Source: Candidatus Omnitrophota bacterium (lineage in GTDB: Bacteria > Omnitrophota > Gorgyraeia > Gygaellales > Gygaellaceae). Taken from it: a stretch of 64,000 nt of DNA. A program made the position numbers and the translations under genes. Shown one piece after another: positions 1 through 64,000 of this stretch. The stretch covers positions 328,321 through 392,320 of the forward strand of contig JAGYNB010000001.1 of assembly GCA_018400015.1 (NCBI GenBank), in the 5' to 3' direction. A model generated the notes under the pieces. The model ran no database searches. It had not been told where the DNA came from and saw only the letters and a program-made list of their open reading frames with translations. Every line of letters starts with the position of its first letter. The first letter of the stretch is position 1.

Positions 1-120
1 AAAAGCAACTAATGTTATAAAACATTATTATAACCAAAAACAAAAGCTGATTTTATCTTCCAAAATCACCATATTAATACATAACGTTGTAAGTATTATT
101 TTAATAATTGACATATTATT

Positions 121-1242
121 ATGAAAAAAATTGTAATCATTGGTGCTGGTTTTGCAGGCTTAAGTCTGGCTTGCCGGCTTTCGAGGTATAGGGTTGATTA
201 TTCTTTGATTTTGATTGATAAAAGAAAAAAGAGCTGTTTTTTACCTTTGCTTCCCGATGTTATATCAGGTTATTTGCCCCCGGAGCATTTAGAGTATGAC
301 ATAGCAGCAATAAGCAAGCTTCAAGAGATAGATTATTTAAACGAGGAGGTAGTCAGAATCGACACCAAAGAAAACGTTATTTTTACTGCTAATTCAAGCG
401 TTCAATATGATTTTTTGGTTATCGCTAGCGGTTCAGAAACTAATTTCTTTGATAATCAACAGATGGAGGAAAATGCTTTTAAGTTAGATTGTGTTCAAGA
501 TGCGATAAGTATAGTTAATGCAGTCAAATCAAACAATTACGGTTGTGTAATTATTGTTGGGGCAGGTTATACCGGCATAGAGTTAGCGACTAGTCTGCGC
601 AAGCTTTTAACAAAGAATAAACTAGATATTCGTTTACTAATCGTTGAGCGCGAGCGTCAGATACTCAGCGGGCTTGAAGACTGGATGAGGAGCTATGTTT
701 TGAATAATTTAGTTGTTATGAATATAGAAGTTTTGACCAGCTGCGTTATCAAGGAATTCAAAACAAAAGATGTTTTATTGTCAGATAATAATCTTATATC
801 AAATTGTATGGTTATCCAAACAGCCGGTAAAAAGACTCCAGATTTTTTAGATAATATTGATTTCAATAAAGATAATCTCGGCAGGATAAAGGTTGATAGG
901 TATCTAAGAGCAAGTGAAAACTGTTTTGTAATTGGGGACTGCGCAAATTTTAGTTACCAAGAGAAAGCTTTGAGAATGGCTGTTCAGTTTTCCTTATCTG
1001 AGGCTGATATTGCTGCCCGCAATATTATTAATACTATCTACGGCATTAAGCTTTATCCTTATAAACCGAAGGATTTGGGATTTATTGTTCCGATGGCTAA
1101 TTGGAATTCTTGCGGTAAGGTGTTATCTTTTAATACCCAGGGAAAGTTAGCGAGCCTATTGCATTATGCCATGTGCGTATATAGAACCATAGGCCTTCGT
1201 AATAAATTTAACTTAATACGTTCTTTGGTGTATAATGGGTAA
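121..1242 (+). CDS. FAD/NAD(P)-dependent pyridine nucleotide-disulfide oxidoreductase, NDH-2-like
   Basis: N-terminal GxGxxG motif (IIGAGFAGL); second dinucleotide-binding motif (VGAGYTGIE); length and layout fit the type-II NADH dehydrogenase family. Confidence 0.6.
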   Translation: MKKIVIIGAGFAGLSLACRLSRYRVDYSLILIDKRKKSCFLPLLPDVISGYLPPEHLEYDIAAISKLQEIDYLNEEVVRIDTKENVIFTANSSVQYDFLVIASGSETNFFDNQQMEENAFKLDCVQDAISIVNAVKSNNYGCVIIVGAGYTGIELATSLRKLLTKNKLDIRLLIVERERQILSGLEDWMRSYVLNNLVVMNIEVLTSCVIKEFKTKDVLLSDNNLISNCMVIQTAGKKTPDFLDNIDFNKDNLGRIKVDRYLRASENCFVIGDCANFSYQEKALRMAVQFSLSEADIAARNIINTIYGIKLYPYKPKDLGFIVPMANWNSCGKVLSFNTQGKLASLLHYAMCVYRTIGLRNKFNLIRSLVYNG

Positions 1243-1244
1243 AT

Positions 1245-2939
1245 ATGAAAAAACAAAATAAAACTCTTAGAATATCTTTGGCTCAGATTAATCCCATAGT
1301 GGGGGATTTGGATTATAACACTAATAAAATAATCAGTTATATCGCAAAAGCAAAAAAGCTCGGTTCTGATATGGTGGTTGTTCCTGAGCTGGCGATTACC
1401 GGATACCCGCCGGAAGATCTTTTATTAAAGAAGCATTTTATCGATGATAATCTTAAATATCTTAAGAAAATAAGAAAACATACAAAAGATATTATCTGTA
1501 TTGTTGGTTTTATAGATAAAAAAGACAAATATATTTATAATGCAGCCGCAGTAATCAACAATACTAAATTAAAGGGAGTGTACCATAAGATAAATTTGCC
1601 TAATTACAGCGTATTCGATGAAAAACGATACTTTACTAGCGGTGAAAATTCGCCAATTTTTTCTATCAAAGGCATTAATTTTGGTGTGAATATTTGCTGG
1701 GATATATGGCAGGATAACAATATCACCAAAACACTCAGCAAGAAGGGAGCAAAACTGATTATCAATATTTCCGCATCGCCTTTTCATATTGGCAAAAGGC
1801 ATTTTAGGAGACAGGGTTTAATTAAGCGTATTGATGAAAATAATATCGCCATCGCTTATTGCAATCTTGTCGGAGGCATAGATGAGCTTGTGTTTGACGG
1901 TGACAGCCTTATTATGGATAGGGATAAAAAAATAGTTGCAATTGCCAATCAATTCAAAGAGGAGCTTGTCAGCGCAGATCTGCCGGTTAAAGATTATTTG
2001 AGCAATAATCAAGATAAATCCGTGATTAAGCTAAAAGGCGCTATAAAAAATAGACCAGTTTTAAATAATACGTCTTATGTTGCTTTGGATACGTTATCTG
2101 AAATATACGGTTCTTTGGTTTTAGGCACCAGGGATTATGTCTTGAAGAACGGGTTTAAAAAAGTTGTTATCGGCCTAAGCGGGGGGATCGATTCGAGTCT
2201 TGTTGCGGCTATTGCTGTTGATGCGGTTGGAAAGAATAATTGCCTGGGGGTTTTTATGTCCTCGCGTTTTACCTCACGGGCTTCAATAGACGATAGTTTA
2301 GAGCTTTCAAAGAAACTGGGAATAGAGACTTTTTCCATACCGATAGAAGATATCTTCAGGTCTTACCTTAAAACTTTAGATAATGTTTTTAAAGATAGAA
2401 AGTCAGATATTACAGAAGAGAACATTCAGGCGCGCATAAGAGGCAATATTTTAATGGCTTTATCTAATAAATTCAAATGGCTGGTATTAACTACAGGCAA
2501 TAAAAGCGAGATATCAGTTGGATACTGTACTCTTTATGGAGACATGGCCGGAGGCTTTGCAGTGTTAAAAGATGTGCCTAAGACTTTGGTTTATAAGTTG
2601 GCAGAGTTTTTTAATAAGAATAACGGTAATATAATACCTGATAGAATACTTAAAAAAGCTCCTAGCGCTGAACTTAAAGCGAACCAAAAAGACCAGGACA
2701 AGCTTCCTGCTTACGATGTCTTAGATGAGATATTAAAATATTACGTAGAAGATGATTTACCTGTGGACAAAATTCGAAAAAAGACAGGTAAGGGGTTGAA
2801 TTTAATAAGAAGAATCGTGAAATTGGTTGATTCAAACGAATATAAGCGCCGACAGGCTCCAGTGGGGGTTAAGATATCCAAGAAGGCTTTTGGTAAAGAC
2901 AGGCGTCTTCCCATCATTAACAAGTATAAAGATTATTAG
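1245..2939 (+). CDS. nadE: Glutamine-dependent NAD+ synthetase (nitrilase domain + NAD synthetase domain)
   Basis: N-terminal CN-hydrolase domain; C-terminal PP-loop SGGIDSS; 564 aa bifunctional architecture. Confidence 0.85.
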   Translation: MKKQNKTLRISLAQINPIVGDLDYNTNKIISYIAKAKKLGSDMVVVPELAITGYPPEDLLLKKHFIDDNLKYLKKIRKHTKDIICIVGFIDKKDKYIYNAAAVINNTKLKGVYHKINLPNYSVFDEKRYFTSGENSPIFSIKGINFGVNICWDIWQDNNITKTLSKKGAKLIINISASPFHIGKRHFRRQGLIKRIDENNIAIAYCNLVGGIDELVFDGDSLIMDRDKKIVAIANQFKEELVSADLPVKDYLSNNQDKSVIKLKGAIKNRPVLNNTSYVALDTLSEIYGSLVLGTRDYVLKNGFKKVVIGLSGGIDSSLVAAIAVDAVGKNNCLGVFMSSRFTSRASIDDSLELSKKLGIETFSIPIEDIFRSYLKTLDNVFKDRKSDITEENIQARIRGNILMALSNKFKWLVLTTGNKSEISVGYCTLYGDMAGGFAVLKDVPKTLVYKLAEFFNKNNGNIIPDRILKKAPSAELKANQKDQDKLPAYDVLDEILKYYVEDDLPVDKIRKKTGKGLNLIRRIVKLVDSNEYKRRQAPVGVKISKKAFGKDRRLPIINKYKDY

Positions 2940-2953
2940 TCTGATATATAAAC

Positions 2954-2983
2954 AAAAAAACCCTTTTTAAAAGGGTTTTCTTG
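2954..2983 (+). terminator. Putative rho-independent terminator after nadE
   Basis: AAACCC-loop-GGGTTT hairpin followed by a T-rich tract. Confidence 0.45.
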
Positions 2984-3126
2984 TAAGGAGATAATCCTTG
3001 GTGGCTCCCGCTATCTAACTGCCTCCTTGTTTTATCTTGAAATCTATAGTAACTATAACTTATATTGCGGGTTAAATCAAGGGACTTAGATTGATTAATT
3101 GAAAGCGTTTTCTTTTTGGTAGTGTT

Positions 3127-3135
3127 TGGTATAAT
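3127..3135 (+). promoter_or_regulatory. Extended -10 promoter element (TGgTATAAT) upstream of pncA leader
   Basis: TGnTATAAT match about 160 nt upstream of the pncA start; a similar TGtTATAAT lies upstream of the PEBP gene at about 3940. Confidence 0.3.
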
Positions 3136-3290
3136 GAGAATAGTTTTTCCTTGAAAAAATCCAAAGGTGTTTTGATGTTACAGGTTAATTTTAAAAATGT
3201 TTCCTGCAATAGCGATGCCACAGCTTTTATCGTGGATAATCCAGATGCCTGGAAACGGGATATAGAAGCGAGAATCAAAAAATAATATAT

Positions 3291-3884
3291 ATGAAAAAAG
3301 CATTGTTGGTTGTTGATGTACAGAATGATTTTTGTTCCCGTGGCGCTTTGGCTGTAAAAGAGGCTGATAGTATAATCCCTGTAATTAATAAATATATCGA
3401 GCTATTCGAAAAAAAATCTTTGCCGATTTTTGCCTCCCGCGATTGGCACCCCAAAGAGACCACGCACTTTAAAGATTTTGGGGGTCCGTGGCCAACTCAT
3501 TGTGTGATGGATACATTTGGCGCAGAGTTTAACTGCCGGCTAAAGCTTACTTCTAAAACGGTTATTATCTCTAAAGGGATAGATAAAGAAAAAGACAGCT
3601 ATTCTGATTTTCAGGCTTTCACTGGGGGAGGCGAAGCGTTTTTGGATGTTTTGAAAAGATTTAATATAGATGAGCTTTTTGTTTGCGGTATAGCCACGGA
3701 TTATTGCGTTAAGGCTTCTGTAATAGATGCTTTAAGATACGGCTTTAAGGTAAATGTTTTAGTGGATGCGGTAAAGGCAGTGAATTTATCATCCGATGAC
3801 GGTGAAAAAGCGCTGGATGAGATGAATAAATCAGGAGCTGTTAGCCTTACGTTTGAAAGAGTAGGAAAAATAATTTCTGATTGA
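3291..3884 (+). CDS. pncA: Nicotinamidase / isochorismatase-family hydrolase
   Basis: VVDVQNDF aspartate motif, catalytic Cys in CGIATDYCV, ~200 aa; adjacent to nadE (NAD salvage). Confidence 0.8.
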   Translation: MKKALLVVDVQNDFCSRGALAVKEADSIIPVINKYIELFEKKSLPIFASRDWHPKETTHFKDFGGPWPTHCVMDTFGAEFNCRLKLTSKTVIISKGIDKEKDSYSDFQAFTGGGEAFLDVLKRFNIDELFVCGIATDYCVKASVIDALRYGFKVNVLVDAVKAVNLSSDDGEKALDEMNKSGAVSLTFERVGKIISD

Positions 3885-3968
3885 AGAGTTTTTAAAAAGA
3901 TTATTGTTTAAAAGTTGGATTTTCAGGTTATTAGTTTGTATAATGGGATTAATAAAAAAAGGTAGTGT

Positions 3969-4400
3969 ATGCAATTAACTAGTTCTGCATTCGTTGATAA
4001 TGGTATGATTCCTGTAAAATACACATGTCAGGGGCAGGATATAAATCCTGATTTGATTATCGAAGGCATTGCGGAAAATACAAAGAGCTTAGCTTTGATA
4101 ATGGATGATCCTGATGCGCCGATTGGTACCTGGGTTCATTGGGTAGTCTTTGATATTCCTGTAATTGGTCGTATTGAAGAAAATACAATTCCCGGAAAAC
4201 AAGGGAAAAATACTGCAGGAAGATTAAATTATCATGGGCCCTGCCCGCCTTCAGGCACCCACCGATATTTTTTTAAGATATATGCATTGGATAGTTTCCT
4301 GGATTTAGATAAATATGCAACCAAGGCCGAATTAGAATCCAGTATGCAGGGTCATATTTTGGACCAGGCGCAGTTGGTGGGTTTGTATAAGAAAAAATAG
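3969..4400 (+). CDS. YbhB/YbcL-family PEBP (Raf-kinase-inhibitor-like) protein
   Basis: HWVVFDIP and GYHGPCPPSGTHRYFF signature motifs of bacterial PEBPs. Confidence 0.8.
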   Translation: MQLTSSAFVDNGMIPVKYTCQGQDINPDLIIEGIAENTKSLALIMDDPDAPIGTWVHWVVFDIPVIGRIEENTIPGKQGKNTAGRLNYHGPCPPSGTHRYFFKIYALDSFLDLDKYATKAELESSMQGHILDQAQLVGLYKKK

Positions 4401-4403
4401 TTT

Positions 4404-5285
4404 TTAGTGCTTTGGTTCTAGATGTATTACTACATCGGTTACGCCAACAAGACGGTTTTTAATCAGTATTTCGATTTGGTTGCTGATTTCGTGGGCTTTT
4501 TCTATCGGCATTGCCGGCTCAACCTGGACATGCAAGTCAAGGTTGATATCGTCTTCTCTTCCTCTGGAGCGAATTTTATGACAGCTTATTACTCCTTTTA
4601 CCGACAGGACTATATCTGATATTTCTTTAGTGTTCTTTATTGGTTGAGTATCGCATAAAATAGCGGAGCTAGATCTTGCTATTTTTATGCCGCTGTAGGC
4701 AATAAAAATAGATATAAGTATTGCGACTATAGGATCGATTATGGGAAATCCCAGTTTTGTAAAAATCAGAGCAACAAATACAGAACCTGTAGTTAAAAGG
4801 TCGGCTTTTGTGTGTATGGCGTCTGCTTTTAAAATATCGCTTTTTAATAACCGGCCTTGTTTGAGCTCGTATTTGACCACGAATATATTTACGACAAAGG
4901 TAGCTAACATAACGACAAAGCTTAATAAACTTATGCTAGGTGTAATAGGGTTTTTAAGTTGGGGTATAGATACTCTTAACAGATTAAAGGCAATCACAAA
5001 CAAAACGAGAGATATAAAAAAAGAAAAAAGGGTTTCGTATTTTTTATGGCCGTAGGGGTGTTCTGCGTCCTTAGGTTGTGAGGCAATATGAATTCCAATA
5101 AGGGCAATTATATTGGATGTGCCGTCAGATAAAGAATGGAATCCGTCCGCGGTAATGCTATGGCTTGTGATTAAAAGACCATAAACGATTTTAACTGCAG
5201 CTACAGCCCAATTAAGAGCAAGAATCGCGATCAGTACCTTTTTTATTTTAGCGAAACGCTGGAATCCTGTTGTGGGTATATGCAT
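4404..5285 (-). CDS. Cation diffusion facilitator (CDF) family metal efflux transporter
   Basis: Six predicted TM helices; HSLSDG metal-binding motif in TM2 and a HxxxD-like motif in TM5; C-terminal cytoplasmic domain. Confidence 0.75.
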   Translation of the reverse strand: MHIPTTGFQRFAKIKKVLIAILALNWAVAAVKIVYGLLITSHSITADGFHSLSDGTSNIIALIGIHIASQPKDAEHPYGHKKYETLFSFFISLVLFVIAFNLLRVSIPQLKNPITPSISLLSFVVMLATFVVNIFVVKYELKQGRLLKSDILKADAIHTKADLLTTGSVFVALIFTKLGFPIIDPIVAILISIFIAYSGIKIARSSSAILCDTQPIKNTKEISDIVLSVKGVISCHKIRSRGREDDINLDLHVQVEPAMPIEKAHEISNQIEILIKNRLVGVTDVVIHLEPKH

Positions 5286-5373
5286 AAAACTTATTATACT
5301 CTCAAAGAAAAATTATTGCAATTTTTGATATTTCCTTTGATAATTCTGTTATTTATTATAAAATGTACTAGCT

Positions 5374-5766
5374 ATGGATAAATTCTTTATTGAAAAAAAG
5401 ATCTATTACCACGATACGGATTGCGGTAAGGTAGTTTATTATGCAAATTATCTAAAATATCTGGAAGAAGCAAGGACGGAGTTTTTCTTATCCCGCGGCA
5501 TAGAATTAAAAAAATTAGCGCAAGAAGGGATACTTTTTGTAGTTGCTAAAGTTGATATTGATTATAAGGTTTCAGCCAGATATCAGGATGTTTTACGTAT
5601 CTACTGCGAAGTGGCAAGCGTGAAAAAGGTGGCTATCGAGTTTGTTAACACCATTAAAAGGGATTCTACAGTTATTTCTCAGGCAACAGTCGTGCTTGTT
5701 TGCGTGGGTGTAGACTTTAAACCAAGGTCATTGCCTGAAGATATCAAGCAACTTTTATTGTCGTGA
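5374..5766 (+). CDS. Acyl-CoA thioesterase, YbgC/4HBT hot-dog family
   Basis: 130 aa, YYHDTD...VYYANY N-terminus typical of YbgC/FcoT 4HBT thioesterases. Confidence 0.7.
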   Translation: MDKFFIEKKIYYHDTDCGKVVYYANYLKYLEEARTEFFLSRGIELKKLAQEGILFVVAKVDIDYKVSARYQDVLRIYCEVASVKKVAIEFVNTIKRDSTVISQATVVLVCVGVDFKPRSLPEDIKQLLLS

Positions 5767-6092
5767 GAATTTGGGATATTCCCCCTTCAAAGTTATGCCG
5801 GCAGCATCTTTTAGGTGAGCATCGCGAGCTACATGCGATATGGAGTATCCTTATTAATTCAAAAAAAGGATATTCGCGTCATCCAGAGGTTTTAAGGTGG
5901 AGAGGCAAACTAAAAGCATTGTATGCAAGACATCAGGCGCTTTGTGCAGAATTGGCCAAAAGAGGTTATAATCATAAAAGCCCCCTAGATAAGAAAAAGG
6001 CAAAAGGAAATAGTTCTCAGGATAAGTTAATAGATTCAATAAGAAAACAAAAGTATATTTTGAAGAAAAAACAGTGTAATTGCAGGGTTTAA
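5763..6092 (+). CDS. Pyrimidine dimer DNA glycosylase (T4 endonuclease V / Pyr_excise)-like small protein
   Basis: N-terminus RIWDIPPSKLCRQHLLGEHRELHAI resembles the T4 endoV N-terminus (TRINL..LADQHLMAEYRELPRV, quoted from memory), including the catalytic-Glu context. GTG start overlapping the upstream stop (GTGA). Confidence 0.45.
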   Translation: MRIWDIPPSKLCRQHLLGEHRELHAIWSILINSKKGYSRHPEVLRWRGKLKALYARHQALCAELAKRGYNHKSPLDKKKAKGNSSQDKLIDSIRKQKYILKKKQCNCRV

Positions 6093-6093
6093 A

Positions 6094-6864
6094 ATGCATA
6101 GGATATTATTTGAAATAGGAAACTTTAAGGTTTATAGCTACGGATTTATGATCGCTTTGGGTTTTGTTGTTGCGTTATTGTTTTCAGTCAGGGAAGCGAA
6201 ATCCAGGGGTTTAAATATTTCTTTGCTGCAGGATTTGTTTTTTTGGATTGTTTTAATTGGTTTTTTTGGAGCGCGCATAGTTTATATTTTGACCCAATGG
6301 CAGTATTTTATAGTCCATCCGTTTGAATTATTGTTGTCAAAAGGCGGTTTTGTTTTTTATGGCGGTTTTATATTCGGGCTTATAGCGGCAATGATATTTT
6401 TAAAAGTTAAGCGCGTTGCTTTTTATCCTATCGCTGATATCATCATGCCTTATTTGGCGCTAGCGCATGCTTTTGGCAGGGTGGGGTGCTTTCTAAACGG
6501 CTGTTGTTATGGTGTGCCCACTCAGGCTTTTTACGGAGTTAGGTTCCCGGCTGATTGTGCTGCCGGTCAGATTGCCGGAAGGTTAATCCCTACGCAGCTT
6601 ATATCAGCCAGCGCACTTTTAATAATATTTTTGGTTCTTGTGGCAATAAAGAAAAAGACAAATATTCAGGGCCTGGTTTTTTGGTTTTATGTTTTTCTTT
6701 ATTCTTTGACAAGATTTTTAATTGAATTTATCCGTTATGACTACCGCGGCAATATTGGAATTTTCTCTATTTCCCAGGTATTTGCCATTTGTTTTACAGG
6801 GATTTCGCTGTTTATGATACTAAGGCTTAAAAAGATTACAAAAAATCCTTCTAATAATGTATAA
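6094..6864 (+). CDS. lgt: Prolipoprotein diacylglyceryl transferase
   Basis: Polytopic membrane protein with Lgt-like GFFGARIVY and YGGFIFG motifs and a conserved G-rich loop (HAFGRVGCFLNGCCYG). Confidence 0.7.
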   Translation: MHRILFEIGNFKVYSYGFMIALGFVVALLFSVREAKSRGLNISLLQDLFFWIVLIGFFGARIVYILTQWQYFIVHPFELLLSKGGFVFYGGFIFGLIAAMIFLKVKRVAFYPIADIIMPYLALAHAFGRVGCFLNGCCYGVPTQAFYGVRFPADCAAGQIAGRLIPTQLISASALLIIFLVLVAIKKKTNIQGLVFWFYVFLYSLTRFLIEFIRYDYRGNIGIFSISQVFAICFTGISLFMILRLKKITKNPSNNV

Positions 6865-6873
6865 TGACTTATT

Positions 6874-7347
6874 ATGAAACTACTGGAAATTAAGAAATAT
6901 CCGGATAAGATTCTTAAAAAAACCTGTGAAGACATAGTTGAAGTTACGGAAAAAGAACTAAAGTTGTTTGATAGTATGCTTTATACAATGAAGCATTTTT
7001 ACGGCATTGGTTTAGCCGGTCCGCAGGTGGGAATTTTAAAGAATATAATTGTTGTTGATATCGGTGAAGGGCCGGTAAAATTAATTAATCCAAAGGTTGT
7101 TGCTTTAAATGGCAGCGGTGTTATGAAAGAAGGTTGTCTGAGCGTTCCTGGAGTGGACGTGGAAGTTGAACGCGCCTATAAAATTACCGTATTGGGAGTA
7201 AATGAAAAGGGAAATGATGTTGAACTTAAGGTAAGGGGTTTACTGGCTAGAGTTTTATTGCATGAGATTGACCATTTAAGAGGCAAAACAATAGTAGATT
7301 ATATGCAGTTTTTTGATAAGATGAAGTTTAATTTAAAGGGAAGATGA
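6874..7347 (+). CDS. def: Peptide deformylase
   Basis: The three PDF motifs: GIGLAGPQVG, EGCLSVPG, HEIDHLRG. Confidence 0.9.
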   Translation: MKLLEIKKYPDKILKKTCEDIVEVTEKELKLFDSMLYTMKHFYGIGLAGPQVGILKNIIVVDIGEGPVKLINPKVVALNGSGVMKEGCLSVPGVDVEVERAYKITVLGVNEKGNDVELKVRGLLARVLLHEIDHLRGKTIVDYMQFFDKMKFNLKGR

Positions 7348-7348
7348 T

Positions 7349-7561
7349 ATGAGCGAGTGCAAAATAGAACAGAATAAAAAGTATTGTAATTGCAGTTATG
7401 ATTCCTGCGGTAAAAAAGGCATATGCTGCGATTGTCTGCATTATCATAGAAAACAAGGGCAAATGCCTGCGTGTTTTTTCCCCGATGATATTGAAAAAGC
7501 ATATGACCGCTCAATTGATAAATTTATTGAAGTGTATAATGAAAGAGGCGCGTGGTGGTAG
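7349..7561 (+). CDS. Small cysteine-rich protein of unknown function (70 aa)
   Basis: ORF with RBS, wedged between def and trxB (2-nt gap, 10-nt overlap). Motif C-x-C-x4-C-x5-CC-x-C-x2-HYH; no family recognised. Confidence 0.4.
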   Translation: MSECKIEQNKKYCNCSYDSCGKKGICCDCLHYHRKQGQMPACFFPDDIEKAYDRSIDKFIEVYNERGAWW

Positions 7562-8517
7562 ACGGTAATCAGCTGTATGATTTATTGATTATTGGTGCTG
7601 GTCCTGCGGGTTTGACTGCTGCAATATATGCTGGGCGTTCAAGGCTGAATACGCTTGTTTTTGAGTCTGCGTCTAATTTAAGTCAGGCTATGCTTACAGA
7701 CGATATTGAAAATTACCCTGGTTTTCCCGAGGGTATTACTGGAATGGAGTTGGTTGAAAAATTTAAAACTCAGGCGAAGAATTTTTCAGCTAAGATAATG
7801 AGCAAGGAAGTAAAAAAAATCGAACAGGCCGATCTTGAAGGCAAGAAAGTATGGGCTGTTTATACCGATGACGGGCAAGTTTTTAAGAGCCTGTCCGTCA
7901 TTATCGCAACTGGCGCAAAGCCGAAACAGCTTGGCGTTGATGGGGAAAATCTTTTACGCGGTAAGGGTGTTTCGTATTGTGCAACTTGCGATGCTGCTTT
8001 TTTTAAAAATAAGAAAGTCGTTGTTGTCGGAGGTGGAGATACGGCTATTGAAGAGGCGCTTTTTCTCACGCGTTTTGCCAGTGAAGTTGTTGTTGTGCAC
8101 AGAAGGAATAAACTTCGCGCTACAAAGATCCTGCAGGAAAGAGCATTGGAGAATAAAAAGATAAGTTTTTTGTGGGAATCCAATCTAGTATCCATAGAAG
8201 GAAAGCAGAAAGTAGAAGGTGTGATTTGTGAAAATGTAAATACAAAACAAAAAAGCTCGTGTAAATGCGACGGGGTTTTTATATTTGTTGGCTATGAGCC
8301 AAATACATCTTTTTTAAAAGCCTTGCTTAATGCCGACGACTCAGGTTATCTTATCGTTAATAAAAAGCTAGAAACGTCATCTAAGGGTATCTTCGCCTGC
8401 GGAGACTGTTGCCAGAAGCACTTAAAACAGGTTATAACTGCCTGCGCCGAAGGTGCGTTGGCATATCACTATAGCTTTTCATATATTAATGAAGTCAAAG
8501 GGATTGTTTATAAATAA
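7552..8517 (+). CDS. trxB: Thioredoxin-disulfide reductase
   Basis: GAGPAG FAD motif, redox-active CATCD disulfide, NADPH motif GGGDTA; GTG start. Confidence 0.9.
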   Translation: MVVDGNQLYDLLIIGAGPAGLTAAIYAGRSRLNTLVFESASNLSQAMLTDDIENYPGFPEGITGMELVEKFKTQAKNFSAKIMSKEVKKIEQADLEGKKVWAVYTDDGQVFKSLSVIIATGAKPKQLGVDGENLLRGKGVSYCATCDAAFFKNKKVVVVGGGDTAIEEALFLTRFASEVVVVHRRNKLRATKILQERALENKKISFLWESNLVSIEGKQKVEGVICENVNTKQKSSCKCDGVFIFVGYEPNTSFLKALLNADDSGYLIVNKKLETSSKGIFACGDCCQKHLKQVITACAEGALAYHYSFSYINEVKGIVYK

Positions 8518-8541
8518 ATCAACTCGAGAAAGGAGTTACTC

Positions 8542-8859
8542 ATGGAGATTGAAATAAGAGAGGATAATTTTAAAACAGAGGTGTTGGAGTCTAAAATCCC
8601 TTGTTTGGTGGATTTTTGGGCCGAGTGGTGCGGGCCTTGTAAAATGATCGCACCTTCTTTAAAAGAAATTGCTCAAGAGTATAAAGATAAGATCAAGGTT
8701 TGTAAAATAAATATTGATGAAGCTTCTTCTATCGCCAGTAGCTATGGTATAATGAGCATACCTACGTTAATGGTTTTTAAGGATGGATCGGTGCAAAATA
8801 GCGCAGTAGGTGCTTTGCCAAAATCAGACATAGTCTCCTTGATAAAGTCTTATGTATAA
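8542..8859 (+). CDS. trxA: Thioredoxin
   Basis: WCGPCK active site; 105 aa. Confidence 0.9.
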   Translation: MEIEIREDNFKTEVLESKIPCLVDFWAEWCGPCKMIAPSLKEIAQEYKDKIKVCKINIDEASSIASSYGIMSIPTLMVFKDGSVQNSAVGALPKSDIVSLIKSYV

Positions 8860-8906
8860 ATTAGTTGTAATAGTTTCTTTTATTATGATATAATTGAAAA
8901 GTCAAA

Positions 8907-9974
8907 ATGGAAAACCAAGGCAAAATATTAGTTGTTGATGACGAGGAAGTTATAAGAAGTCTTTTAAAAGACGCTCTTACAGACTTAGGATATGAGGTCA
9001 CTACCTGTCCTAACGGTCAAAGCGGTATAAAAGAGGGGACATCAAATAGTTTTGATACGGTCATAACCGATATTCGACTTCCTGATATCGACGGGATACA
9101 CCTGTTGGGTGAAATAAAAAAAGCAGACCCCGAAGCTGTAGTTATTGTAGTTACCGGGTATCCGTCTTTTGACAGCGTTCGCGATGCCTTAAAGTTAGGT
9201 GCTCACGATTATCTTACCAAGCCTTTTAATATCGATGAGATTACTTTTACCATAAAAAAAGCCGTGCTTTTCCGTCAGACTTTAAAAAGGAACAAAGAAT
9301 TGGTTGAAGAGCTTGAAAGAAAAAACATGCTTTTAGAGCAGCAGAATGCGATACTTGAGGTAAGGGTAAAGGAACGTACTGCAAATCTGCAGAAGCTCTA
9401 TAGCGACTTAAGAAAAACATATATAGATACGATTAAGGCTTTTGCCGACGCCTTAGACGCTAAGGATCATTATACGAGAAGTCACTCTGAAAATGTTACC
9501 CGTATTGCAGTAAAGATTGCAGAACAGCTGGGTCTATCTTCCAATGAGATAGAAGATATAAGAGAAGCAGCACAATTGCACGATTTGGGAAAAATCGGAA
9601 TTGATGATGTGGTTTTAAGAAAGCCGGGTAAGCTCAACGATGAAGAGTGGGAGAAGATAAAAAGCCATCCCTTAAAAGGTGCTCAGATTTTGGAGCATTT
9701 AGGGTATTTAAAGAACATAACCGAGATTATAAAACAGCATCATGAAAAATATGACGGAACGGGTTATCCAGTTGGCTTAAAAGGGACAGAAATCAAACTT
9801 GGGGCAAGGATTGTTTCTTTGGCTGATTCTTTCGAGGCGATGACATCAGAGAGACCATACAGAAAAACTCCTTTAAAAAAAGAAGAAGCAATCAATGAAA
9901 TAAAGAAGAATTCCGGCACCCAATTCGACCCGATGATTGTTGAAACCTTCCTTAAGATAGTAGATAAATTTTAA
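8907..9974 (+). CDS. Response regulator with HD-GYP domain (c-di-GMP phosphodiesterase, RpfG-like)
   Basis: N-terminal REC domain (VVDDEE...D); C-terminal HD..HDLGK and HHEKYDGTGYP (HD-GYP) motifs. Confidence 0.8.
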   Translation: MENQGKILVVDDEEVIRSLLKDALTDLGYEVTTCPNGQSGIKEGTSNSFDTVITDIRLPDIDGIHLLGEIKKADPEAVVIVVTGYPSFDSVRDALKLGAHDYLTKPFNIDEITFTIKKAVLFRQTLKRNKELVEELERKNMLLEQQNAILEVRVKERTANLQKLYSDLRKTYIDTIKAFADALDAKDHYTRSHSENVTRIAVKIAEQLGLSSNEIEDIREAAQLHDLGKIGIDDVVLRKPGKLNDEEWEKIKSHPLKGAQILEHLGYLKNITEIIKQHHEKYDGTGYPVGLKGTEIKLGARIVSLADSFEAMTSERPYRKTPLKKEEAINEIKKNSGTQFDPMIVETFLKIVDKF

Positions 9975-9995
9975 CAGATAAAACCCTCTATTTAC

Positions 9996-10964
9996 GTGCG
10001 TAACAATATTTTATTTATTACTCTCAGTAATATCGGAGACGCAATGCTTGCTCTTCCTGTGTTGGATATTTTAAAAGATAAATATCCTGACTCTAGAATT
10101 ACAGTCTTGGCAAGTGAACGTTCAGAAGTTATTTTTAATAATGATCCTTCATTAGAGAGAGTTATAATATACAATAAAGCCTGTTCGTTAGCTGAAAAGT
10201 TCAAGCTTATAAAAGATTTAAGAAAAGATTATTTTGACTTAATTGTTGATTTGCGTAACAGCGCATTCCCAATTTTGTTGCGTGCTAAAAGAAAAACCAC
10301 TCCCTTAGATCATATTTTAAAAAAGAATAGACATATAACTAATTGGCATATTGCTAAATTGCGCAGGATTATCAAAGAGATTAATTTTAATGCCAAAAGG
10401 CAAAGTTTTTATGTCGATAAAGATTCAAGCAGGTTTATTATGGATAAGTTACAAGAGTTAGGGATAAAAGATGGTTCATTTGTAGCTTTGGCTGTAGGTG
10501 CGAGAAGTTATTTAAAATGCTGGGATAAAGATAAATTCTTGGTTTTATGCAGGAGGATTATTGAAGAACTTAATTTAGATCTGGTTTTAATAGGCGATGC
10601 TAAAGATAAGCCTGTTTGCGATTATATTCAGGGTAGTTTAAAAAGAAAAGTTTTTAATTTAACTGGCCAGACCACGTTAAAACAACTTGCTGCTCTTTTA
10701 TTAAAATCAAAATTACTTATTGCTAATGATAGCGGTATTATTCATTTGGCGAGTTATTTGAATGTACCTATTTTAGGTCTATACGGGCCCACGGACTACA
10801 AAAAATACGGCCCTTGGTCTGTAACAAATATTGTTGCAAGAATAAATTTGGACTGTGCACCTTGTGAAAAGGCCCATTGCAGATTTGACGAAGTTAAATG
10901 TTTAACCAGGTTGGACAGCGATTTCGTATTTGGTAAACTTAATAATTTAATTAATGAATTATAA
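9996..10964 (+). CDS. Glycosyltransferase family 9 (LPS heptosyltransferase)
   Basis: GT9 N-terminus LFITLSNIGDAMLALPVL; 322 aa; GTG start; sits in the LPS core cluster. Confidence 0.7.
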   Translation: MRNNILFITLSNIGDAMLALPVLDILKDKYPDSRITVLASERSEVIFNNDPSLERVIIYNKACSLAEKFKLIKDLRKDYFDLIVDLRNSAFPILLRAKRKTTPLDHILKKNRHITNWHIAKLRRIIKEINFNAKRQSFYVDKDSSRFIMDKLQELGIKDGSFVALAVGARSYLKCWDKDKFLVLCRRIIEELNLDLVLIGDAKDKPVCDYIQGSLKRKVFNLTGQTTLKQLAALLLKSKLLIANDSGIIHLASYLNVPILGLYGPTDYKKYGPWSVTNIVARINLDCAPCEKAHCRFDEVKCLTRLDSDFVFGKLNNLINEL

Positions 10965-11988
10965 ACGTATTCTGGTTATAAGAACAGATAGGATCGGAGA
11001 TGTGGTTATATCTACCGCGGTTATAAAAAACCTAAGAGAAGTTTTTCCGGATAGTTTTATCGCAATGATGGTTACTGCTTATACACGAGGAGTCGTTAAG
11101 AATAATCCGTTTTTAAACGAAGTAATAATTTATGATAAACGCGGCAAACATAAAAGCTGGTTGGCAACTTTAAGGTTTGCCTTAGGCTTAAGAAAGAAAA
11201 AATTCGATTTGGCAATAATTTTTCATCCCACTAATAGGGCGCATTTAGTAAGTTTTCTTGCCGGGATTCCTAAAAGAGTCGGCTTTAACAGGAAAATGGG
11301 GTTTTTGCTTACGGATAGAATTAAAGACACAAAACATGAAGGAAAAAAACACGAGTTAGAGTATTGCCTGGATTTGTTAAGATATTTAGGAATAAAGATC
11401 GAATCAAAAGATACATTTGTGGGCTTAGATAAGGCCGCCCAAGAAAATGTAGACCGTTTATTAACAGAAAAGGGAATTGATAGTAGAGATAAATTCATTC
11501 TTGTTCATCCCGCAGCGAGCTGTCCTTCTAGAAGATGGCCGGTTGAGAGATTCAGCCAGCTTTGCGATAAACTAATTGATAAATACAATATTAAAATTGT
11601 TTTTATTGCTTCAAATGATCAAAAGCATATTTGTGCTGATGCGATTAAAGGCATGAAATCACCGGCTATTGATTTTTCCGGTAGATGCAATATTGAAGAG
11701 CTGTGTTGTTTGATAAATAGATCCAGTCTTTTTGTCTCTAATGATTCAGGGCCGGTACATATAGCAGCAAGTTTGAATGTTCCAGTGGTAGCGATTTTTT
11801 CCCGTAACCAGCCGGGATTATCTCCTATAAGGTGGGGGCCTTTAGGCAAAAGAAGTCGTGTTGTAAAAAAGGATGCAGGTTGTGCGATTTGCCTTGCCCA
11901 TGCGTGTAAAAATCATTTTAAATGCCTGGATTTGATTACAGTTGATGATCTCTTAAGCGTTATTGACGAATTAGGCAATTTATGCTAA
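10954..11988 (+). CDS. Glycosyltransferase family 9 (LPS heptosyltransferase, WaaF/WaaC-like)
   Basis: ILVIRTDRIGDVV GT9 N-terminus; C-terminal FVSNDSGPVHIAA nucleotide-sugar motif. Confidence 0.7.
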   Translation: MNYKRILVIRTDRIGDVVISTAVIKNLREVFPDSFIAMMVTAYTRGVVKNNPFLNEVIIYDKRGKHKSWLATLRFALGLRKKKFDLAIIFHPTNRAHLVSFLAGIPKRVGFNRKMGFLLTDRIKDTKHEGKKHELEYCLDLLRYLGIKIESKDTFVGLDKAAQENVDRLLTEKGIDSRDKFILVHPAASCPSRRWPVERFSQLCDKLIDKYNIKIVFIASNDQKHICADAIKGMKSPAIDFSGRCNIEELCCLINRSSLFVSNDSGPVHIAASLNVPVVAIFSRNQPGLSPIRWGPLGKRSRVVKKDAGCAICLAHACKNHFKCLDLITVDDLLSVIDELGNLC

Positions 11989-12007
11989 TATTACCCTTTC
12001 AGAAAAC

Positions 12008-13033
12008 ATGAATAAAACAAGATTAAAATCAATAGTTTCGCGGTTTTCAAAAGCAAGAATACTGGTCGTAGGAGATGTTATTCTCGATGAGTATATCTGG
12101 GGTCATGTTACCCGGATTTCTCCAGAGGCACCTGTACCGGTTGTGCATGCTTACAGACGTTCCTTTATGCCCGGAGGTGCTGCCAATGTTTCCTATAATA
12201 TAAATACTTTGGGCGGGAAGTCTTCTATTGTCGGAGTTGTAGGGCAAGATAAGAATAAAGATATTTTGGTTCATCAGCTTAAAGCAAGGCATATTGATAC
12301 CAAAGGAATATTGTCCGATAGCAAGCGACATACCACTTTAAAAAGCCGTATAATAGCAAAACATCAGCAGGTGGTAAGGGTTGATTGGGAAAATGTCGAT
12401 ATAGTCTCATCTAGCGTGACTGCCAGGATAATGAGTTTTGTTGAAAAGAATATAAGCAAGTTTGACGCTGTTATAATCGAAGATTACGGTAAGGGTGTTA
12501 TCAGCGAAAGACTATTGTCAGATTTAATTCCTTTTGTGCGTTCTAAAGGTAAGATTATTACTGTTGATCCCAAAGAAGAACATTTTAAGCTTTACAAAAA
12601 TGTTTCCGGTATTACGCCTAATTTAAGCGAAGCGGAAAATGCAATCAGGAATTTAAAGATTAAAGATACAGAAAATAAATTTAATATAGATTCCGACAAG
12701 ATATTCAATCTTAATGATCTGAATTCAGCTGCAAAGAAGATCATAAATTATTTGGGTTTAGATTCTCTGCTTGTTACTTTAGGTGAAAATGGTATGAGGC
12801 TTTTTGAAAAAAATGGAAAGAAGACTCATATTCCAACATTCGCTCAGGAAGTTTTTGATGTTTCAGGTGCCGGAGATACGGTCATATCTGCGTTTACGCT
12901 TTCTTTAGCCTGTGGCGCAAGTTTTTCAGATGCTGCCAAAATCGCTAATATTACTGCTGGGATTGTTGTGGGTAAGGTAGGGACCGCAGAGGTTACTAAA
13001 CAAGAGTTGTTTAAGAAAATCAGGGATTTATAA
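12008..13033 (+). CDS. hldE: D-glycero-beta-D-manno-heptose-7-phosphate kinase (HldE domain I only; PfkB family)
   Basis: ILVVGDVILDEYIWGHVTRISPEAPVPVV matches the HldE/RfaE kinase N-terminus; C-terminal GAGDT motif; no adenylyltransferase domain. Confidence 0.75.
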   Translation: MNKTRLKSIVSRFSKARILVVGDVILDEYIWGHVTRISPEAPVPVVHAYRRSFMPGGAANVSYNINTLGGKSSIVGVVGQDKNKDILVHQLKARHIDTKGILSDSKRHTTLKSRIIAKHQQVVRVDWENVDIVSSSVTARIMSFVEKNISKFDAVIIEDYGKGVISERLLSDLIPFVRSKGKIITVDPKEEHFKLYKNVSGITPNLSEAENAIRNLKIKDTENKFNIDSDKIFNLNDLNSAAKKIINYLGLDSLLVTLGENGMRLFEKNGKKTHIPTFAQEVFDVSGAGDTVISAFTLSLACGASFSDAAKIANITAGIVVGKVGTAEVTKQELFKKIRDL

Positions 13034-13034
13034 T

Positions 13035-13787
13035 ATGGATGTTATCGGCGTAATTCCGGCAAGATACGGTTCAACGAGGTTTGAAGGAAAAATTTTAGCC
13101 AATATCATGGGTAAACCCATGATTCAGCACGTATGGGAAAGGGCAAAGCAAGCTACAAGTTTGGATGATTTGATTATTGCTTGTGATAATCAACTTGTGT
13201 TTGAAGTAGCTAAGGCATTTGGCGCAAATGTTGTTTTTACAGCCAAGGCGCATACTTGCGGAACAGACAGGATTGCCGAGGTGGTAAATCCTTTGGATGT
13301 TAAAGTAATCGTCAATATTCAGGCTGATGAGCCGTTATTGGAGCCGGCGTTAATAGATCAGTTAGTCTTAAGTATTCTTGAAGATAAAGACGTATACATA
13401 TCAACTCTTGCTAAACGAATTAACAATTTCGACGAATTTATCGATAAAAATATAGTAAAGGTTGTTTTGGACAAGGATAATTTTGCTTTGTATTTTTCCA
13501 GATCGCCTATTCCATATTTGAGCGAAGATATTGATATCAGCAGAACAACAATTTATAAACATCTCGGTCTTTATGCATACACTAAGGAATTTTTATTTAC
13601 ATTTAAGAATCTCGCTGTATCGGGTCTGGAGAAGTCCGAACGCCTTGAACAATTACGTGTTCTAGAAAACGGTTTTCGCATAAAAGTTATTGAAACTTCT
13701 CTTGAAACAATCGGGGTGGACACTCAAGAAGATTTAGATAAGGTAAAACAAATTTTACAAAGAAAAACTAATGGTTACAGTTCGTAA
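13035..13787 (+). CDS. kdsB: 3-deoxy-manno-octulosonate cytidylyltransferase (CMP-Kdo synthetase)
   Basis: IIPARYGSTRFEGK N-terminus typical of KdsB; 250 aa. Confidence 0.85.
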   Translation: MDVIGVIPARYGSTRFEGKILANIMGKPMIQHVWERAKQATSLDDLIIACDNQLVFEVAKAFGANVVFTAKAHTCGTDRIAEVVNPLDVKVIVNIQADEPLLEPALIDQLVLSILEDKDVYISTLAKRINNFDEFIDKNIVKVVLDKDNFALYFSRSPIPYLSEDIDISRTTIYKHLGLYAYTKEFLFTFKNLAVSGLEKSERLEQLRVLENGFRIKVIETSLETIGVDTQEDLDKVKQILQRKTNGYSS

Positions 13788-14580
13788 CATTAAGATTGGT
13801 TCTGGAAAAGGACTGGTTTTTATTGCCGGTCCATGTGTTATTGAGTCGGAGAATCTTACCCTTAAGATAGCCGATAGACTTAAAAAGCTAAGCCTAAAGC
13901 TGAAAGTTCCGATAATATTTAAAAGTAGTTTCGATAAGGCAAACAGGATGTCTTTGGATTCCTATAGGGGGCCGGGGCTTAAAAAAGGTTTGAGTATTTT
14001 AAGAAAAGTAAAACAAGAAACAGGTCTTGTTATATTAAGTGATATACATTGTGTTTCTCAAGTTGATGCCGCTTCGGAGGTTTTGGATATAATTCAGATT
14101 CCGGCATTTTTGTGCCGTCAGACTGATCTTGTGGTTGAAGTTGCAAAAACTAAAAAGGCAGTTAATTTAAAAAAAGGGCAGTTTATGGCTCCTAGAGATT
14201 TAGGCCCGATCATTAATAAAATTGTATCTCAAGGCAATAAAAATATAATTCTTACTGAAAGAGGGGTAAGTTTTGGTTATAACAATTTGGTAACTGATAT
14301 GCGTTCTTTAGCTATTATGCGCGGGTTTGGTTATCCGGTTATTTTTGATGCTACTCATAGTGTTCAGGTTCCTGGCGGTAAGGGAACTTGTTCTGGCGGA
14401 CAAAATGAGTTTATTGAACCTCTTGCGCGTGCAGCAGTCGGTTTTGGTTGCGATGGAGTGTTTTTGGAAGTTCATCCAAACCCAGGCAAAGCGCTTTGCG
14501 ACGGGGCTAATTCTTTAAAGTTACAAAGGCTGGAAAATTTATTAAAGGATTTGATTAAGATTGATAAGGTTTTAAAATGA
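13771..14580 (+). CDS. kdsA: 2-dehydro-3-deoxyphosphooctonate aldolase (Kdo-8-P synthase)
   Basis: DAHP-synthase-family TIM barrel, 269 aa; IPAFLCRQTDL and FDATHSVQ motifs. Confidence 0.85.
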   Translation: MVTVRNIKIGSGKGLVFIAGPCVIESENLTLKIADRLKKLSLKLKVPIIFKSSFDKANRMSLDSYRGPGLKKGLSILRKVKQETGLVILSDIHCVSQVDAASEVLDIIQIPAFLCRQTDLVVEVAKTKKAVNLKKGQFMAPRDLGPIINKIVSQGNKNIILTERGVSFGYNNLVTDMRSLAIMRGFGYPVIFDATHSVQVPGGKGTCSGGQNEFIEPLARAAVGFGCDGVFLEVHPNPGKALCDGANSLKLQRLENLLKDLIKIDKVLK

Positions 14581-15536
14581 GCATAAAAAGAGCAAAAGAG
14601 GTTTTAAAGATAGAAGCTGATTCGATCAAAGATCTTATTGGAAAACTGGATAAAGATTTTTTAAAGGCAGTTGGTTTTATTGAAAGTTGTAAAGGTCGCG
14701 TGGTAATAACCGGTGTTGGAAAAGGCGGTCTTATAGGCCAGAAGATTTCGGCAACTCTGTCTTCTTTGGGGACGCCCAGTTTATGGCTGCATTCAACAGA
14801 GGCTATACACGGAGATTTGGGTCGCGTAACTCAAGATGATGTCGTTGTGGTAATGTCCAACAGCGGTGAAACTCAGGAAGTAAAACAGCTGTTGCCTATA
14901 TTGAAGAAACTTGGTTCAAATATAATCGCGATCACGGGAAATAAAAAATCATCCTTAGCAAAACATGCAGATTGCGTTTTGGATTCTTCGGTAAAAAAAG
15001 AGGCCTGTTCTTTGGGGTTAGCTCCTACATCGTCAACAACAGCAATGCTGGCTTTGGGTGACGCCTTGGCGGTTTGTGTTTTAGATAGAAAAGGTTTTAA
15101 AAAAGAGGATTTTGCATTTTTACATCCCGGCGGTAATTTAGGTAAAAGGCTTTTGCTTAAAGTCGAAGATATAATGCGTAAAGGCAAAAACAACCCGATA
15201 GTAAAACAGGTTCAGACTGTAAAAGAGGCTCTTTATGCGATTACAGAAGCTCGAGCAGGCGCTGCCTGTGTAGTTGACACAAAAGGCAAACTCGTAGGTA
15301 TTTTCACCGATGGCGACTTAAGAAGGCATCTTGAGATAGACGATAACCTGTCAAATAAGAAAATCAGTTTTGTGATGACGAAGAATCCAACTACGATAAC
15401 CGGCGATAAGCTTGCCAGTGAAGCGTTGAGTGTTTTAAGAAGAAAGAAAATTGATGAAATACCTGTCGTGGATAAAAATAATAAACCCGTGGGCGTCGTG
15501 GATATTCAGGATATTTTAAGTGCAGGGCTCGTGTAG
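14577..15536 (+). CDS. kdsD: Arabinose-5-phosphate isomerase (SIS + tandem CBS)
   Basis: SIS domain (GVGKGG, SNSGET) followed by a CBS pair; KpsF/GutQ family; position between kdsA and kdsC. Confidence 0.85.
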   Translation: MSIKRAKEVLKIEADSIKDLIGKLDKDFLKAVGFIESCKGRVVITGVGKGGLIGQKISATLSSLGTPSLWLHSTEAIHGDLGRVTQDDVVVVMSNSGETQEVKQLLPILKKLGSNIIAITGNKKSSLAKHADCVLDSSVKKEACSLGLAPTSSTTAMLALGDALAVCVLDRKGFKKEDFAFLHPGGNLGKRLLLKVEDIMRKGKNNPIVKQVQTVKEALYAITEARAGAACVVDTKGKLVGIFTDGDLRRHLEIDDNLSNKKISFVMTKNPTTITGDKLASEALSVLRRKKIDEIPVVDKNNKPVGVVDIQDILSAGLV

Positions 15537-15539
15537 ATT

Positions 15540-16058
15540 ATGGACATGGAAGAAAGACTAAAAAAAATAAAATTACTGCTTTTAGATGTTGATGGTGTTT
15601 TGACTGACGGCAGAATTATATATGATAGTTCTGGAAAAGAGCTGAAGCTTTTTAACGTGCATGATGGAATGGGCGTACATTTACTTCATAAGCAGAATAT
15701 TCCTACGATTATAATTACTGCTAAAGCTTCCCGTGCGATAAAGCCGCGCGCTAAAGATATGTCTGTAGAGAAAGTTTATGATAATCTTATGCCTAAATCC
15801 CGAGTCTTTGACAAGATCCGTACAGAATATGGCATCGAGGCAAATGAAGTTTGTTTTATTGCAGATGATTTAGTTGATATCTCAGCAATGAAATTAGCCG
15901 GTTTTGCAGTTGCTGTAAATAATGCCTGCGAGCAGGTAAAGCAGATTGCGCATTACGTTACTAAGCTTTCCGGCGGCAAAGGTGCGGTAAGAGAAGTAAG
16001 CGAGCTTATCCTTAAATCTCAGAATAAATGGGATGAGGCACTCAAGGATTATGTATAA
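15540..16058 (+). CDS. kdsC: Kdo-8-phosphate phosphatase (HAD superfamily)
   Basis: LLLDVDGVLTDG HAD motif I; 172 aa; YrbI family. Confidence 0.85.
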   Translation: MDMEERLKKIKLLLLDVDGVLTDGRIIYDSSGKELKLFNVHDGMGVHLLHKQNIPTIIITAKASRAIKPRAKDMSVEKVYDNLMPKSRVFDKIRTEYGIEANEVCFIADDLVDISAMKLAGFAVAVNNACEQVKQIAHYVTKLSGGKGAVREVSELILKSQNKWDEALKDYV

Positions 16059-16932
16059 AAAAATAATCTTCAATTTAACTCTATTATTATTTGTTCTTTG
16101 CTTCGCTTGTATTGCTGAAAGTGAGACTGAGAGTGATCAGCAGATAACTGATTTTAATCTTTCCGGTTATTCTCAACAGGGCAAAAGAACCTGGGACGTT
16201 AAAGGCAAAACTGCGGATTTTCTCGACGAAATGGTAAATCTTTCTGATATTGATGCCAATTCTTATAAGGATACAGAAACAATAAATTTGATTGCTGACA
16301 AGGGAGTGTTTGATAAAAGCGAAGGCAAACTGCATTTGCAGGATAATGTTGTTATCACCACCGATTCAGGTGCAAAGTTAATTACTGATTCTCTTGATTG
16401 GAGTCAGAGTGAAGATGAGATCAATACAGAAGACAAGGTTAATATTGAGCATCCTGCTTTTAATGCTGACGGTAAGGGTTTAAAGGCACATCCAAGTCTT
16501 GATAAAGCCTCTCTTTTAAAAGATGTAGAAGTCACCCTTAAGGAAGAAGATGATATAAAACTAAAAACAGTCGAGGATGGCTCTGACGAGCGTACAGTCA
16601 TTACTTGTGATGGCCCATTGGAAGTTGATTACGAAAAAGGCATGGCTATTTTTTATGAAAATGTTAAAGCAAGCAACAAAGTCCAAGGCGATATTTACTG
16701 CGATGAGTTATTTACTTTTTTTAAGCCAGAGAATAAAGATGATCAAGCAGCTGACGACAGCTTGACCGGTAAAGGCGGGAAAATAGATAAGATCGTAGCT
16801 AAGGGCAATGTAAAGATAGTTAAGGGTGAAAATATCACCTTTAGCGATGAAGCGGTTTATGATGCGGTAGAAAAGAAAATAATTTTAACAGGAACTCCGA
16901 AATTATTTATTTATTCGGACGATATGGAGTAG
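16051..16932 (+). CDS. Periplasmic LptC/LptA (OstA-like) LPS-transport protein
   Basis: Signal peptide, Asp/Glu-rich beta-jellyroll-like sequence, sits exactly between kdsC and lptB where lptC-lptA occur in proteobacteria. Only one such gene is present, so it is probably LptC/LptA-like or a fused form. Confidence 0.45.
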   Translation: MYKKIIFNLTLLLFVLCFACIAESETESDQQITDFNLSGYSQQGKRTWDVKGKTADFLDEMVNLSDIDANSYKDTETINLIADKGVFDKSEGKLHLQDNVVITTDSGAKLITDSLDWSQSEDEINTEDKVNIEHPAFNADGKGLKAHPSLDKASLLKDVEVTLKEEDDIKLKTVEDGSDERTVITCDGPLEVDYEKGMAIFYENVKASNKVQGDIYCDELFTFFKPENKDDQAADDSLTGKGGKIDKIVAKGNVKIVKGENITFSDEAVYDAVEKKIILTGTPKLFIYSDDME

Positions 16933-16935
16933 GAT

Positions 16936-17658
16936 ATGCATTTATTGGAAATAAAAGGTCTTACTAAATCTTATGACGGCAAAACTGTTGTGCGTCATGT
17001 TGATATGGTTGTACGCCGCGGGGAGATAGTTGGTCTTTTAGGGCCAAATGGCGCTGGTAAAACTACTACCTTTTATATGGTGGTTGGGGTTATTGCACCA
17101 AACAAGGGAAAGATTATTTTTGATAACCAGGATATTACCAGGCTTCCTATTCATCAACGTGCACGTTTTGGGATAGGATATCTAGCACAGGATTCGTCAG
17201 TTTTCAAACGCCTGACAGTAGAAGAAAATATCCTAGCGATATTAGAAACTATGCCTTTTACTGCCAAGGAGCGAAAGGCAAGACTTTATAGCTTATTGGA
17301 AGAGTTAAATATCGCACACTTAGCAAAACATAAGGCATTTACCTTGTCAGGTGGTGAAAGACGCCGTCTTGAAATCACTAGGGCATTAGCAACAAATCCT
17401 TCATTTATTCTTTTGGATGAACCTTTTTCAGGTATTGATCCGATAGTGGTAGCAGAAGCACAAAGCATAATCCAGGATTTAAGAAATAAAGGATTAGGGA
17501 TATTGTTGACCGACCATAACGTCAGAGAGACTTTAGCGATAACAGACAGAGCTTATTTAATAGCAGAAGGAAAGATTCTTATTTCAGGTGGCGCTCAGGA
17601 TTTGATTAAGGATCCCAAGGCAAGAGAGATATACCTGGGCGAAAAATTTAAAATGTAG
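16936..17658 (+). CDS. lptB: LPS export ABC transporter ATP-binding protein
   Basis: Walker A GPNGAGKTT, signature LSGGERRR, Walker B LLDEPF; 240 aa; follows the Lpt periplasmic gene. Confidence 0.85.
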   Translation: MHLLEIKGLTKSYDGKTVVRHVDMVVRRGEIVGLLGPNGAGKTTTFYMVVGVIAPNKGKIIFDNQDITRLPIHQRARFGIGYLAQDSSVFKRLTVEENILAILETMPFTAKERKARLYSLLEELNIAHLAKHKAFTLSGGERRRLEITRALATNPSFILLDEPFSGIDPIVVAEAQSIIQDLRNKGLGILLTDHNVRETLAITDRAYLIAEGKILISGGAQDLIKDPKAREIYLGEKFKM

Positions 17659-17675
17659 GAAGGATTGTCAGAGAC

Positions 17676-18569
17676 ATGCTAAAAACACAGATAATTAAAA
17701 CGGAAAATGATGTTACTCACTTTTCGGTTAACCTTACAGGTAAGCGTATAACCGATAAGATGGAAGAGACCTATAAACAAATTAGTAAAGAAGCTAAAAT
17801 CCCCGGATTTCGTCCTGGTAAGGCTCCGGAGGAACTGATTAAAAAACAGTATTCTAAGCTGGCCGAACAAGAAACTATTAAAATGTTGGTTCCTGATCTC
17901 TATGATGAGGCTGTAAAAAAAGACAACATCGAGCCTATCGATATGCCTAATATTAGCGATGTAAATTTAGAAGGTGAAACTTTATCGTTTAATGTCAAAG
18001 TAGAAGTAAAGCCGAAAATTGAGATTAAAAAGTATAAGGGGTTAGATATTAATCTTGAACCAATTGAGGTAACCAAAGAAGATATAGAAAAAGCGATGGA
18101 TACTTTAAAACAGCAAAAAGGAAAAGATATCCAGGTTAATGATAAATTCGCCAAGTCCTGTGGTTATTATTCACTTAACGATATGCACGAGTCTTTAAAT
18201 AAAGAAATTTATCTGCAAAAAGAGCATGAGCGCATACAAAAAATGAGGGTACAATTGGTAGATCAGCTTAAACAAAATTGTAACTTTAAATTGCCCGAGA
18301 AGCTTGTTCAGAGGCGTTTTCATGAGTTAGTTGAGAATACCAAAAAAGAACTGATGACCAGATACGGATTTACCGAGCAGCAGTTTCAGGAAAAAGAATC
18401 CGAATTCAAAGAGCGTCTTAAAAAAGATGCCGAAGATGATGTTTGGGTTTATCTTGTTTTTGAAGAGATAGCAAAAAAGGAAAATATTGCGATAGAGCAT
18501 AATTTTATTCAGAAAGTTTTTGATTTTCTTCTTACCAGCGCAGCTTGGAAAAAGATAGAAAAAAAGTAA
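17676..18569 (+). CDS. tig: Trigger factor lacking the central PPIase (FKBP) domain
   Basis: N-terminal ribosome-binding domain with GFRPGKAP signature; C-terminal arm domain; only 297 aa, no FKBP segment; upstream of clpP. Confidence 0.65.
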   Translation: MLKTQIIKTENDVTHFSVNLTGKRITDKMEETYKQISKEAKIPGFRPGKAPEELIKKQYSKLAEQETIKMLVPDLYDEAVKKDNIEPIDMPNISDVNLEGETLSFNVKVEVKPKIEIKKYKGLDINLEPIEVTKEDIEKAMDTLKQQKGKDIQVNDKFAKSCGYYSLNDMHESLNKEIYLQKEHERIQKMRVQLVDQLKQNCNFKLPEKLVQRRFHELVENTKKELMTRYGFTEQQFQEKESEFKERLKKDAEDDVWVYLVFEEIAKKENIAIEHNFIQKVFDFLLTSAAWKKIEKK

Positions 18570-18612
18570 ATAAATAACAATTTTTTAAAAATTTACCCAT
18601 AAGGAGGAAATA

Positions 18613-19218
18613 ATGACTAGTAAAATGCAGTCACTTGTACCTATGGTCATTGAGCAGACTTCGCGAGGATACGAAAGGGCTTATGATATTTTTTCACGGC
18701 TGTTAAAAGACAGGATTATTTTTATTGGTACGCCTATTGATGATAATGTTGCAAATATCGTTATTGCCCAGATGTTGTTCTTGCAGATGGAAGACACAAA
18801 AAAGGAAATCAATATGTATATAAATTCTCCCGGTGGTTCGATTACCGCGGGACTTGCTATTTATGATACGATGCAGTTTGTTAAGCCTGACGTTTCCACT
18901 TATTGCGTAGGACAAGCTGCGAGTATGGGGGCCTTATTGTTGGCAGCCGGTAAAAAGGGTAAAAGATTTGCTTTACCGCACTCGCGAATTATGATTCATC
19001 AACCATGGGGTGGTGTACAAGGCCAAGCCGCGGATATTTCCATACAAACTAAAGAGATTTTACGTTTAAGAGACAAACTTAATCAGATTCTTGCTGGGCA
19101 TACTGAGAAAGATATAGAACAGATTAAAAAAGACACCGATAGGGATTATTTTATGTCAGCTGACGAGTCTAAAGATTACGGTATAATCGATTCAGTAATT
19201 AATAACAAAACAAAGTAG
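18613..19218 (+). CDS. clpP: ATP-dependent Clp protease proteolytic subunit
   Basis: [27 protein letters not shown]; catalytic triad context GQAASMG (Ser) and HQP (His); AGGAGG RBS. Confidence 0.9.
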
Positions 19219-19260
19219 TCAATTAAACTAATGATTAAATAAGTGAGGAGAAATTGTTTT

Positions 19261-20412
19261 ATGAAAAAGAATTACCTTCTTACCCCCGGGCCTACGCCAT
19301 TGCCGCCTGAGGTAATGGAATCTTTAGCAAGACCAATAATTCATCACAGGACTCCGCAGTTTTTAAGTATTTTTAAAGAGGTTTGTGTTGGATTAAAATA
19401 CGTATTCGCCACAAAGCAGGATTGTTTTGTTTTTACGTCTTCGGGGACCGGTGCAATGGAATCAACTGTCGTTAATTTGCTATCGGCAGGTGACACAGCA
19501 ATATGTGTAAACGGTGGTAAATTCGGTGAACGTTGGGGTAAGCTTTGCCAGGCTTATGGAGTTGAGCCGGTAATTGTTGATGTCGAATGGGGCAAAGCAG
19601 TTGATCCAAAGGTAATTGAGGAAAAACTAAAAAATACAAAGCCGGCTCCCAAGGCAGTATTTACTACGCTTTGTGAGACTTCCACAGGAGTATCAACTGA
19701 TATAAGAGAGATTGCAAAGATAGTCAATAAAACCGATGCGGTTTTAGTTGTTGATGCCGTAAGCGGTCTTGGTGCTGTTCCTTGTTATACAGACGAATGG
19801 CAGATAGACGTAGTTGTTTCCGGTTCACAAAAAGGTTTGATGATTCCCCCCGGGCTTGCATTTTGTACTTTAAATGAAAAAGCCTGGAAGCTGGTTGAAG
19901 CAAGTAAACTCCCGAAATTTTATTACGACTATAAAAAATACAAGGCATCTTTAGCGAAAAACGACATGCCTTGGACTTCCGCGATTTCATTGATTGTTGC
20001 TTTAAATAGTGCTTTTAAACTTTTGCAGCAGCGGGGGTTAGAAAACGGTTTTAAGTATTACGAGGTGTTAGCAGATAGCGTAAGGGCCGCTGCTTTGGCT
20101 TTAGGATTAGAACTTTTTGCAGATGCGTCTTGCCGGTCAAATGCCGTTACTTCAATTAAGCTTCCCGCAAGCGTTGATGGAGCAAAGTTAGTAAAAATAA
20201 TGCGCGATGACTATGGCGTAGCAGTAGCAGGAGGTCAGGAACATTTAAAAGGAAAAATTATCAGGATTGCCCATATGGGGTATATCAATGAGTTTGAAAT
20301 AGTTTTATGCATCTCATGTTTAGAGAGAATATTATCTAAAATGGGGCATAAGATTGATTTGGGTGTTGGGGTAAAAGCCGCTCAAGAAGTATTTATTAAA
20401 AATTCGTTATAA
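19261..20412 (+). CDS. Class V aminotransferase (serine-pyruvate / phosphoserine aminotransferase type)
   Basis: AGT-family fold with PLP-lysine in SGSQKGL; directly upstream of serA, suggesting a role in serine biosynthesis. Start set at the ATG with GAGGAG RBS. Confidence 0.7.
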   Translation: MKKNYLLTPGPTPLPPEVMESLARPIIHHRTPQFLSIFKEVCVGLKYVFATKQDCFVFTSSGTGAMESTVVNLLSAGDTAICVNGGKFGERWGKLCQAYGVEPVIVDVEWGKAVDPKVIEEKLKNTKPAPKAVFTTLCETSTGVSTDIREIAKIVNKTDAVLVVDAVSGLGAVPCYTDEWQIDVVVSGSQKGLMIPPGLAFCTLNEKAWKLVEASKLPKFYYDYKKYKASLAKNDMPWTSAISLIVALNSAFKLLQQRGLENGFKYYEVLADSVRAAALALGLELFADASCRSNAVTSIKLPASVDGAKLVKIMRDDYGVAVAGGQEHLKGKIIRIAHMGYINEFEIVLCISCLERILSKMGHKIDLGVGVKAAQEVFIKNSL

Positions 20413-20442
20413 TTTCTAACAAGTTTAACAAGATAGAGGAAA

Positions 20443-22029
20443 GTGATGAATATTTTAATCAGCGATAAGCTGTCGCCGGAAGGTGTAGAGATTCTAAAGC
20501 AAGTTAAAGAATTTAAGGTAGACGTAAATACGGGCCTTAAACCGGATGAATTAAAGAAAATTATTTCCAAATACCATGCTTTGGTTGTAAGAAGCGGCAC
20601 TAAAGTGACAAAAGAAATAATCGATGAGGCCAAAAACCTTAAGGTTATTGGCCGGGCCGGAGTTGGACTTGATAACGTTGATTTGGCTTCTGCTACGGCA
20701 AAAGGTATTATGGTAATGAATGCTCCCGGAGGTAATACAATTTCTACAGCAGAACATACGTTTTCTATGGTTTTAGCGCTTATGCGTAATATTCCTCAGG
20801 CGCATGCCTCGATGCAAAAAGGAGAATGGAAACGCTCTGCTTTTATGGGTAAAGAAGTCTATGGTAAGACTTTAGGTGTAATCGGTTTAGGCAGAATCGG
20901 AACTGAAGTGGCTAAAAGAGCTTTAAGTTTCGGTATGAAGATTATTGCATTCGACCCGTTTTTATCTAAGGATAAGGTCGATCAGCTTGAAATTGAGTCA
21001 GTTACTTTGGATGATTTATTTTCAAGAGCTGACATAATCACCGTTCATGTTCCTTTGACAGATGATACCCGTCATATGATTAGCGAAAAACAGTTTTCTA
21101 TGGTGAAAAAGGGTGTGCGAATCGTAAACTGTGCGAGAGGTGGTATTGTTGATGAGACAGCTTTGGTAAGTGCCATTGAAAAAGAAATTGTCGCTGGCGC
21201 AGCATTTGATGTATTTGAATCTGAGCCGTTTGACAGTTCAAATGTTTTATTAAAGTCTGATAAAATCATTTTTACTCCTCATTTGGGCGCTTCTACTAAA
21301 GAAGCGCAGGTTAATGTTAGTATAGAGATCGCCGAATGTGTAAGGGACGCTTTACTCGACAAAGGCATTAAAAATGCTGCTAATTTTCCTAGTCTCGAAC
21401 CTGAAGCAATGAAGATTCTTATGCCTTGGGTGAATTTAGGAGAGCGCCTTGGCTTATTTCTGGGCCAGTTGATAGATTCTTCAATTAAAGAAATTATCTT
21501 AAGCTATAGTGGGTTTTTTACGCCGAATGATATAGCACCGATAAGCATGTCTTTGGTTAATGGATTGCTTAAACCTATCTTACAGGATACGGTTAATTTT
21601 GTGAATGCGATCTCCATAGCCAAAGGACGCGGAATAAAGATTACCGAACAGAGGTTAAGCGAAGAAAGCGATTTTGCCAATTTAGTTAGTTTAGAGGTAA
21701 AAACCGCACAAGGCATAAGAAGTATTGCCGGTACGCTTTTTGCCGATAAAGAACCAAGAATTGTAAAGCTTGATAATATGTATCTTGAGGCCGTGCCTAA
21801 AGGGTTTATGCTTTTAACCAGCAATGTTGATAAACCAGGAATTATAGGATCATTGGGCACTCTTTTAGGCAAGCGTGGAGTAAATATTGCCTGTATGGCT
21901 TTTGGCAGGACTACTCCAGGCGGACAGGCAGTAAGTATTATTAATATCGACAGCCGGGTAAGCGAAGAGATTCTTGCAGAAATAAGGTCTGTTAAAGATA
22001 TAAATTCCGTAAAGCTTCTTAAATTATAA
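20443..22029 (+). CDS. serA: D-3-phosphoglycerate dehydrogenase with ASB and ACT domains
   Basis: 2-hydroxyacid dehydrogenase NAD motif GVIGLGRIG; 528-aa long form with C-terminal ACT domain. Confidence 0.85.
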   Translation: MMNILISDKLSPEGVEILKQVKEFKVDVNTGLKPDELKKIISKYHALVVRSGTKVTKEIIDEAKNLKVIGRAGVGLDNVDLASATAKGIMVMNAPGGNTISTAEHTFSMVLALMRNIPQAHASMQKGEWKRSAFMGKEVYGKTLGVIGLGRIGTEVAKRALSFGMKIIAFDPFLSKDKVDQLEIESVTLDDLFSRADIITVHVPLTDDTRHMISEKQFSMVKKGVRIVNCARGGIVDETALVSAIEKEIVAGAAFDVFESEPFDSSNVLLKSDKIIFTPHLGASTKEAQVNVSIEIAECVRDALLDKGIKNAANFPSLEPEAMKILMPWVNLGERLGLFLGQLIDSSIKEIILSYSGFFTPNDIAPISMSLVNGLLKPILQDTVNFVNAISIAKGRGIKITEQRLSEESDFANLVSLEVKTAQGIRSIAGTLFADKEPRIVKLDNMYLEAVPKGFMLLTSNVDKPGIIGSLGTLLGKRGVNIACMAFGRTTPGGQAVSIINIDSRVSEEILAEIRSVKDINSVKLLKL

Positions 22030-22032
22030 TTT

Positions 22033-23223
22033 ATGCGCAAGGTATTTTTTTTAGTTTTAATTATTTTCTTGTTGCCACTTGTGAGTTTTGCCCAGCCGCG
22101 GATTGAGCTTAGTACTGATAAGTTCAATCTTGGTCGCATTGAAGAAGGTAGGCTTTTCCCGGGTGAGGTTATTGTTAAAAATACCGGTTCCGAACGTCTT
22201 GATATTAAAATACGTTTGACTTGCGGCTGTGTGCAGGTTATTGAGCCACGTGTTACATCGTTTTTTTTGTCTGCAGATGAGTTTAAGGTAATAAAATTCA
22301 ATTTTGATTCCACAGGTTATCATGAAGATATTACACAGTATTTGATTTTAGATACTAATGATCCTGATAGGCCTTCTTTAAGAATCCCCGTTAAGGCATA
22401 TGTAGTGATGCAGGAGTCAAAGCAAGTTGATAAATTCAAACAATTAAACATGGCAATGGTGTTAGGTGCTGGGTTGGCCGATAGCGTTAATCCTTGCGCA
22501 TTTACAGTGTTGGTATTTTTTGTTTCTTTTTTAGGTTTTGTAGGGTACAAAAGAAAAGAAATACTTTTTGTCGGTTTTATATTTATCACTACTGTTTTTA
22601 TAACTTATCTTTTATTGGGATTAGGCGTATTTGAGGTTTTTAAGATGTTAGGTATTAATGTTTATTTGGAAATTACCATAGCTTTACTTACAATGATTTT
22701 AGCATTTCTACTGGCAGGTTTTAATATTTATGATTTCTTTATATTCAGAAAAACTAAAGATCCGCATAAGACAATTCTTAAATTGCCCGGTTCTGTTAAA
22801 AGCAAGATTCAAAATGTAATAAAGCAATCTACAGACATTCGCGAAAAAACCGGCTACAGCAAGAAGACTATTTTTGGAATGGTTGTTTCCAGTGTCGGCT
22901 GCGCTTTTTTGGTAACCGTATTTGAGTCAGTTTGTACAGGACAACTTTATTTGCCGACGATAGTTTTCGTAATGAATACTACGAGTACAAAATTACTGGC
23001 TTTTTTATACCTTGTGTTATATAATCTGATGTTCGTTTTGCCGTTATTTCTGATTGTTGTTCTTGGCGGTTATGGTTTAACCAGCGATAATTTTGCTCGT
23101 TTCAGCCAAAAGAATTTTGGTTTGATAAAAATTATTACAGCTGTTATATTCTTGCTATTAGGAGGGATACTCTTTATATGGAAAAAAGAAGATTTTGTTT
23201 ATTTGTTTTCTTTATTTGTTTAA
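22033..23223 (+). CDS. DUF1573-like N-terminal domain fused to CcdA/DsbD-family thiol-disulfide transporter
   Basis: Signal peptide plus beta-sandwich-like domain with CGC, then a polytopic region with the DsbD/CcdA Cys motifs (SVNPCAF in TM1, ESVCTGQLY in a later TM). Confidence 0.6.
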   Translation: MRKVFFLVLIIFLLPLVSFAQPRIELSTDKFNLGRIEEGRLFPGEVIVKNTGSERLDIKIRLTCGCVQVIEPRVTSFFLSADEFKVIKFNFDSTGYHEDITQYLILDTNDPDRPSLRIPVKAYVVMQESKQVDKFKQLNMAMVLGAGLADSVNPCAFTVLVFFVSFLGFVGYKRKEILFVGFIFITTVFITYLLLGLGVFEVFKMLGINVYLEITIALLTMILAFLLAGFNIYDFFIFRKTKDPHKTILKLPGSVKSKIQNVIKQSTDIREKTGYSKKTIFGMVVSSVGCAFLVTVFESVCTGQLYLPTIVFVMNTTSTKLLAFLYLVLYNLMFVLPLFLIVVLGGYGLTSDNFARFSQKNFGLIKIITAVIFLLLGGILFIWKKEDFVYLFSLFV

Positions 23224-24092
23224 GTTTTTCTATTGCCTGGGCACAGGAAGACGTTAAAGACAATAGCGCCAAAGCTTATTATGAAAAAAGTTCAAAGAAC
23301 GGGTGCTCTAGCTGTAAGAAAAAAGATGCTAACTTGCCAGAGCTCGAACTCAACGTTATTTTATCCAGTAATTGCAAGACATGTTCAACGGGACCTTTTT
23401 TAAAACGGCTGGAAAATTATTTTTCAAAGATAAAGCTTAAGAAAATAGATATTAAAGATGCAAAAGACCTGGTAGAAAAAAGCGGTCTGAAAAGCCTTCC
23501 TATATATTTCATACAGAAAGAAACGGTCAAGTTAGATGATCTTGAGAAAATTAAGAATTTTCTTGAAGAGAAAGATTTTGGTTTTGTTTTTATTCCGCAG
23601 TTTTCCGGCATGACTTATCTATTGGATAGGCAGTTATTTAAAGGTAAGATTGATTTATTCTTAAGTATTTTCGATAAAGATACTGCTGAGATTATAAATA
23701 ATTTAAGACAGTTGAATCCTCGCGTGCATTTTCTGGCAATAAAACGCAATAACGAATTTATCGCCCGTGGCGGTTTAAGAGATTTAGAAGAAATCCGTAG
23801 AGCAGTATGCATACAAAAATATTATCCTAATGATTATTTTGATTATCTCTTATGCAGAGCGAATAATATTCAAAGCACTTGGTGGGATGAGTGTGTAGAT
23901 AATGTTGATTACGGAAGAATAAGGCAGTGTTCTTTAAGTGAAGAATCAGATAAGCTGCTGGAAGAGAATCTTAAGCTTGTAATGGAACTTAATATTTTTT
24001 CACAAGCAACTGTGCTGTTAGAGAACAAAGAATTGTTTCAGGTGTTAAAAGAGACTTCAGCAGGTGAGTTAGAGCAATTATTATCAAAATAA
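23178..24092 (+). CDS. Secreted thioredoxin-fold protein with CxxC motifs (DsbA/thiol-disulfide oxidoreductase-like)
   Basis: Signal peptide MEKRRFCLFVFFICLSFSIAWA; CSSC and CKTC motifs; C-terminal DsbA-like region. Overlaps the upstream CcdA-like gene by 46 nt. Confidence 0.4.
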   Translation: MEKRRFCLFVFFICLSFSIAWAQEDVKDNSAKAYYEKSSKNGCSSCKKKDANLPELELNVILSSNCKTCSTGPFLKRLENYFSKIKLKKIDIKDAKDLVEKSGLKSLPIYFIQKETVKLDDLEKIKNFLEEKDFGFVFIPQFSGMTYLLDRQLFKGKIDLFLSIFDKDTAEIINNLRQLNPRVHFLAIKRNNEFIARGGLRDLEEIRRAVCIQKYYPNDYFDYLLCRANNIQSTWWDECVDNVDYGRIRQCSLSEESDKLLEENLKLVMELNIFSQATVLLENKELFQVLKETSAGELEQLLSK

Positions 24093-25382
<1,290 letters not shown>

Positions 25383-25463
25383 TTCCCAAAAAAAGTTGAC
25401 TAATTTTTTTCTATATGGTATTTTAATATTTCAATTTAAATTATTAATTAAATAGGAGGAAGT

Positions 25464-27566
25464 ATGCCGAGTTTAGATATGTTGCTTTTAGCCCCCTTAG
25501 GTTCGATAACCGCGCTTATTTTCGCAGGCTATTTGACTATGATGATTTTAAAAAAAGACGAGGGTACGCCTAAGATGAAGGAAATCGCCCAGGCAGTAAG
25601 GGTTGGTTCCCGGGCCTATCTAAAAAGACAATACACAGGTGTTGCGATATTTTTCGCTGTTGTTTTCTTTATTCTCTTGTGGCTTGTTTTTAAAGGTTAT
25701 TTGGTTATATTTGTTCCTTTTGCTTTTTTAACCGGCGGTTTGTTTTCAGGTCTTTCCGGTTTTATCGGAATGACGATTGCAACTCAGGCATCAAACAGAA
25801 CTACAGCTGCATCTGAAATTAGCCTTAATTCCGGTTTAAGGGTGGCATTTTCAAGCGGTGCAGTAATGGGGCTTACTGTTGTTGGTTTAGGGCTTTTGGA
25901 TTTGAGTATCTGGTATTATTTTCTTGATTGGTATTATTCAACTCACGCGATTCCAATCGGTGCAGATAAAATAACCGCAATTACCTCTACCATGCTTTGT
26001 TTTGGTATGGGTGCAAGTTCCCAGGCGCTTTTTGCCAGAGTAGGCGGCGGTATATTTACTAAGGCTGCTGATGTTGGCGCAGATTTAGTCGGTAAAGTCG
26101 AAGCAGGTATTCCTGAAGATGATCCAAGAAACCCCGCAGTTATTGCCGATAACGTCGGTGATAACGTAGGTGATGTTGCCGGTATGGGTGCAGACCTCTA
26201 TGAAAGCTATGTCGGCTCAATCGTTGCTACAGCTGCTTTAGGTGTTGCTGCAGGTCTTGGTATAAAAGGAGTGACTGTTCCTTTGGTTATGGCAGCAGTG
26301 GGAGTTCTCGCTTCGATTATCGGAACGTTTTTTGTTCGTTGCGGCGAAGAGGCATCCCAGAATGTACTTTTAAAGGCTTTAAGAAAAGGAGTTTTTATTA
26401 GTGCGGCCATAGTTGCCGTTAGTTCGTTTTTCTTGATAAAGCATACGTTAGGAATAGAGCATATCGGAGTGTATTATTCTGTTATTGCTGGTTTATTGGC
26501 CGGAGTTGTAATTGGTCTTGCTACTGAATACTACACATCAAGCAGTTTTTCTCCCACCAAAAGTATTGCCCAGGCTGCTTTAACCGGTCCGGCAACAGTT
26601 ATTATCGCCGGAATTTCCGTCGGTATGATGTCAACGGCAATTCCCGTATTGATTGTCGGTGCTGCTATTTTGGCAAGTTTCTTTTTGTCTGGCGGTGCGG
26701 CTAATTTTAACGCCGGGCTTTATGGCGTGGGGATTTCCGCAGTGGGGATGCTTTCCACATTAGGAATCACTTTAGCTACTGATGCCTACGGTCCGGTTGC
26801 CGATAATGCCGGAGGCAATGCGGAAATGGCCGGGTTACCTAAAGAGGTGAGAAAAAGAACCGATGCTTTGGATTCATTAGGCAATACTACAGCGGCAACA
26901 GGCAAAGGTTTTGCAATTGGGTCAGCTGCATTAACGGCTCTTGCATTAATTGCCGCATACAAAGAACAGGTTGTTTTATTCGGAAAAGATATGACTTTAA
27001 GTTTGATGAATCCTAATGTATTGGTTGGGCTTTTTATCGGAGGAATGCTGCCGTTTTTATTTTGTTCCATGACTATGCGAGCAGTTGGACGTGCAGCGGG
27101 AAAAATTGTTGTGGAAGTAAGGCGTCAGTTTGCTGAGATAACCGGTCTTATGGAAGGAAAAGCAAAGCCGGATTATGCAAGATGCGTAACAATCGCAACT
27201 ATTGCTGCTCAACAAGAAATGATTGCCCCGTCATTGCTAGCGATTGTTGCTCCGATTCTGGTTGGTATATTCATAGGCGTAGAGGCCCAAGCTGGATTAT
27301 TGATTGGTTCTTTAGTGTGTGGTTTTGTTTTAGCTGTTATGATGGCTAACTCTGGCGGAGCATGGGATAATGCCAAAAAATACATTGAAGAAGGCAATTA
27401 CGAAGGCAAAGGTTCTATTGCTCATAAAGCAAGTGTGGTGGGTGATACTGTAGGCGATCCGTTTAAGGACACATCAGGCCCCAGCCTTAATATCTTAATT
27501 AAGCTTATGTCTATGGTTTCCATAGTTTTTGCATCGTTTGTTATCAGCAATACTTTCTTTAAGTAA
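25464..27566 (+). CDS. hppA: Membrane-bound proton/sodium-translocating pyrophosphatase
   Basis: 700 aa polytopic; [24 protein letters not shown] and DTxGDPxKD signatures of V-PPases. Confidence 0.9.
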
Positions 27567-27590
27567 TTATAAAATAAGAGGTTACAATTA

Positions 27591-27620
27591 GGGCATCCTT
27601 AAGAAAAGGGTGCCTTTTTT
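27591..27620 (+). terminator. Rho-independent terminator after hppA
   Basis: GGGCATCC...GGGTGCC hairpin (one G-U pair) followed by TTTTTT. Confidence 0.6.
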
Positions 27621-27633
27621 GTATCTTTTATAA

Positions 27634-27662
27634 TTGACAGTAAATACTCTATGCTATATAAT
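27634..27662 (+). promoter_or_regulatory. Sigma-70 consensus promoter for lysS (TTGACA-N17-TATAAT)
   Basis: Perfect -35 and -10 hexamers with a 17-nt spacer about 50 nt upstream of the lysS ATG. Confidence 0.6.
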
Positions 27663-27714
27663 ACTTTAGTTAAGTTATTTATTTAAAACCAGTTATCAAT
27701 CAAACAATAAAAAA

Positions 27715-29175
27715 ATGGAACTTGATCAAATTATTAGCCAGAGAATAGAAAAGCTTAAGAATTTAAAACAAAGCGGTTTTGATCCTTATAGTATAAAATT
27801 TGCCAAAGTCGATAGTATAAAGAGTTTACGAGATGAATTTCAAGAAGGTAAAGAAACATCAACTGCCGGAAGAATAGTTTCAAAGCGCTTACATGGCAAG
27901 GCTGGTTTTGCCAATATTAAGGATCAGTCAGGAAAAATACAAATTTATCTAAAAAAAGATATTTTAGGAGATGATAATTTTAAAATTGCTTCAAGCGCTG
28001 ATGTTGGGGATATTGTTGGCATAAAAGGAAAACTATTTATAACCCATACCGGTGAACAGACAATAGAAGTAAAAGAACTTTGTATACTCTCAAAAAGTTT
28101 AAGGCCTTTACCTGAGAAGTGGCACGGCCTACGTGATGTAGAAACTAGGTTCCGTGAGCGGTATGTTGATATTATCAGTAACGATGAAGTAAAAGATATT
28201 TTCTTAAAAAGAACAAAAATCGTTAGTTTAATCAGAAAATTCTTAGATGATAAAGGTTATATCGAGGTGGAAACTCCGATGATGCATGTTGTTCCAGGCG
28301 GCGCTGCCGGCAGGCCATTTAAAACGCATCACAATGAATATGATTTAGATCTTTATTTAAGGATCGCACCGGAATTGTATTTAAAGAAACTTCTTGTTGC
28401 CGGTTTTGAAAAGATTTACGAAATCAATAGAAGTTTTCGCAATGAAGGAGTTTCTACAAGACATAATCCTGAATTTACCATGCTTGAGGTGTATACTGCC
28501 TTTGTTGATGTTACTGGTGTTATGGCGCTTACTAAAGAATTAATCACAGGACTAGTAAAAGATATATTCAAAACGGAGAAAATAACATATCAAGGGAAAG
28601 AAATAGATTTTAGCAAATGGGAAGAGATTTCTTTTGCAAAGGTTATGAAGGACACTTACGGTATAGAAGCTGGCGATGAGCTTGATTCTTGGATAAGTAA
28701 GCTTAAGGCTAAGGGAGTAAAGGTAGAGTCAAAAAATATCTCTAGGAGTTTTGTTGCCAATTTAATCGCTGATTTACTTTTGCCGCGTGAGGACCATCCT
28801 GTTTTTATTACAGATTTATTCAGCGTGTTGTGTCCTTTGGCAAAGACAAAGCCGGACAATCCTCATTTATCGCAGAGGTTTGAGCTTTTTATTGGCGGAA
28901 TGGAAGTTGCTAATGCGTATTCAGAGCTGAATGATCCAATAGAGCAAAAAGAACGTTTTCTGCAGGAACTCAAAGATCTTGATAATGAACAGGCAAAAGA
29001 AAAATCTCTAGATGATGATTTTATTCGTGCGCTTGAATTTGCTATGCCTCCCGCTGGAGGTTTAGGTATTGGTATAGATAGGCTGGTTATGCTTTTGACA
29101 GACCAGGCATCGATAAGAGAGGTAATTTTGTTTCCTTTGCTGAGGCCGGAAAATAAACAGAATGCATCTATTTAA
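27715..29175 (+). CDS. lysS: Lysyl-tRNA synthetase, class II
   Basis: OB-fold anticodon-binding N-terminus; class II motifs (FRNEG, GGLGIGIDRL). Confidence 0.9.
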   Translation: MELDQIISQRIEKLKNLKQSGFDPYSIKFAKVDSIKSLRDEFQEGKETSTAGRIVSKRLHGKAGFANIKDQSGKIQIYLKKDILGDDNFKIASSADVGDIVGIKGKLFITHTGEQTIEVKELCILSKSLRPLPEKWHGLRDVETRFRERYVDIISNDEVKDIFLKRTKIVSLIRKFLDDKGYIEVETPMMHVVPGGAAGRPFKTHHNEYDLDLYLRIAPELYLKKLLVAGFEKIYEINRSFRNEGVSTRHNPEFTMLEVYTAFVDVTGVMALTKELITGLVKDIFKTEKITYQGKEIDFSKWEEISFAKVMKDTYGIEAGDELDSWISKLKAKGVKVESKNISRSFVANLIADLLLPREDHPVFITDLFSVLCPLAKTKPDNPHLSQRFELFIGGMEVANAYSELNDPIEQKERFLQELKDLDNEQAKEKSLDDDFIRALEFAMPPAGGLGIGIDRLVMLLTDQASIREVILFPLLRPENKQNASI

Positions 29176-30343
29176 GATTAGCTGGCGCTATCTATTTTCA
29201 AAAAGAAAAGGCGCTTTTATAAACCTTATTACGATAATTTCTATTTCAGGAATTGCTATCGGTGTTGCTGCCTTAATAATCGTAATAAGTGTGATGAATG
29301 GTTTCGATAAAGATTTAAAGGATAAAATTGTAGGCAGTAACGCCCATATTATTATTGAATCACCCGAAGGCTTGATTGGTTACAACAATTTAATAAAAAA
29401 GGTTGAATCTGTTGAGTACGTAGATTCGGCAAGCGCTTTTATTGGCGGCCAAGTTGTGTTTTTAAAAGATAAGAATGCTTTTGCTCTTAATCTTAAAGGG
29501 ATCGATACAGAAAAAGAAAAGAGGATCTCAAAGCTTGATCGCTATATAAAACAGGGTTCTTTTGACATATCTGAGAACGAAATAATTATTGGCAGGGAAT
29601 TAGCCCTCTATATGGGCATAGGTTTGGAAGATGTTATTAAAATTGTAAGTCCTGTTTTGCGCAAGACATTTGAATTGAAGGTAAAGGGTATTTTTTCTAG
29701 CGGTATGTACGATTATGATTTAAGCCTTGTTTTAGTTAATTTAAAACAGGCTCAGAAGATTTTTGGGCTTGGCGATATTGTAAGCGGTATAGGCGTGAGA
29801 ATAGATGATTTGTTTGCCGCTAAAAGAGCGCGAGAGTTAATTTATGAGGCAATCGGTACAAACTATGTTATTAAGACTTGGATGGAGATAAACAAGAATT
29901 TTTTTGCTGCTTTGAAGCTTGAAAAAATTACCATGTTTATAATACTTACTTTGATCATTCTTGTGGCTAGTTTTAATATAATTAGCGCTTTAATTGTAAT
30001 GGTGGTGGATAAAACTAAAGATATCGGTATACTAAAGGCGTTAGGGGTTACTGCAAGCGGCATAAGAAGGATTTTTACCATTGAGGGATTATTGATGGGA
30101 AGTTTCGGCATAACTGTTGGGTTAGGTATAGGAATTTTATTGTGCTGGCTGCTTGAGAAATATCAGTTTATTAAGCTTCCTTCTGAGATTTATTATATTG
30201 ATAAGCTTCCTGTTGCGATTAGGGTTTGGCCGGATATCGTTCTGGTAGTTGTTTCTGCTTTTTTGATAGTTTTAGTTTCTAGTTTTTACCCGGCATTTAT
30301 GGCATCACGTTTAAATCCCGTGGATGCGTTGCGTTACGAATAA
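29162..30343 (+). CDS. lolC: Lipoprotein-releasing system permease (LolC/LolE, FtsX-like)
   Basis: Four TM helices with a large periplasmic loop and MacB/FtsX C-terminal TM bundle; followed by lolD. Confidence 0.75.
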   Translation: MHLFKISWRYLFSKRKGAFINLITIISISGIAIGVAALIIVISVMNGFDKDLKDKIVGSNAHIIIESPEGLIGYNNLIKKVESVEYVDSASAFIGGQVVFLKDKNAFALNLKGIDTEKEKRISKLDRYIKQGSFDISENEIIIGRELALYMGIGLEDVIKIVSPVLRKTFELKVKGIFSSGMYDYDLSLVLVNLKQAQKIFGLGDIVSGIGVRIDDLFAAKRARELIYEAIGTNYVIKTWMEINKNFFAALKLEKITMFIILTLIILVASFNIISALIVMVVDKTKDIGILKALGVTASGIRRIFTIEGLLMGSFGITVGLGIGILLCWLLEKYQFIKLPSEIYYIDKLPVAIRVWPDIVLVVVSAFLIVLVSSFYPAFMASRLNPVDALRYE

Positions 30344-30348
30344 ATAAT

Positions 30349-31023
30349 ATGATTAGAGCTATTGATATACATAAGAGCTATTTCGATGTCGGTAAAAAAC
30401 TTTCGGTTTTAAGAGGCGTAAGTCTAGAGATTAAGGAAAATGAGATCTTGTGTGTTTTTGGTCCATCGGGAGCTGGTAAATCAACGTTATTGCATATTTT
30501 AGGAGGACTGGATGTTCCTAGCAAAGGGAATGTAGAAATACAGGGAAAAGATTTATCTAAACTTAACGAAGAAGAATTAGCTTTGTTAAGAAATCAAAGC
30601 ATTGGGTTTGTTTTTCAGTTTTATCATCTTTTGGGTGAATTTAACATATTAGAGAACATTGCTTTGCCTGCTTTTTTAAAACAGAAAAAAAGAATCGGTT
30701 TTAGAAATGATATTTATAAAAGAGCAAAAGAACTTGTTAATCTTGTAGGCTTAACCGAAAGAGCCTTGCATATGCCTAAAGAGCTTTCCGGAGGAGAGAT
30801 GCAGAGAGTTGCCATAGCGAGGGCATTGATAAACGATCCGCGGATTTTACTTTGTGATGAACCTACGGGAAATCTTGATTCTGAAAACGGAATTAATATC
30901 TGTAATATTTTAAAGCGGCTAAATAAAGAAAATAATACTACTATAGTTTTAGTCTCTCACGATGAGAATATGAAGAGAATGGCTACAAGAACAGTTTTTA
31001 TAAAAGATGGATTGTTGAATTAA
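30349..31023 (+). CDS. lolD: Lipoprotein-releasing system ATP-binding protein
   Basis: Walker A GPSGAGKST, LSGGEMQR signature, Walker B LLCDEPTGNLD. Confidence 0.8.
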   Translation: MIRAIDIHKSYFDVGKKLSVLRGVSLEIKENEILCVFGPSGAGKSTLLHILGGLDVPSKGNVEIQGKDLSKLNEEELALLRNQSIGFVFQFYHLLGEFNILENIALPAFLKQKKRIGFRNDIYKRAKELVNLVGLTERALHMPKELSGGEMQRVAIARALINDPRILLCDEPTGNLDSENGINICNILKRLNKENNTTIVLVSHDENMKRMATRTVFIKDGLLN

Positions 31024-31044
31024 ATTAAGAAACCGGAGGTTGTA

Positions 31045-31917
31045 ATGAAAGTCTGTTTTGATGGGAAATTGGTTGATTCTAACAGTGCGAAGATTTCAAT
31101 TTTTGACCATGGTCTTCTTTATGGTGATGGGGTTTTTGAAGGAATTCGCGCTTATAATTGTTTGATTTTTAAACTGAAAGAGCATATAGAACGTCTTTTT
31201 GCTTCAGCAAAAGCAATTCAGCTGGAGATGCCGGTTTCCAAAAGAAAACTCAGCGATTATGTTGCAGCAACATTAAAGACCAATAAGCTCAAAGATGCCT
31301 ATATCCGTTTGGTGGTTACCAGAGGAGTTGGTGATTTGGGTTTAGATTATAGAAAATGCAAACAGGCAACGTTTTTTATAATTACTGATAAGATTGCTCT
31401 TTATCCCGACCAGTTTTACAAAAAAGGCATGGAGATTATTACTGTTGCCACAAGGCGTAATACTCCTGAAGCGTTAAATCCGCAGATAAAGTCTTTAAAC
31501 TATCTTAATAATATTTTAGCTAAGATAGAAGCAGTAAATGCAGGAGTTGAAGAAGCAATAATGTTAAATCAGAATGGTTTTGTTACTGAGTGCAGCGGAG
31601 ATAATATTTTTATGGTTAAAGGCAGTAAATTGTTTACTCCGCCTGTTTTTATGGGTGTTTTAGAAGGCATTACTAGAGATTGTGTGATGGATATTTCTTT
31701 GAAAAGCGCCCTAACATCAGAGGAAAAGGTACTTACGCGTTATGATCTTTATAATGCAGATGAAGTATTTTTAACCGGCACTGCCGCCGAGATTATTCCG
31801 GTTGTAAAAATTGACGGAAGGGTTATTAATGACGGTAAACCTGGAGCACATACGGCAGAATTGATGAAAGAGTTTAAAAAGCTTACCAAAACAGAAGGGG
31901 TTAGGTATGCTTTGTGA
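31045..31917 (+). CDS. Class IV (fold type IV) aminotransferase: branched-chain amino acid or D-amino acid aminotransferase
   Basis: 290 aa; FDHGLLYGDGVFEGIRAY N-terminus typical of IlvE/DAAT; GGAGG RBS. Confidence 0.75.
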   Translation: MKVCFDGKLVDSNSAKISIFDHGLLYGDGVFEGIRAYNCLIFKLKEHIERLFASAKAIQLEMPVSKRKLSDYVAATLKTNKLKDAYIRLVVTRGVGDLGLDYRKCKQATFFIITDKIALYPDQFYKKGMEIITVATRRNTPEALNPQIKSLNYLNNILAKIEAVNAGVEEAIMLNQNGFVTECSGDNIFMVKGSKLFTPPVFMGVLEGITRDCVMDISLKSALTSEEKVLTRYDLYNADEVFLTGTAAEIIPVVKIDGRVINDGKPGAHTAELMKEFKKLTKTEGVRYAL

Positions 31918-32434
31918 TATATGCCATAAGATCGAAGCAACTGTCCATCTGACTGAGATAGTTGACGGACAAATTACCGAACTTCATCTATGTGAACATT
32001 GTGCTAAACAAAAGAGTATGCAGATGGAGCAGCAGTTTGGTTTGTCTGATTTACTTGCGGGGTTAGTTGATTTCGGAAAGGGCGTTGAAGAAAAAGAAGA
32101 TCTAAAACAGAAATGCCCGAATTGTAAACTTACCTATAGGGAGTTTAAGAAAATCGGCCGGCTTGGCTGCAGCCAATGTTACACTACTTTTAAAAGATAT
32201 TTAGAGCCTCTTTTAAAAAGTATTCACGGTGCAAATCAGCATTTAGGGAAAATGCCTTTAGGCTGCGGGTTAAAAGTAAAGTCTTTAAGTCAGGTAAAAG
32301 AAAAAAATAGCTTAGAGGATTTGAAAAATAAGCTGCAGGCGGCAATTTCTAAAGAAGAGTTTGAAAAAGCAGCAGTAATAAGAGATCAAATAAAGGATTT
32401 GGAGAAAAAACACAAGGCCAAGGATAAGAAATGA
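31907..32434 (+). CDS. mcsA: McsA-like activator of protein arginine kinase (zinc-finger + UVR motif)
   Basis: Two CxxC pairs at the N-terminus (CDICH...CEHC; CPNC...CSQC); C-terminal UvrB/UvrC-like motif (EEFEKAAVIRDQIKDLE); immediately upstream of mcsB-clpC. Confidence 0.65.
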   Translation: MLCDICHKIEATVHLTEIVDGQITELHLCEHCAKQKSMQMEQQFGLSDLLAGLVDFGKGVEEKEDLKQKCPNCKLTYREFKKIGRLGCSQCYTTFKRYLEPLLKSIHGANQHLGKMPLGCGLKVKSLSQVKEKNSLEDLKNKLQAAISKEEFEKAAVIRDQIKDLEKKHKAKDKK

Positions 32435-33483
32435 CAGTTAATGAGTTATTAAATCATACCAGCGAATGGTTGAAAGGTGCGGGGCCGAATTCAGATATAG
32501 TTATATCCAGCCGCATCAGATTGGCGCGCAATATTGAAAATAAGCCTTTTCCGCATTGGGCGAATAAAAAAGATTCAAAAGATCTTCTTGAGGAAGTGGC
32601 TAAAGTATACAAGGATATAAATTTCTTAAAGAGCTTAACTTTGCTGCGTTTAAATGAGATAGATAACCTTGATAAGCAGTTTTTAATAGAGCGTCATCTT
32701 ATGAGTCATGAACATGCTCTTGACTCAGAGGCTAAGGCTTTGCTGGTTGACCCCGAAGAAGTTCTTTCAATTATGGTAAACGAAGAAGATCATATCCGTA
32801 TGCAGGTTATGCAGTCAGGTTTTAATTTGAATGGCGCTTTTGATATAATCGATAATATTGATAATGCATTGTCGGGCAAGATTAAATTCGCCTTTAATAA
32901 AGAATGGGGTTATCTTACAGCCTGTCCTACCAATACAGGAACTGGTATGAGGGGTTCGGTAATGCTGCATCTGTCAGGTCTGGTGATGATGCAACAGATC
33001 AATAGGGTTTTGCAGGCAATCAACAAGCTTGGATTTACTACAAGGGGACTTTATGGCGAGGGTACCAAAGCATATGGGAATTTCTTTCAGATTTCTAATC
33101 AGTATACTTTGGGGAGAAACGAGCAAGAAATAGTAGATAATATAAATGGAGTAATTCAGCAGGTTATTGAGCAGGAGCAGTTGGCAAGGCAAACGATTAT
33201 AAAACAGCATAATCTAATGCTGCAGGATAGGGTTTGGAGGAGTCTGGGAATCTTGAAGAATGCATTTTTGATTACCAGCCAGGAAACAATTGAACATTTA
33301 TCAGTTGTAAGACTGGGTATAGAACTTGGTATTATAAAAAATGTTGGCAGAAATGCAGTAAATGAATTATTTATTCTTACTCAGCCGGCACACTTACAGA
33401 AGATTGAAAATAGAAAACTTACCCATGCCGAAAGAGATCAAAAAAGAGCGGATTTAATAAGAGAAAAACTAACTAAAAATTAA
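32431..33483 (+). CDS. mcsB: Protein arginine kinase (ATP:guanido phosphotransferase family)
   Basis: Phosphagen-kinase catalytic motif CPTNTGTGMR; 350 aa; between mcsA and clpC. Confidence 0.8.
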   Translation: MTVNELLNHTSEWLKGAGPNSDIVISSRIRLARNIENKPFPHWANKKDSKDLLEEVAKVYKDINFLKSLTLLRLNEIDNLDKQFLIERHLMSHEHALDSEAKALLVDPEEVLSIMVNEEDHIRMQVMQSGFNLNGAFDIIDNIDNALSGKIKFAFNKEWGYLTACPTNTGTGMRGSVMLHLSGLVMMQQINRVLQAINKLGFTTRGLYGEGTKAYGNFFQISNQYTLGRNEQEIVDNINGVIQQVIEQEQLARQTIIKQHNLMLQDRVWRSLGILKNAFLITSQETIEHLSVVRLGIELGIIKNVGRNAVNELFILTQPAHLQKIENRKLTHAERDQKRADLIREKLTKN

Positions 33484-33495
33484 AGGAGTCAGTAT

Positions 33496-35919
33496 ATGTT
33501 TAGCCGTTTTACAGAAAGAGCAAGGAAAGTAATAATATTAGCCAAAGAAGAAGCGCGTAGATTTAATCATGATTATATCGGGACAGAACATGTTCTGTTA
33601 GGGCTTATTAGAGAAGGTGAAGGTGTTGCCGCAGCGGTTTTACAGAAAATGGGTCTTAGTCTTGAGAACATTCGTCTTGAGGTGGAAAAATTAGTCCAGC
33701 CAGGACCGAGCACTCAGATCTTAGGGGATATTCCTTTTACTCCCAGAGCAAAAAAGGCATTGGAATTGGCTGCAGAAGAAGCACGTGCATTAGGACATAA
33801 TTATATCGGAACAGAGCATCTTTTGTTAGGGCTTATTAGAGAAGGTGAAGGAATTGCTTCACAGGTTCTTTTAAATTCCAGTTTAGACTTGGACCGTGTT
33901 AGAAATGAAGTAATGCATCTTTTAGGTTCAAGTATCCCTGGATTTGGACAGCAGCAACAGGCTAAAGGGAAGACTCCGGCACTGGATGCTTTTGGCAGAG
34001 ACTTAACCGTGCTTTCTAAGGAAGGAAAATTAGATCCGGTTATAAACCGTAGAAAAGAAATCGAACGCGTAATTCAGGTTTTATCAAGACGAACAAAGAA
34101 TAACCCAGTGCTTTTAGGTGAAGCCGGAGTAGGTAAAACTGCAATTGTTGAGGGTTTAGCCCAGGCAATTATTGCTGATACAGTTCCCGAGATTTTACGT
34201 AATAAAAGAATAATTGTGCTTGATCTGGCTTTAATGATTGCGGGGACAAAATACCGCGGCCAGTTTGAAGAACGTATTAAAGCTGTCATGGAAGAAATTA
34301 AGCGTTCGCAAGACGTAATTGTTTTTATTGATGAATTGCATACTTTAATCGGCGCAGGTGCTGCAGAAGGTGCGATTGACGCCTCCAATATTTTAAAGCC
34401 CGCTCTTTCAAGAGGTGAGATTCAGTGTATTGGCGCAACGACATTGGATGAATATAGAAAACATATAGAAAAAGATGCAGCGTTAGAAAGAAGATTCCAG
34501 ACAATATTGGTTGAGCCGCCAACAGTTCCTCAGACTGTAGAAATCCTAAAAGGCTTAAGGGAAAAATACGAGTCTCATCATAAAGTTGATTTCACAGATG
34601 ACGCTTTAGAGGCTGCATCGAAATTATCAGAGCGTTATATTACAGGAAGATTCTTGCCGGATAAGGCAATCGATTTAATCGATGAGGCTGGTTCGCGTGC
34701 GAGATTAAGTGTTTTGACAATACCCACAGAGCTTAAGACATTAGAAGAAAAGGTTAGCGATTTTAAAAAACAAAAGGAAGTATTTATAAAGAACCAGGAT
34801 TTTGAGAAAGCAGCCCATTTGCGTGACCAGGAGCGTCAGGCCAGGGATGAACTGGAAAAGGCCAATAAAGCCTGGCAGGCTCAGAAAGAGAAAATTAGGC
34901 CAAAGGTTACGGAAAAAGAAATCGCTGATATAGTTTCTCAATGGACAGGTATTCCTATATTTCGTTTAGAACAAAAAGATTCGGATAAGTTGATGAAAAT
35001 AGAGGATACGATCCATAAAAGGGTCGTTGGCCAGGATGAAGCGATAAAGGCAATTGCCCGGGCAGTAAGGCGTTCACGCGCAGGCATAAAAGATCCCAGG
35101 CGTCCGATCGGGTCGTTTATTTTCTTGGGACCCACAGGCGTAGGTAAAACTCTTCTTGCCAGAGCGTTGGCTGAATTTATGTTCGGTGACGAGAATGCTC
35201 TTGTTCAGATTGATATGTCCGAATATATGGAGAAATTTAATGTTTCTCGTCTGGTGGGTGCACCTCCGGGATATGTCGGATATGAAGAAGGAGGACAGCT
35301 TACGGAAAAAGTAAGACGCAGACCTTATTCAGTAATACTTTTAGATGAGATCGAGAAAGCCCATCCGGATGTATTTAATTTATTATTACAGGTTTTTGAG
35401 GACGGCAGGCTTACTGATAGTTTTGCACGTAAGGTTGATTTTCGCAATACTCTTGTAATTATGACTTCCAATGTAGGGGCAGAGATTGTCAGGCAAAAAG
35501 GTTCTTTAGGGTTTAAATCCCAGGACAGCGAAGTTACTTATCAGGATATGAAAGAGCGTCTTATGGATGAGGTAAAAAAGACGTTTAAGCCGGAATTTTT
35601 GAACAGAATTGATGATACTATAGTTTTTCGCCCATTAAGTAAAGAAGATCTGGAGAAAATAGTTGATCTTGAATTAGCGGAAGTATCAAATCGGCTTAAA
35701 GAACAAGGCGTGAATGTAGAACTTAGTAAGGAAGCAAAGAGTTTTTTGATTGAAAAGGGTTTTGATCCGACTTTTGGCGCGCGTCCTTTAAAAAGGACAA
35801 TCCAAAGATTCCTGGAGGATCCTTTAGCTGAAGAAATAATATCTTGTAATATTAAAGAAGGGGCAAAAATAAAAGTAGGTCATAAGAATAACGAGCTTAC
35901 TTTTAAGATTTCTTATTAA
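33496..35919 (+). CDS. clpC: ATP-dependent Clp protease ATP-binding subunit ClpC
   Basis: Duplicated Clp_N repeats, two AAA+ modules (GEAGVGKT, GPTGVGKT), UVR-like linker. Confidence 0.9.
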   Translation: MFSRFTERARKVIILAKEEARRFNHDYIGTEHVLLGLIREGEGVAAAVLQKMGLSLENIRLEVEKLVQPGPSTQILGDIPFTPRAKKALELAAEEARALGHNYIGTEHLLLGLIREGEGIASQVLLNSSLDLDRVRNEVMHLLGSSIPGFGQQQQAKGKTPALDAFGRDLTVLSKEGKLDPVINRRKEIERVIQVLSRRTKNNPVLLGEAGVGKTAIVEGLAQAIIADTVPEILRNKRIIVLDLALMIAGTKYRGQFEERIKAVMEEIKRSQDVIVFIDELHTLIGAGAAEGAIDASNILKPALSRGEIQCIGATTLDEYRKHIEKDAALERRFQTILVEPPTVPQTVEILKGLREKYESHHKVDFTDDALEAASKLSERYITGRFLPDKAIDLIDEAGSRARLSVLTIPTELKTLEEKVSDFKKQKEVFIKNQDFEKAAHLRDQERQARDELEKANKAWQAQKEKIRPKVTEKEIADIVSQWTGIPIFRLEQKDSDKLMKIEDTIHKRVVGQDEAIKAIARAVRRSRAGIKDPRRPIGSFIFLGPTGVGKTLLARALAEFMFGDENALVQIDMSEYMEKFNVSRLVGAPPGYVGYEEGGQLTEKVRRRPYSVILLDEIEKAHPDVFNLLLQVFEDGRLTDSFARKVDFRNTLVIMTSNVGAEIVRQKGSLGFKSQDSEVTYQDMKERLMDEVKKTFKPEFLNRIDDTIVFRPLSKEDLEKIVDLELAEVSNRLKEQGVNVELSKEAKSFLIEKGFDPTFGARPLKRTIQRFLEDPLAEEIISCNIKEGAKIKVGHKNNELTFKISY

Positions 35920-35921
35920 AG

Positions 35922-36752
35922 ATGAAATTCTTAGCTTCTAAATACATAAAATTCAGGGAAATAAAACATACCTTCAGGCCATTTCTAACAGCAAATAATC
36001 CTGTATTCATGTTCTTCGATTATGTTGGCAATCTTGTTATGCTTTTAGTTAATACGGTTATCTGGATTTTCAAGCCGCCCTATAAAAATGAAAGAATAAT
36101 TAGACAGTCAAAGAATATTGGTTTGGATAGTCTTCCCATTGTGAGTCTTGTGGCAGTTTTTACCGGTATGATACTGGCACTTCAAACCGCATACCAGATG
36201 CAGAAACTTTCATCTGAAATTTATATTGCAAATATCGTTGCCGTATCTTTAGTCAGAGAATTAGGGCCGGTATTGACCGCTTTGATCGTTGCCGGAAGAA
36301 ATGGTGCGGCAATTACTGCTGCAATCGGAACGATGAAAGTTACCGAACAGGTCGATGCTTTGTATACTTTTGCCGCAGACCCGGTAAAGTATTTAGTTGT
36401 GCCGAGATTCTTAGCTCTTGCAATAATGCTTCCTATACTTACGCTTTACTCCGACGTTGTAGGTATTATAGGAGGTTATTTTATATGTGTAAACCGGATG
36501 GGAATTCCGTCTAATCTTTATTTTTCTATGACATTTGACGCATTGCTTTTAAAAGATCTGTTTATAGGATTACTTAAGACTTTTGTTTTTGGTATGATTA
36601 TTGCAATTGTTGCCAGCTTTGAAGGTTTTCGTGTTGAAGGTGGAGCCGAAGGCGTAGGAAAAGCAACCACAAGTTCAGTCGTTAAGACTTTTATTTTAAT
36701 TATTGCTGCGGATTGTTTTTTTGCCGCATTATTTTATTTTATTATAAAATGA
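35922..36752 (+). CDS. mlaE: Phospholipid (Mla) ABC transporter permease
   Basis: MlaE/YrbE permease family (five TM helices, conserved ELGPVLTALIVAGR segment); followed by mlaF and mlaD. Confidence 0.8.
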   Translation: MKFLASKYIKFREIKHTFRPFLTANNPVFMFFDYVGNLVMLLVNTVIWIFKPPYKNERIIRQSKNIGLDSLPIVSLVAVFTGMILALQTAYQMQKLSSEIYIANIVAVSLVRELGPVLTALIVAGRNGAAITAAIGTMKVTEQVDALYTFAADPVKYLVVPRFLALAIMLPILTLYSDVVGIIGGYFICVNRMGIPSNLYFSMTFDALLLKDLFIGLLKTFVFGMIIAIVASFEGFRVEGGAEGVGKATTSSVVKTFILIIAADCFFAALFYFIIK

Positions 36753-37513
36753 TAGAACTTATTAATGTTGAGAAATCCTTTGGTAATCATAGAGTTTTAA
36801 ACGGCGCAACCCTAAAGATTAAAAAAGGCGAGACCAAAGCTATTATCGGGCGTTCTGGTTGCGGAAAATCCGTTTTGCTAAAACATATTGTCGGTATTTT
36901 AAAACCCGATAAAGGAGATGTTTTAGTTGATGGTGTTAATATTGCTAAGCTTAAATCAAAAGAAATAAACCAGGTGCGAAAGAATATCGGTATGGTTTTT
37001 CAAGGTGGAGCGCTTTTTGATTCTTTAAATGTGGCTGAAAACGTAGGTTTTAGTTATTTTGAGCATACTAAATTACCCAAAGAAGAGATTATGAAAAAGG
37101 TAGAAGATTCTTTATCTTTAGTCGAGCTTTATGGGATTGGTGCTTTAATGCCGTCAGAGTTAAGCGGCGGTATGAAAAAAAGAGTTTCTTTGGCGCGCGC
37201 GATCTGTTCAAGGCCTGAGATTATTCTTTATGATGAGCCGACTACAGGAGTAGATCCGATTACAGCAGCAGCGATAAATGAACTTATTAAAAATCTTCAT
37301 GATAGGTTGCAGGTTACATCAATCGTAGTTACACATGATATGACCAGTGCTTATTACGTAGCAGATAGTATATCCATGCTTTATCAGGGGAAGATTATTG
37401 CCGAAGGTACGCCAGAACAGATTCAAAATACGGATCATCCTGTGGTTAGACAATTTATTACTGGTGCTGCCGAAGGTCCGATAACAGAGAGTATTGATAC
37501 CGATCATCCATAA
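36749..37513 (+). CDS. mlaF: Phospholipid (Mla) ABC transporter ATP-binding protein
   Basis: Walker A GRSGCGKS, LSGGMKKR, Walker B ILYDEPTTGVDP. Start chosen at MIELINV (ATGA overlap with mlaE). Confidence 0.8.
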   Translation: MIELINVEKSFGNHRVLNGATLKIKKGETKAIIGRSGCGKSVLLKHIVGILKPDKGDVLVDGVNIAKLKSKEINQVRKNIGMVFQGGALFDSLNVAENVGFSYFEHTKLPKEEIMKKVEDSLSLVELYGIGALMPSELSGGMKKRVSLARAICSRPEIILYDEPTTGVDPITAAAINELIKNLHDRLQVTSIVVTHDMTSAYYVADSISMLYQGKIIAEGTPEQIQNTDHPVVRQFITGAAEGPITESIDTDHP

Positions 37514-37528
37514 AAAGGAGAATAAAAA

Positions 37529-38173
37529 ATGAATCCCAAAATAACTCTTGAATTTAAAGTAGGAGTTTTTGTTTTGGTTGGATTGGTAATTATGGTATTT
37601 ATGGTATTTTTTATAACCGATTTTCAGATCGTCCAGCCGAAATATAACGTAAAAATTATATTTAATTACGCTAACGGCGTGAAGAATAACTCTCCTTTAA
37701 GGATTGCTGGTGTGGATGCCGGAGAAATAAAAAACGTCAATGTTTTACCAACAAATGCAAATTCTGATAAGACATTGGTGGAGCTTGACGCATGGATAAG
37801 AAAGGATATTTTAGTTCCTCAAGATTCAAAGGTATTTATTAACACTTTGGGCCTTTTGGGTGAGAAGTATGTTGAGATTATGCCTGGGGTTGATTACGCT
37901 AATGTTATAAAAAGCGGTGAGTCTATTCGTGGGGAAGATCCTGTTCCAATGCATGATGTTGGTGTTATGATCCAGGACATGGCAAATGATTTAAAAAATG
38001 TTGTGGATAATATTAATAGTATCACCTCCAGTGTTGAAGGCGGAGAAGGTACAATCGGTAAATTATTAGCCAGTGAGTCAATTTATGAGAACCTCGATGA
38101 GTTGGTTTTGGATATAAAGAATAATCCTTGGAAGCTATTTTACAAAACAAGAGAGAAAAAAGTCAGCAAATGA
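37529..38173 (+). CDS. mlaD: MCE-domain periplasmic substrate-binding protein
   Basis: N-terminal TM anchor then MCE domain (LRIAGVDAGEI); 214 aa. Confidence 0.75.
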   Translation: MNPKITLEFKVGVFVLVGLVIMVFMVFFITDFQIVQPKYNVKIIFNYANGVKNNSPLRIAGVDAGEIKNVNVLPTNANSDKTLVELDAWIRKDILVPQDSKVFINTLGLLGEKYVEIMPGVDYANVIKSGESIRGEDPVPMHDVGVMIQDMANDLKNVVDNINSITSSVEGGEGTIGKLLASESIYENLDELVLDIKNNPWKLFYKTREKKVSK

Positions 38174-39543
38174 AAACCAAGCTTGTTTATACCTGTCAAA
38201 ATTGTGGTTATCAGTCTCCTAAATGGTTAGGCAGATGTCCTGATTGTGGGACGTGGAATAGTTTTCTAGAGGAAAATTATGCTCCGATTAAATCTTCCAA
38301 AGGAAGAAGCAGTACTTTTAAAGCTACAGATCCGGTTCTTTTAAGCGAAGTCGATATTGTTTCTAAGCAAAGGATAAAAGTCGGCATAGAAGAATTAGAC
38401 AGGGTTTTAGGCGGCGGTATAGTGCAGGGTTCGGTTATTTTAATCGGTGGAGATCCAGGTATTGGTAAATCCACCATAAGCCTGCAGATTTCTAATAATC
38501 TTGCCGCACTGGGCAAGAAAGTGCTTTATATAAGCGGTGAAGAGTCTGTTCATCAAACTAAATTGCGTGCAGATAGGCTTTCCGTTAAGGCAAAAGAAGG
38601 TTTATTTATTGTTAACCAAACCGATGTTTTGGTAATTATAGAGCTTATAAAGCGGCTGAAGCCTGATTTGGTTGTAATAGATTCAGTTCAGGTATTATTT
38701 AATTCTGATTTTAATTCAAGCCCAGGCAGTGTAACCCAGGTGAGAGAAAGCGCTCAAGCCTTAACTCATTTTGCCAAAAGCGAAGATACATCTTTAGTGA
38801 TAATTGGACACGTTACTAAAGAAGGCACATTGGCAGGTCCGCGTGTTTTGGAGCATATGGTTGATACGGTTCTTTATTTTGAAGGAGAAAGATATTCTTT
38901 ATATCGAGTGGTGCGGTCTGTAAAAAATCGTTTTGGCTCCACTAATGAAATCGGTGTTTTTGAGATGACTTCATCCGGGCTTAAAGAAGTCATTAACCCT
39001 TCGAAGATTTTTTTGTCTGAGCGTCCACAAGGGGTTTCCGGTAGTGCAATAAGTTGTATTATGGAAGGAACGCGTCCATTGTTGGTTGAAATTCAGTCCT
39101 TGGTATCAAAAAGTAATGTTGGTTTTGCCGGCAGGAAATGTCAGGGTATAGATTATAACCGGTTTTCTATTCTTATTGCGATATTAGAAAAGCGAATGGG
39201 TTTAAAATTGCATGATAAGGATGTGTTTTTAAATATTACCGGAGGTATAAAAGTTGTTGATCCGGCAATTGATTTGGCTGTCGCTGCCAGTATTATTTCC
39301 AGTTATTATGATAAAGTTATAAAAGAAGATATAGTTTTCTTGGGTGAACTTGGTCTTGCTTCGGAAGTAAGAAGCATAACCCAGATGATTTTAAGGGTTA
39401 ACGAAGCAGAAAAGCTGGGGTTTAATAATTGTATTTTGTCAGAAAATAATTTAAAAAATAAGCATCCGCATAAGAAAATTAACTTAACAGGAATTAATTT
39501 TTTAAAAGATATTTTAAAAATTATATGGAAGGATGGTAATTAA
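38170..39543 (+). CDS. radA: DNA repair protein RadA/Sms
   Basis: N-terminal C4 zinc finger (CQNCGY...CPDCG), RecA-like Walker A GDPGIGKST, KNRFG motif, C-terminal Lon-like domain. ATGA overlap start. Confidence 0.9.
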   Translation: MKTKLVYTCQNCGYQSPKWLGRCPDCGTWNSFLEENYAPIKSSKGRSSTFKATDPVLLSEVDIVSKQRIKVGIEELDRVLGGGIVQGSVILIGGDPGIGKSTISLQISNNLAALGKKVLYISGEESVHQTKLRADRLSVKAKEGLFIVNQTDVLVIIELIKRLKPDLVVIDSVQVLFNSDFNSSPGSVTQVRESAQALTHFAKSEDTSLVIIGHVTKEGTLAGPRVLEHMVDTVLYFEGERYSLYRVVRSVKNRFGSTNEIGVFEMTSSGLKEVINPSKIFLSERPQGVSGSAISCIMEGTRPLLVEIQSLVSKSNVGFAGRKCQGIDYNRFSILIAILEKRMGLKLHDKDVFLNITGGIKVVDPAIDLAVAASIISSYYDKVIKEDIVFLGELGLASEVRSITQMILRVNEAEKLGFNNCILSENNLKNKHPHKKINLTGINFLKDILKIIWKDGN

Positions 39544-40548
39544 ATGGGCATTATATTTATTAGATTACTTTTTATTCTAGGAAGTATTGTTATCGGTTTT
39601 TATTCTGCTGGTGATCCTTATAGCCTTTTCGGCGCGATTGCAGGGGGCGTGATTGGTATTTTGATTGTTGTTTTTGAAGTTGGTATGCGCAGGGTTTCTG
39701 TAAGGGGTCTTTCCAGTTCTGTTTTTGGCCTGATACTGGGATTAATTATGGCAAAACTTGTTGGTGATGCCTTTAGCCTTGCCCAGTTAGAACCGGAAAC
39801 ATTAAATATCGTGCGAGGGACCCTTACAATTGTTTTTTGTTATTTGGGTTTGCTTTTGGGTCTACGCGGAAGGGAAGAATTCAATTTGATTATTCCTTAT
39901 GTAAGACTTAAGAGGGAGAGTGCACCGGAAGATTTAGTGTTAGTAGATACAAGTGTTATTATTGACGGCAGAATAACAGATATCTGTAAAACTAACTTTG
40001 TCGATGCTAAATTGATTGTCCCGCGTTTTGTGTTAAAAGAGCTTCAGCAGATAGCTGATTCTACGGATTCGCTTAAAAGACAAAGAGGCAGAAGAGGCCT
40101 TGATATCCTGAATATTTTACAAAAAGACAGTTCAGTCAGCGTTAGCATAAGCGAGGAGGATTTTACAGATATAAATGAGGTTGATGCAAAGCTAGTGAGG
40201 CTTGCCAAGATATTATCGGCAAAGATACTTACGCTTGATTTTAACCTAAACCGCGTTGCTGATATTCAAGGAGTAAAGGTTCTAAATATAAATGAATTGT
40301 CGCTTGCATTGAAACCTGTAGTTTTTCCAGGCGAATTCTTGGAAATCAAACTTATTAAAGAAGGTAAAGAAGCCAATCAGGCTGTGGGTTATTTGGATGA
40401 TGGTACGATGGTGGTTGTAGAAAACGGCAGAAGGCATATAAACGAAACTTTAAAGGTTGCGGTTACTTCGTCTTTGCAGACTCAGGCAGGCAGAATGATA
40501 TTTGCTCGCATAGAATCAGAACATCAGACAAAACGCAGCCATAAGTAG
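39544..40548 (+). CDS. Membrane-anchored PIN + TRAM domain protein (YacL-like)
   Basis: Two N-terminal TM helices; PIN domain (LVDTSVIIDGRI acidic core); C-terminal TRAM-like beta domain. Position radA-[this]-ispD mirrors Bacillus radA-disA-yacL-ispD. Confidence 0.6.
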   Translation: MGIIFIRLLFILGSIVIGFYSAGDPYSLFGAIAGGVIGILIVVFEVGMRRVSVRGLSSSVFGLILGLIMAKLVGDAFSLAQLEPETLNIVRGTLTIVFCYLGLLLGLRGREEFNLIIPYVRLKRESAPEDLVLVDTSVIIDGRITDICKTNFVDAKLIVPRFVLKELQQIADSTDSLKRQRGRRGLDILNILQKDSSVSVSISEEDFTDINEVDAKLVRLAKILSAKILTLDFNLNRVADIQGVKVLNINELSLALKPVVFPGEFLEIKLIKEGKEANQAVGYLDDGTMVVVENGRRHINETLKVAVTSSLQTQAGRMIFARIESEHQTKRSHK

Positions 40549-40554
40549 CTGACA

Positions 40555-41238
40555 ATGAAAGTAGAAGCTATTGTTGTTGCAGCGGGTTCTGGCAGAAGAT
40601 TAAAGAGAAAAATTTCTAAGGCCCTGGTCAAGGTTTTAAACCTTCCGATAATTATCCATACGCTTAAAAAATTCTCTCTACATCCTTTAATAAATAGTAT
40701 TATTCTGGTTTGCAGAAAAGAGGATATTGCTAATATTTATTCTTTAGTAAGGAAACACAACATAAAGAAAATTAAGTTGTTGTGTGCAGGTGGTGAAAGA
40801 AGAATAGATTCAGTATATAATGGTATAAGCTGTTTAGATAAAAATACAGATATTGTCATAATTCACGACGGAGCAAGGCCGTTGATTGAAAGAAAGATTA
40901 TTACCAAATGTATTAAAAAAGCAAACTCTATGGGTGCTTGCGTTGTTGGGGTGCCGGTTAAGTCAACGATAAAAGAAGTTTCCAATAGCACTAATTTGAT
41001 TAAAAAGACTTTAGACAGGAATTTACTTTATTCAATACAGACTCCGCAGGTATTTAAAACAAGTATCATAAAAAAGGCTTTTGAGAAAAAAGCTAGATTT
41101 AACGCTACGGATGATTCTTTGCTCGTAGAAATGATTAATAAAAAAGTTGCATTGGTGGAAGGTAGTTATTCAAATATAAAGATAACTACTCCTGAGGATA
41201 TTTTTTTGGCTGAGAGATTGTTTAATAAGATGAATTAA
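40555..41238 (+). CDS. ispD: 2-C-methyl-D-erythritol 4-phosphate cytidylyltransferase
   Basis: AIVVAAGSGRR N-terminus, IHDGARP motif; 227 aa. Confidence 0.85.
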   Translation: MKVEAIVVAAGSGRRLKRKISKALVKVLNLPIIIHTLKKFSLHPLINSIILVCRKEDIANIYSLVRKHNIKKIKLLCAGGERRIDSVYNGISCLDKNTDIVIIHDGARPLIERKIITKCIKKANSMGACVVGVPVKSTIKEVSNSTNLIKKTLDRNLLYSIQTPQVFKTSIIKKAFEKKARFNATDDSLLVEMINKKVALVEGSYSNIKITTPEDIFLAERLFNKMN

Positions 41239-41240
41239 AG

Positions 41241-41720
41241 ATGAAATATAAAGTCGGTTTTGGCTATGACTTGCATCGATTGATAAAAGGTAAGAAATTT
41301 ATCTTAGGGGGTATTAATATTCCTTCAGGCATAGGCATGAAGGCTCATTCTGATGGAGATGTGTTATTGCATGCGGTATCAGATGCTATTTTAGGTGCGA
41401 TCGGATCATATGATATTGGGCAGCTTTTTCCGGATTCAAAAAAAGAGAATAAATCTTTAAATAGTGAAGTTATTTTAAGAAAGGCTTATTCTTTAATGAA
41501 GAATAAGGGTTTTTCTTTATGTAATATCGATACAGTTTTATTGCTTGAGAAACCAAAATTATCAAAGTATAAAAATAGGATTATTATTAATATTTCTAAG
41601 ATTCTAAAAATCGGTAAAGATAGGATTAACCTAAAGGCCAAGACGCAGGAAGGTCTGGGGTTGATTGGTAAACAGGCGGCAGTTGCTGCTTTTGCAGTAG
41701 TTTTAGTAGAAAGGAAGTAG
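41241..41720 (+). CDS. ispF: 2-C-methyl-D-erythritol 2,4-cyclodiphosphate synthase
   Basis: GxGYDxHRL opening and HSDGDV zinc-site motif; 159 aa. Confidence 0.9.
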
Positions 41721-41722
41721 AT

Positions 41723-42394
41723 ATGCTGATAATTAATTTTTTAATACTTTTTTCGTCGATCTTGGCACTGATTGTGCTTACTGTTAGTATTATTTTTAAG
41801 GAAGAGGTGAATGTTGTTTTAGAAAAAGACCCCGCATCTCGTAATACAGTTGAGGTTATTCTTTTATACCAGGGATTACATGCAATTATTTTTCACAGGA
41901 TTGCACAGCTATTTTTGGAAATAAGGTTACTATTTGTCGCAAGGTTGATTTCACAGATTAGCAGATTCTTGACAGGAATCGAGATCCACCCTCAGGCTAA
42001 AATAGGTAAAGGTGTTTTTATCGATCATGGTATGGGGGTGGTAGTTGGTGAAACTGCTGTGATTGAAGACCGCGTATTAATTTATCAAGGTGTGACCTTA
42101 GGCGGAACTGGTATAAAAAAAGGAAAACGTCATCCGACAATAAATAAGAATGTGGTAATCGGCGCAGGTGCTAAAGTATTAGGGGATATAACTATCGGTG
42201 AGAATTCTTATATCGGAGCGAATGCTGTGGTTATAAAGGATGTTCCTGCGAATTCCACGGTTGTAGGTATCCCCGGCAGGATAACTAAGCAAGATGGCAA
42301 TAAGATTGATATTGCTTTAGACCACCTCCATATAATCGATCCGATTATGGAGAAAATCGAAGAGCTGGAAAAAGAGATAAAGAAAAATAAATAA
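41723..42394 (+). CDS. cysE: Serine O-acetyltransferase
   Basis: DPA...[23 protein letters not shown]-domain followed by left-handed hexapeptide repeats. The N-terminal 30 aa are unusually hydrophobic, so the true start may lie downstream. Confidence 0.75.
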
Positions 42395-43827
42395 TGCCTA
42401 AGATAAAAATCAATAATTCTTTGGGGAAGGGCGAATTTGTTTTAGATAGCGATAAGCAAAAGACAGTAAATATCTATACCTGCGGGGTTACGGTTTACGA
42501 CGATTGTCATATCGGTCATGCCAGAAGTCTTTATATCTTTGACGTTGTCAGGCGCTACTTAAAGTATATAGGTTTTAAGGTTAATTTTGTGCGCAATATT
42601 ACAGATATCGACGATAAAATTATCAATAGGGCCAACGAATCAGGTATTGATTGGAAAGAGCTGATTGAAAAGTATATCGTTAGGTACTATGAAGATTTGG
42701 ATAGTTTAGGTATTGATAAAGGTATTCTTGACGGCAATGAAGAACCAAGAGCAACTAAAAACATAAAAGAAATAATCGAATATATAAACGTTTTGATTGA
42801 AAAAGATTTTGCTTATGAAACGCGGACTGGAGTTTATTTTAGTGTGCGCAAGTTTTCAGGCTATGGAAAACTTTCCAACCAAAGCATTGAACAGATGCTC
42901 ACAGGCGTAAGAAAGTCTCAAGATGAAACAAAAAAAGACCCGCTTGATTTTGCATTGTGGAAAAAGGCTAAAGAAAATGAGCCTTCATGGCCAAGTCCCT
43001 GGGGTGAAGGCAGGCCTGGCTGGCATATAGAGTGTTCTGTGATGAGCCAGAAGTATTTAAAGGCAGATACATTGGATATCCACGCAGGCGGAAGAGATTT
43101 GATCTTCCCTCACCATGAGAATGAAATCGCCCAGGCTGAGGCGAAAACCGGCAAGCCTTTTGCGAAATGCTGGATTCACCACGGGTTACTGACAATTAAT
43201 TCCCAGAAGATGTCCAAGTCTTTGGGTAATTTTGTGACGATAAAGGATTTTTTAACTAAATATAAGAACATGGATTTGTTGAAGCTTTTCTTTTTATCTG
43301 CCCATTATTCCCAGAGCATTGATTATAGCGATAAGAAGATACAAGAGGTAAAAAACGCATATGAAAGCATTGTTATTTTAAGGAATAGGCTTATTAAAGA
43401 ATTTGGTTCAGTAGATTTAACTAAGGCTGTCAAACAGGGCACAGGCAATATGATGTTATTTAAAAATAAATTCATCGAATACATGGATAATGATTTTAAT
43501 ATGCCCAGAGCTTTGTCAGTTTTATTCGATATGGTGCATAATTGTAATAAGCTGCTAGATAGTGATGATGAATTAAAGCCGTTTATCCTGCGTTATGCAA
43601 TAGACACAATGAAAGAGATAACTGATATTTTTGGGTTAGAGTTTTTAGAAAACGATAGTTTAGATGAAGATGAGAAAAAGGAAATTGTTAAACAAATAGA
43701 CTTAAGAACACAATTAAAAAAAGAAAAGAAATTCAAAGAAGCTGATGAAATAAGGACTAACCTAGAGAATAAAGGTATAGTAATCGAGGATACTAAAGAA
43801 GGCACAACATGGCGAAGAAAGATCTAA
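42394..43827 (+). CDS. cysS: Cysteinyl-tRNA synthetase
   Basis: HIGHAR and KMSKS class I motifs; zinc-binding Cys; 477 aa. Confidence 0.9.
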   Translation: MPKIKINNSLGKGEFVLDSDKQKTVNIYTCGVTVYDDCHIGHARSLYIFDVVRRYLKYIGFKVNFVRNITDIDDKIINRANESGIDWKELIEKYIVRYYEDLDSLGIDKGILDGNEEPRATKNIKEIIEYINVLIEKDFAYETRTGVYFSVRKFSGYGKLSNQSIEQMLTGVRKSQDETKKDPLDFALWKKAKENEPSWPSPWGEGRPGWHIECSVMSQKYLKADTLDIHAGGRDLIFPHHENEIAQAEAKTGKPFAKCWIHHGLLTINSQKMSKSLGNFVTIKDFLTKYKNMDLLKLFFLSAHYSQSIDYSDKKIQEVKNAYESIVILRNRLIKEFGSVDLTKAVKQGTGNMMLFKNKFIEYMDNDFNMPRALSVLFDMVHNCNKLLDSDDELKPFILRYAIDTMKEITDIFGLEFLENDSLDEDEKKEIVKQIDLRTQLKKEKKFKEADEIRTNLENKGIVIEDTKEGTTWRRKI

Positions 43828-44465
43828 AAGGTTTATTTATTACTTTTGAAGGTTCAGAAGGCTCTGGTAAAAGCACCCAATCAAAGATGCTTTGTTCTTT
43901 TATAAAAAAAAGCGGGTTAGATTGTATTGTTGTAAGAGAGCCGGGTAGTACAAAGATAAGCGAGAGAATAAGAGATATTTTATTGGATTGTAAAAATAAA
44001 AATATGTCTAAAGTTACGGAAATGCTTCTTTATATGGCAGCACGCGCTCAGATAGTGGAAGAGCTGATTATGCCGGCTTTGAAAAAAGGAAAAGTAGTAA
44101 TCTGTGACCGGTTTTTAGATTCTACCATTGCTTATCAAGGATATGGCCTTGGCATGGATATAGGTTTGATTAAAAGAATCGGTAGTTTGGTGAGTGTAAA
44201 GATTAAGCCGGACTTGACATTTTTATTGGATCTGCCGTTAAAGCAGGGTTTGAAGAATTGCCATAGAGTGAAAAACCGTAAAGACCGTATTGAGAAAAGA
44301 AGCCTTAGCTATCATTCGCGTGTAAGAAACGGCTATTTAAGCCTTGCCTTAAAAGAGTCTTCCAGAATTAAGTTGGTAACTGTAGAAAAAGATGTTTTTA
44401 AAACTCAAGCAAATATCAGAAAACATATCTTGAGCTTGTTAAGAAGAAGATCTTTATGCAGATAA
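43809..44465 (+). CDS. tmk: Thymidylate kinase
   Basis: FITFEGSEGSGKST P-loop and DRF motif. Confidence 0.85.
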   Translation: MAKKDLKGLFITFEGSEGSGKSTQSKMLCSFIKKSGLDCIVVREPGSTKISERIRDILLDCKNKNMSKVTEMLLYMAARAQIVEELIMPALKKGKVVICDRFLDSTIAYQGYGLGMDIGLIKRIGSLVSVKIKPDLTFLLDLPLKQGLKNCHRVKNRKDRIEKRSLSYHSRVRNGYLSLALKESSRIKLVTVEKDVFKTQANIRKHILSLLRRRSLCR

Positions 44466-45424
44466 ATAAAAATTATGGCCAGGATAGAGTGATTAGTTAT
44501 TTAAAATCAGCGATTGAAAATAAACGCCTGGCAAACACCTATTTGTTTATCGGTCCTTTAGGAATAGATAAGCTAAATATTGCTATAGATTTTGCCAAGG
44601 CTTTAAATTGTGATAAGGCAGAATTAGTAAGTGGGTGTAGCTGTCAAAGCTGCATATTAATTGATAAAAATCAGCATCCGGATGTAATAATTTTTGGAAA
44701 TAGCGGCAGCTCGATAAAAATTGATGAAATAAGGTATATCCAGCAAAGATTAACCTTAAGGGCTTATATGGCTAAGATAAAAGTAGTTATAGTGCCTGAT
44801 ATTGAACGTTTAACTCCTGATGCAAGTAATTGTTTTTTGAAAACTTTAGAAGAGCCGTCAAAAAACTCGTTGATTATCCTTACCGCTAGTAGCGCTTCTT
44901 TGGTTTTTCCTACGATACTATCGCGTTGCCATAAGATAAATTTTAGCTGCTCTTGTAAAGATATTGTTTCGTTAGAACTGGAATCTATGCTTGGGCTTGA
45001 TAAGAATAAATCTCGCTGTCTTGCCGGATTTACTTCAGGAAGACTGCCTTTGGCAATAGAACTAAATAAAAACAATTTTTTCGAACTGCGCGATAAAGTA
45101 ATAGATCTATTCTTGCAAAGCGAGCGTCGGATTGTCGACAGTGAGTTTTTATCTAAGATAAGCAGCAAAAGTGATATAAGTCTAATTTTTTCTATTATCC
45201 TTACTTATCTTAGGGACATAAGAGTATTGAAAACTTCACAGGATGAAATCGCAATTATAAACTTAGATATAATAGATAAGTTAAAGCAGTCATTAGATAG
45301 TGTTACTGTTAGTGATATCGATAGCACCTCAAATGAACTTATGCAGGCAGTTGGTAATATTGACAGAAACTTGAATATGAAGTTGTTTTTAAATTATCTT
45401 AATTCAAAATTAACAAGGGTGTAA
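44456..45424 (+). CDS. holB: DNA polymerase III delta-prime subunit
   Basis: Clamp-loader AAA+ fold with degenerate P-loop, Cys-rich zinc module (CSCQSC), SRC motif; follows tmk as in Firmicutes. Confidence 0.7.
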   Translation: MQINKNYGQDRVISYLKSAIENKRLANTYLFIGPLGIDKLNIAIDFAKALNCDKAELVSGCSCQSCILIDKNQHPDVIIFGNSGSSIKIDEIRYIQQRLTLRAYMAKIKVVIVPDIERLTPDASNCFLKTLEEPSKNSLIILTASSASLVFPTILSRCHKINFSCSCKDIVSLELESMLGLDKNKSRCLAGFTSGRLPLAIELNKNNFFELRDKVIDLFLQSERRIVDSEFLSKISSKSDISLIFSIILTYLRDIRVLKTSQDEIAIINLDIIDKLKQSLDSVTVSDIDSTSNELMQAVGNIDRNLNMKLFLNYLNSKLTRV

Positions 45425-45426
45425 AA

Positions 45427-46218
45427 ATGGAAAAACTTATTCAGGTAAGGCTACGAGATGCAGGGCGTTTGGTTTATTGTTATTTTCCGGAAGGATTTAC
45501 GGTTAAAATATCGGACTGGGTAATTGTTGATACGGATAAAAGCGCTGAATGCGCACAGGTAGTTACGGATGCAATGTCTGTAGATGATGTAGAATCATCA
45601 GAAGTGCCAAGTAAGATTTCCAGGATTGCAACTGAAAATGATTTAAAAAGAATAGAAGAGAATAAATCAAAGGCAAAAAATGCTTTTTCTGTTTGTGAAA
45701 AGCATATTGAAAAACATAAACTTGACATGAAACTTGTGGATGCGGAATATACATTCGATAGAAGCAAAATTATTTTCTATTTTACCGCTGAAGGAAGGGT
45801 TGATTTCAGAAATTTACTTAAAGATCTGGCTAAGATATTTAAAACAAGAATTGAACTTCGTCAGATCGGCGTTCGCGATGAGGCAAAGCTTTTTGGCGGG
45901 ATTGGCGTGTGTGGAAAGAAACTCTGTTGTACGACTTTTTTGAAGGATTTTGATCCGGTTACGATTAAGATGGCTAAAGAGCAAGGACTACCTTTAAACC
46001 CTCCAAAAATTTCCGGTATCTGCGGGAGGCTCATGTGTTGTTTAAGTTATGAGTATAAAGGTTATAAGGAGCTTTTGAAGAAAATGCCCCGCGAGGGAGA
46101 AAAGATAAAAGTTGCTAATGGAAAAGGGAAGGTAATTGCAGTAAATCCTTTAAAGCAAAGCGTTACTGTCGAGCTTGAATCAGGTGCGCATGTAGAAGTT
46201 AAAATTGATAAGTCATGA
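45427..46218 (+). CDS. PSP1 C-terminal domain protein (YaaT/RicT-like)
   Basis: PSP1 domain; Cys cluster GVCGKKLCCTTF...CGRLMCC typical of RicT Fe-S ligands; holB-yaaT order conserved. Confidence 0.7.
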   Translation: MEKLIQVRLRDAGRLVYCYFPEGFTVKISDWVIVDTDKSAECAQVVTDAMSVDDVESSEVPSKISRIATENDLKRIEENKSKAKNAFSVCEKHIEKHKLDMKLVDAEYTFDRSKIIFYFTAEGRVDFRNLLKDLAKIFKTRIELRQIGVRDEAKLFGGIGVCGKKLCCTTFLKDFDPVTIKMAKEQGLPLNPPKISGICGRLMCCLSYEYKGYKELLKKMPREGEKIKVANGKGKVIAVNPLKQSVTVELESGAHVEVKIDKS

Positions 46219-47714
46219 AAGATAAATTCTATATTACAACACCGCTTTATTATGTCAATGCTTCTGCTCATATAGGGCATTCTTATACAAATATTGCCGC
46301 AGATTCAATTGCCCGGTTTATGCGTAGCGTAAAAGGACAGGAAAATGTCTGGTTTTTAACAGGTACGGATGAACACGGACAGAAAATAGAGCGTTCAGCC
46401 AGGGAAGCAGGTCTCGAGCCTAAAGAATTTACCGATAAGGTGGTGATGACATTTAAGGAACTATGGAAGATCTTGAATATTTCAAATAATGATTTTATTA
46501 GAACTACCGAGCCAAGGCATATCACCACAGTTAGAAATGTTTTGAATATTCTTTATAAAAAAAACGATATTTATAAACAGAATTACGAAGGGTGGTACTG
46601 TACGCCTTGCGAAACATTTTGGAGCGATTCTCAGATTGAAGATAATCTTTGTCCTGATTGTAAAAGAAAATTAGAGAGAATAAGTGAAAATAATTATTTC
46701 TTCAGAATGTCTGGTTATCAAGATTGGTTGGTTGAATATATTGAAAGGGATCCTTTGTTTATACGTCCGGAAATTAGAAGAAACGAAATATTGAGTTTCC
46801 TAAAACTTAATAAGCTTTCGGATTTATGTATTTCCAGGCCCAAAGAGAGACTTAATTGGGGTATCGAACTTCCCTTTAGCAAGGATCATGTAACCTATGT
46901 TTGGTTTGATGCTTTGATAAACTATATAAGCGCAGTAGGCTTTTTTGACGATAAAGGAAGGTATGTTTCCAAATGGTGGCCTGCGGATTTACAGCTTATT
47001 GGTAAAGATATCCTAAGGCATCATTGTGTATACTGGCCGATTATGCTAAAAGCGCTTAATTTGCAGATGCCAAAAACTATCTTTGCACACGGTTGGTGGA
47101 TGATCAATAAAGACAAGATGTCCAAGTCCAAAGGCAATGTTGTTTCCCCTGTAGATATGGTGAATAAATTCGGTGTGGATAGCTATCGTTATTTTTTGCT
47201 TCGCGATGTTCCATTTGGTATGGATGGAAATTTTTCCATAGATTCTTTGATCAAAAGGATCAATTCTGATTTAGCTAATGATTTGGGCAATCTTTTGCAC
47301 AGGACTGTGACAATGGTAGAGAAGTATTTTTCAGGAAAAATGCCTACGAAGGAAGTGACTTTTGATGAAAACACAATGTTTATAAAAGAAAAGGGCGAGT
47401 CTTTTAAGGGATCTATTAACAAGATAATTTCTTGTGAAAGTGATTATAATTTTAGTTTTGCCCTTGAATCAATCTGGGAGTTGATTAATATAGCCAATAA
47501 GCATGTAGAACAGACCAAGCCCTGGAATTTGCTTAAGGAAGAGAAAATAACAGAACTTGAGAACTTTATTTTGATTATGAAGTACTGTATTGACCATGTT
47601 GTAGAGGCGCTTGTACCGTTTATGCCTGAGACTTGCGCAGAGATCATAAAACAAATTAGTGCCGATGTTATAACAAAAGAAAAACCGCTTTTCCCCCGTT
47701 TAGAAATTAAATAA
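46215..47714 (+). CDS. metG: Methionyl-tRNA synthetase (short form)
   Basis: HIGH-type motif (HIGHSYT), KMSKS, zinc knuckle CTPCE...CPDC; 499 aa. Confidence 0.9.
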   Translation: MKDKFYITTPLYYVNASAHIGHSYTNIAADSIARFMRSVKGQENVWFLTGTDEHGQKIERSAREAGLEPKEFTDKVVMTFKELWKILNISNNDFIRTTEPRHITTVRNVLNILYKKNDIYKQNYEGWYCTPCETFWSDSQIEDNLCPDCKRKLERISENNYFFRMSGYQDWLVEYIERDPLFIRPEIRRNEILSFLKLNKLSDLCISRPKERLNWGIELPFSKDHVTYVWFDALINYISAVGFFDDKGRYVSKWWPADLQLIGKDILRHHCVYWPIMLKALNLQMPKTIFAHGWWMINKDKMSKSKGNVVSPVDMVNKFGVDSYRYFLLRDVPFGMDGNFSIDSLIKRINSDLANDLGNLLHRTVTMVEKYFSGKMPTKEVTFDENTMFIKEKGESFKGSINKIISCESDYNFSFALESIWELINIANKHVEQTKPWNLLKEEKITELENFILIMKYCIDHVVEALVPFMPETCAEIIKQISADVITKEKPLFPRLEIK

Positions 47715-47726
47715 CAGTCTATTCTT

Positions 47727-48500
47727 ATGCTAAGCGATACACATTGTCATCTTGATTTTCCTGATTATGATAAAGACAGGCTTGAGGTTATTCAAAGAGC
47801 CAGGGATTCAGGCATAAAATTAATTATTAATGTCGGCTCTGATATTGAGCATAGTATTGCTGCCGTTAGTCTGGCTGATGAATTTGATTTTATCTATGCC
47901 TGCGTAGGTATTCATCCGCATGATGCGAAGACTTATTCAGAAGATACTTTATCCCAGCTGAAAGAACTTATAAAAAAACCAAAAGTTGTAGGTATGGGCG
48001 AAATTGGTCTTGATTATTTTCGAAATCTTTCGCCAAAAGATGTTCAAATCGATTTATTTAATAAAATATTATCTATGGCAAGAGAAAGCAACCTTCCTGT
48101 AGTTATACATTCGCGACAGGCGCAAATCGATACCATAAAGATACTAAAAGATCATGCGCAAGGTGGATTGTTGACAGGTGTAGTGCATTGTTTTTCCGGA
48201 GATGAATTGTTTTTAAAGGAATGCCTTGAATTAGGGTTGAATATTTCTTTTACCTGTAATATAACTTATAAGAAAGCGAGCAACTTAAGAGAATTTGTAA
48301 AATTATGCCCCGTAGAGAAGATTTTACTTGAGACGGATAGTCCTTTTTTGCCTCCTGAGGGTAAAAGAGGCACACGTAATGAGCCGGGTAATGTTAGTTT
48401 TCTTGCTAAGGCAATAAGCGAAATCAAAAATATTGATTATGAAATGGTAAACAGAATTACTTTTGAAAATGCCTGTAGGCTATTCTCTATTAGTTCTTAA
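47727..48500 (+). CDS. tatD: TatD-family metal-dependent DNase/hydrolase
   Basis: DTHCHLDF opening, GEIGLDY, HSR and ETDSPF motifs. Confidence 0.85.
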   Translation: MLSDTHCHLDFPDYDKDRLEVIQRARDSGIKLIINVGSDIEHSIAAVSLADEFDFIYACVGIHPHDAKTYSEDTLSQLKELIKKPKVVGMGEIGLDYFRNLSPKDVQIDLFNKILSMARESNLPVVIHSRQAQIDTIKILKDHAQGGLLTGVVHCFSGDELFLKECLELGLNISFTCNITYKKASNLREFVKLCPVEKILLETDSPFLPPEGKRGTRNEPGNVSFLAKAISEIKNIDYEMVNRITFENACRLFSISS

Positions 48501-48515
48501 AATTAAGGATTTATT

Positions 48516-49562
48516 ATGAAGATTGAAACTATTCAGTGGAATAAAAATGCAGTAAGGTTGATAGATCAAACTAAATTACCATCAAGGTTGACTTATGTTG
48601 ATATAAAAAGTTTGTCAAAGTTGATCTATGCCATTAGGACAATGAAGATAAGAGGGGCACCTGCTTTGGGCGTAGCTGCAGCCTTAGGCATGTATCTGGG
48701 AATTAAAGACGTAAAAACAAAAAGCAGCAAATTATTTTTTTCTAAGCTGAAGAAAGTTGCAGAATTAATCGCCGGTAGTCGTCCTACTGCCAGAAATCTT
48801 TTTTGGGCGATAGAAAGAATACTTGAAGTGGCTAATCAAAACGATAATCGTTCTATTGCGGAAATTAAGAAATTTATTCTTAAAACCGCTCTTATGATCT
48901 TGGAAGAAGATAGAATTATCTGTAGAAATATAGGTTGTCACGGGCAAGAGCTTATCAAAAATAATTATTCAGTGTTAACTATATGCAATGCCGGCATATT
49001 AGCAACGGTTGATTATGGAACGTCTTTAGCAGCTATTTATAGCGCTAAGGAAAAAGGCAAGAAATTTAAAGTTTATGCCTGTGAGACAAGGCCGGTTTTA
49101 CAGGGCGCAAGGCTTACCGCATGGGAGTTGAACAAGAATAAAATAGATGTAATCTTGATTTGTGATAATATGGCAGCAAGCCTGATGCAAAAAGGAGAAA
49201 TCGATATGGTTATTGTTGGTGCAGATAGAATCGCCGAAAATGCAGATACGGCAAATAAAATCGGCACATATAACTTGGCAGTATTAGCAAACTATCATAA
49301 AGTACCTTTTTTTGTTGCTGCACCAAGTTCTACTTTTGATTTCGGTATAAAAACAGGAAAAGATATTATTATTGAACAGCGCTCCCATGAAGAGGTTACT
49401 AAGAGTTTCTTTAAAAAACCTATTGCTCCTGAAAACGTGAAGGTTTATAATCCTGCTTTTGATGTTACTCCGAATAGGCTTATCAGTGCAATCATTACCG
49501 AAAAAGGCATTATTAAGAAACCTTTTAAGAATTTGAGAAAAAAAATCCATGAAATTGGCTGA
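48516..49562 (+). CDS. mtnA: eIF-2B alpha/beta/delta family isomerase (S-methyl-5-thioribose-1-phosphate isomerase-like)
   Basis: RGAPALG..., CNAG and VGADRIA motifs of the MtnA/e2B2 family; 348 aa. Confidence 0.7.
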   Translation: MKIETIQWNKNAVRLIDQTKLPSRLTYVDIKSLSKLIYAIRTMKIRGAPALGVAAALGMYLGIKDVKTKSSKLFFSKLKKVAELIAGSRPTARNLFWAIERILEVANQNDNRSIAEIKKFILKTALMILEEDRIICRNIGCHGQELIKNNYSVLTICNAGILATVDYGTSLAAIYSAKEKGKKFKVYACETRPVLQGARLTAWELNKNKIDVILICDNMAASLMQKGEIDMVIVGADRIAENADTANKIGTYNLAVLANYHKVPFFVAAPSSTFDFGIKTGKDIIIEQRSHEEVTKSFFKKPIAPENVKVYNPAFDVTPNRLISAIITEKGIIKKPFKNLRKKIHEIG

Positions 49563-50445
49563 TTTGGGCGAAGAGAGATTGATCGAGTTTTTTAAACAGA
49601 ACAACCGATATCACAATAAGGTTTTGGTAGGTATTGGCGATGATGCCGCAGTTGTTAGAATAGGGAAGAGCACAATTACATATAGTTGTGATATGTTTGT
49701 TGAGGGGACACATTTTTTAAGAAAAGATGATAGCTTTTTTTTGGGCGCAAAGGCAATAACTGCCTGTGTAAGCGATTTGTCTTCTATGGGGTCAAAGGCG
49801 TTATTTGTAAGCGCTTCTTTAGGTGTTCCCTCGGATATAGATTTTAATTACGTGAAAAGGCTTTTTAAGGGCTTGACCGAAACAGCCAAAAAGTTTAAGG
49901 TCGATTTAGTTACTGGTGATAGTGTTTGTTCAGAGAAAATATGTCTTGATATTTCAGCTATTGGTACACTTTTTAAGAGGGCTATCTTAAGAAACACAGC
50001 AAAATTAGGCGATTATATATTTGTTACTGGAGCTCTCGGAAAGGCGCGCTATAATCACGGGTATACTATTTGTAATAGGGCGAAAGAGTCATTTTACTTG
50101 GCTAAAGGATATAATATCCATGCGATGATTGATATCTCCGATGGACTTTTTAAGGATCTTTCGCGTATTTGTAAGGCAAGCAGAAAAGGGGCTGTCCTTT
50201 TGAAAGAAAATATTCCTCTATATAAGAAATCTACTGTTAGCGATGCTTTATTCAAAGGCGAAGATTTTGAATTGCTTTTTTGTCTTGGTCAAGCGGGTGC
50301 CGCAAAACTTATAAAAGAAAAAAAATATAAATTCAGCTGTATTGGCAGGATTGTCGATGAAAGTTACAATTTAAGCATGGTTGATAAAAAAGGTAAAGTT
50401 GTTATTTTAGATAAAGACCTGTCTTTTGAGCATTTCAAGAAATGA
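49549..50445 (+). CDS. thiL: Thiamine-monophosphate kinase
   Basis: AIR-synthase-related fold; LGEERLI, IGDDAAV, DISDGL motifs. Confidence 0.75.
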   Translation: MKLADLGEERLIEFFKQNNRYHNKVLVGIGDDAAVVRIGKSTITYSCDMFVEGTHFLRKDDSFFLGAKAITACVSDLSSMGSKALFVSASLGVPSDIDFNYVKRLFKGLTETAKKFKVDLVTGDSVCSEKICLDISAIGTLFKRAILRNTAKLGDYIFVTGALGKARYNHGYTICNRAKESFYLAKGYNIHAMIDISDGLFKDLSRICKASRKGAVLLKENIPLYKKSTVSDALFKGEDFELLFCLGQAGAAKLIKEKKYKFSCIGRIVDESYNLSMVDKKGKVVILDKDLSFEHFKK

Positions 50446-50900
50446 AAATAGTTTCAAGTAGCAGTATAGATACAATTCAGGTTGCAAAAAGGCTTTCTCG
50501 GTATCTTAGAAAAGGTGATTGCGTTGTTTTAGAAGGACCCTTAGGATCTGGCAAGACTGTGTTTGCCAAAGGTATTGCTTCTGGTATGGGTTTTGACCCG
50601 GATCAGGTTACGAGTTCTTCGTTTGTTTTGATGCAGCAGTATAAAACCAAGAGAATGGATATCTATCATCTGGATTTTTATAGGATAAAATCAATGATTG
50701 ATCTACACGGTATTGGCTACGAAGAAGTTTTTTCTTCAAAAGGTCTTACTATCGTAGAATGGCCAGATATAATAGAGGGATTCTTGTCGGAAGATCATAT
50801 TGTGGTAAAAATTAAGACAATAAGCCCAACGAAACGTTCCATAGATATCGATAGTAAAAATAAAAGAATAAAAAAGATTTTAACTAGGTTAGCTAAATGA
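50442..50900 (+). CDS. tsaE: tRNA t6A37 threonylcarbamoyladenosine biosynthesis protein TsaE (YjeE ATPase)
   Basis: LEGPLGSGKT P-loop, YHLDFYR motif; 152 aa. Confidence 0.85.
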   Translation: MKIVSSSSIDTIQVAKRLSRYLRKGDCVVLEGPLGSGKTVFAKGIASGMGFDPDQVTSSSFVLMQQYKTKRMDIYHLDFYRIKSMIDLHGIGYEEVFSSKGLTIVEWPDIIEGFLSEDHIVVKIKTISPTKRSIDIDSKNKRIKKILTRLAK

Positions 50901-51568
50901 ATTTATTAGGAATAGACACTTCTGGTGAGTATTCGCATATCGTTTTATCAAAAGGCGATATCACAAAATCAATAAGATTTAAAAGGCAGTTCAACAGATA
51001 TCCGGAGTCCTCTTTTTTATTGAGAATAAAAGAGCTTTTGAAAAATAATCGATTATCTCTAACGGATTTAGATGCGTTTATTATCGGCAGGGGTCCTGGT
51101 TCGTTTACTGGCTTGAGAGTTGGTTTTGCTACACTTTTTGGCCTTAATTTTGTCATGCAAATACCGGTAGTGGGTTTATCCAGTCTTGATTTTATTGCCT
51201 GGAATGCCAAAAAAACTGATTTTGATAATATTTGTGTTATCCAGGATGCAAGAAGGGGACTTGTTTACGCTTGTATTTACAAGTTAGAGGATGGTTTTTT
51301 AAGAAGAAGCTGCCGCTATTTATTGATTAAGCCTGATGATTTTGTTAAAATGGTTAAGAAAAATAGTTGTATATTAGGTGACGGTTTAAAATGCTATAAA
51401 CATATTTTTAATAGTTTTACTTGTCTAGACGAAGGTTATTGGCAGATAAAGTCAGTTTCGATAATAGAATTAGCTAAACTTTCCATAAAGGAAAGATCTT
51501 TGAGTAATTTTAGAAATAAAGTATTACCATTATATTTATACGATAAAGAATGCCAGATAAAAAAATGA
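50897..51568 (+). CDS. tsaB: tRNA t6A37 biosynthesis protein TsaB (YeaZ, inactive Kae1 paralog)
   Basis: LGIDTSG opening, GPGSFTGLRVG motif; follows tsaE. Confidence 0.8.
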   Translation: MNLLGIDTSGEYSHIVLSKGDITKSIRFKRQFNRYPESSFLLRIKELLKNNRLSLTDLDAFIIGRGPGSFTGLRVGFATLFGLNFVMQIPVVGLSSLDFIAWNAKKTDFDNICVIQDARRGLVYACIYKLEDGFLRRSCRYLLIKPDDFVKMVKKNSCILGDGLKCYKHIFNSFTCLDEGYWQIKSVSIIELAKLSIKERSLSNFRNKVLPLYLYDKECQIKK

Positions 51569-52674
51569 ATAATTACCGACCGACCGTAGCAAAGATAAAT
51601 TTAGCTCACCTTGGGCATAATTTAAAAGTGGTAAAACGTCTTGTTGATGCAGGCGTTAAGATAATGCCTACTGTTAAGGCGAACGCCTATGGCCATGGCC
51701 TAGTGCAGATTGCCAAGGAGTTGGATAAATTAAATATTGATTTTTTAGGTGTGTCTAGCCTTGAGGAGGCGATAGCTTTAAGAAGTTCGAGTATAAAGCG
51801 GCCAATACTTGTTTTGGGAGAGGTATTTAAAAAAGATGTTGGTGTGGTTTTAAAGTATAAGTTAGATCAAACTGTTTTCTCATATAGTTTAGCCAAGGCG
51901 CTAAATAATCAAGCAAAAAAAATAGGAATAATAACAAAGATTCATATTAAGGTAGATACTGGCATGGGAAGATTGGGGGTAATGCATAAAGAGGCATTTG
52001 AGTTAGTTAAGAAAATTGCATCTCTTAAAAATATAAAAATCGAAGGTATTTTTACGCATTTTCCCAAGGCTGAAACTGACAAAGCTTTTACTAATAAGCA
52101 AATTAAAGCATTTAAAGGATTAATAAAAAAACTTTCTGAAAATGGTATTTATATACCGATAATCCACTCGGCAAACAGTATGGGGATTATTGATTACAAG
52201 AACAGTCATTTTAACCTTGTTCGGCCAGGGCTTATGCTTTATGGGATTTATCCTAAAAGAGGATTAAGACCTGTTTTAAAGCCGGTTATGAGTTTAGTGA
52301 CAAAAATAATTTTTATCAAAAATCTTCCTTCCGGACACGGGGTAAGCTATGGACATAGCTTTATTGCTTCTAAGAATACAAAGACAGCGATTCTTCCTAT
52401 TGGCTATGGTGATGGTTATTTTAGGGGTTTTTCCGATAAGGCGCAGGTGTTGATAAGAGGCAAAAGATGTAAGATAATAGGTAAAATCTGCATGGATTAT
52501 ACTATGGTTGATGTCAGCAGTTTAAAGAAAGTCTCCTGCGGCGATGAAGCTGTTTTGATAGGTACACAAGGTAGAGAAAAAATTCTTGCTTCGGATTTAG
52601 CTAAACTTGTCGGTACTATCGCTTATGAAGTGACTTGTTCAGTGGGAGCTAGGATCCCGCGTTATTTTATTTAA
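51550..52674 (+). CDS. alr: Alanine racemase
   Basis: PLP-lysine motif VKANAYGHG; C-terminal beta-domain; 374 aa. Confidence 0.85.
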   Translation: MPDKKMNNYRPTVAKINLAHLGHNLKVVKRLVDAGVKIMPTVKANAYGHGLVQIAKELDKLNIDFLGVSSLEEAIALRSSSIKRPILVLGEVFKKDVGVVLKYKLDQTVFSYSLAKALNNQAKKIGIITKIHIKVDTGMGRLGVMHKEAFELVKKIASLKNIKIEGIFTHFPKAETDKAFTNKQIKAFKGLIKKLSENGIYIPIIHSANSMGIIDYKNSHFNLVRPGLMLYGIYPKRGLRPVLKPVMSLVTKIIFIKNLPSGHGVSYGHSFIASKNTKTAILPIGYGDGYFRGFSDKAQVLIRGKRCKIIGKICMDYTMVDVSSLKKVSCGDEAVLIGTQGREKILASDLAKLVGTIAYEVTCSVGARIPRYFI

Positions 52675-53762
52675 GGTAAGATTTGAATAAAATAAATAGA
52701 TAATCCCAAGAACATTATTGGCGTAAGCCATACTGCAAGGAAAGGAATTAGAATTCCTTCTTTTCCAAAGGCAATACCTAAGACAGAGCAAAGATAATAA
52801 ACAAAACTTAAAGCGACAAATACTCCAAAAGAAATAATATTAGAAGAGCGTTTTTTGGTTGTAAAAGCAAAAGAGATTGCTATCATTATAAGTATTACGG
52901 CTGAAAAAGAACTGGCAAATTTATTATAATAATCTACCTTGAGGTTTCTTACAGCCTGTTTTGCGCCGCTTTTGGATATTCTATCAATATACTGACTTAA
53001 TTGGGAGGTATTCATTAATTCTAATTTTTGTCTCTGCTGAAGTAGTATTTTCGGTTTTTCAACTATATTAATTGCTTTTTCTTCAAAATAAAAAGGTTCG
53101 TGTTTTGGTTCGCCGTCACTGAAAAAATCATATACAAGAACTTTATAAAAAATCCATTCATTACCGTTATAGACAGCTTTTTGTGCTACGACTTTAGAGA
53201 TTACGTTTTGATTTGAATCGTGTTCTAATATATTGATCTGTTCAAGGGTGTTTTCATCGACATTGAAGGAATTTGCATAAATTAGTCTGTTATTACTGCC
53301 GTAACAGGTCAGGTATTGTATGATCTGGCTGGTTTTATTTCGTTGTGCCGGTTCAAGCCTATCGGAGATTTCTTCATGAATATTTTGGGTTATAGGTATT
53401 ATTTTTTCATTCACCATAAATATCATAAAACTCATCAGGATTCCCATCATAATAATGTTTCTTGTGACCTGCCAGATATTTTGTCCACTTGCACGCATTA
53501 CAATAAGTTCGTTATCGCGGTTTAACCTGGTAAGGGTAAATATGGTAGCCAGAAAAATACAGTATGAAGAGATTTGAATAAATATCGTAGGCAGAAATGT
53601 CAGATAATAATTTACAAATAAACCTAATCCGACTTTTTGTTCTAGAAAGTCATCAAGGTGTGTGAAGATATCAATGATTACATAAAGTCCCATGAATATC
53701 ATTACACAGGCAAGGAAGGATAAAATAAGAGATTTTACTATGTATCTGTCTAGGATACGCAT
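52671..53762 (-). CDS. lptG: LPS export ABC transporter permease LptG (YjgP/YjgQ family)
   Basis: LptF/LptG family: N-terminal TM bundle, periplasmic beta-jellyroll, C-terminal TM helices; overlaps lptF on the same strand. Confidence 0.7.
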   Translation of the reverse strand: MRILDRYIVKSLILSFLACVMIFMGLYVIIDIFTHLDDFLEQKVGLGLFVNYYLTFLPTIFIQISSYCIFLATIFTLTRLNRDNELIVMRASGQNIWQVTRNIIMMGILMSFMIFMVNEKIIPITQNIHEEISDRLEPAQRNKTSQIIQYLTCYGSNNRLIYANSFNVDENTLEQINILEHDSNQNVISKVVAQKAVYNGNEWIFYKVLVYDFFSDGEPKHEPFYFEEKAINIVEKPKILLQQRQKLELMNTSQLSQYIDRISKSGAKQAVRNLKVDYYNKFASSFSAVILIMIAISFAFTTKKRSSNIISFGVFVALSFVYYLCSVLGIAFGKEGILIPFLAVWLTPIMFLGLSIYFIQILP

Positions 53763-54883
53763 GATCGGCGTAAAAGTATAATTCCTAATGTTGCCATTGT
53801 TAAATTAGCCAGCCACATTGATAAAACTGGCATTTTTCCTTGGAGACTCAAGGCTTCAAAACCTAAAAAGATTAGATAATAAATTGTAACAATAGCGAAT
53901 ATTAATACAATATTTGCATTTTTTTGCCTTTTATGGGTTATTATTCCCAGGGGAATCCCCAGTAATATAAATACTAAGGGTGCAAAGCTGATGGCAATTT
54001 TTTCATGAAGTTGAGTTAAGTAGGGAAGAGGGCTGATCTGTTGGTTTTTAAAGGAATTGATTTTATCTTTTAATTCCTTTATGGTCATATCTGTTGGTTT
54101 TTTGTCTATATTATCTGACGACTGGTTTTGAGCGAGGTTTAATGTCATAAAATAAGTCTTGAAGTATAGTTTATAGAAATTATCCGGGTTTTTAGGGTCA
54201 ACTTCGTCAGAGGTGCCGTCAATCAATTTTAATTTAACGATGCTTTTTTCAGGGTAGCTTATAAATTCACCTTTTTTTGCGACAATTGTACGCGTAGGTT
54301 TATTTTCACCTTGCGGTTCATAGATTCTGATATTGAATAATTTATTGCCTTCTATGCGGTAGATAAAAAGGATATATTTTTGAAAGGAGTTAATAAAAGT
54401 TCCCGGTTCGAGTGCGGCAGTTGGGTTTTTAACTCCTAAATCTACGATAGCTTTTCGTGAGGCAAAGTGGGATTTGGGAATCAATTGGTCGTTTAATATA
54501 ACAAGCGTAAGGCTTAGAATAAAAGCAATTATAATAAACGGCATTAAAAGATTTATAATATTTATTCCGCTTGCTCTTATGGCGATGATTTCATTGTCCG
54601 ATGAGGCTCTTCCTAAAGATAAGAGCACCCCTGAAAGTGCGGCAATCGGTATGGTATAGGCGAATAGATAGGGGATTAAGAAAATAAACAGTTTTCCTAC
54701 GATTTCAATGCTTACGTTTTTGTTTATAATCAGGTAAGCGAATTTTATCAGATTGCCCAAAAGCATGACAAAAGTTAATACGGCTAAGGATATCCCAAAA
54801 TATATTAAAAATTCTTTTGTTAGGTATGTTCGTAGTATTTTCATTTTATTGTGCCAGAGTAAGCGAAACAACCGAGTTCGCAC
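53750..54883 (-). CDS. lptF: LPS export ABC transporter permease LptF (YjgP/YjgQ family)
   Basis: Same family as the downstream lptG; pair arrangement typical of lptF-lptG. Confidence 0.7.
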   Translation of the reverse strand: MRTRLFRLLWHNKMKILRTYLTKEFLIYFGISLAVLTFVMLLGNLIKFAYLIINKNVSIEIVGKLFIFLIPYLFAYTIPIAALSGVLLSLGRASSDNEIIAIRASGINIINLLMPFIIIAFILSLTLVILNDQLIPKSHFASRKAIVDLGVKNPTAALEPGTFINSFQKYILFIYRIEGNKLFNIRIYEPQGENKPTRTIVAKKGEFISYPEKSIVKLKLIDGTSDEVDPKNPDNFYKLYFKTYFMTLNLAQNQSSDNIDKKPTDMTIKELKDKINSFKNQQISPLPYLTQLHEKIAISFAPLVFILLGIPLGIITHKRQKNANIVLIFAIVTIYYLIFLGFEALSLQGKMPVLSMWLANLTMATLGIILLRRSCVS

Positions 54884-55562
54884 CGGTATTTTTTAGCGCT
54901 GCCGATAGTTCTGAGACGGTAGCTCCGGTTGTGAATACATCATCGATGATCATAATATTTTTATTTTTTATTCTGGAATGTTCTTTTACACAGAAAGCAT
55001 TCTTTAGATTATTAAACCTTTTATACTTATCCAGTTTTGTCTGGCTGGGCGTATTTTTAAATCTATGCACGGTATTTTTAAAGTAATCCTTTTTAAAGTA
55101 TTCAGCGATAGGTTCTGACAATAGATGCGCTTGGTTAAACCCACGGTCTTGGAGCCTTTTTTTATATAAAGGTACGGCGATTATACAATCTATTTTGTCA
55201 ATGGGGATATGTTTTTGAATAAATTCAATCATTAATTGGCTGAAAAGTCGATGTAGTTTTGTAAAGCCTTTGTATTTAAATTGGTGGATCAGTTTTAGCA
55301 TTATGCCTTCGTATTTACATACACTCCAGGAGCGAGAGAATTCATAGGTCGAGTTTTTGCAATTTGAGCAGAAACAAAACCTGTTATCATTTAAATTTTT
55401 CCCGCAACTTACACAAAATGGCGCATCGATAAAGCTTATTTTCTCAAGACATTCTAGGCATACGCCTTCAATGTGTTCTTTGTTTTCAATATGCTTATTA
55501 CAGCTTAAGCAATAGTGAGGGAAAATTATGCTTTCAAAACCTTTTAAAAATTCCTTCCACAC
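54846..55562 (-). CDS. comF: ComF-family protein (double zinc ribbon + phosphoribosyltransferase domain)
   Basis: N-terminal CxxC-x-CxxC zinc ribbon; C-terminal PRTase PRPP motif IMIIDDVFTTGAT. Confidence 0.75.
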   Translation of the reverse strand: MWKEFLKGFESIIFPHYCLSCNKHIENKEHIEGVCLECLEKISFIDAPFCVSCGKNLNDNRFCFCSNCKNSTYEFSRSWSVCKYEGIMLKLIHQFKYKGFTKLHRLFSQLMIEFIQKHIPIDKIDCIIAVPLYKKRLQDRGFNQAHLLSEPIAEYFKKDYFKNTVHRFKNTPSQTKLDKYKRFNNLKNAFCVKEHSRIKNKNIMIIDDVFTTGATVSELSAALKNTGANSVVSLTLAQ

Positions 55563-55650
55563 AAGCTAATATCTTAACATTGAGCTATGAATTTGTCAAT
55601 TCAGTTAAAATACGTTGCAAATATATATAAGAGTAATAGAATATATATTT

Positions 55651-56883
55651 ATGAAACCTTCTATTGTGGTTATTGGCGCAGGTCCGGCTGGAGTGATGGC
55701 TTCGATTAAGGCAGCACATTCTGGCAAGGGAGTAGTTTTAATTGAGCAAAATTCATTTATAGGCAAAAAACTGCTTTTAACTGGTAAAGGAAGGGGTAAT
55801 ATTACCAATATGGCGGGCCAGGAGAGCTTTTTAAATTATTTTAATAAAAATGCTTTATTCTTAAGAGATGCATTCAGAAAGTTTTTCAATAAGGAATTAT
55901 GTGATTTTTTTACTTCGCGCGGCTTAAGGTTAAAAACTGAAAGGCAGAACCGGGTTTTCCCTGAATCTGATATGGCAGCGGATGTAGTTAAGGTCCTGGA
56001 AAAGTCTTTAGATAATAAAAATATTGAGCTTATATTGAATACAAAGGTTACTGATATATTAGTAGAAAATAGTACTGTAACAGGCGTAGTTTTAGATTCT
56101 CATAGAAAGATTATTGTAAAAAAAGTCATTTTAGCAACAGGCGGGGTAAGCTTCCCTCGGACAGGCTCTACCGGAGACGGGTTTAGATTGGTCAAGAAAT
56201 TATCTCATAAGGTTACGCAGCTTAGGCCTGGGCTTGTGGCTTTGGTGTCAAAGGATAAATGGGTAAGATCATTACAAGGTTTGACTTTAAAAAACGTAAA
56301 GGTGATATTTTCACAGAAAAACAAAAGAGTCGAATCTTGCGTAGGGGAACTTTTATTTACTCATTTTGGCATATCCGGTCCCTTGGTGTTGGATTTAAGC
56401 AATAGAGTCAATTCTTGGCTTGACACACAAGGTGTAAGTGCTACTATTGATTTAAAACCAGGGTTAAGAAAAGAACAGTTGGAAAGTAAGTTTTTACGAG
56501 AAACAAATGGGAAAAAAGAAATCAAAAGCTTTTTAAGGTTGCTTTTACCTTTGAGGCTTGTAGATGTTTTTATTTATAGGTGTAATTTAGATCCGCATAA
56601 AAAAATAAGCCAGATTACGAAAAAAGAAAGACAGGCAATAGTTAATTTACTGAAAGCTTTAGATTTTAAGATTGTTTCTACTCTGGGTTTAGATAAAGGT
56701 ATGGTTACTTGCGGAGGGGTGTCTTTGAAGGAAATTGATCCGCGTACAATGCAGTCAAAACTCATAAACGGGTTGTATTTTGCCGGTGAAATAATTGATG
56801 TTGACGCTGTAAGCGGCGGGTACAACCTGCAGGCAGCATTTTCCACTGGTTTTTTAGCAGGGGAAAGCGCAAGTTCTGGTTAG
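55651..56883 (+). CDS. HI0933-family FAD-dependent flavoprotein (BaiN/aminoacetone-oxidase-like)
   Basis: VVIGAGPAGVMA FAD motif; C-terminal GGYNLQAAFSTG; start placed at the internal ATG giving the GxGxxG at the N-terminus. Confidence 0.75.
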   Translation: MKPSIVVIGAGPAGVMASIKAAHSGKGVVLIEQNSFIGKKLLLTGKGRGNITNMAGQESFLNYFNKNALFLRDAFRKFFNKELCDFFTSRGLRLKTERQNRVFPESDMAADVVKVLEKSLDNKNIELILNTKVTDILVENSTVTGVVLDSHRKIIVKKVILATGGVSFPRTGSTGDGFRLVKKLSHKVTQLRPGLVALVSKDKWVRSLQGLTLKNVKVIFSQKNKRVESCVGELLFTHFGISGPLVLDLSNRVNSWLDTQGVSATIDLKPGLRKEQLESKFLRETNGKKEIKSFLRLLLPLRLVDVFIYRCNLDPHKKISQITKKERQAIVNLLKALDFKIVSTLGLDKGMVTCGGVSLKEIDPRTMQSKLINGLYFAGEIIDVDAVSGGYNLQAAFSTGFLAGESASSG

Positions 56884-58221
56884 ATGATGAAAAGAATAAT
56901 TTTGGCAACTAATTCACAGGCGAGAAAAAAGGTATTTAGGATTTTTGGCATAAAGTTTACTACGGCAGTATCTAATATAAAAGAGCGTAAAGTTAATAAT
57001 TTAAAGAGAATGGGTTGCGAAAAAATAGTAATAGGGAATGCTAAAAAAAAGGCGCTGTCATTAAAAGAAAAATATAAAAAAGGCGTAATCGTATCAGCAG
57101 ATACTTTGATTGTGCAGGATAATAAAGTGTACGGCAAGCCAAAAGATTTATTCCAGGCAAGGAGAATGCTTGAGAAACTTTCCAGCGCGGCTCATTTTGT
57201 ATATACCGGTCTTTGCGTATTTGATATAGATAAAGGCAAGTGTTTTACTGATTTTGACAAGACAAAAGTAATAATGGAAAAGCTCTCATGTAAGGATATA
57301 GATAATTATTTTAGATGCATTAATCCGCTTTCTAAAGCAGGTAGTTTTGATGTTTTTTCTGAAGGTGCGTGGTTTGTCAAAAGGATAGAAGGGTGTTTTT
57401 ATAATGTTGTAGGACTTCCTTTAAACAAGCTTTATAGGTTATTACGTAAAGCGGGGGTTTTTATAGTAGTGGTGTTATGTTTAAGTATTTTTTCTGGTTG
57501 TGCCACAGAATATAATGTTGTTACTAGGAACGAAGAGTTGATTTATTATTCTACGGAAAAGGAAGTTGCAATCGGTAGGTCCGTATCCAAGCAAATCGAA
57601 AAGGAATTTGAGCTTTCTAAGGATACTTTACTTACAAAGCGTCTTGAGGAAGTGGGTGCTAAAGTGGCTAGTGTGTCTGATAGAAAAGATATAGTTTATA
57701 TTTTTAGAATTCTTGATGAGGAAGAGATTAATGCGTTTGCTTTACCGGGTGGATACGTTTATGTCAATAGGGGCCTTATGGAAAAAACCGATGATGACGA
57801 ACTTGCTTGTGTTATTGGTCATGAAATCGGTCATATAAATGCTAAACACAGTATAAAAAGGCTTCAGTCTAGTTATGGGTATACATTTTTGATGGTTTTG
57901 GCAGGTTTTGGTGCAAAGTCGAATGAGGCTATGCAGGGTGTGAGCACGATATTTAATACGCTTATGTTGGGTTATTCTAGAAAAGATGAATTGTTGGCAG
58001 ATACTCTAGGCGTACGATATGCAAAAAAAGCTGGATTTGATGCCAAGAAAATGATAAGCTTTCTGGAAAAGCTGCATGAAATACACACGAAGCGTCCGGC
58101 AAGGGAATACTCTTATGCAAGGACTCATCCTTATACGAGTGACAGAATTCGTATTATCAAGCAGGAGCTGGGGATGGCGGTTAATTTTAGCGATTATATA
58201 AATAAAGAAGACGATATTTAA
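56884..58221 (+). CDS. Maf-like nucleotide pyrophosphatase fused in-frame to a lipoprotein-type M48 zinc metallopeptidase
   Basis: Residues 1-190 Maf family (IILATNSQARKK...NVVGLPL). Then a lipoprotein signal-like segment (LRKAGVFIVVVLCLSIFSGC) and an M48 domain with HEIGH zinc motif; no stop codon between them. Confidence 0.6.
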   Translation: MMKRIILATNSQARKKVFRIFGIKFTTAVSNIKERKVNNLKRMGCEKIVIGNAKKKALSLKEKYKKGVIVSADTLIVQDNKVYGKPKDLFQARRMLEKLSSAAHFVYTGLCVFDIDKGKCFTDFDKTKVIMEKLSCKDIDNYFRCINPLSKAGSFDVFSEGAWFVKRIEGCFYNVVGLPLNKLYRLLRKAGVFIVVVLCLSIFSGCATEYNVVTRNEELIYYSTEKEVAIGRSVSKQIEKEFELSKDTLLTKRLEEVGAKVASVSDRKDIVYIFRILDEEEINAFALPGGYVYVNRGLMEKTDDDELACVIGHEIGHINAKHSIKRLQSSYGYTFLMVLAGFGAKSNEAMQGVSTIFNTLMLGYSRKDELLADTLGVRYAKKAGFDAKKMISFLEKLHEIHTKRPAREYSYARTHPYTSDRIRIIKQELGMAVNFSDYINKEDDI

Positions 58222-58224
58222 TAG

Positions 58225-58896
58225 ATGAAAAAAACCAAGAAGACAGTTAAGCCTTTTGTTTTTTATACAAGACTTCATCTATCACAGATGACCGGACTTC
58301 GCGCTGCCAATATCAGCCAGTTAATGGAGCTGATAAAGCAGGTTTCCGGTTCTTGTATATATCACCATACACATAGGTTTTTACAGATTCATCAGTATCT
58401 GTCGCCTGAACCTCCGAATGATTTTGCCTATTGGGTTAATTATGTCTTGGGTGAAGATGAGCTTGGTGAAAGATTGGCTAGTATCGACACAGTGCAGTTT
58501 TCCAGCATTAGAAGTCTGAGAGAGAAAATCATCCAAACAATAGAAAACTATATTGAGAATAATCCGCTTGCAAAATTAAGGTTTTCTAGAAAAGACGAGG
58601 AATTCCATTTTATCGAGTCGATCAGCTTCATTATTCCTACTAAGTATTCTGTTACTACTCTAAGAGATTTTTCGCGAACTTTGAAAAAAGTTACCATAGA
58701 TTCGATTTATTTTCATATATTCGAGTCACGCCTAAGGCTTGAGAAACAAAATAATGATTTTTCCGCATGGATCGATGATGCTTTTGGTAATAAAATCTTG
58801 GCGGATAGTATTGCCCGGCTTGACCCTTACACGCATACACTGGAAGATTTAAGGAAAAAACTTATAAATATAGTTGATAATGCAATAAAAAAATAA
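58225..58896 (+). CDS. Hypothetical protein (223 aa), translationally coupled to treT-like gene
   Basis: Long ORF with lysine-rich N-terminus; no recognisable motifs; stop 2 nt before the next start. Confidence 0.4.
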   Translation: MKKTKKTVKPFVFYTRLHLSQMTGLRAANISQLMELIKQVSGSCIYHHTHRFLQIHQYLSPEPPNDFAYWVNYVLGEDELGERLASIDTVQFSSIRSLREKIIQTIENYIENNPLAKLRFSRKDEEFHFIESISFIIPTKYSVTTLRDFSRTLKKVTIDSIYFHIFESRLRLEKQNNDFSAWIDDAFGNKILADSIARLDPYTHTLEDLRKKLINIVDNAIKK

Positions 58897-58897
58897 C

Positions 58898-60109
58898 ATG
58901 CCGTATATCGAAGATTATATTTCAATAGTGGGCCAATCGGTAATAGATGATTTAAGATTAATAGCTGAAAAACTAAAAGGCAAAAAGATTCTTCATATTA
59001 ATTCCACTGCCGTAGGCGGAGGTGTGGCAGAGATATTAAACAGGATGAATCCTTTATTAAGAGAACTTAATGTGGATACGCGCTGGGATGTTATAAGAGG
59101 CGGAGAGAAGTTTTTTAATGTTACAAAAAAATTCCATAATCTTTTGCACGGTAAGCAGGATGAGTTGACTGATGAAGATATTGATATATTTTTATCTACC
59201 GGCAAAGAAAATCAGTTGAATATGGATACATCAAGCGATATTGTCTATGTACATGATCCGCAGCCGATAACCTTAGTTGAGAAGCGTAATGGCAATAAAT
59301 GGCTTTGGCGTTGTCATGTGGATGTATCAAACCCTAATCAAAAGTTATGGAGTTTCTTAAAGCAATATATCGAGCGTTATGATGCAGCGGTTTTCTCTGC
59401 GCCAAGTTTTTCTCAAACATTATCAATCAGGCAGTATTTGATTTCACCGTCGATTGATCCATTAAGTGACAAGAACAAAGATTTATCTTCTGAGGAGATT
59501 TCCAAAGTGTTAGAGCATTATCAGGTACCTGTGGATAAGCCGTTAATAACCCAGATTTCCCGCTTTGACAGGCTTAAAGATCCTCTTGGTGTAATCGAAG
59601 TTTATAAGCTGGTTAAGCGTTACGTTGACTGCCGGCTTATTTTAGCTGGAGGCGGAGCTAGCGATGACCCAGAAGGCGCTCAAGTCTTGGCAGAGGTTAA
59701 TCAGGCGGCAAAAGAGGATAAGGATATACATGTATTGCTAATGCCTCAAAATGATATCCATATAAATGCCCTGCAGCGAGCATCTACTGTAATTATACAA
59801 AAGTCAATTAAGGAAGGTTTTGGTTTGACTGTTTCAGAAGCGCTATGGAAGGCAAAGCCGGTTGTGGCAAGCAATGTCGGCGGGATACCGCTTCAAATAA
59901 CACACCGTTATTCAGGGTTATTGTGTCGTTCTATAGAAGGGGCGGCTTTTGCTGTAAAGCAGCTTTTAAACAGCCCGAATTATGCCAAACAGCTTGGTAA
60001 AAACGGTAAGGAGCATGTCCGCAATAATTTTCTAATCACACGTCACATAAGAGACTATATTTTAGCATTTCTTTCATTATATAATAAAGAACACATAGTA
60101 AATCTTTAG
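58898..60109 (+). CDS. treT: GT4 glycosyltransferase, trehalose glycosyltransferring synthase (TreT)-like
   Basis: Blocks HINSTAVGGGVAEIL, FFNVTKKFHN, VHDPQP, WLWRCH, SPSIDPLSDKN, LITQISRFD, EGFGLTVSEALWK match remembered archaeal/bacterial TreT sequences closely. Confidence 0.6.
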   Translation: MPYIEDYISIVGQSVIDDLRLIAEKLKGKKILHINSTAVGGGVAEILNRMNPLLRELNVDTRWDVIRGGEKFFNVTKKFHNLLHGKQDELTDEDIDIFLSTGKENQLNMDTSSDIVYVHDPQPITLVEKRNGNKWLWRCHVDVSNPNQKLWSFLKQYIERYDAAVFSAPSFSQTLSIRQYLISPSIDPLSDKNKDLSSEEISKVLEHYQVPVDKPLITQISRFDRLKDPLGVIEVYKLVKRYVDCRLILAGGGASDDPEGAQVLAEVNQAAKEDKDIHVLLMPQNDIHINALQRASTVIIQKSIKEGFGLTVSEALWKAKPVVASNVGGIPLQITHRYSGLLCRSIEGAAFAVKQLLNSPNYAKQLGKNGKEHVRNNFLITRHIRDYILAFLSLYNKEHIVNL

Positions 60110-60170
60110 CACTTTACTTTTTAGTGCAAATCTAATAGTATAATAGAAGAACAAAAAAGGAGTTAATATT

Positions 60171-61223
60171 ATGATTAATGATATTTTAAGTCTCAATATA
60201 TTAGGTAACAGCGTATTTAATTATCTTAAGTTTATTGTTTTAGTTATTATTGGTATGATTGTAGCTAAGATTTTTGAGAAAATTATCTTATCCAGGCTTA
60301 AGAAAATCGCTGAGAAAACTACAACCAGCATAGACGATTTCTTTATAGAAGTTATCCATAAATGCGTTTTACCTGTTGGATATTTTGTAGTGATTTATGT
60401 ATCTTTAAAGGTGTTATATCTGCAAGATGGGTTAAAAAATGTAATTGATAAGCTGGCTATTGCCGTAGTTACAATCTATGGTGTGAAGTTTTTGCTTAAG
60501 GCAATCGACTATAGCTTGGGTATTTATTGGAAGATAAGAAAACAAGACATTGCTCTTAAAAAAAGCCTCACCGGAATTGTTAGGATTTTACGCGTTGTCA
60601 TTTGGGGTTTAGCGATTGTATTTTTTCTGGATAATTTAGGTTTTAATATATCCGCTGTTATTGCCGGTCTTGGTATCGGCGGTGTGGCAGTAGCTTTAGC
60701 CGCACAAGCTGTGTTAGGGGATTTGTTTAGTTATTTTGCAATACTCTTTGACAGGCCTTTTGAGATAGGTGATTTTATCATTATCGGGGATTTTCTTGGT
60801 ACAGTTGAACATATCGGCATAAAGACAACGCGCATAAGAAGTTTAGGCGGTGAACAGGTTGTTTTTTCTAATACCGACCTTACTAATTCACGCGTACGCA
60901 ATTATAAGAGAATGGAAAAGCGTCGCGTGGTGTTTAAGTTAGGCGTAACATACCAGACTCCGCATGTAAAGCTTGTTGAGATACCGAAGATAATTGAGTC
61001 AACAATAAAATCAATTGAAGATACTGTTTTTGACAGGGCGCATTTTTCATCATATGGCGCTTTTAGCTTAGATTTTGAAGTTGTCTATTATGTATTAAGC
61101 AGCGACTACAATAAATACATGGATATCCAGCAGAAGATCAATTTAGGGATTCATAAAGAGTTTGAAACTAAGAATATTGAATTTGCCTATCCTACTCAGA
61201 CATTGTTTGTGAATAAGGGGTAG
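60171..61223 (+). CDS. mscS: Small-conductance mechanosensitive channel (MscS family)
   Basis: Three N-terminal TM helices; pore helix GLGIGGVAVALAAQAVLGDLFS; MscS beta-domain; 350 aa. Confidence 0.8.
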   Translation: MINDILSLNILGNSVFNYLKFIVLVIIGMIVAKIFEKIILSRLKKIAEKTTTSIDDFFIEVIHKCVLPVGYFVVIYVSLKVLYLQDGLKNVIDKLAIAVVTIYGVKFLLKAIDYSLGIYWKIRKQDIALKKSLTGIVRILRVVIWGLAIVFFLDNLGFNISAVIAGLGIGGVAVALAAQAVLGDLFSYFAILFDRPFEIGDFIIIGDFLGTVEHIGIKTTRIRSLGGEQVVFSNTDLTNSRVRNYKRMEKRRVVFKLGVTYQTPHVKLVEIPKIIESTIKSIEDTVFDRAHFSSYGAFSLDFEVVYYVLSSDYNKYMDIQQKINLGIHKEFETKNIEFAYPTQTLFVNKG

Positions 61224-61261
61224 GGGTATAATTGTAGTTTCTCGATGTTCGGGATTTAATT

Positions 61262-61347
61262 TGGTGCGGAAGGAGGGAGTTGAACCCTCATGGAGTTGCC
61301 TCCACAGCGCCCTGAACGCTGCGTGTCTGCCATTCCACCACTTCCGC
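61262..61347 (-). tRNA. tRNA-Leu (anticodon CAG), class II with long variable arm, CCA encoded
   Basis: Manual fold of the reverse complement: acceptor GCGGAAG/CTTCCGC, anticodon stem-loop CAGCG-TTCAGGG-CGCTG, long variable arm, T-loop GGTTCAACTCC, 3' ACCA. Confidence 0.85.
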
Positions 61348-61357
61348 GTGAGTCTTA

Positions 61358-61386
61358 AGTATACCGCAACAGTCTTTTGTAGTCAA
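61358..61386 (-). promoter_or_regulatory. Sigma-70-type promoter for tRNA-Leu (TTGACT-N17-TATACT on minus strand)
   Basis: The reverse complement reads TTGACT, a 17-nt spacer, then TATACT, ending about 10 nt upstream of the tRNA 5' end. Confidence 0.55.
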
Positions 61387-61399
61387 CTTCTAGCCAAGG

Positions 61400-61428
61400 T
61401 TGATAAACCCTTTAATTATTGCTATAAT
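61400..61428 (+). promoter_or_regulatory. Sigma-70-type promoter for the AEC transporter gene (TTGATA-N17-TATAAT)
   Basis: Near-consensus hexamers with a 17-nt spacer, 8 nt upstream of the annotated start. The true start may therefore be a downstream ATG. Confidence 0.5.
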
Positions 61429-61436
61429 AACAACCT

Positions 61437-62390
61437 ATGGTGTTCTTGAATTTTATCAATGTTACTGGTTTTGCAGTTTCACAAATCTTCATTTTAGGCG
61501 TTATTGGTTTTTTTGTTATCAGGCTTAAATTGATAACGGAATCTGGTCTAAACGCTATAAGTACGCTTGTAATTAATGTTATTCTGCCGCTATATATTTT
61601 TACTCATTTAGTAGAAGGTTTTAGCGTTAAACAGATAACTTACTGGTGGTTTTATCCTGTAATCGCCTTACTTTTAAGCACTTTGGGCTTTATTGTAGGA
61701 TTTATAATTTCAAAGATATCCCAAAAACCCCAATTACAGCGCGAGGTCATAAGCCTGGTTACTTTTCAAAATGCCGGATATCTTCCTTTAGTGTTAGCGG
61801 GTTTGATTTTAACCGGTTCTCAACTTCGGGATATGATCGTAATTATAGCATTAAGTTTGATTGGGTTTAATCTTATCATTTGGTCAATAGGGGTTATTAT
61901 GTTAACTCACAGGAAGTTAGATTCATTTCAATGGCATCAGCTTTTCAGTGCTCCGGTTGTAGCGAGCCTTGTGGCTTTGGTTGTTGTATTATTAAAGTTT
62001 GATACTCTTATTCCGAATGTTATATTTAAGCCTTTAAAGATTTTGGGAGATTGCACTTTACCTTTGGCTATTTTGGTAGTGGGGGGCAACCTTGCCAGCA
62101 TGAAACTAAAACATGTTGATGTGGCGTCTTTGATGTATGCTGTAATTGCTAAGGTTATAATATTGCCTAGCCTAGCGCTAGTATTGATACTCAATGTGAA
62201 TATTCCATATCTAATGAAGATGCTTATTCTTATCCAGGCGTGTATGCCTTCTGCAGTGTCCTTGTCTGTTATTACCCGGCATTATAATCTTAAAGAGCAG
62301 ATAGTGAGCCAGGGGATATTCTTTTCACATTTGTTGAGCCTGGTTACTATTCCTGTATTTTTAAGTTTATTCTTAACTATAGTTGATTAG
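61437..62390 (+). CDS. AEC (auxin efflux carrier / malate permease-like) family transporter
   Basis: About 10 TM helices in two 5-TM repeats; 317 aa; typical AEC family size and hydropathy. Confidence 0.65.
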   Translation: MVFLNFINVTGFAVSQIFILGVIGFFVIRLKLITESGLNAISTLVINVILPLYIFTHLVEGFSVKQITYWWFYPVIALLLSTLGFIVGFIISKISQKPQLQREVISLVTFQNAGYLPLVLAGLILTGSQLRDMIVIIALSLIGFNLIIWSIGVIMLTHRKLDSFQWHQLFSAPVVASLVALVVVLLKFDTLIPNVIFKPLKILGDCTLPLAILVVGGNLASMKLKHVDVASLMYAVIAKVIILPSLALVLILNVNIPYLMKMLILIQACMPSAVSLSVITRHYNLKEQIVSQGIFFSHLLSLVTIPVFLSLFLTIVD

Positions 62391-62391
62391 T

Positions 62392-62841
62392 ATGAGCGTT
62401 GCCATAAAAAATCCCAATGCCTTAAGGGATTATAACATTATTGAGAGCGTTGAAGCAGGCTTAGAGCTAAAGGGGACAGAGGTTAAGTCATTACGCGATT
62501 CCCAGGTAAGTCTTAGAGAGAGTTTTGCGCGTATTGAAAATAACCAGGTATTTTTATATAATATGCATATTGCTCCGTATTTGCAGGGCAGTATATATAA
62601 CGTTGAGCCCAAAAGAAAAAGAAAGTTGCTTTTGCATAAAAAGCAGATCGGTAAGCTTACAGTAGAAACTTTCCAAAAAGGCTATACGTTAGTACCGATA
62701 AAGCTTTATTTTAAAGGAAGTTTTGCTAAAATAGAGCTTGGTTTGGGTACTGGTAAAAAGCATTTTGATAAGAGAAAATCAATTAAAGAAAAAGAACTTA
62801 ACCGCGCTCTAAAGCGCACTTTAAGGCAAAAGAATAGATAA
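62392..62841 (+). CDS. smpB: SsrA-binding protein
   Basis: SmpB motifs (NYxIxE..EAGLELKGTEVKSLR, LLLHK); immediately upstream of tmRNA. Confidence 0.9.
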   Translation: MSVAIKNPNALRDYNIIESVEAGLELKGTEVKSLRDSQVSLRESFARIENNQVFLYNMHIAPYLQGSIYNVEPKRKRKLLLHKKQIGKLTVETFQKGYTLVPIKLYFKGSFAKIELGLGTGKKHFDKRKSIKEKELNRALKRTLRQKNR

Positions 62842-62843
62842 CG

Positions 62844-63244
62844 GGGGGTGAAAGGTATCGACTTGAAAAACTTATAATAGTGGCATGTCGCGGATGCAAG
62901 GTGGGCCGCGTTAACAATCCTTGTAAATTAAAAACGCCAACTCAAACAGAGCACAGTTGGCACCAAGATTCAACTTGGTACCAGCAGGCGTCCCAGCCTT
63001 CGGCCTCAATTAAGGCCGAAGCCTTTTATTCTTCTTTGCCTGAAGAAGAGTAAAAGCTAACAATCAGGCTGCGTCCAGTATGTTTTCCCATGTGCCGGAT
63101 TAAGGTTGTTAGGGAATAGCTTCTTTAGTATCCTGTTTTGGGGGAGATTTGAGGAAGCGAATAAACAAAACCCAAGACTACACATGTAGAGGCTATTATG
63201 TAGTTTTTTATAGGACCGGGGTTCGATTCCCCGCACCTCCACCA
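62844..63244 (+). ncRNA. ssrA: tmRNA (transfer-messenger RNA, SsrA)
   Basis: 5' GGGGGTG pairs with 3' CACCTCC + ACCA; T-arm GGGGTTCGATTCCCC. PK1-like pseudoknot (CGCGG/CCGCG interleaved with CAAGG/CCTTG). Tag frame begins after AAAAAC-GCC, with a helix-5 hairpin carrying TAA in the loop. Ends are approximate to 1-2 nt. Confidence 0.85.
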
Positions 63245-63245
63245 A

Positions 63246-64000
63246 ATGATGAATAAAAATATCAAACCTTTTATATCAGTGCTTATTTTATTATTACTTT
63301 GTGGTTGCGCAGGTTTGCCCAGGCTAAGGGATGTACCTTCGTTTAACATAAATAACAGAAATTACTATTCGCTTATTTCTTTATGTGAGGAATTGGAAGT
63401 TGATTTTGATTTTGATATTGCATCAGGTAAGGTTGTATTGGAAAAAGACGATAATGCAGTTACCCTGGCGATAAATTATAGTTGGATGATTGTTAATGAA
63501 AAAGATAGAAAGATAAGAAGTGCTCCTATCGTATCCGAGGGCGTGGTTTTAGTTACTTATGAAACCATGCGTATAATCGCCGATACGTTTTTAAAAAAAG
63601 ATGTTAGAAAAACAGCTAAAATGTTTTTACCAAAGAAAATCAAACGTATTGTAGTCGATGCCGGACATGGCGGAAAAGATCCCGGTGCAATCGGTGCATA
63701 TGGCGTGATGGAGAAGAATGTTAACTTGAAAATCGCAAATTATCTTTATAATAAACTTAGGTCCTTTGGTTATGAAGTATTAATGACTAGAAGAAGCGAT
63801 AGGTTTTTATCTTTGGCAGAAAGAGCGAATATTGCTAATAATTTTAATTCAGATTTATTTATAAGTATTCACGCCAACGCCAATCATTCAAAGCAGATGA
63901 ATGGTTTTGAGATTTATTACTGTGGTGACAGCTTAGAAGATAGTATTCGTTTTATCGTTGAGGAAGAAAACGGTTCTTTGGCTAATACAATAGATTATAG
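63246..64000 (+). CDS. N-acetylmuramoyl-L-alanine amidase (Amidase_3, AmiC-like) lipoprotein; 3'-partial (runs off window)
   Basis: Lipoprotein signal MMNKNIKPFISVLILLLLCGCAG; catalytic-domain opening VVDAGHGGKDPGA and HANAN motif. Confidence 0.75.
   Translation, partial: MMNKNIKPFISVLILLLLCGCAGLPRLRDVPSFNINNRNYYSLISLCEELEVDFDFDIASGKVVLEKDDNAVTLAINYSWMIVNEKDRKIRSAPIVSEGVVLVTYETMRIIADTFLKKDVRKTAKMFLPKKIKRIVVDAGHGGKDPGAIGAYGVMEKNVNLKIANYLYNKLRSFGYEVLMTRRSDRFLSLAERANIANNFNSDLFISIHANANHSKQMNGFEIYYCGDSLEDSIRFIVEEENGSLANTIDY

Follow-up and report, generated by a model that had tools for sequence, protein, structure and literature searches.

A small Cys-rich ORF lies between the peptide deformylase and thioredoxin reductase genes of a Candidatus Omnitrophota genome, and its position raises the question of whether its product is dedicated to the thioredoxin system or serves another process. 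A first-pass annotation of the window, by which we mean the whole 64,000-nt stretch of DNA analyzed here, had placed the ORF at 7349-7561 among def, trxB and trxA, and both the coordinates and the profile scores confirmed this arrangement.

The ORF almost certainly encodes a DUF6485 family protein

The ORF extends on the + strand from the ATG at 7349 to the TAG at 7561, and its 70-aa, Cys8His-type product is MSECKIEQNKKYCNCSYDSCGKKGICCDCLHYHRKQGQMPACFFPDDIEKAYDRSIDKFIEVYNERGAWW. The first-pass annotation could not place this product in a known family. However, the protein matches PF20095 (DUF6485) at 38.9 bits over residues 8-65 (gathering cut-off, 24 bits; E = 1.3e-09), and it shares with this family the length, the stand-alone architecture and every invariant Cys/His position, with no difference. 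DUF6485 is a catalogued but uncharacterized family, of which the window ORF is an additional member. PF20095 has no solved structure, and our literature searches returned no mention of DUF6485 or PF20095, nothing for ‘Gygaella obscura’ and nothing for Omnitrophota together with thioredoxin reductase. No NCBIfam family matched the ORF, and Rfam gave no match over window positions 5000-10000.

Among 5.8 billion proteins, a word-indexed search returned 45 close homologs (57-84% identity, E = 1e-20 to 1e-38), all carrying PF20095, and the best of these (84% identical) is named by NCBI ‘DUF6485 family protein [Candidatus Gygaella obscura]’, from an Omnitrophota genus; 43 of 46 diverse relatives matched PF20095 as well. 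When 1.84 billion representatives were searched exhaustively with a profile, 414 clusters (50% identity level) were obtained, and the best 150 of these representatives are all small proteins (≤136 aa). The homologs are stand-alone proteins of 63-70 aa found in hundreds of genomes, and the family as a whole is compact, with members of 60-70 aa. Longer members result from miscalled upstream starts with an internal M-E/D-C start inside, from read-through and from one truncated tandem duplicate, and domain fusions, which we sought among them as a clue to function, were not found. The duplicate, P0046 (128 aa), has two DUF6485 domains in tandem, the second truncated, and is the sole multi-copy case among the best 150 representatives.

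In a scan with one genome per species, DUF6485 relatives were present in at least 598 species. The best 80 of these fall into about 17 phylum-level groups, including Bacteroidota, Chloroflexota, Aminicenantes, Planctomycetota, Omnitrophota, Nitrospirota, Elusimicrobiota and Thermoplasmatota archaea, and the carriers are mostly metagenome-assembled genomes of anaerobic bacterial lineages, plus the Thermoplasmatota. The Thermoplasmatota-type proteins are 72-78% identical to that of the window while those of other Omnitrophota are 63-71% identical, which suggests, from sequence similarity, either inter-domain transfer or extreme constraint. A gene order of PolX, NAD-dependent LigA and DUF6485 was seen at loci L002, L009, L055, L063, L086-L088 and L091-L092, which are labeled Thermoplasmatota or are metagenome contigs of the same order, with MobB on the opposite strand where genes were called.

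These relatives make it vanishingly improbable that 7349-7561 is no gene at all, that is, a chance ORF or a frame-shifted N-terminus of trxB: at least 598 species keep it as a stand-alone protein of equal length, its Pfam score exceeds the threshold, and trxB homologs begin at the same point without the ORF. Moreover, the window is collinear over 6 kb with the ortholog locus L081 (77.5% nucleotide identity), and the ORF codons of the two differ by 26 synonymous and 11 non-synonymous changes, an excess of synonymous changes that indicates purifying selection on the gene. As neither a lack of conservation nor a frameshifted trxB was found, the ORF stands, and we regard it as almost certainly a real gene for a conserved Cys-rich mini-protein, as first proposed, rather than an N-terminal extension of trxB. 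Two antisense ORFs of 71 aa (7299-7514, - strand) and 44 aa (7328-7462, - strand) overlap the gene; both are probably spurious because it is the + strand frame that is conserved, with the synonymous excess.

Nine invariant ligand-type residues and a predicted four-helix fold

The 68 full-length DUF6485 members compared, that of the window among them, share nine residues without exception, namely C4, C13, C15, C20, C26, C27, C29, H33 and C42, and the invariant Cys/His positions recur in sets of 38 close and 46 diverse sequences. The cysteines are therefore conserved as anticipated, and the pattern originally read from the sequence is correct as far as it goes; it had missed C4, so that the protein has eight cysteines instead of seven. 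The HYH motif noted at the same time is conserved at its second His (H33), whereas the first His is variable. The ligand spacing is C-x8/9-C-x-C-x3/4-C-x5-CC-x-C-x3-H-x8/9-C, and of 195 sequences retrieved, 139 contain the Cys/His motif; its x5 and x3 spacers are set by the search pattern itself, and the others vary by one residue. Outside the ligand-type positions, conservation among the 68 members reaches at least 90% at N9, G24, P40, F44, R54, S55 and F59.

The AlphaFold model, computed from the 68-sequence alignment (mean pLDDT 94, pTM 0.78), consists of four short helices at residues 6-10, 26-35, 46-49 and 56-66. Searches of the PDB sequences with the single protein and with the profile gave nothing at E ≤ 10; the predicted fold is confident and has no PDB counterpart. 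The protein has no hydrophobic N-terminal leader. With nine invariant residues of the ligand type inside a stretch of 39, in a cytoplasmic protein carried mostly by anaerobes, metal binding appears more likely than structural disulfides, and DUF6485 is probably a small metal-binding protein.

Comparison with known Cys-rich metal-binding proteins

We compared DUF6485 with two kinds of metal-thiolate proteins. First, CXC/Tesmin-TSO1 (CRC) domains such as LIN54 have Zn3Cys9 chemistry. The nine ligand-type residues of DUF6485 equal the number required for a trinuclear Zn cluster of the CXC type, and its CNC[ST]x3-4C...C[DE]C[LF] pattern resembles CNCTKSLCLKLYCDCF of LIN54 (sequence checked against PDB 5FD3). 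However, the remaining ligands of DUF6485 are placed differently and one of them is a His. An hhalign comparison with the two LIN54 repeats, for which the template was thin, gave a probability of 1.2%, and none of 46 DUF6485 members matched the TCR/CXC Pfam family (PF03638) at E ≤ 10. Membership in the CXC/Tesmin family was rejected on these two results, and the likeness would be at most a resemblance in chemistry.

Second, bacterial metallothioneins (SmtA/BmtA, Zn4Cys9His2) are small cytoplasmic proteins in which CxC/CC motifs and His residues wrap a metal-thiolate cluster. DUF6485 is likewise small and cytoplasmic and has CxC/CC motifs and a His. None of the 46 members matched a metallothionein Pfam family at E ≤ 10, and DUF6485 was the only family matched by the window protein at E ≤ 1. 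In contrast to metallothioneins, DUF6485 has a conserved, helical, non-Cys C-terminal half and very high identity across phyla, and both features suggest that it serves a specific partner instead of buffering metal in bulk.

The gene is packed into a block of unrelated genes

The gene sits in a tightly packed run of same-strand genes. Upstream, def (6874-7347, + strand) scores 132.8 bits against TIGR00079 (cut-off, 103.95) and E = 6.7e-43 against PF01327, contains EGCLS and HEIDH in its translation, and ends 1 nt before the DUF6485 ATG. A purine-rich AAGGGAAG at 7336-7343 (+ strand), within the 3’ end of def, is the likely ribosome-binding site of the DUF6485 gene. Downstream, trxB (ending at 8517, + strand) scores 388 bits against TIGR01292 (cut-off, 343.45) and contains CATC, GGGDTA and HRRNKLR, by which its product is classed as a low-Mr NADPH-dependent thioredoxin reductase. 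It may start at GTG 7552 or at the in-frame GTG 7555, and its overlap with the DUF6485 gene is then 10 or 7 nt, respectively. The start at 7555 appears more likely because its spacing from the AGAGG at 7544-7548 is better and because the ortholog has its start called at this codon; the 10-nt overlap first given for this junction therefore holds only for the start at 7552. In either case the packing is tight enough for translational coupling, in keeping with the proposed co-translation with trxB. The next gene, trxA (8542-8859, + strand; TIGR01068 130.1 bits vs. 96.8; PF00085 E = 2.7e-34), encodes a thioredoxin with WCGPC.

The whole block from 5374 to 8859 is probably one operon, to judge from the tight packing. 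Its genes are, in order, a 4HBT thioesterase, Pyr_excise (pyrimidine-dimer glycosylase), lgt, def, DUF6485, trxB and trxA (Pfam labels taken from the collinear ortholog locus L081), with gaps of -4, 1, 9, 1, -10/-7 and 24 nt. Promoter-like sites are present at 5337-5364 and 8865-8894, and the + strand between them has no terminator-like site. Because the block packs unrelated housekeeping genes in this manner, the overlap of the DUF6485 gene with its neighbor is weak evidence of shared function. The stringing together of unrelated genes at such gaps also fits a different account of the locus, in which DUF6485 is a housekeeping metal-binding protein with no tie to trxB and its position results from genome compaction and inherited PVC synteny.

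Two further genes flank the block. Directly 3’ of trxA, a gene for a response regulator whose output domain is of the HD-GYP type (HD_5/HD; 8907-9974) has its own promoter-like site (8865-8894) and adjoins trxA in L081 as well. About 2 kb upstream of the DUF6485 gene lies a cation-diffusion-facilitator gene (Cation_efflux/ZT_dimer, labeled via L081; 4404-5285, - strand). A similar cation-efflux gene, fused to Nitro_FeMo-Co, is present in an Aminicenantes locus (L008:4606-5820), 3’ of a radical-SAM gene and followed by DUF6125. Such genes near DUF6485 may be a coincidence or a hint of metal handling.

Linkage to thioredoxin reductase is rare and confined to PVC-type lineages

The first-pass annotation had suggested a dedicated partner or substrate of thioredoxin reductase and a neighborhood check of whether homologs are always linked to trxB. 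They are not. Using the window Def, TrxB and TrxA in tblastn searches of 80 species-level loci, we located trxB no more than 5 kb from DUF6485 at a single locus (L011) and def at none, and the single trxA-like match nearby was weak (26% identity over 80 residues). The 66 same-strand genes within 130 nt of DUF6485 represent 107 different Pfam families, and thioredoxin is absent from the 25 of these families that were listed. The commonest neighbors are lineage-specific: Thermoplasmatota have an NAD-dependent DNA ligase there, Dehalococcoidia an RNase PH and Bacteroidales a peptidase C1. The other Omnitrophota do not keep the arrangement either: the next-closest DUF6485 protein (71% identical) is encoded between metH and mnmG, and at L051 the gene follows a radical-SAM gene only. 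All of these observations are as expected for a gene that neighbors trxB incidentally.

A reverse scan of the 80 best TrxB relatives in metagenomes gave a more nuanced picture. DUF6485 was near three of them, with 76%, 56% and 53% identity, which all rank among the four TrxBs closest to that of the window; the remaining close TrxBs (52-62% identical) are on contigs too short to show whether DUF6485 is nearby. Every TrxB at least 52% identical to that of the window and with enough flanking DNA had DUF6485 nearby, while none at 51% identity or below did. The proximity occurs in three gene orders, all from PVC-type lineages (Omnitrophota and Planctomycetia-type contigs). The order def-DUF6485-trxB-trxA is shared by the window, L081 and L093. 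In the Omnitrophica genome L173, the order is EIIA, radical SAM, trxB and DUF6485, with 19 nt between the last two. In L094 and L096 (identical to L011), a permease/EIIA gene is followed by radical SAM, trxB, a ThiI-like PP-loop ATPase with an NFACT-R_2 (DUF814) domain, and DUF6485; this radical SAM-to-DUF6485 module lies at L011:2314-5204, L096:2237-5130, L094:2-2949 and L097:2186-4239, and the ThiI-like proteins of the two species (L011/L096 and L094) are 59% identical. Iron genes flank the ThiI-containing module, FeoB in L011 and a DtxR/FeoA-type repressor in L094.

The linked TrxBs are genuine NADPH thioredoxin reductases, since all keep CA[TV]C, GGGDTA/GGGNTA and HRRxxxR; those of the L173 and L011 types are 53-55% identical to that of the window. 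Persistence of the proximity in three gene orders down to this divergence speaks against a purely incidental neighbor, and it exceeds chance, for which we estimate about 0.3 loci for a single-copy gene. Meanwhile, the three arrangements could all derive from a single ancestral one, in which case they would not count as independent evidence. The recurrence of trxB adjacency in two further PVC orders makes a functional tie of DUF6485 to thiol-disulfide chemistry plausible in this clade, but a functional link to thioredoxin reductase itself is, in our assessment, doubtful.

The dedicated-partner proposal, in which DUF6485 would receive electrons from TrxB directly or via TrxA and act as a redox relay or a Zn-thiolate switch, draws on the overlap of the DUF6485 stop with the trxB start in both the window and its ortholog, on the short trxB-to-DUF6485 gap in L173, on the absence of an adjacent trxA in L173 or the L011 module, and on the canonical nature of all the linked NADPH enzymes. 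Against it, about 95% of the examined family members lack the linkage, and the Gygaella trxB is already followed by a canonical trxA. A thioredoxin fold, or a CxxC in a thioredoxin-like context, was rejected as well: no thioredoxin-family match was obtained in Pfam (46 members, E ≤ 10) or NCBIfam (window ORF), and the modeled four short helices are not thioredoxin-like. Within the thioredoxin system, DUF6485 is thus neither a universal nor a dedicated component, and the proposal in its original form is distinctly improbable; what survives of it is the recurrent adjacency within the PVC orders.

The ThiI-containing module invites a comparison with sulfur transfer. ThiI+DUF814 is a predicted alternative tRNA 4-thiouridine synthase, and small sulfur-carrier genes of the TusA type are found in such positions of ThiI+DUF814 systems (Burroughs & Aravind 2014, PMC4075521); that study mentions no thioredoxin or thioredoxin reductase, radical SAM or cysteine-rich protein. 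DUF6485 lies immediately downstream of the ThiI+NFACT-R_2 gene in L011, L096 and L094, but it is not TusA-like, and only one lineage shows this association. The trxB of the Planctomycetia-type module may serve the ThiI-like thiouridine synthase (PMC4075521) rather than DUF6485.

A radical-SAM family recurs beside DUF6485 across phyla

When 666 flanking ORFs were clustered by BLAST, the sole cross-phylum neighbor of DUF6485 was an uncharacterized radical-SAM family, and the rest was lineage-specific synteny. A member lies within 5 kb of DUF6485 at 11 of the 80 species-level loci (same strand at 10, within 30 nt at 5), with varying gene order, in Aminicenantes (6/8), Planctomycetota (3/6), Omnitrophota and Sumerlaeota; L173 and L174 also have one. 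By our estimate, a single-copy gene would occur this close by chance at about 0.3 loci. The genes include L008:3680-4603, L015:4204-4989, L051:950-1738, L053:5216-6163, L076:5722-6648, L173:275-1054 and L174:3187-3999, among others. The encoded enzymes carry an N-terminal YGPVPSRRLGxSLGVD motif and occur in two forms, a short one and a long one with a winged-helix-like C-terminal tail. Neither an NCBIfam equivalog nor a PDB relative was found for the family, and the 64-kb window contains no copy of it. At about 85% of the loci, both trxB and the radical-SAM gene are absent from the 5 kb on either side of DUF6485. A functional link of DUF6485 to the radical-SAM enzyme is a tentative conclusion, held at somewhat less than even odds.

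Other neighbors, namely LigA/PolX, a YprB-like exonuclease, Tag, NUDIX, MnmG, QueE and RNase PH, did not occur near DUF6485 above what the density of housekeeping genes would give, and we do not propose a DNA-repair or tRNA-modification theme for them.

SCIFF/ranthipeptide precursors are Cys-rich small ORFs as well, and DUF6485, which is small, Cys-rich and directly beside a radical-SAM gene in several phyla, might by analogy be a substrate peptide that the enzyme cross-links or modifies. Unlike those precursors, DUF6485 is conserved over its full length, including cross-domain identity of up to 74-78%, and has a confident globular model with no division into leader and core; with the entire chain conserved and confidently folded, it is an unlikely RiPP-like substrate. 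Furthermore, the radical-SAM gene is adjacent in only about 14% of the loci and is not nearby in about 85%. The only conserved cysteines of the enzyme are those of the CxxxCxxC triad, so that there is no sign of SPASM/twitch-type auxiliary clusters, and its scores against SPASM families are far below the cut-offs. We therefore rejected membership among SCIFF-like RiPPs, on the 11/80 loci and the lack of auxiliary Fe-S cysteines, and consider a substrate role very unlikely.

Proposed role of DUF6485

Taking these results together, we favor the view, with a probability of roughly 0.45, that DUF6485 is a metal-thiolate accessory protein of a radical-SAM/thiol-redox process and not a dedicated component of the thioredoxin system. 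The nine ligand-type residues would hold a polynuclear metal center that builds the N-terminal half of the protein. This center would be of the Fe-S kind or else a Zn-thiolate cluster, the latter as Zn3(Cys/His)9 or as 2xZn, and the working surface would be the conserved C-terminal patch P40-A-C-x-F-P-x-D-x-E-K-x-Y-D-R-S ... F59. This stand-alone cytoplasmic mini-protein may then assist a process catalyzed by the YGPVPSRRLGxSLGVD radical-SAM enzyme, as a metal or sulfur carrier, an electron carrier or a redox-sensitive partner. In PVC bacteria, the NADPH thioredoxin reductase would have been recruited to the DUF6485/radical-SAM module, where it plausibly keeps the thiols of DUF6485 or of its reaction partners reduced, and in the genus Gygaella only the DUF6485-trxB pair of this module would still be together.

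The main rival to the accessory-protein reading is incidental synteny, which is quite possible. It accounts for the scarcity of trxB and def near DUF6485 (1/80 and 0/80 loci within 5 kb), for the diversity of the adjacent genes and for the packing of the 5374-8859 block; the persistence of the trxB proximity above the chance expectation is what it explains poorly. A more specific form of the accessory role, in which DUF6485 would be a new-fold Zn3-type or Fe-S protein and an obligate radical-SAM partner, acting as a sulfur or metal donor or an electron relay, regenerated by thioredoxin reductase in PVC bacteria and perhaps engaged in tRNA thiolation or modification, is rather improbable as a whole. 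The ThiI+DUF814 neighbor is a hint of its tRNA element.

Significance

The window ORF alone is an ordinary family member, and nothing about DUF6485 is mechanistically surprising yet. The family is nevertheless an unusually clean target for function discovery, also because our searches returned no literature on it. The window protein has 70 residues and is 74-78% identical to Thermoplasmatota archaeal proteins, and the family combines nine invariant residues of the metal-ligand type, a confident predicted fold without a PDB match, a reproducible genomic link to an uncharacterized radical-SAM enzyme and, in PVC bacteria, to a canonical thioredoxin reductase. Learning the ligand and the enzyme of DUF6485 could reveal a new small metalloprotein fold. 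It could also bring to light an accessory factor so far missing from radical-SAM or sulfur-transfer chemistry in anaerobes.

Follow-up and report, generated by a model that had tools for sequence, protein, structure and literature searches.

A divergent DsbD-like membrane core joined to a DUF1573 domain, with a secreted thioredoxin-like partner, as a putative split thiol-disulfide relay of Omnitrophota

Two overlapping genes in a 64,000-nucleotide stretch of DNA from a Candidatus Omnitrophota bacterium (the window) encode a signal-peptide-bearing membrane protein, ORF1, and a secreted protein, ORF2 (Table 1), which, by analogy with characterized systems, we favor with moderate confidence as a split, DsbD-like transmembrane thiol-disulfide relay that would pass reducing power across the membrane to secreted proteins. 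This reading draws on the domain architecture, six conserved cysteines, a remote homology between the ORF1 core and DsbD-beta, gene linkage and gene fusions, all of which are observed. Comparative evidence supports the central idea of a first-pass annotation of this DNA, in which one pathway is made up of a membrane protein of the CcdA/DsbD type and a secreted partner with a thioredoxin fold. The relay would combine a highly divergent membrane core with the uncharacterized domain DUF1573, pointing to a function for the latter.

Table 1. Features of ORF1, ORF2 and a thioredoxin system in the window
Feature	Position	Strand	Remarks
ORF1, 396 aa	22033..23223	+	signal peptide, DUF1573 Ig domain (alpha-like), 6-TM core (beta-like); from the ORF list
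Sec-type signal peptide of ORF1	22033..22092	+	MRKVFFLVLIIFLLPLVSFA, followed by QP; read from the sequence
DUF1573 / HYDIN-PapD-like Ig domain of ORF1	22096..22407	+	residues 22-125; predicted periplasmic
CGC motif (C64, C66) of ORF1	22222..22230	+	candidate redox-active CxC, in the hairpin between two strands
6-helix membrane core of ORF1	22441..23184	+	residues 137-384; remote DsbD-beta/CcdA homologue, predicted N-out/C-out
Cys155 in NPC motif	22495..22497	+	at TM1 break
Cys301 in ESVCTGQ motif	22933..22935	+	at TM4 break
Shine-Dalgarno AGGAGGG for ORF2	23160..23166	+	within the ORF1 3' end, 11 nt ahead of the ATG
ORF2, 304 aa	23178..24092	+	signal peptide, linker, thioredoxin-like domain, DsbA-like domain
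CSSC of ORF2	23304..23315	+	residues 43-46; disordered linker, not conserved
Thioredoxin/glutaredoxin-like domain of ORF2	23340..23591	+	residues 55-138; candidate gamma module
CKTC of ORF2 (C66, C69)	23373-23384	+	in the thioredoxin-like domain
cis-Pro L107-P108 of ORF2	P108 at 23499-23501	+	in the thioredoxin-like domain
DsbA/GILT-like domain of ORF2	23640..24089	+	residues 155-304; without CxxC
FDKD of ORF2	23670-23681		where the CxxC would be
QAT of ORF2	24003-24011		at the cis-Pro position of the DsbA-like domain
TrxB-TrxA pair	7552-8859		candidate electron source for the ORF1 core

The membrane core of ORF1 escapes the available domain models. Searched alone against Pfam, it recovered no family at E<=10, including PF02683 (DsbD_TM) and PF13386 (DsbD_2), and it likewise failed all NCBIfam models; DsbD_TM and DsbD_2 also found no match in full-length ORF1 or in its relatives P0043, P0059, P0066 and P0131. 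The positive controls for the Pfam search, E. coli DsbD and Spirosoma CcdA, were recovered at 8.9e-81 and 3.4e-23 respectively. Kinship to DsbD/CcdA becomes visible in profile-profile comparison only, which marks the core, by sequence criteria, as a remote homologue: 119 cores compared using hhalign with a 9-sequence DsbD-beta alignment gave a score of 36.1 (E 2.4e-4, probability 43.8%, 211 columns), as against 14.8 for the reversed template and 16.0±2.4 (maximum 22.1) for 40 block shuffles, a similarity that is significant relative to these controls, if weak in absolute terms. The comparison brings the two catalytic cysteines and the LxLP cytoplasmic loop into register, and so does an alignment of the core to E. 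coli DsbD alone, with the NPC motif (Cys155) falling on the TPC of DsbD (Cys163 of the mature protein) and Cys301 on its SPCT (Cys285 of the mature protein). Unlike in DsbD, Cys301 in TM4 is not preceded by a proline, which instead comes after it in the sequence LYLP. The initial assignment of a CcdA/DsbD-type core with both cysteines therefore holds as regards their register with DsbD-beta, but not as a match to the Pfam models.

Both core cysteines are invariant in 35 homologues of ORF1, and across a wider set of 88 cores the NPC motif is present in every one and CTGQ in 87. The AF2 model of the core comprises six long helices that are broken at both cysteine motifs. Lysines and arginines number 12 in the TM3-4 loop and 3 in the TM1-2 loop, with 0-1 in the predicted outer loops, and this gathering of positive charges in the TM1-2 and TM3-4 loops predicts an N-out/C-out topology. 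A comparison of the two halves of the core found no signal of a 3+3 internal repeat (hhalign score 11.2 versus 13.1 for the reversed control). Fold searches of the PDB with the ORF1 model returned matches dominated by the Ig domain rather than the core, and a PDB profile search with the 35 homologues recovered no CcdA structure, a negative that is uninformative because E. coli DsbD-beta itself misses the CcdA structures by phmmer.

ORF1 is 100% identical to P0001, a protein encoded on a 418,724-bp NCBI contig, and shares 82% identity with a protein of Candidatus Gygaella obscura; its AF2 model has a pLDDT of 80.6. The signal peptide, as read from the sequence, has the n-region MRK followed by a hydrophobic core and SFA ahead of the likely cleavage site, which would lie after MRKVFFLVLIIFLLPLVSFA; A20 is invariant in the 35 homologues. 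The succeeding domain matches DUF1573 (PF07610) and the HYDIN-VesB Ig-like model (PF22544) above the gathering score, shows no HMM match to the N-terminal alpha domain of DsbD (PF11412 DsbD_N), and adopts an Ig fold with a conserved CxC, bearing out the beta-sandwich with a CGC that had been proposed at the outset. C64 and C66 are invariant in the 35 homologues, and all 51 alpha domains of related loci possess a CxC, which takes the form CGC in 42 of them. The NCBIfam model OS_HP2, which describes a (seleno)protein, additionally matches ORF1 weakly; a literature search for that name returned unrelated papers only. DUF1573 selenoproteins with a UGC form are known (PMC9312934, PMC13188914); translation of 88 loci with TGA read through revealed no DUF1573 gene interrupted at the CxC, as a selenocysteine form might be. 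Given the conservation of the CxC in all 51 copies and the known UGC form, the DUF1573 domain is more likely to be a redox-active module, functionally analogous to DsbD-alpha, than the passive cargo binder envisaged by the first-pass annotation. The selenoprotein form, together with the periplasmic CGC that mutations define as the active site of MauE (preprint 10.64898/2026.03.05.709764), argues by analogy that the CxC of DUF1573 can serve as a redox site.

ORF2 belongs to a family that a word-index protein search hardly revealed, with two proteins recovered, and that emerged with full HMMER alone (745 cluster representatives at E<=1e-3). Its AF2 model (pLDDT 86.5, pTM 0.78) displays in the thioredoxin-like domain the order strand, CxxC, helix, strand, helix, Pro, strand; the family alignments show an invariant P108 and conservation of at least 90% at both C66 and C69. 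The match of ORF2 to Pfam Thioredoxin (E 0.0078) is below the cutoff; among the Pfam searches that the first-pass annotation had proposed, that for DUF1573 succeeded and that for DsbD_2 gave no match. Comparison of this domain with the fused gamma domain of the paralogues using hhalign placed the CxxC and Pro in register at E 0.0022, a weak match with a probability of 13%. The annotation had read a second active motif in the CSSC of the linker. This tetrapeptide is YSSY in the closest homologue, P0122 (64% identity), which keeps the start MEKRRF; it has no counterpart in the family alignments and lies in a segment of low confidence in the AF2 model (pLDDT about 43-50 at residues 31-50, and below 50 over 14-43). 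Hence, a double-CxxC protein is ruled out, leaving ORF2 with a single CxxC likely to be functional, while the CSSC is probably functionless.

The C-terminal half of ORF2 presents a thioredoxin fold with a helical insert, as in the DsbA family (PF01323), without a Pfam match to that family. Four cysteines within or beside the insert (Cys211, Cys226, Cys239 and Cys251) are invariant, and the position of the QAT is occupied by the cis-Pro motif GPT in relatives. The DsbA-like character stated earlier for this half is accordingly retained for the fold and not for the active site: with FDKD in place of the CxxC and QAT in place of the cis-Pro, it is a DsbA fold yet not a catalytic DsbA, which the missing CxxC rules out.

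The core defines a family found in at least 562 species genomes, mainly of Omnitrophota, along with Planctomycetota and Elusimicrobiota. Almost all of its members carry on the same chain a CxxC thioredoxin-like domain, a CxC DUF1573 domain or the two together, and the three modules are combined in almost every possible order; the architectures among the top 120 homologues include 73 Trx-core, 36 DUF1573-core, 6 Trx-core-DUF1573 and 2 DUF1573-Trx(-Trx)-core proteins. A standalone DUF1573 gene adjoins the core gene in 36 of 71 Trx-core loci, and 79 of 81 gamma domains contain the CxxC. The six cysteines of the alpha CxC, the core pair and the gamma CxxC are conserved across the family. The DUF1573-core (alpha-core) proteins form one clade (36/36) and are the sole form without a fused Trx domain; such a domain is present in nearly all of the remaining cores. 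What ties ORF1 to ORF2 is a set of natural fusions: P0131 (660 aa) unites DUF1573, core and an ORF2-like module in a single alpha-beta-gamma chain whose junction lacks a signal peptide, the N-truncated P0128 shares that junction, P0133 joins DUF1573 to an ORF2-like module, and P0066 is a DsbA-like-Trx-core fusion. Several members of the core family bear the JGI label 'cytochrome c biogenesis protein CcdA'; in the literature on DUF1573, on CcdA and Omnitrophota, and in surveys of the DsbD superfamily we found no description of the family.

Gene-neighborhoods provide further contextual links. An ORF2-type gene directly follows the alpha-core gene in 9 of 9 distinct loci, and the alpha-core gene was found in that position only; the Gygaella obscura locus has an identical 46-nt overlap of the two genes. 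Conversely, in a pattern-selected sample of loci with both genes visible, 71 of 72 have an ORF2-type gene directly after serA without an ORF1-type gene, implying a role for ORF2 independent of an adjacent ORF1. The gene order tig-clpP-aminotransferase-serA-...-purA is conserved across distant Omnitrophota, and the serA context, which had at first seemed odd, is a conserved synteny of the phylum belonging mainly to ORF2. Since ORF1 is usually absent where an ORF2-type gene follows serA, the pair is not strictly self-contained or obligate as had been suggested; the notion of one envelope thiol-redox pathway is sustained by the core/DsbD-beta register, the linkage and the fusions. A mobile or horizontally acquired island is ruled out by the phylum-wide synteny and a GC content barely below that of the flanks (0.335 versus 0.37-0.39). 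The window also contains genes for a TrxB-like reductase and for a thioredoxin that matches PF00085 at 3.4e-34.

These observations allow a relay to be proposed, for which we infer the electron donor, the gamma-then-alpha order, the reductive direction and the substrates by analogy. As in DsbD, CcdA and ScsB, the cysteine pair of the ORF1 core would be reduced by cytoplasmic thioredoxin, with the TrxB-TrxA pair of the window being a candidate source of electrons. The core would then reduce the thioredoxin-like domain of the secreted ORF2 at its CKTC. This domain would act as the gamma module and in turn reduce the CGC in the Ig domain (DUF1573) of ORF1 on the periplasmic side, the alpha module, and through it envelope substrates. 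The DsbA-like domain of ORF2, rich in cysteines but devoid of a CxxC, would serve in substrate binding or docking, in the manner of the b' domain of protein disulfide isomerase, which is not catalytic. The predicted N-out/C-out core and the signal peptides on both proteins are consistent with this arrangement.

The proposed system would share with E. coli DsbD three two-cysteine modules, namely a periplasmic beta-sandwich, a core with one cysteine per half and a candidate periplasmic CxxC thioredoxin fold, as well as the alpha-beta-gamma order seen in P0131. It differs in that the core has 6 predicted helices instead of 8 and VCTGQ in TM4 where DsbD has PC, the alpha module is a DUF1573 domain with a CxC rather than the more widely spaced cysteine pair of DsbD_N, and the candidate gamma module forms part of another, secreted protein, in which a DsbA-like domain comes after it. 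The predicted 6-TM N-out/C-out two-cysteine core and its putative, separately encoded extracytoplasmic CxxC acceptor recall CcdA and its membrane-anchored or secreted thioredoxin-like partners (for example B. subtilis CcdA-ResA/StoA); however, the core matches no Pfam or NCBIfam CcdA model, always has a Trx-like or DUF1573 domain attached to it in the complete genes sampled instead of standing alone, and has no cytochrome c maturation genes in its neighborhood. ScsB/ScsC constitute a third class of DsbD (Cho et al. 2012, PMC3322552), in which the alpha domain is COG4233 rather than DUF1573, the beta domain is a recognizable DsbD_TM with 8 TM helices, and ScsC retains the CxxC that is missing from the DsbA-like domain of ORF2. 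From the DsbA/GILT fold, and from protein disulfide isomerase with its a-b' logic, ORF2 is distinguished by FDKD, the loss of the cis-Pro in this genome and the four invariant cysteines. MauE offers a parallel for a periplasm-facing CGC as a thiol-disulfide active site of a bacterial envelope redox pathway, a role for which the CGC of ORF1 is a candidate; MauE itself is an unrelated, oxidative, DsbB-like membrane protein working with quinone, whereas the CGC here lies in a soluble Ig domain on a DsbD-like core.

The same components might alternatively be wired such that ORF2 is not the gamma relay but, in the manner of DsbC, DsbG, CcmG or ScsC, a terminal client oxidoreductase that the DUF1573 domain maintains in the reduced state. 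We regard this as unlikely, though it is the most credible of the alternatives, and to the same extent unlikely that, as its corollary, ORF2 in genomes lacking ORF1 is served by a separate Trx-core and DUF1573 system. It would account for the ORF2-type genes conserved after serA with no core gene beside them, and operons of Trx-core with standalone DUF1573 do exist elsewhere in Omnitrophota genomes; the NT5-like domain of most ORF2 homologues is also fused to Trx-core (loci L022, L024 and L041), and ORF2 contains a DsbA/ScsC-like fold. Yet under such wiring the alpha-core clade would possess no gamma domain whatsoever, and electrons would have to pass from its core straight to the Ig domain, a route that DsbD and CcdA systems do not take (Cho et al. 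2012, PMC3322552). Moreover, the ORF2 module of P0131 stands exactly at the gamma position of DsbD.

It is improbable that the pair is instead an oxidative or isomerase system, in which the CGC, expected to form a high-potential disulfide, makes or shuffles envelope disulfides and the two proteins replace DsbB, VKOR or MauE together with DsbA in these anaerobes. CxC peptides are mimics of protein disulfide isomerase, and the periplasmic CGC of MauE serves an oxidative enzyme. Such mimicry by CxC peptides is taken up in a preprint (10.64898/2026.01.27.701630). The four invariant cysteines in the DsbA-like fold of ORF2 are probably structural disulfides, implying that disulfides are made in this envelope. 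Against this, the core is homologous to DsbD-beta/CcdA, all characterized members of which bring electrons in (PMC3322552), neither a quinone-binding protein nor any DsbB/VKOR-like feature was seen, and a CxxC is missing from the DsbA-like domain. We give equally little credence to the family-wide version, in which the core family would be a hitherto unrecognized disulfide-forming or isomerizing system of Omnitrophota, Planctomycetota and Elusimicrobiota, with the CxC of DUF1573 as catalytic oxidant or isomerase and the core conducting in the opposite direction or both; if true, it would fill part of a known gap in phyla without DsbB, VKOR or MauE.

DsbD is a member of the LysE superfamily, which includes metal transporters, and CxC motifs can bind Cu(I). 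In addition, the Scs system is linked to copper (PMC3322552), and selenocysteine forms of metal-binding proteins share tables with DUF1573 (PMC9312934, PMC13188914). Nevertheless, it is very improbable that the core cysteines, the CxC and the CxxC serve in the binding or transport of a thiophilic metal (Cu, Hg or Zn) with no disulfide exchange, as the cis-Pro of the thioredoxin-like domain, typical of such exchange, is invariant, Cys155 and Cys301 fall on the redox cysteines of DsbD and the conserved neighborhood has no metal-resistance genes. Least probable of all is a frozen order of the housekeeping cluster in which ORF1 and ORF2 each act alone, for while that order is indeed kept across distant Omnitrophota and ORF2-type genes do occur without ORF1, the four fusions, the restriction of the alpha-core gene to the position upstream of ORF2 and the overlap with its internal Shine-Dalgarno, conserved in Gygaella, speak against it.

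The split DsbD-like relay, if true, would constitute a fourth architectural class beside the DsbD, CcdA and ScsB electron transporters, and one whose core escapes current Pfam and NCBIfam models despite its presence in at least 562 species-level genomes, mostly of uncultivated phyla. It would also furnish the first mechanistic hypothesis for DUF1573, as a CxC redox module functionally analogous to DsbD-alpha. The series of split and fused forms, namely alpha-beta with gamma, gamma-beta with alpha, gamma-beta-alpha, alpha-gamma-beta and alpha-beta-gamma, offers a natural test of the wiring of the relay and an entry to the envelope redox biology of Omnitrophota.

By analogy with known systems, ORF1 and ORF2 most likely constitute a DsbD-like transmembrane thiol relay. 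ORF1 begins with a Sec signal peptide-like segment (residues 1-20: MRK, hydrophobic core, SFA/QP), followed by an Ig domain that matches DUF1573, albeit marginally above the cutoff. Its CGC motif (residues 64-66) lies in a turn between two strands and is invariant in 35 full-length homologues. A redox-active CxC in this domain is plausible by analogy, given that a UGC selenoprotein form of DUF1573 exists (PMC9312934, PMC13188914), that ORF1 gives a weak match to the OS_HP2 (seleno)protein model, and that mutations define a periplasmic CGC as the active site of the oxidative protein MauE (preprint 10.64898/2026.03.05.709764). In the AF2 model the Ig domain is succeeded by six long helices, two of which are broken, at NPC (C155) and ESVCTGQ (C301); both cysteines are invariant in the homologues, unlike the fifth cysteine, C290. 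Lys and Arg are concentrated in the TM1-2 (3) and TM3-4 (12) loops, with 0-1 in the predicted outer loops, which argues for an N-out/C-out topology and a periplasmic Ig domain, as the first-pass annotation had presumed.

A search with the membrane core alone yielded no Pfam hit at E<=10 and no relevant NCBIfam match; the positive controls, E. coli DsbD and Spirosoma CcdA, matched DsbD_TM at 8.9e-81 and 3.4e-23. A profile search of PDB sequences did not find CcdA, a negative that carries no weight because E. coli DsbD-beta also misses CcdA there. Fold searches with the full ORF1 model listed Ig-domain matches alone, and no sequence signal for a 3+3 repeat was seen in the core. An hhalign comparison of 119 family cores with a 9-sequence DsbD-beta alignment (E. 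coli DsbD plus eight plasmid-borne genes of DsbD, CcdA and ScsB-like type) scored 36.1 (E 2.4e-4, probability 43.8%, 211 columns), as against 14.8 for a reversed template and 16.0±2.4 (maximum 22.1) for forty block-shuffled templates. Its register places NPC on DsbD TPC (Cys163, mature protein), VCTGQ on SPCT (Cys285) and the cytoplasmic loop LKLP on LQLP. On these sequence-profile comparisons we place the core in the DsbD/CcdA superfamily, as a remote member that current family models miss; the original assignment to the CcdA/DsbD type, with both cysteines kept, holds at the level of profile similarity and register but not of Pfam or NCBIfam matches.

The AF2 model of ORF2 (pLDDT 86.5, >90 from residue 51) displays a small thioredoxin/glutaredoxin-like unit (residues 55-138), with CKTC (66-69) ahead of the first helix and L107-P108 ahead of the third strand. 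Across 59 homologues C66 and C69 are conserved at >=90% and P108 is invariant. This is compatible with the thioredoxin fold originally proposed; the Pfam Thioredoxin match is sub-threshold. The C-terminal half is indeed DsbA-like, but lacks a CxxC and is not a member of Pfam DSBA. Likewise, the proposed double CxxC reduces to CKTC: CSSC (residues 43-46) lies in a low-confidence linker of the model and reads YSSY in Candidatus Gygaella obscura, so that it is probably not a functional motif. Most ORF2 homologues are ~580-600 aa long, with an extra N-terminal domain named metallophosphatase or 5'-nucleotidase in some sources; this domain is missing from ORF2 and its orthologue in Gygaella, which are both short forms. 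Long forms include P0273, P0309 and a gene of locus L001. Pfam recovers this NT5-like domain only as Metallophos (E 0.0011); its consensus has a conserved YPCxCP motif, and by eye the positions resembling metal-binding motifs appear altered (GxTH, GDDEF). It is fused to Trx-core in three loci (L022, L024, L041).

ORF1 starts 3 nt past the stop of serA, whose 528-aa product is D-3-phosphoglycerate dehydrogenase SerA (PF02826 3.4e-64, PGDH_inter, ACT), and overlaps ORF2 by 46 nt; the downstream neighbor of ORF2 encodes adenylosuccinate synthetase, PurA. The ORF2 start, MEKRRF, is shared with its closest homologue, and ORF1 and ORF2 are 82% and 64% identical to their Gygaella obscura counterparts. 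No terminator-like site occurs from serA through ORF1 and ORF2 to purA; the first that is strong lies at 27590. An HMGL-like (homocitrate/isopropylmalate synthase-type) gene separates the ORF2-type gene from purA in L001, L003, L004, L014 and L015; the window lacks it, purA starting 21 nt past ORF2 (24092-24114 compared). Also missing there is a small 71-72-aa ORF that lies after serA and before the ORF1-type gene in three relatives; its Pfam matches are weak and sub-threshold, and most are to membrane-protein families. The genes of the window are tightly packed with frequent overlaps, nearly all long ORFs lie on the + strand, and every 2-kb bin has a positive GC skew (0.11-0.32); the window as a whole (1-64000) appears co-oriented with replication.

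Coordinates of the features discussed (window positions unless a locus is named)
Feature	Position	Strand	Remark
TrxB-like reductase, canonical	7552-8517	+	Pyr_redox_2, 6.1e-57
Thioredoxin, canonical, 113 aa	8518-8859	+	PF00085, 3.4e-34; immediately after reductase
ORF1, 396 aa	22033..23223	+	ORF list
AGGAGGG ahead of ORF2 ATG	23160-23166		inside ORF1; sequence
ORF2, 304 aa	23178..24092	+	ORF list
700-aa ORF	25464-27566	+	downstream of purA; by eye membrane H+-translocating pyrophosphatase
Terminator	27590-27616		sole strong one in region, after 700-aa ORF
Promoter-like site, perfect consensus	27634-27662		before next ORF, by eye lysS
Long ORF	4404-5285		exception to + strand
Long ORF	52671-55562		exception to + strand
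Shadow ORF	21504-22313		exception to + strand; inside serA/ORF1
Small 71-72-aa ORF	L003:4783-5001
Small 71-72-aa ORF	L004:4781-4996
Small 71-72-aa ORF	L015:4740-4958
Long ORF2-type gene	L001:6159-7910
M48 peptidase gene	L016:6642-7601
M48 peptidase gene	L017:6208-7167

Scanning one genome per GTDB species by pattern, we recovered at least 562 core-encoding loci, mostly in Omnitrophota, with others in Planctomycetota, Elusimicrobiota, Poribacteria, Margulisiibacteriota, Anaerolineae and Thermodesulfobacteriota. HMMs made from our alignments divided the top 120 homologues into Trx-like(CxxC)-core (73), DUF1573(CxC)-core (36), Trx-core-DUF1573 (6), DUF1573-Trx-core or DUF1573-Trx-Trx-core (2), DsbA-like-Trx-core (1) and core-only (2) forms. 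In 36 of 71 retrieved Trx-core loci a standalone DUF1573 gene (~110-200 aa) adjoins the Trx-core gene, directly downstream in 34 of the 36. The motifs are strongly conserved: CxC in 51/51 DUF1573 copies (CGC in 42/51), CxxC in 79/81 Trx copies, and NPC and CTGQ in 88/88 and 87/88 cores. Gene tables were examined for two Trx-core loci (L016, L017); both have an M48 peptidase gene after Trx-core (and DUF1573), a possible partner or client.

By analogy with DsbD, CcdA and ScsB, Cys155/Cys301 of the core would be reduced by cytoplasmic thioredoxin, for which the tabulated reductase/thioredoxin pair, 13.5 kb upstream, is a plausible electron source. The core would then reduce CKTC of ORF2, and ORF2 in turn CGC of the DUF1573 domain, which would act on envelope substrates; the DsbA-like domain of ORF2, devoid of CxxC, might serve in docking or substrate binding. 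Alternatively, ORF2 might be a client oxidoreductase instead of part of the relay; against this stands P0131, a 660-aa single-chain DUF1573-core-ORF2-like protein whose modules are arranged alpha-beta-gamma, as in DsbD. A system working oxidatively or as an isomerase is a further rival: a high potential is expected of CxC disulfides and MauE is oxidative, so the flow could be other than reductive. Metal handling is another.

In a neighbor-joining tree of the 119 cores all 36 DUF1573-core proteins form one clade, and no other form lacks a fused Trx domain. The gene following DUF1573-core is ORF2-type in 9/9 distinct loci examined (window, L001/L002, L003, L004, L014, L015, L018, L019, L020), all with the context tig-clpP-aminotransferase-serA-(small ORF)-ORF1-ORF2-(HMGL-like)-purA. 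In P0131, TM6 leads via a short linker, without an intervening signal peptide, into a CLVC thioredoxin domain, a junction shared by the N-truncated P0128; P0133 is a DUF1573-ORF2-like fusion and P0066 a DsbA-like(CPYS)-Trx-core fusion. These fusions speak against the remaining rival, mere synteny of ORF1 and ORF2; in its favor are 82 metagenome loci sampled from the ORF2 side (L098-L179), none of which showed a core gene. Both serA and an ORF2-type gene were visible in 72 of these, and in 71, in a sample biased by its search patterns, the latter followed serA at -3 to 114 nt. Hence the serA context, correctly noticed earlier, is less odd than conserved: serA-ORF2 adjacency is common across Omnitrophota, with or without ORF1, and an ORF1-type gene stands between them only in one subclade. 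Nor is the pair obligate, or strictly self-contained as had been proposed; ORF2-type proteins work without an adjacent ORF1, perhaps served by a Trx-core/DUF1573 system encoded elsewhere. No second core and no standalone DUF1573 gene occur in the 64-kb window.

The six cysteines of DsbD are distributed over three modules, the alpha beta-sandwich, the beta membrane core and the gamma thioredoxin fold, and the ScsB alpha module can be unrelated to DsbD-alpha and separately encoded (Cho et al. 2012, PMC3322552). The CxC, CxxC, NPC and CTGQ sites of the present family match this six-cysteine logic. Functionally, DsbD and CcdA with a thioredoxin-like partner are the closest systems, whereas in evolutionary logic ScsB is, with its unrelated alpha domain that can split off. 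ORF1 and ORF2 fall outside Pfam DsbD_TM, DsbD_2, DsbD_N and DSBA, and nowhere in the literature searched, DUF1573 papers included, is a DsbD-like family linked to DUF1573 described. The chemistry would be familiar, but this is a widespread and modular family that lacks annotation, and the relay reading would give DUF1573 a testable function.
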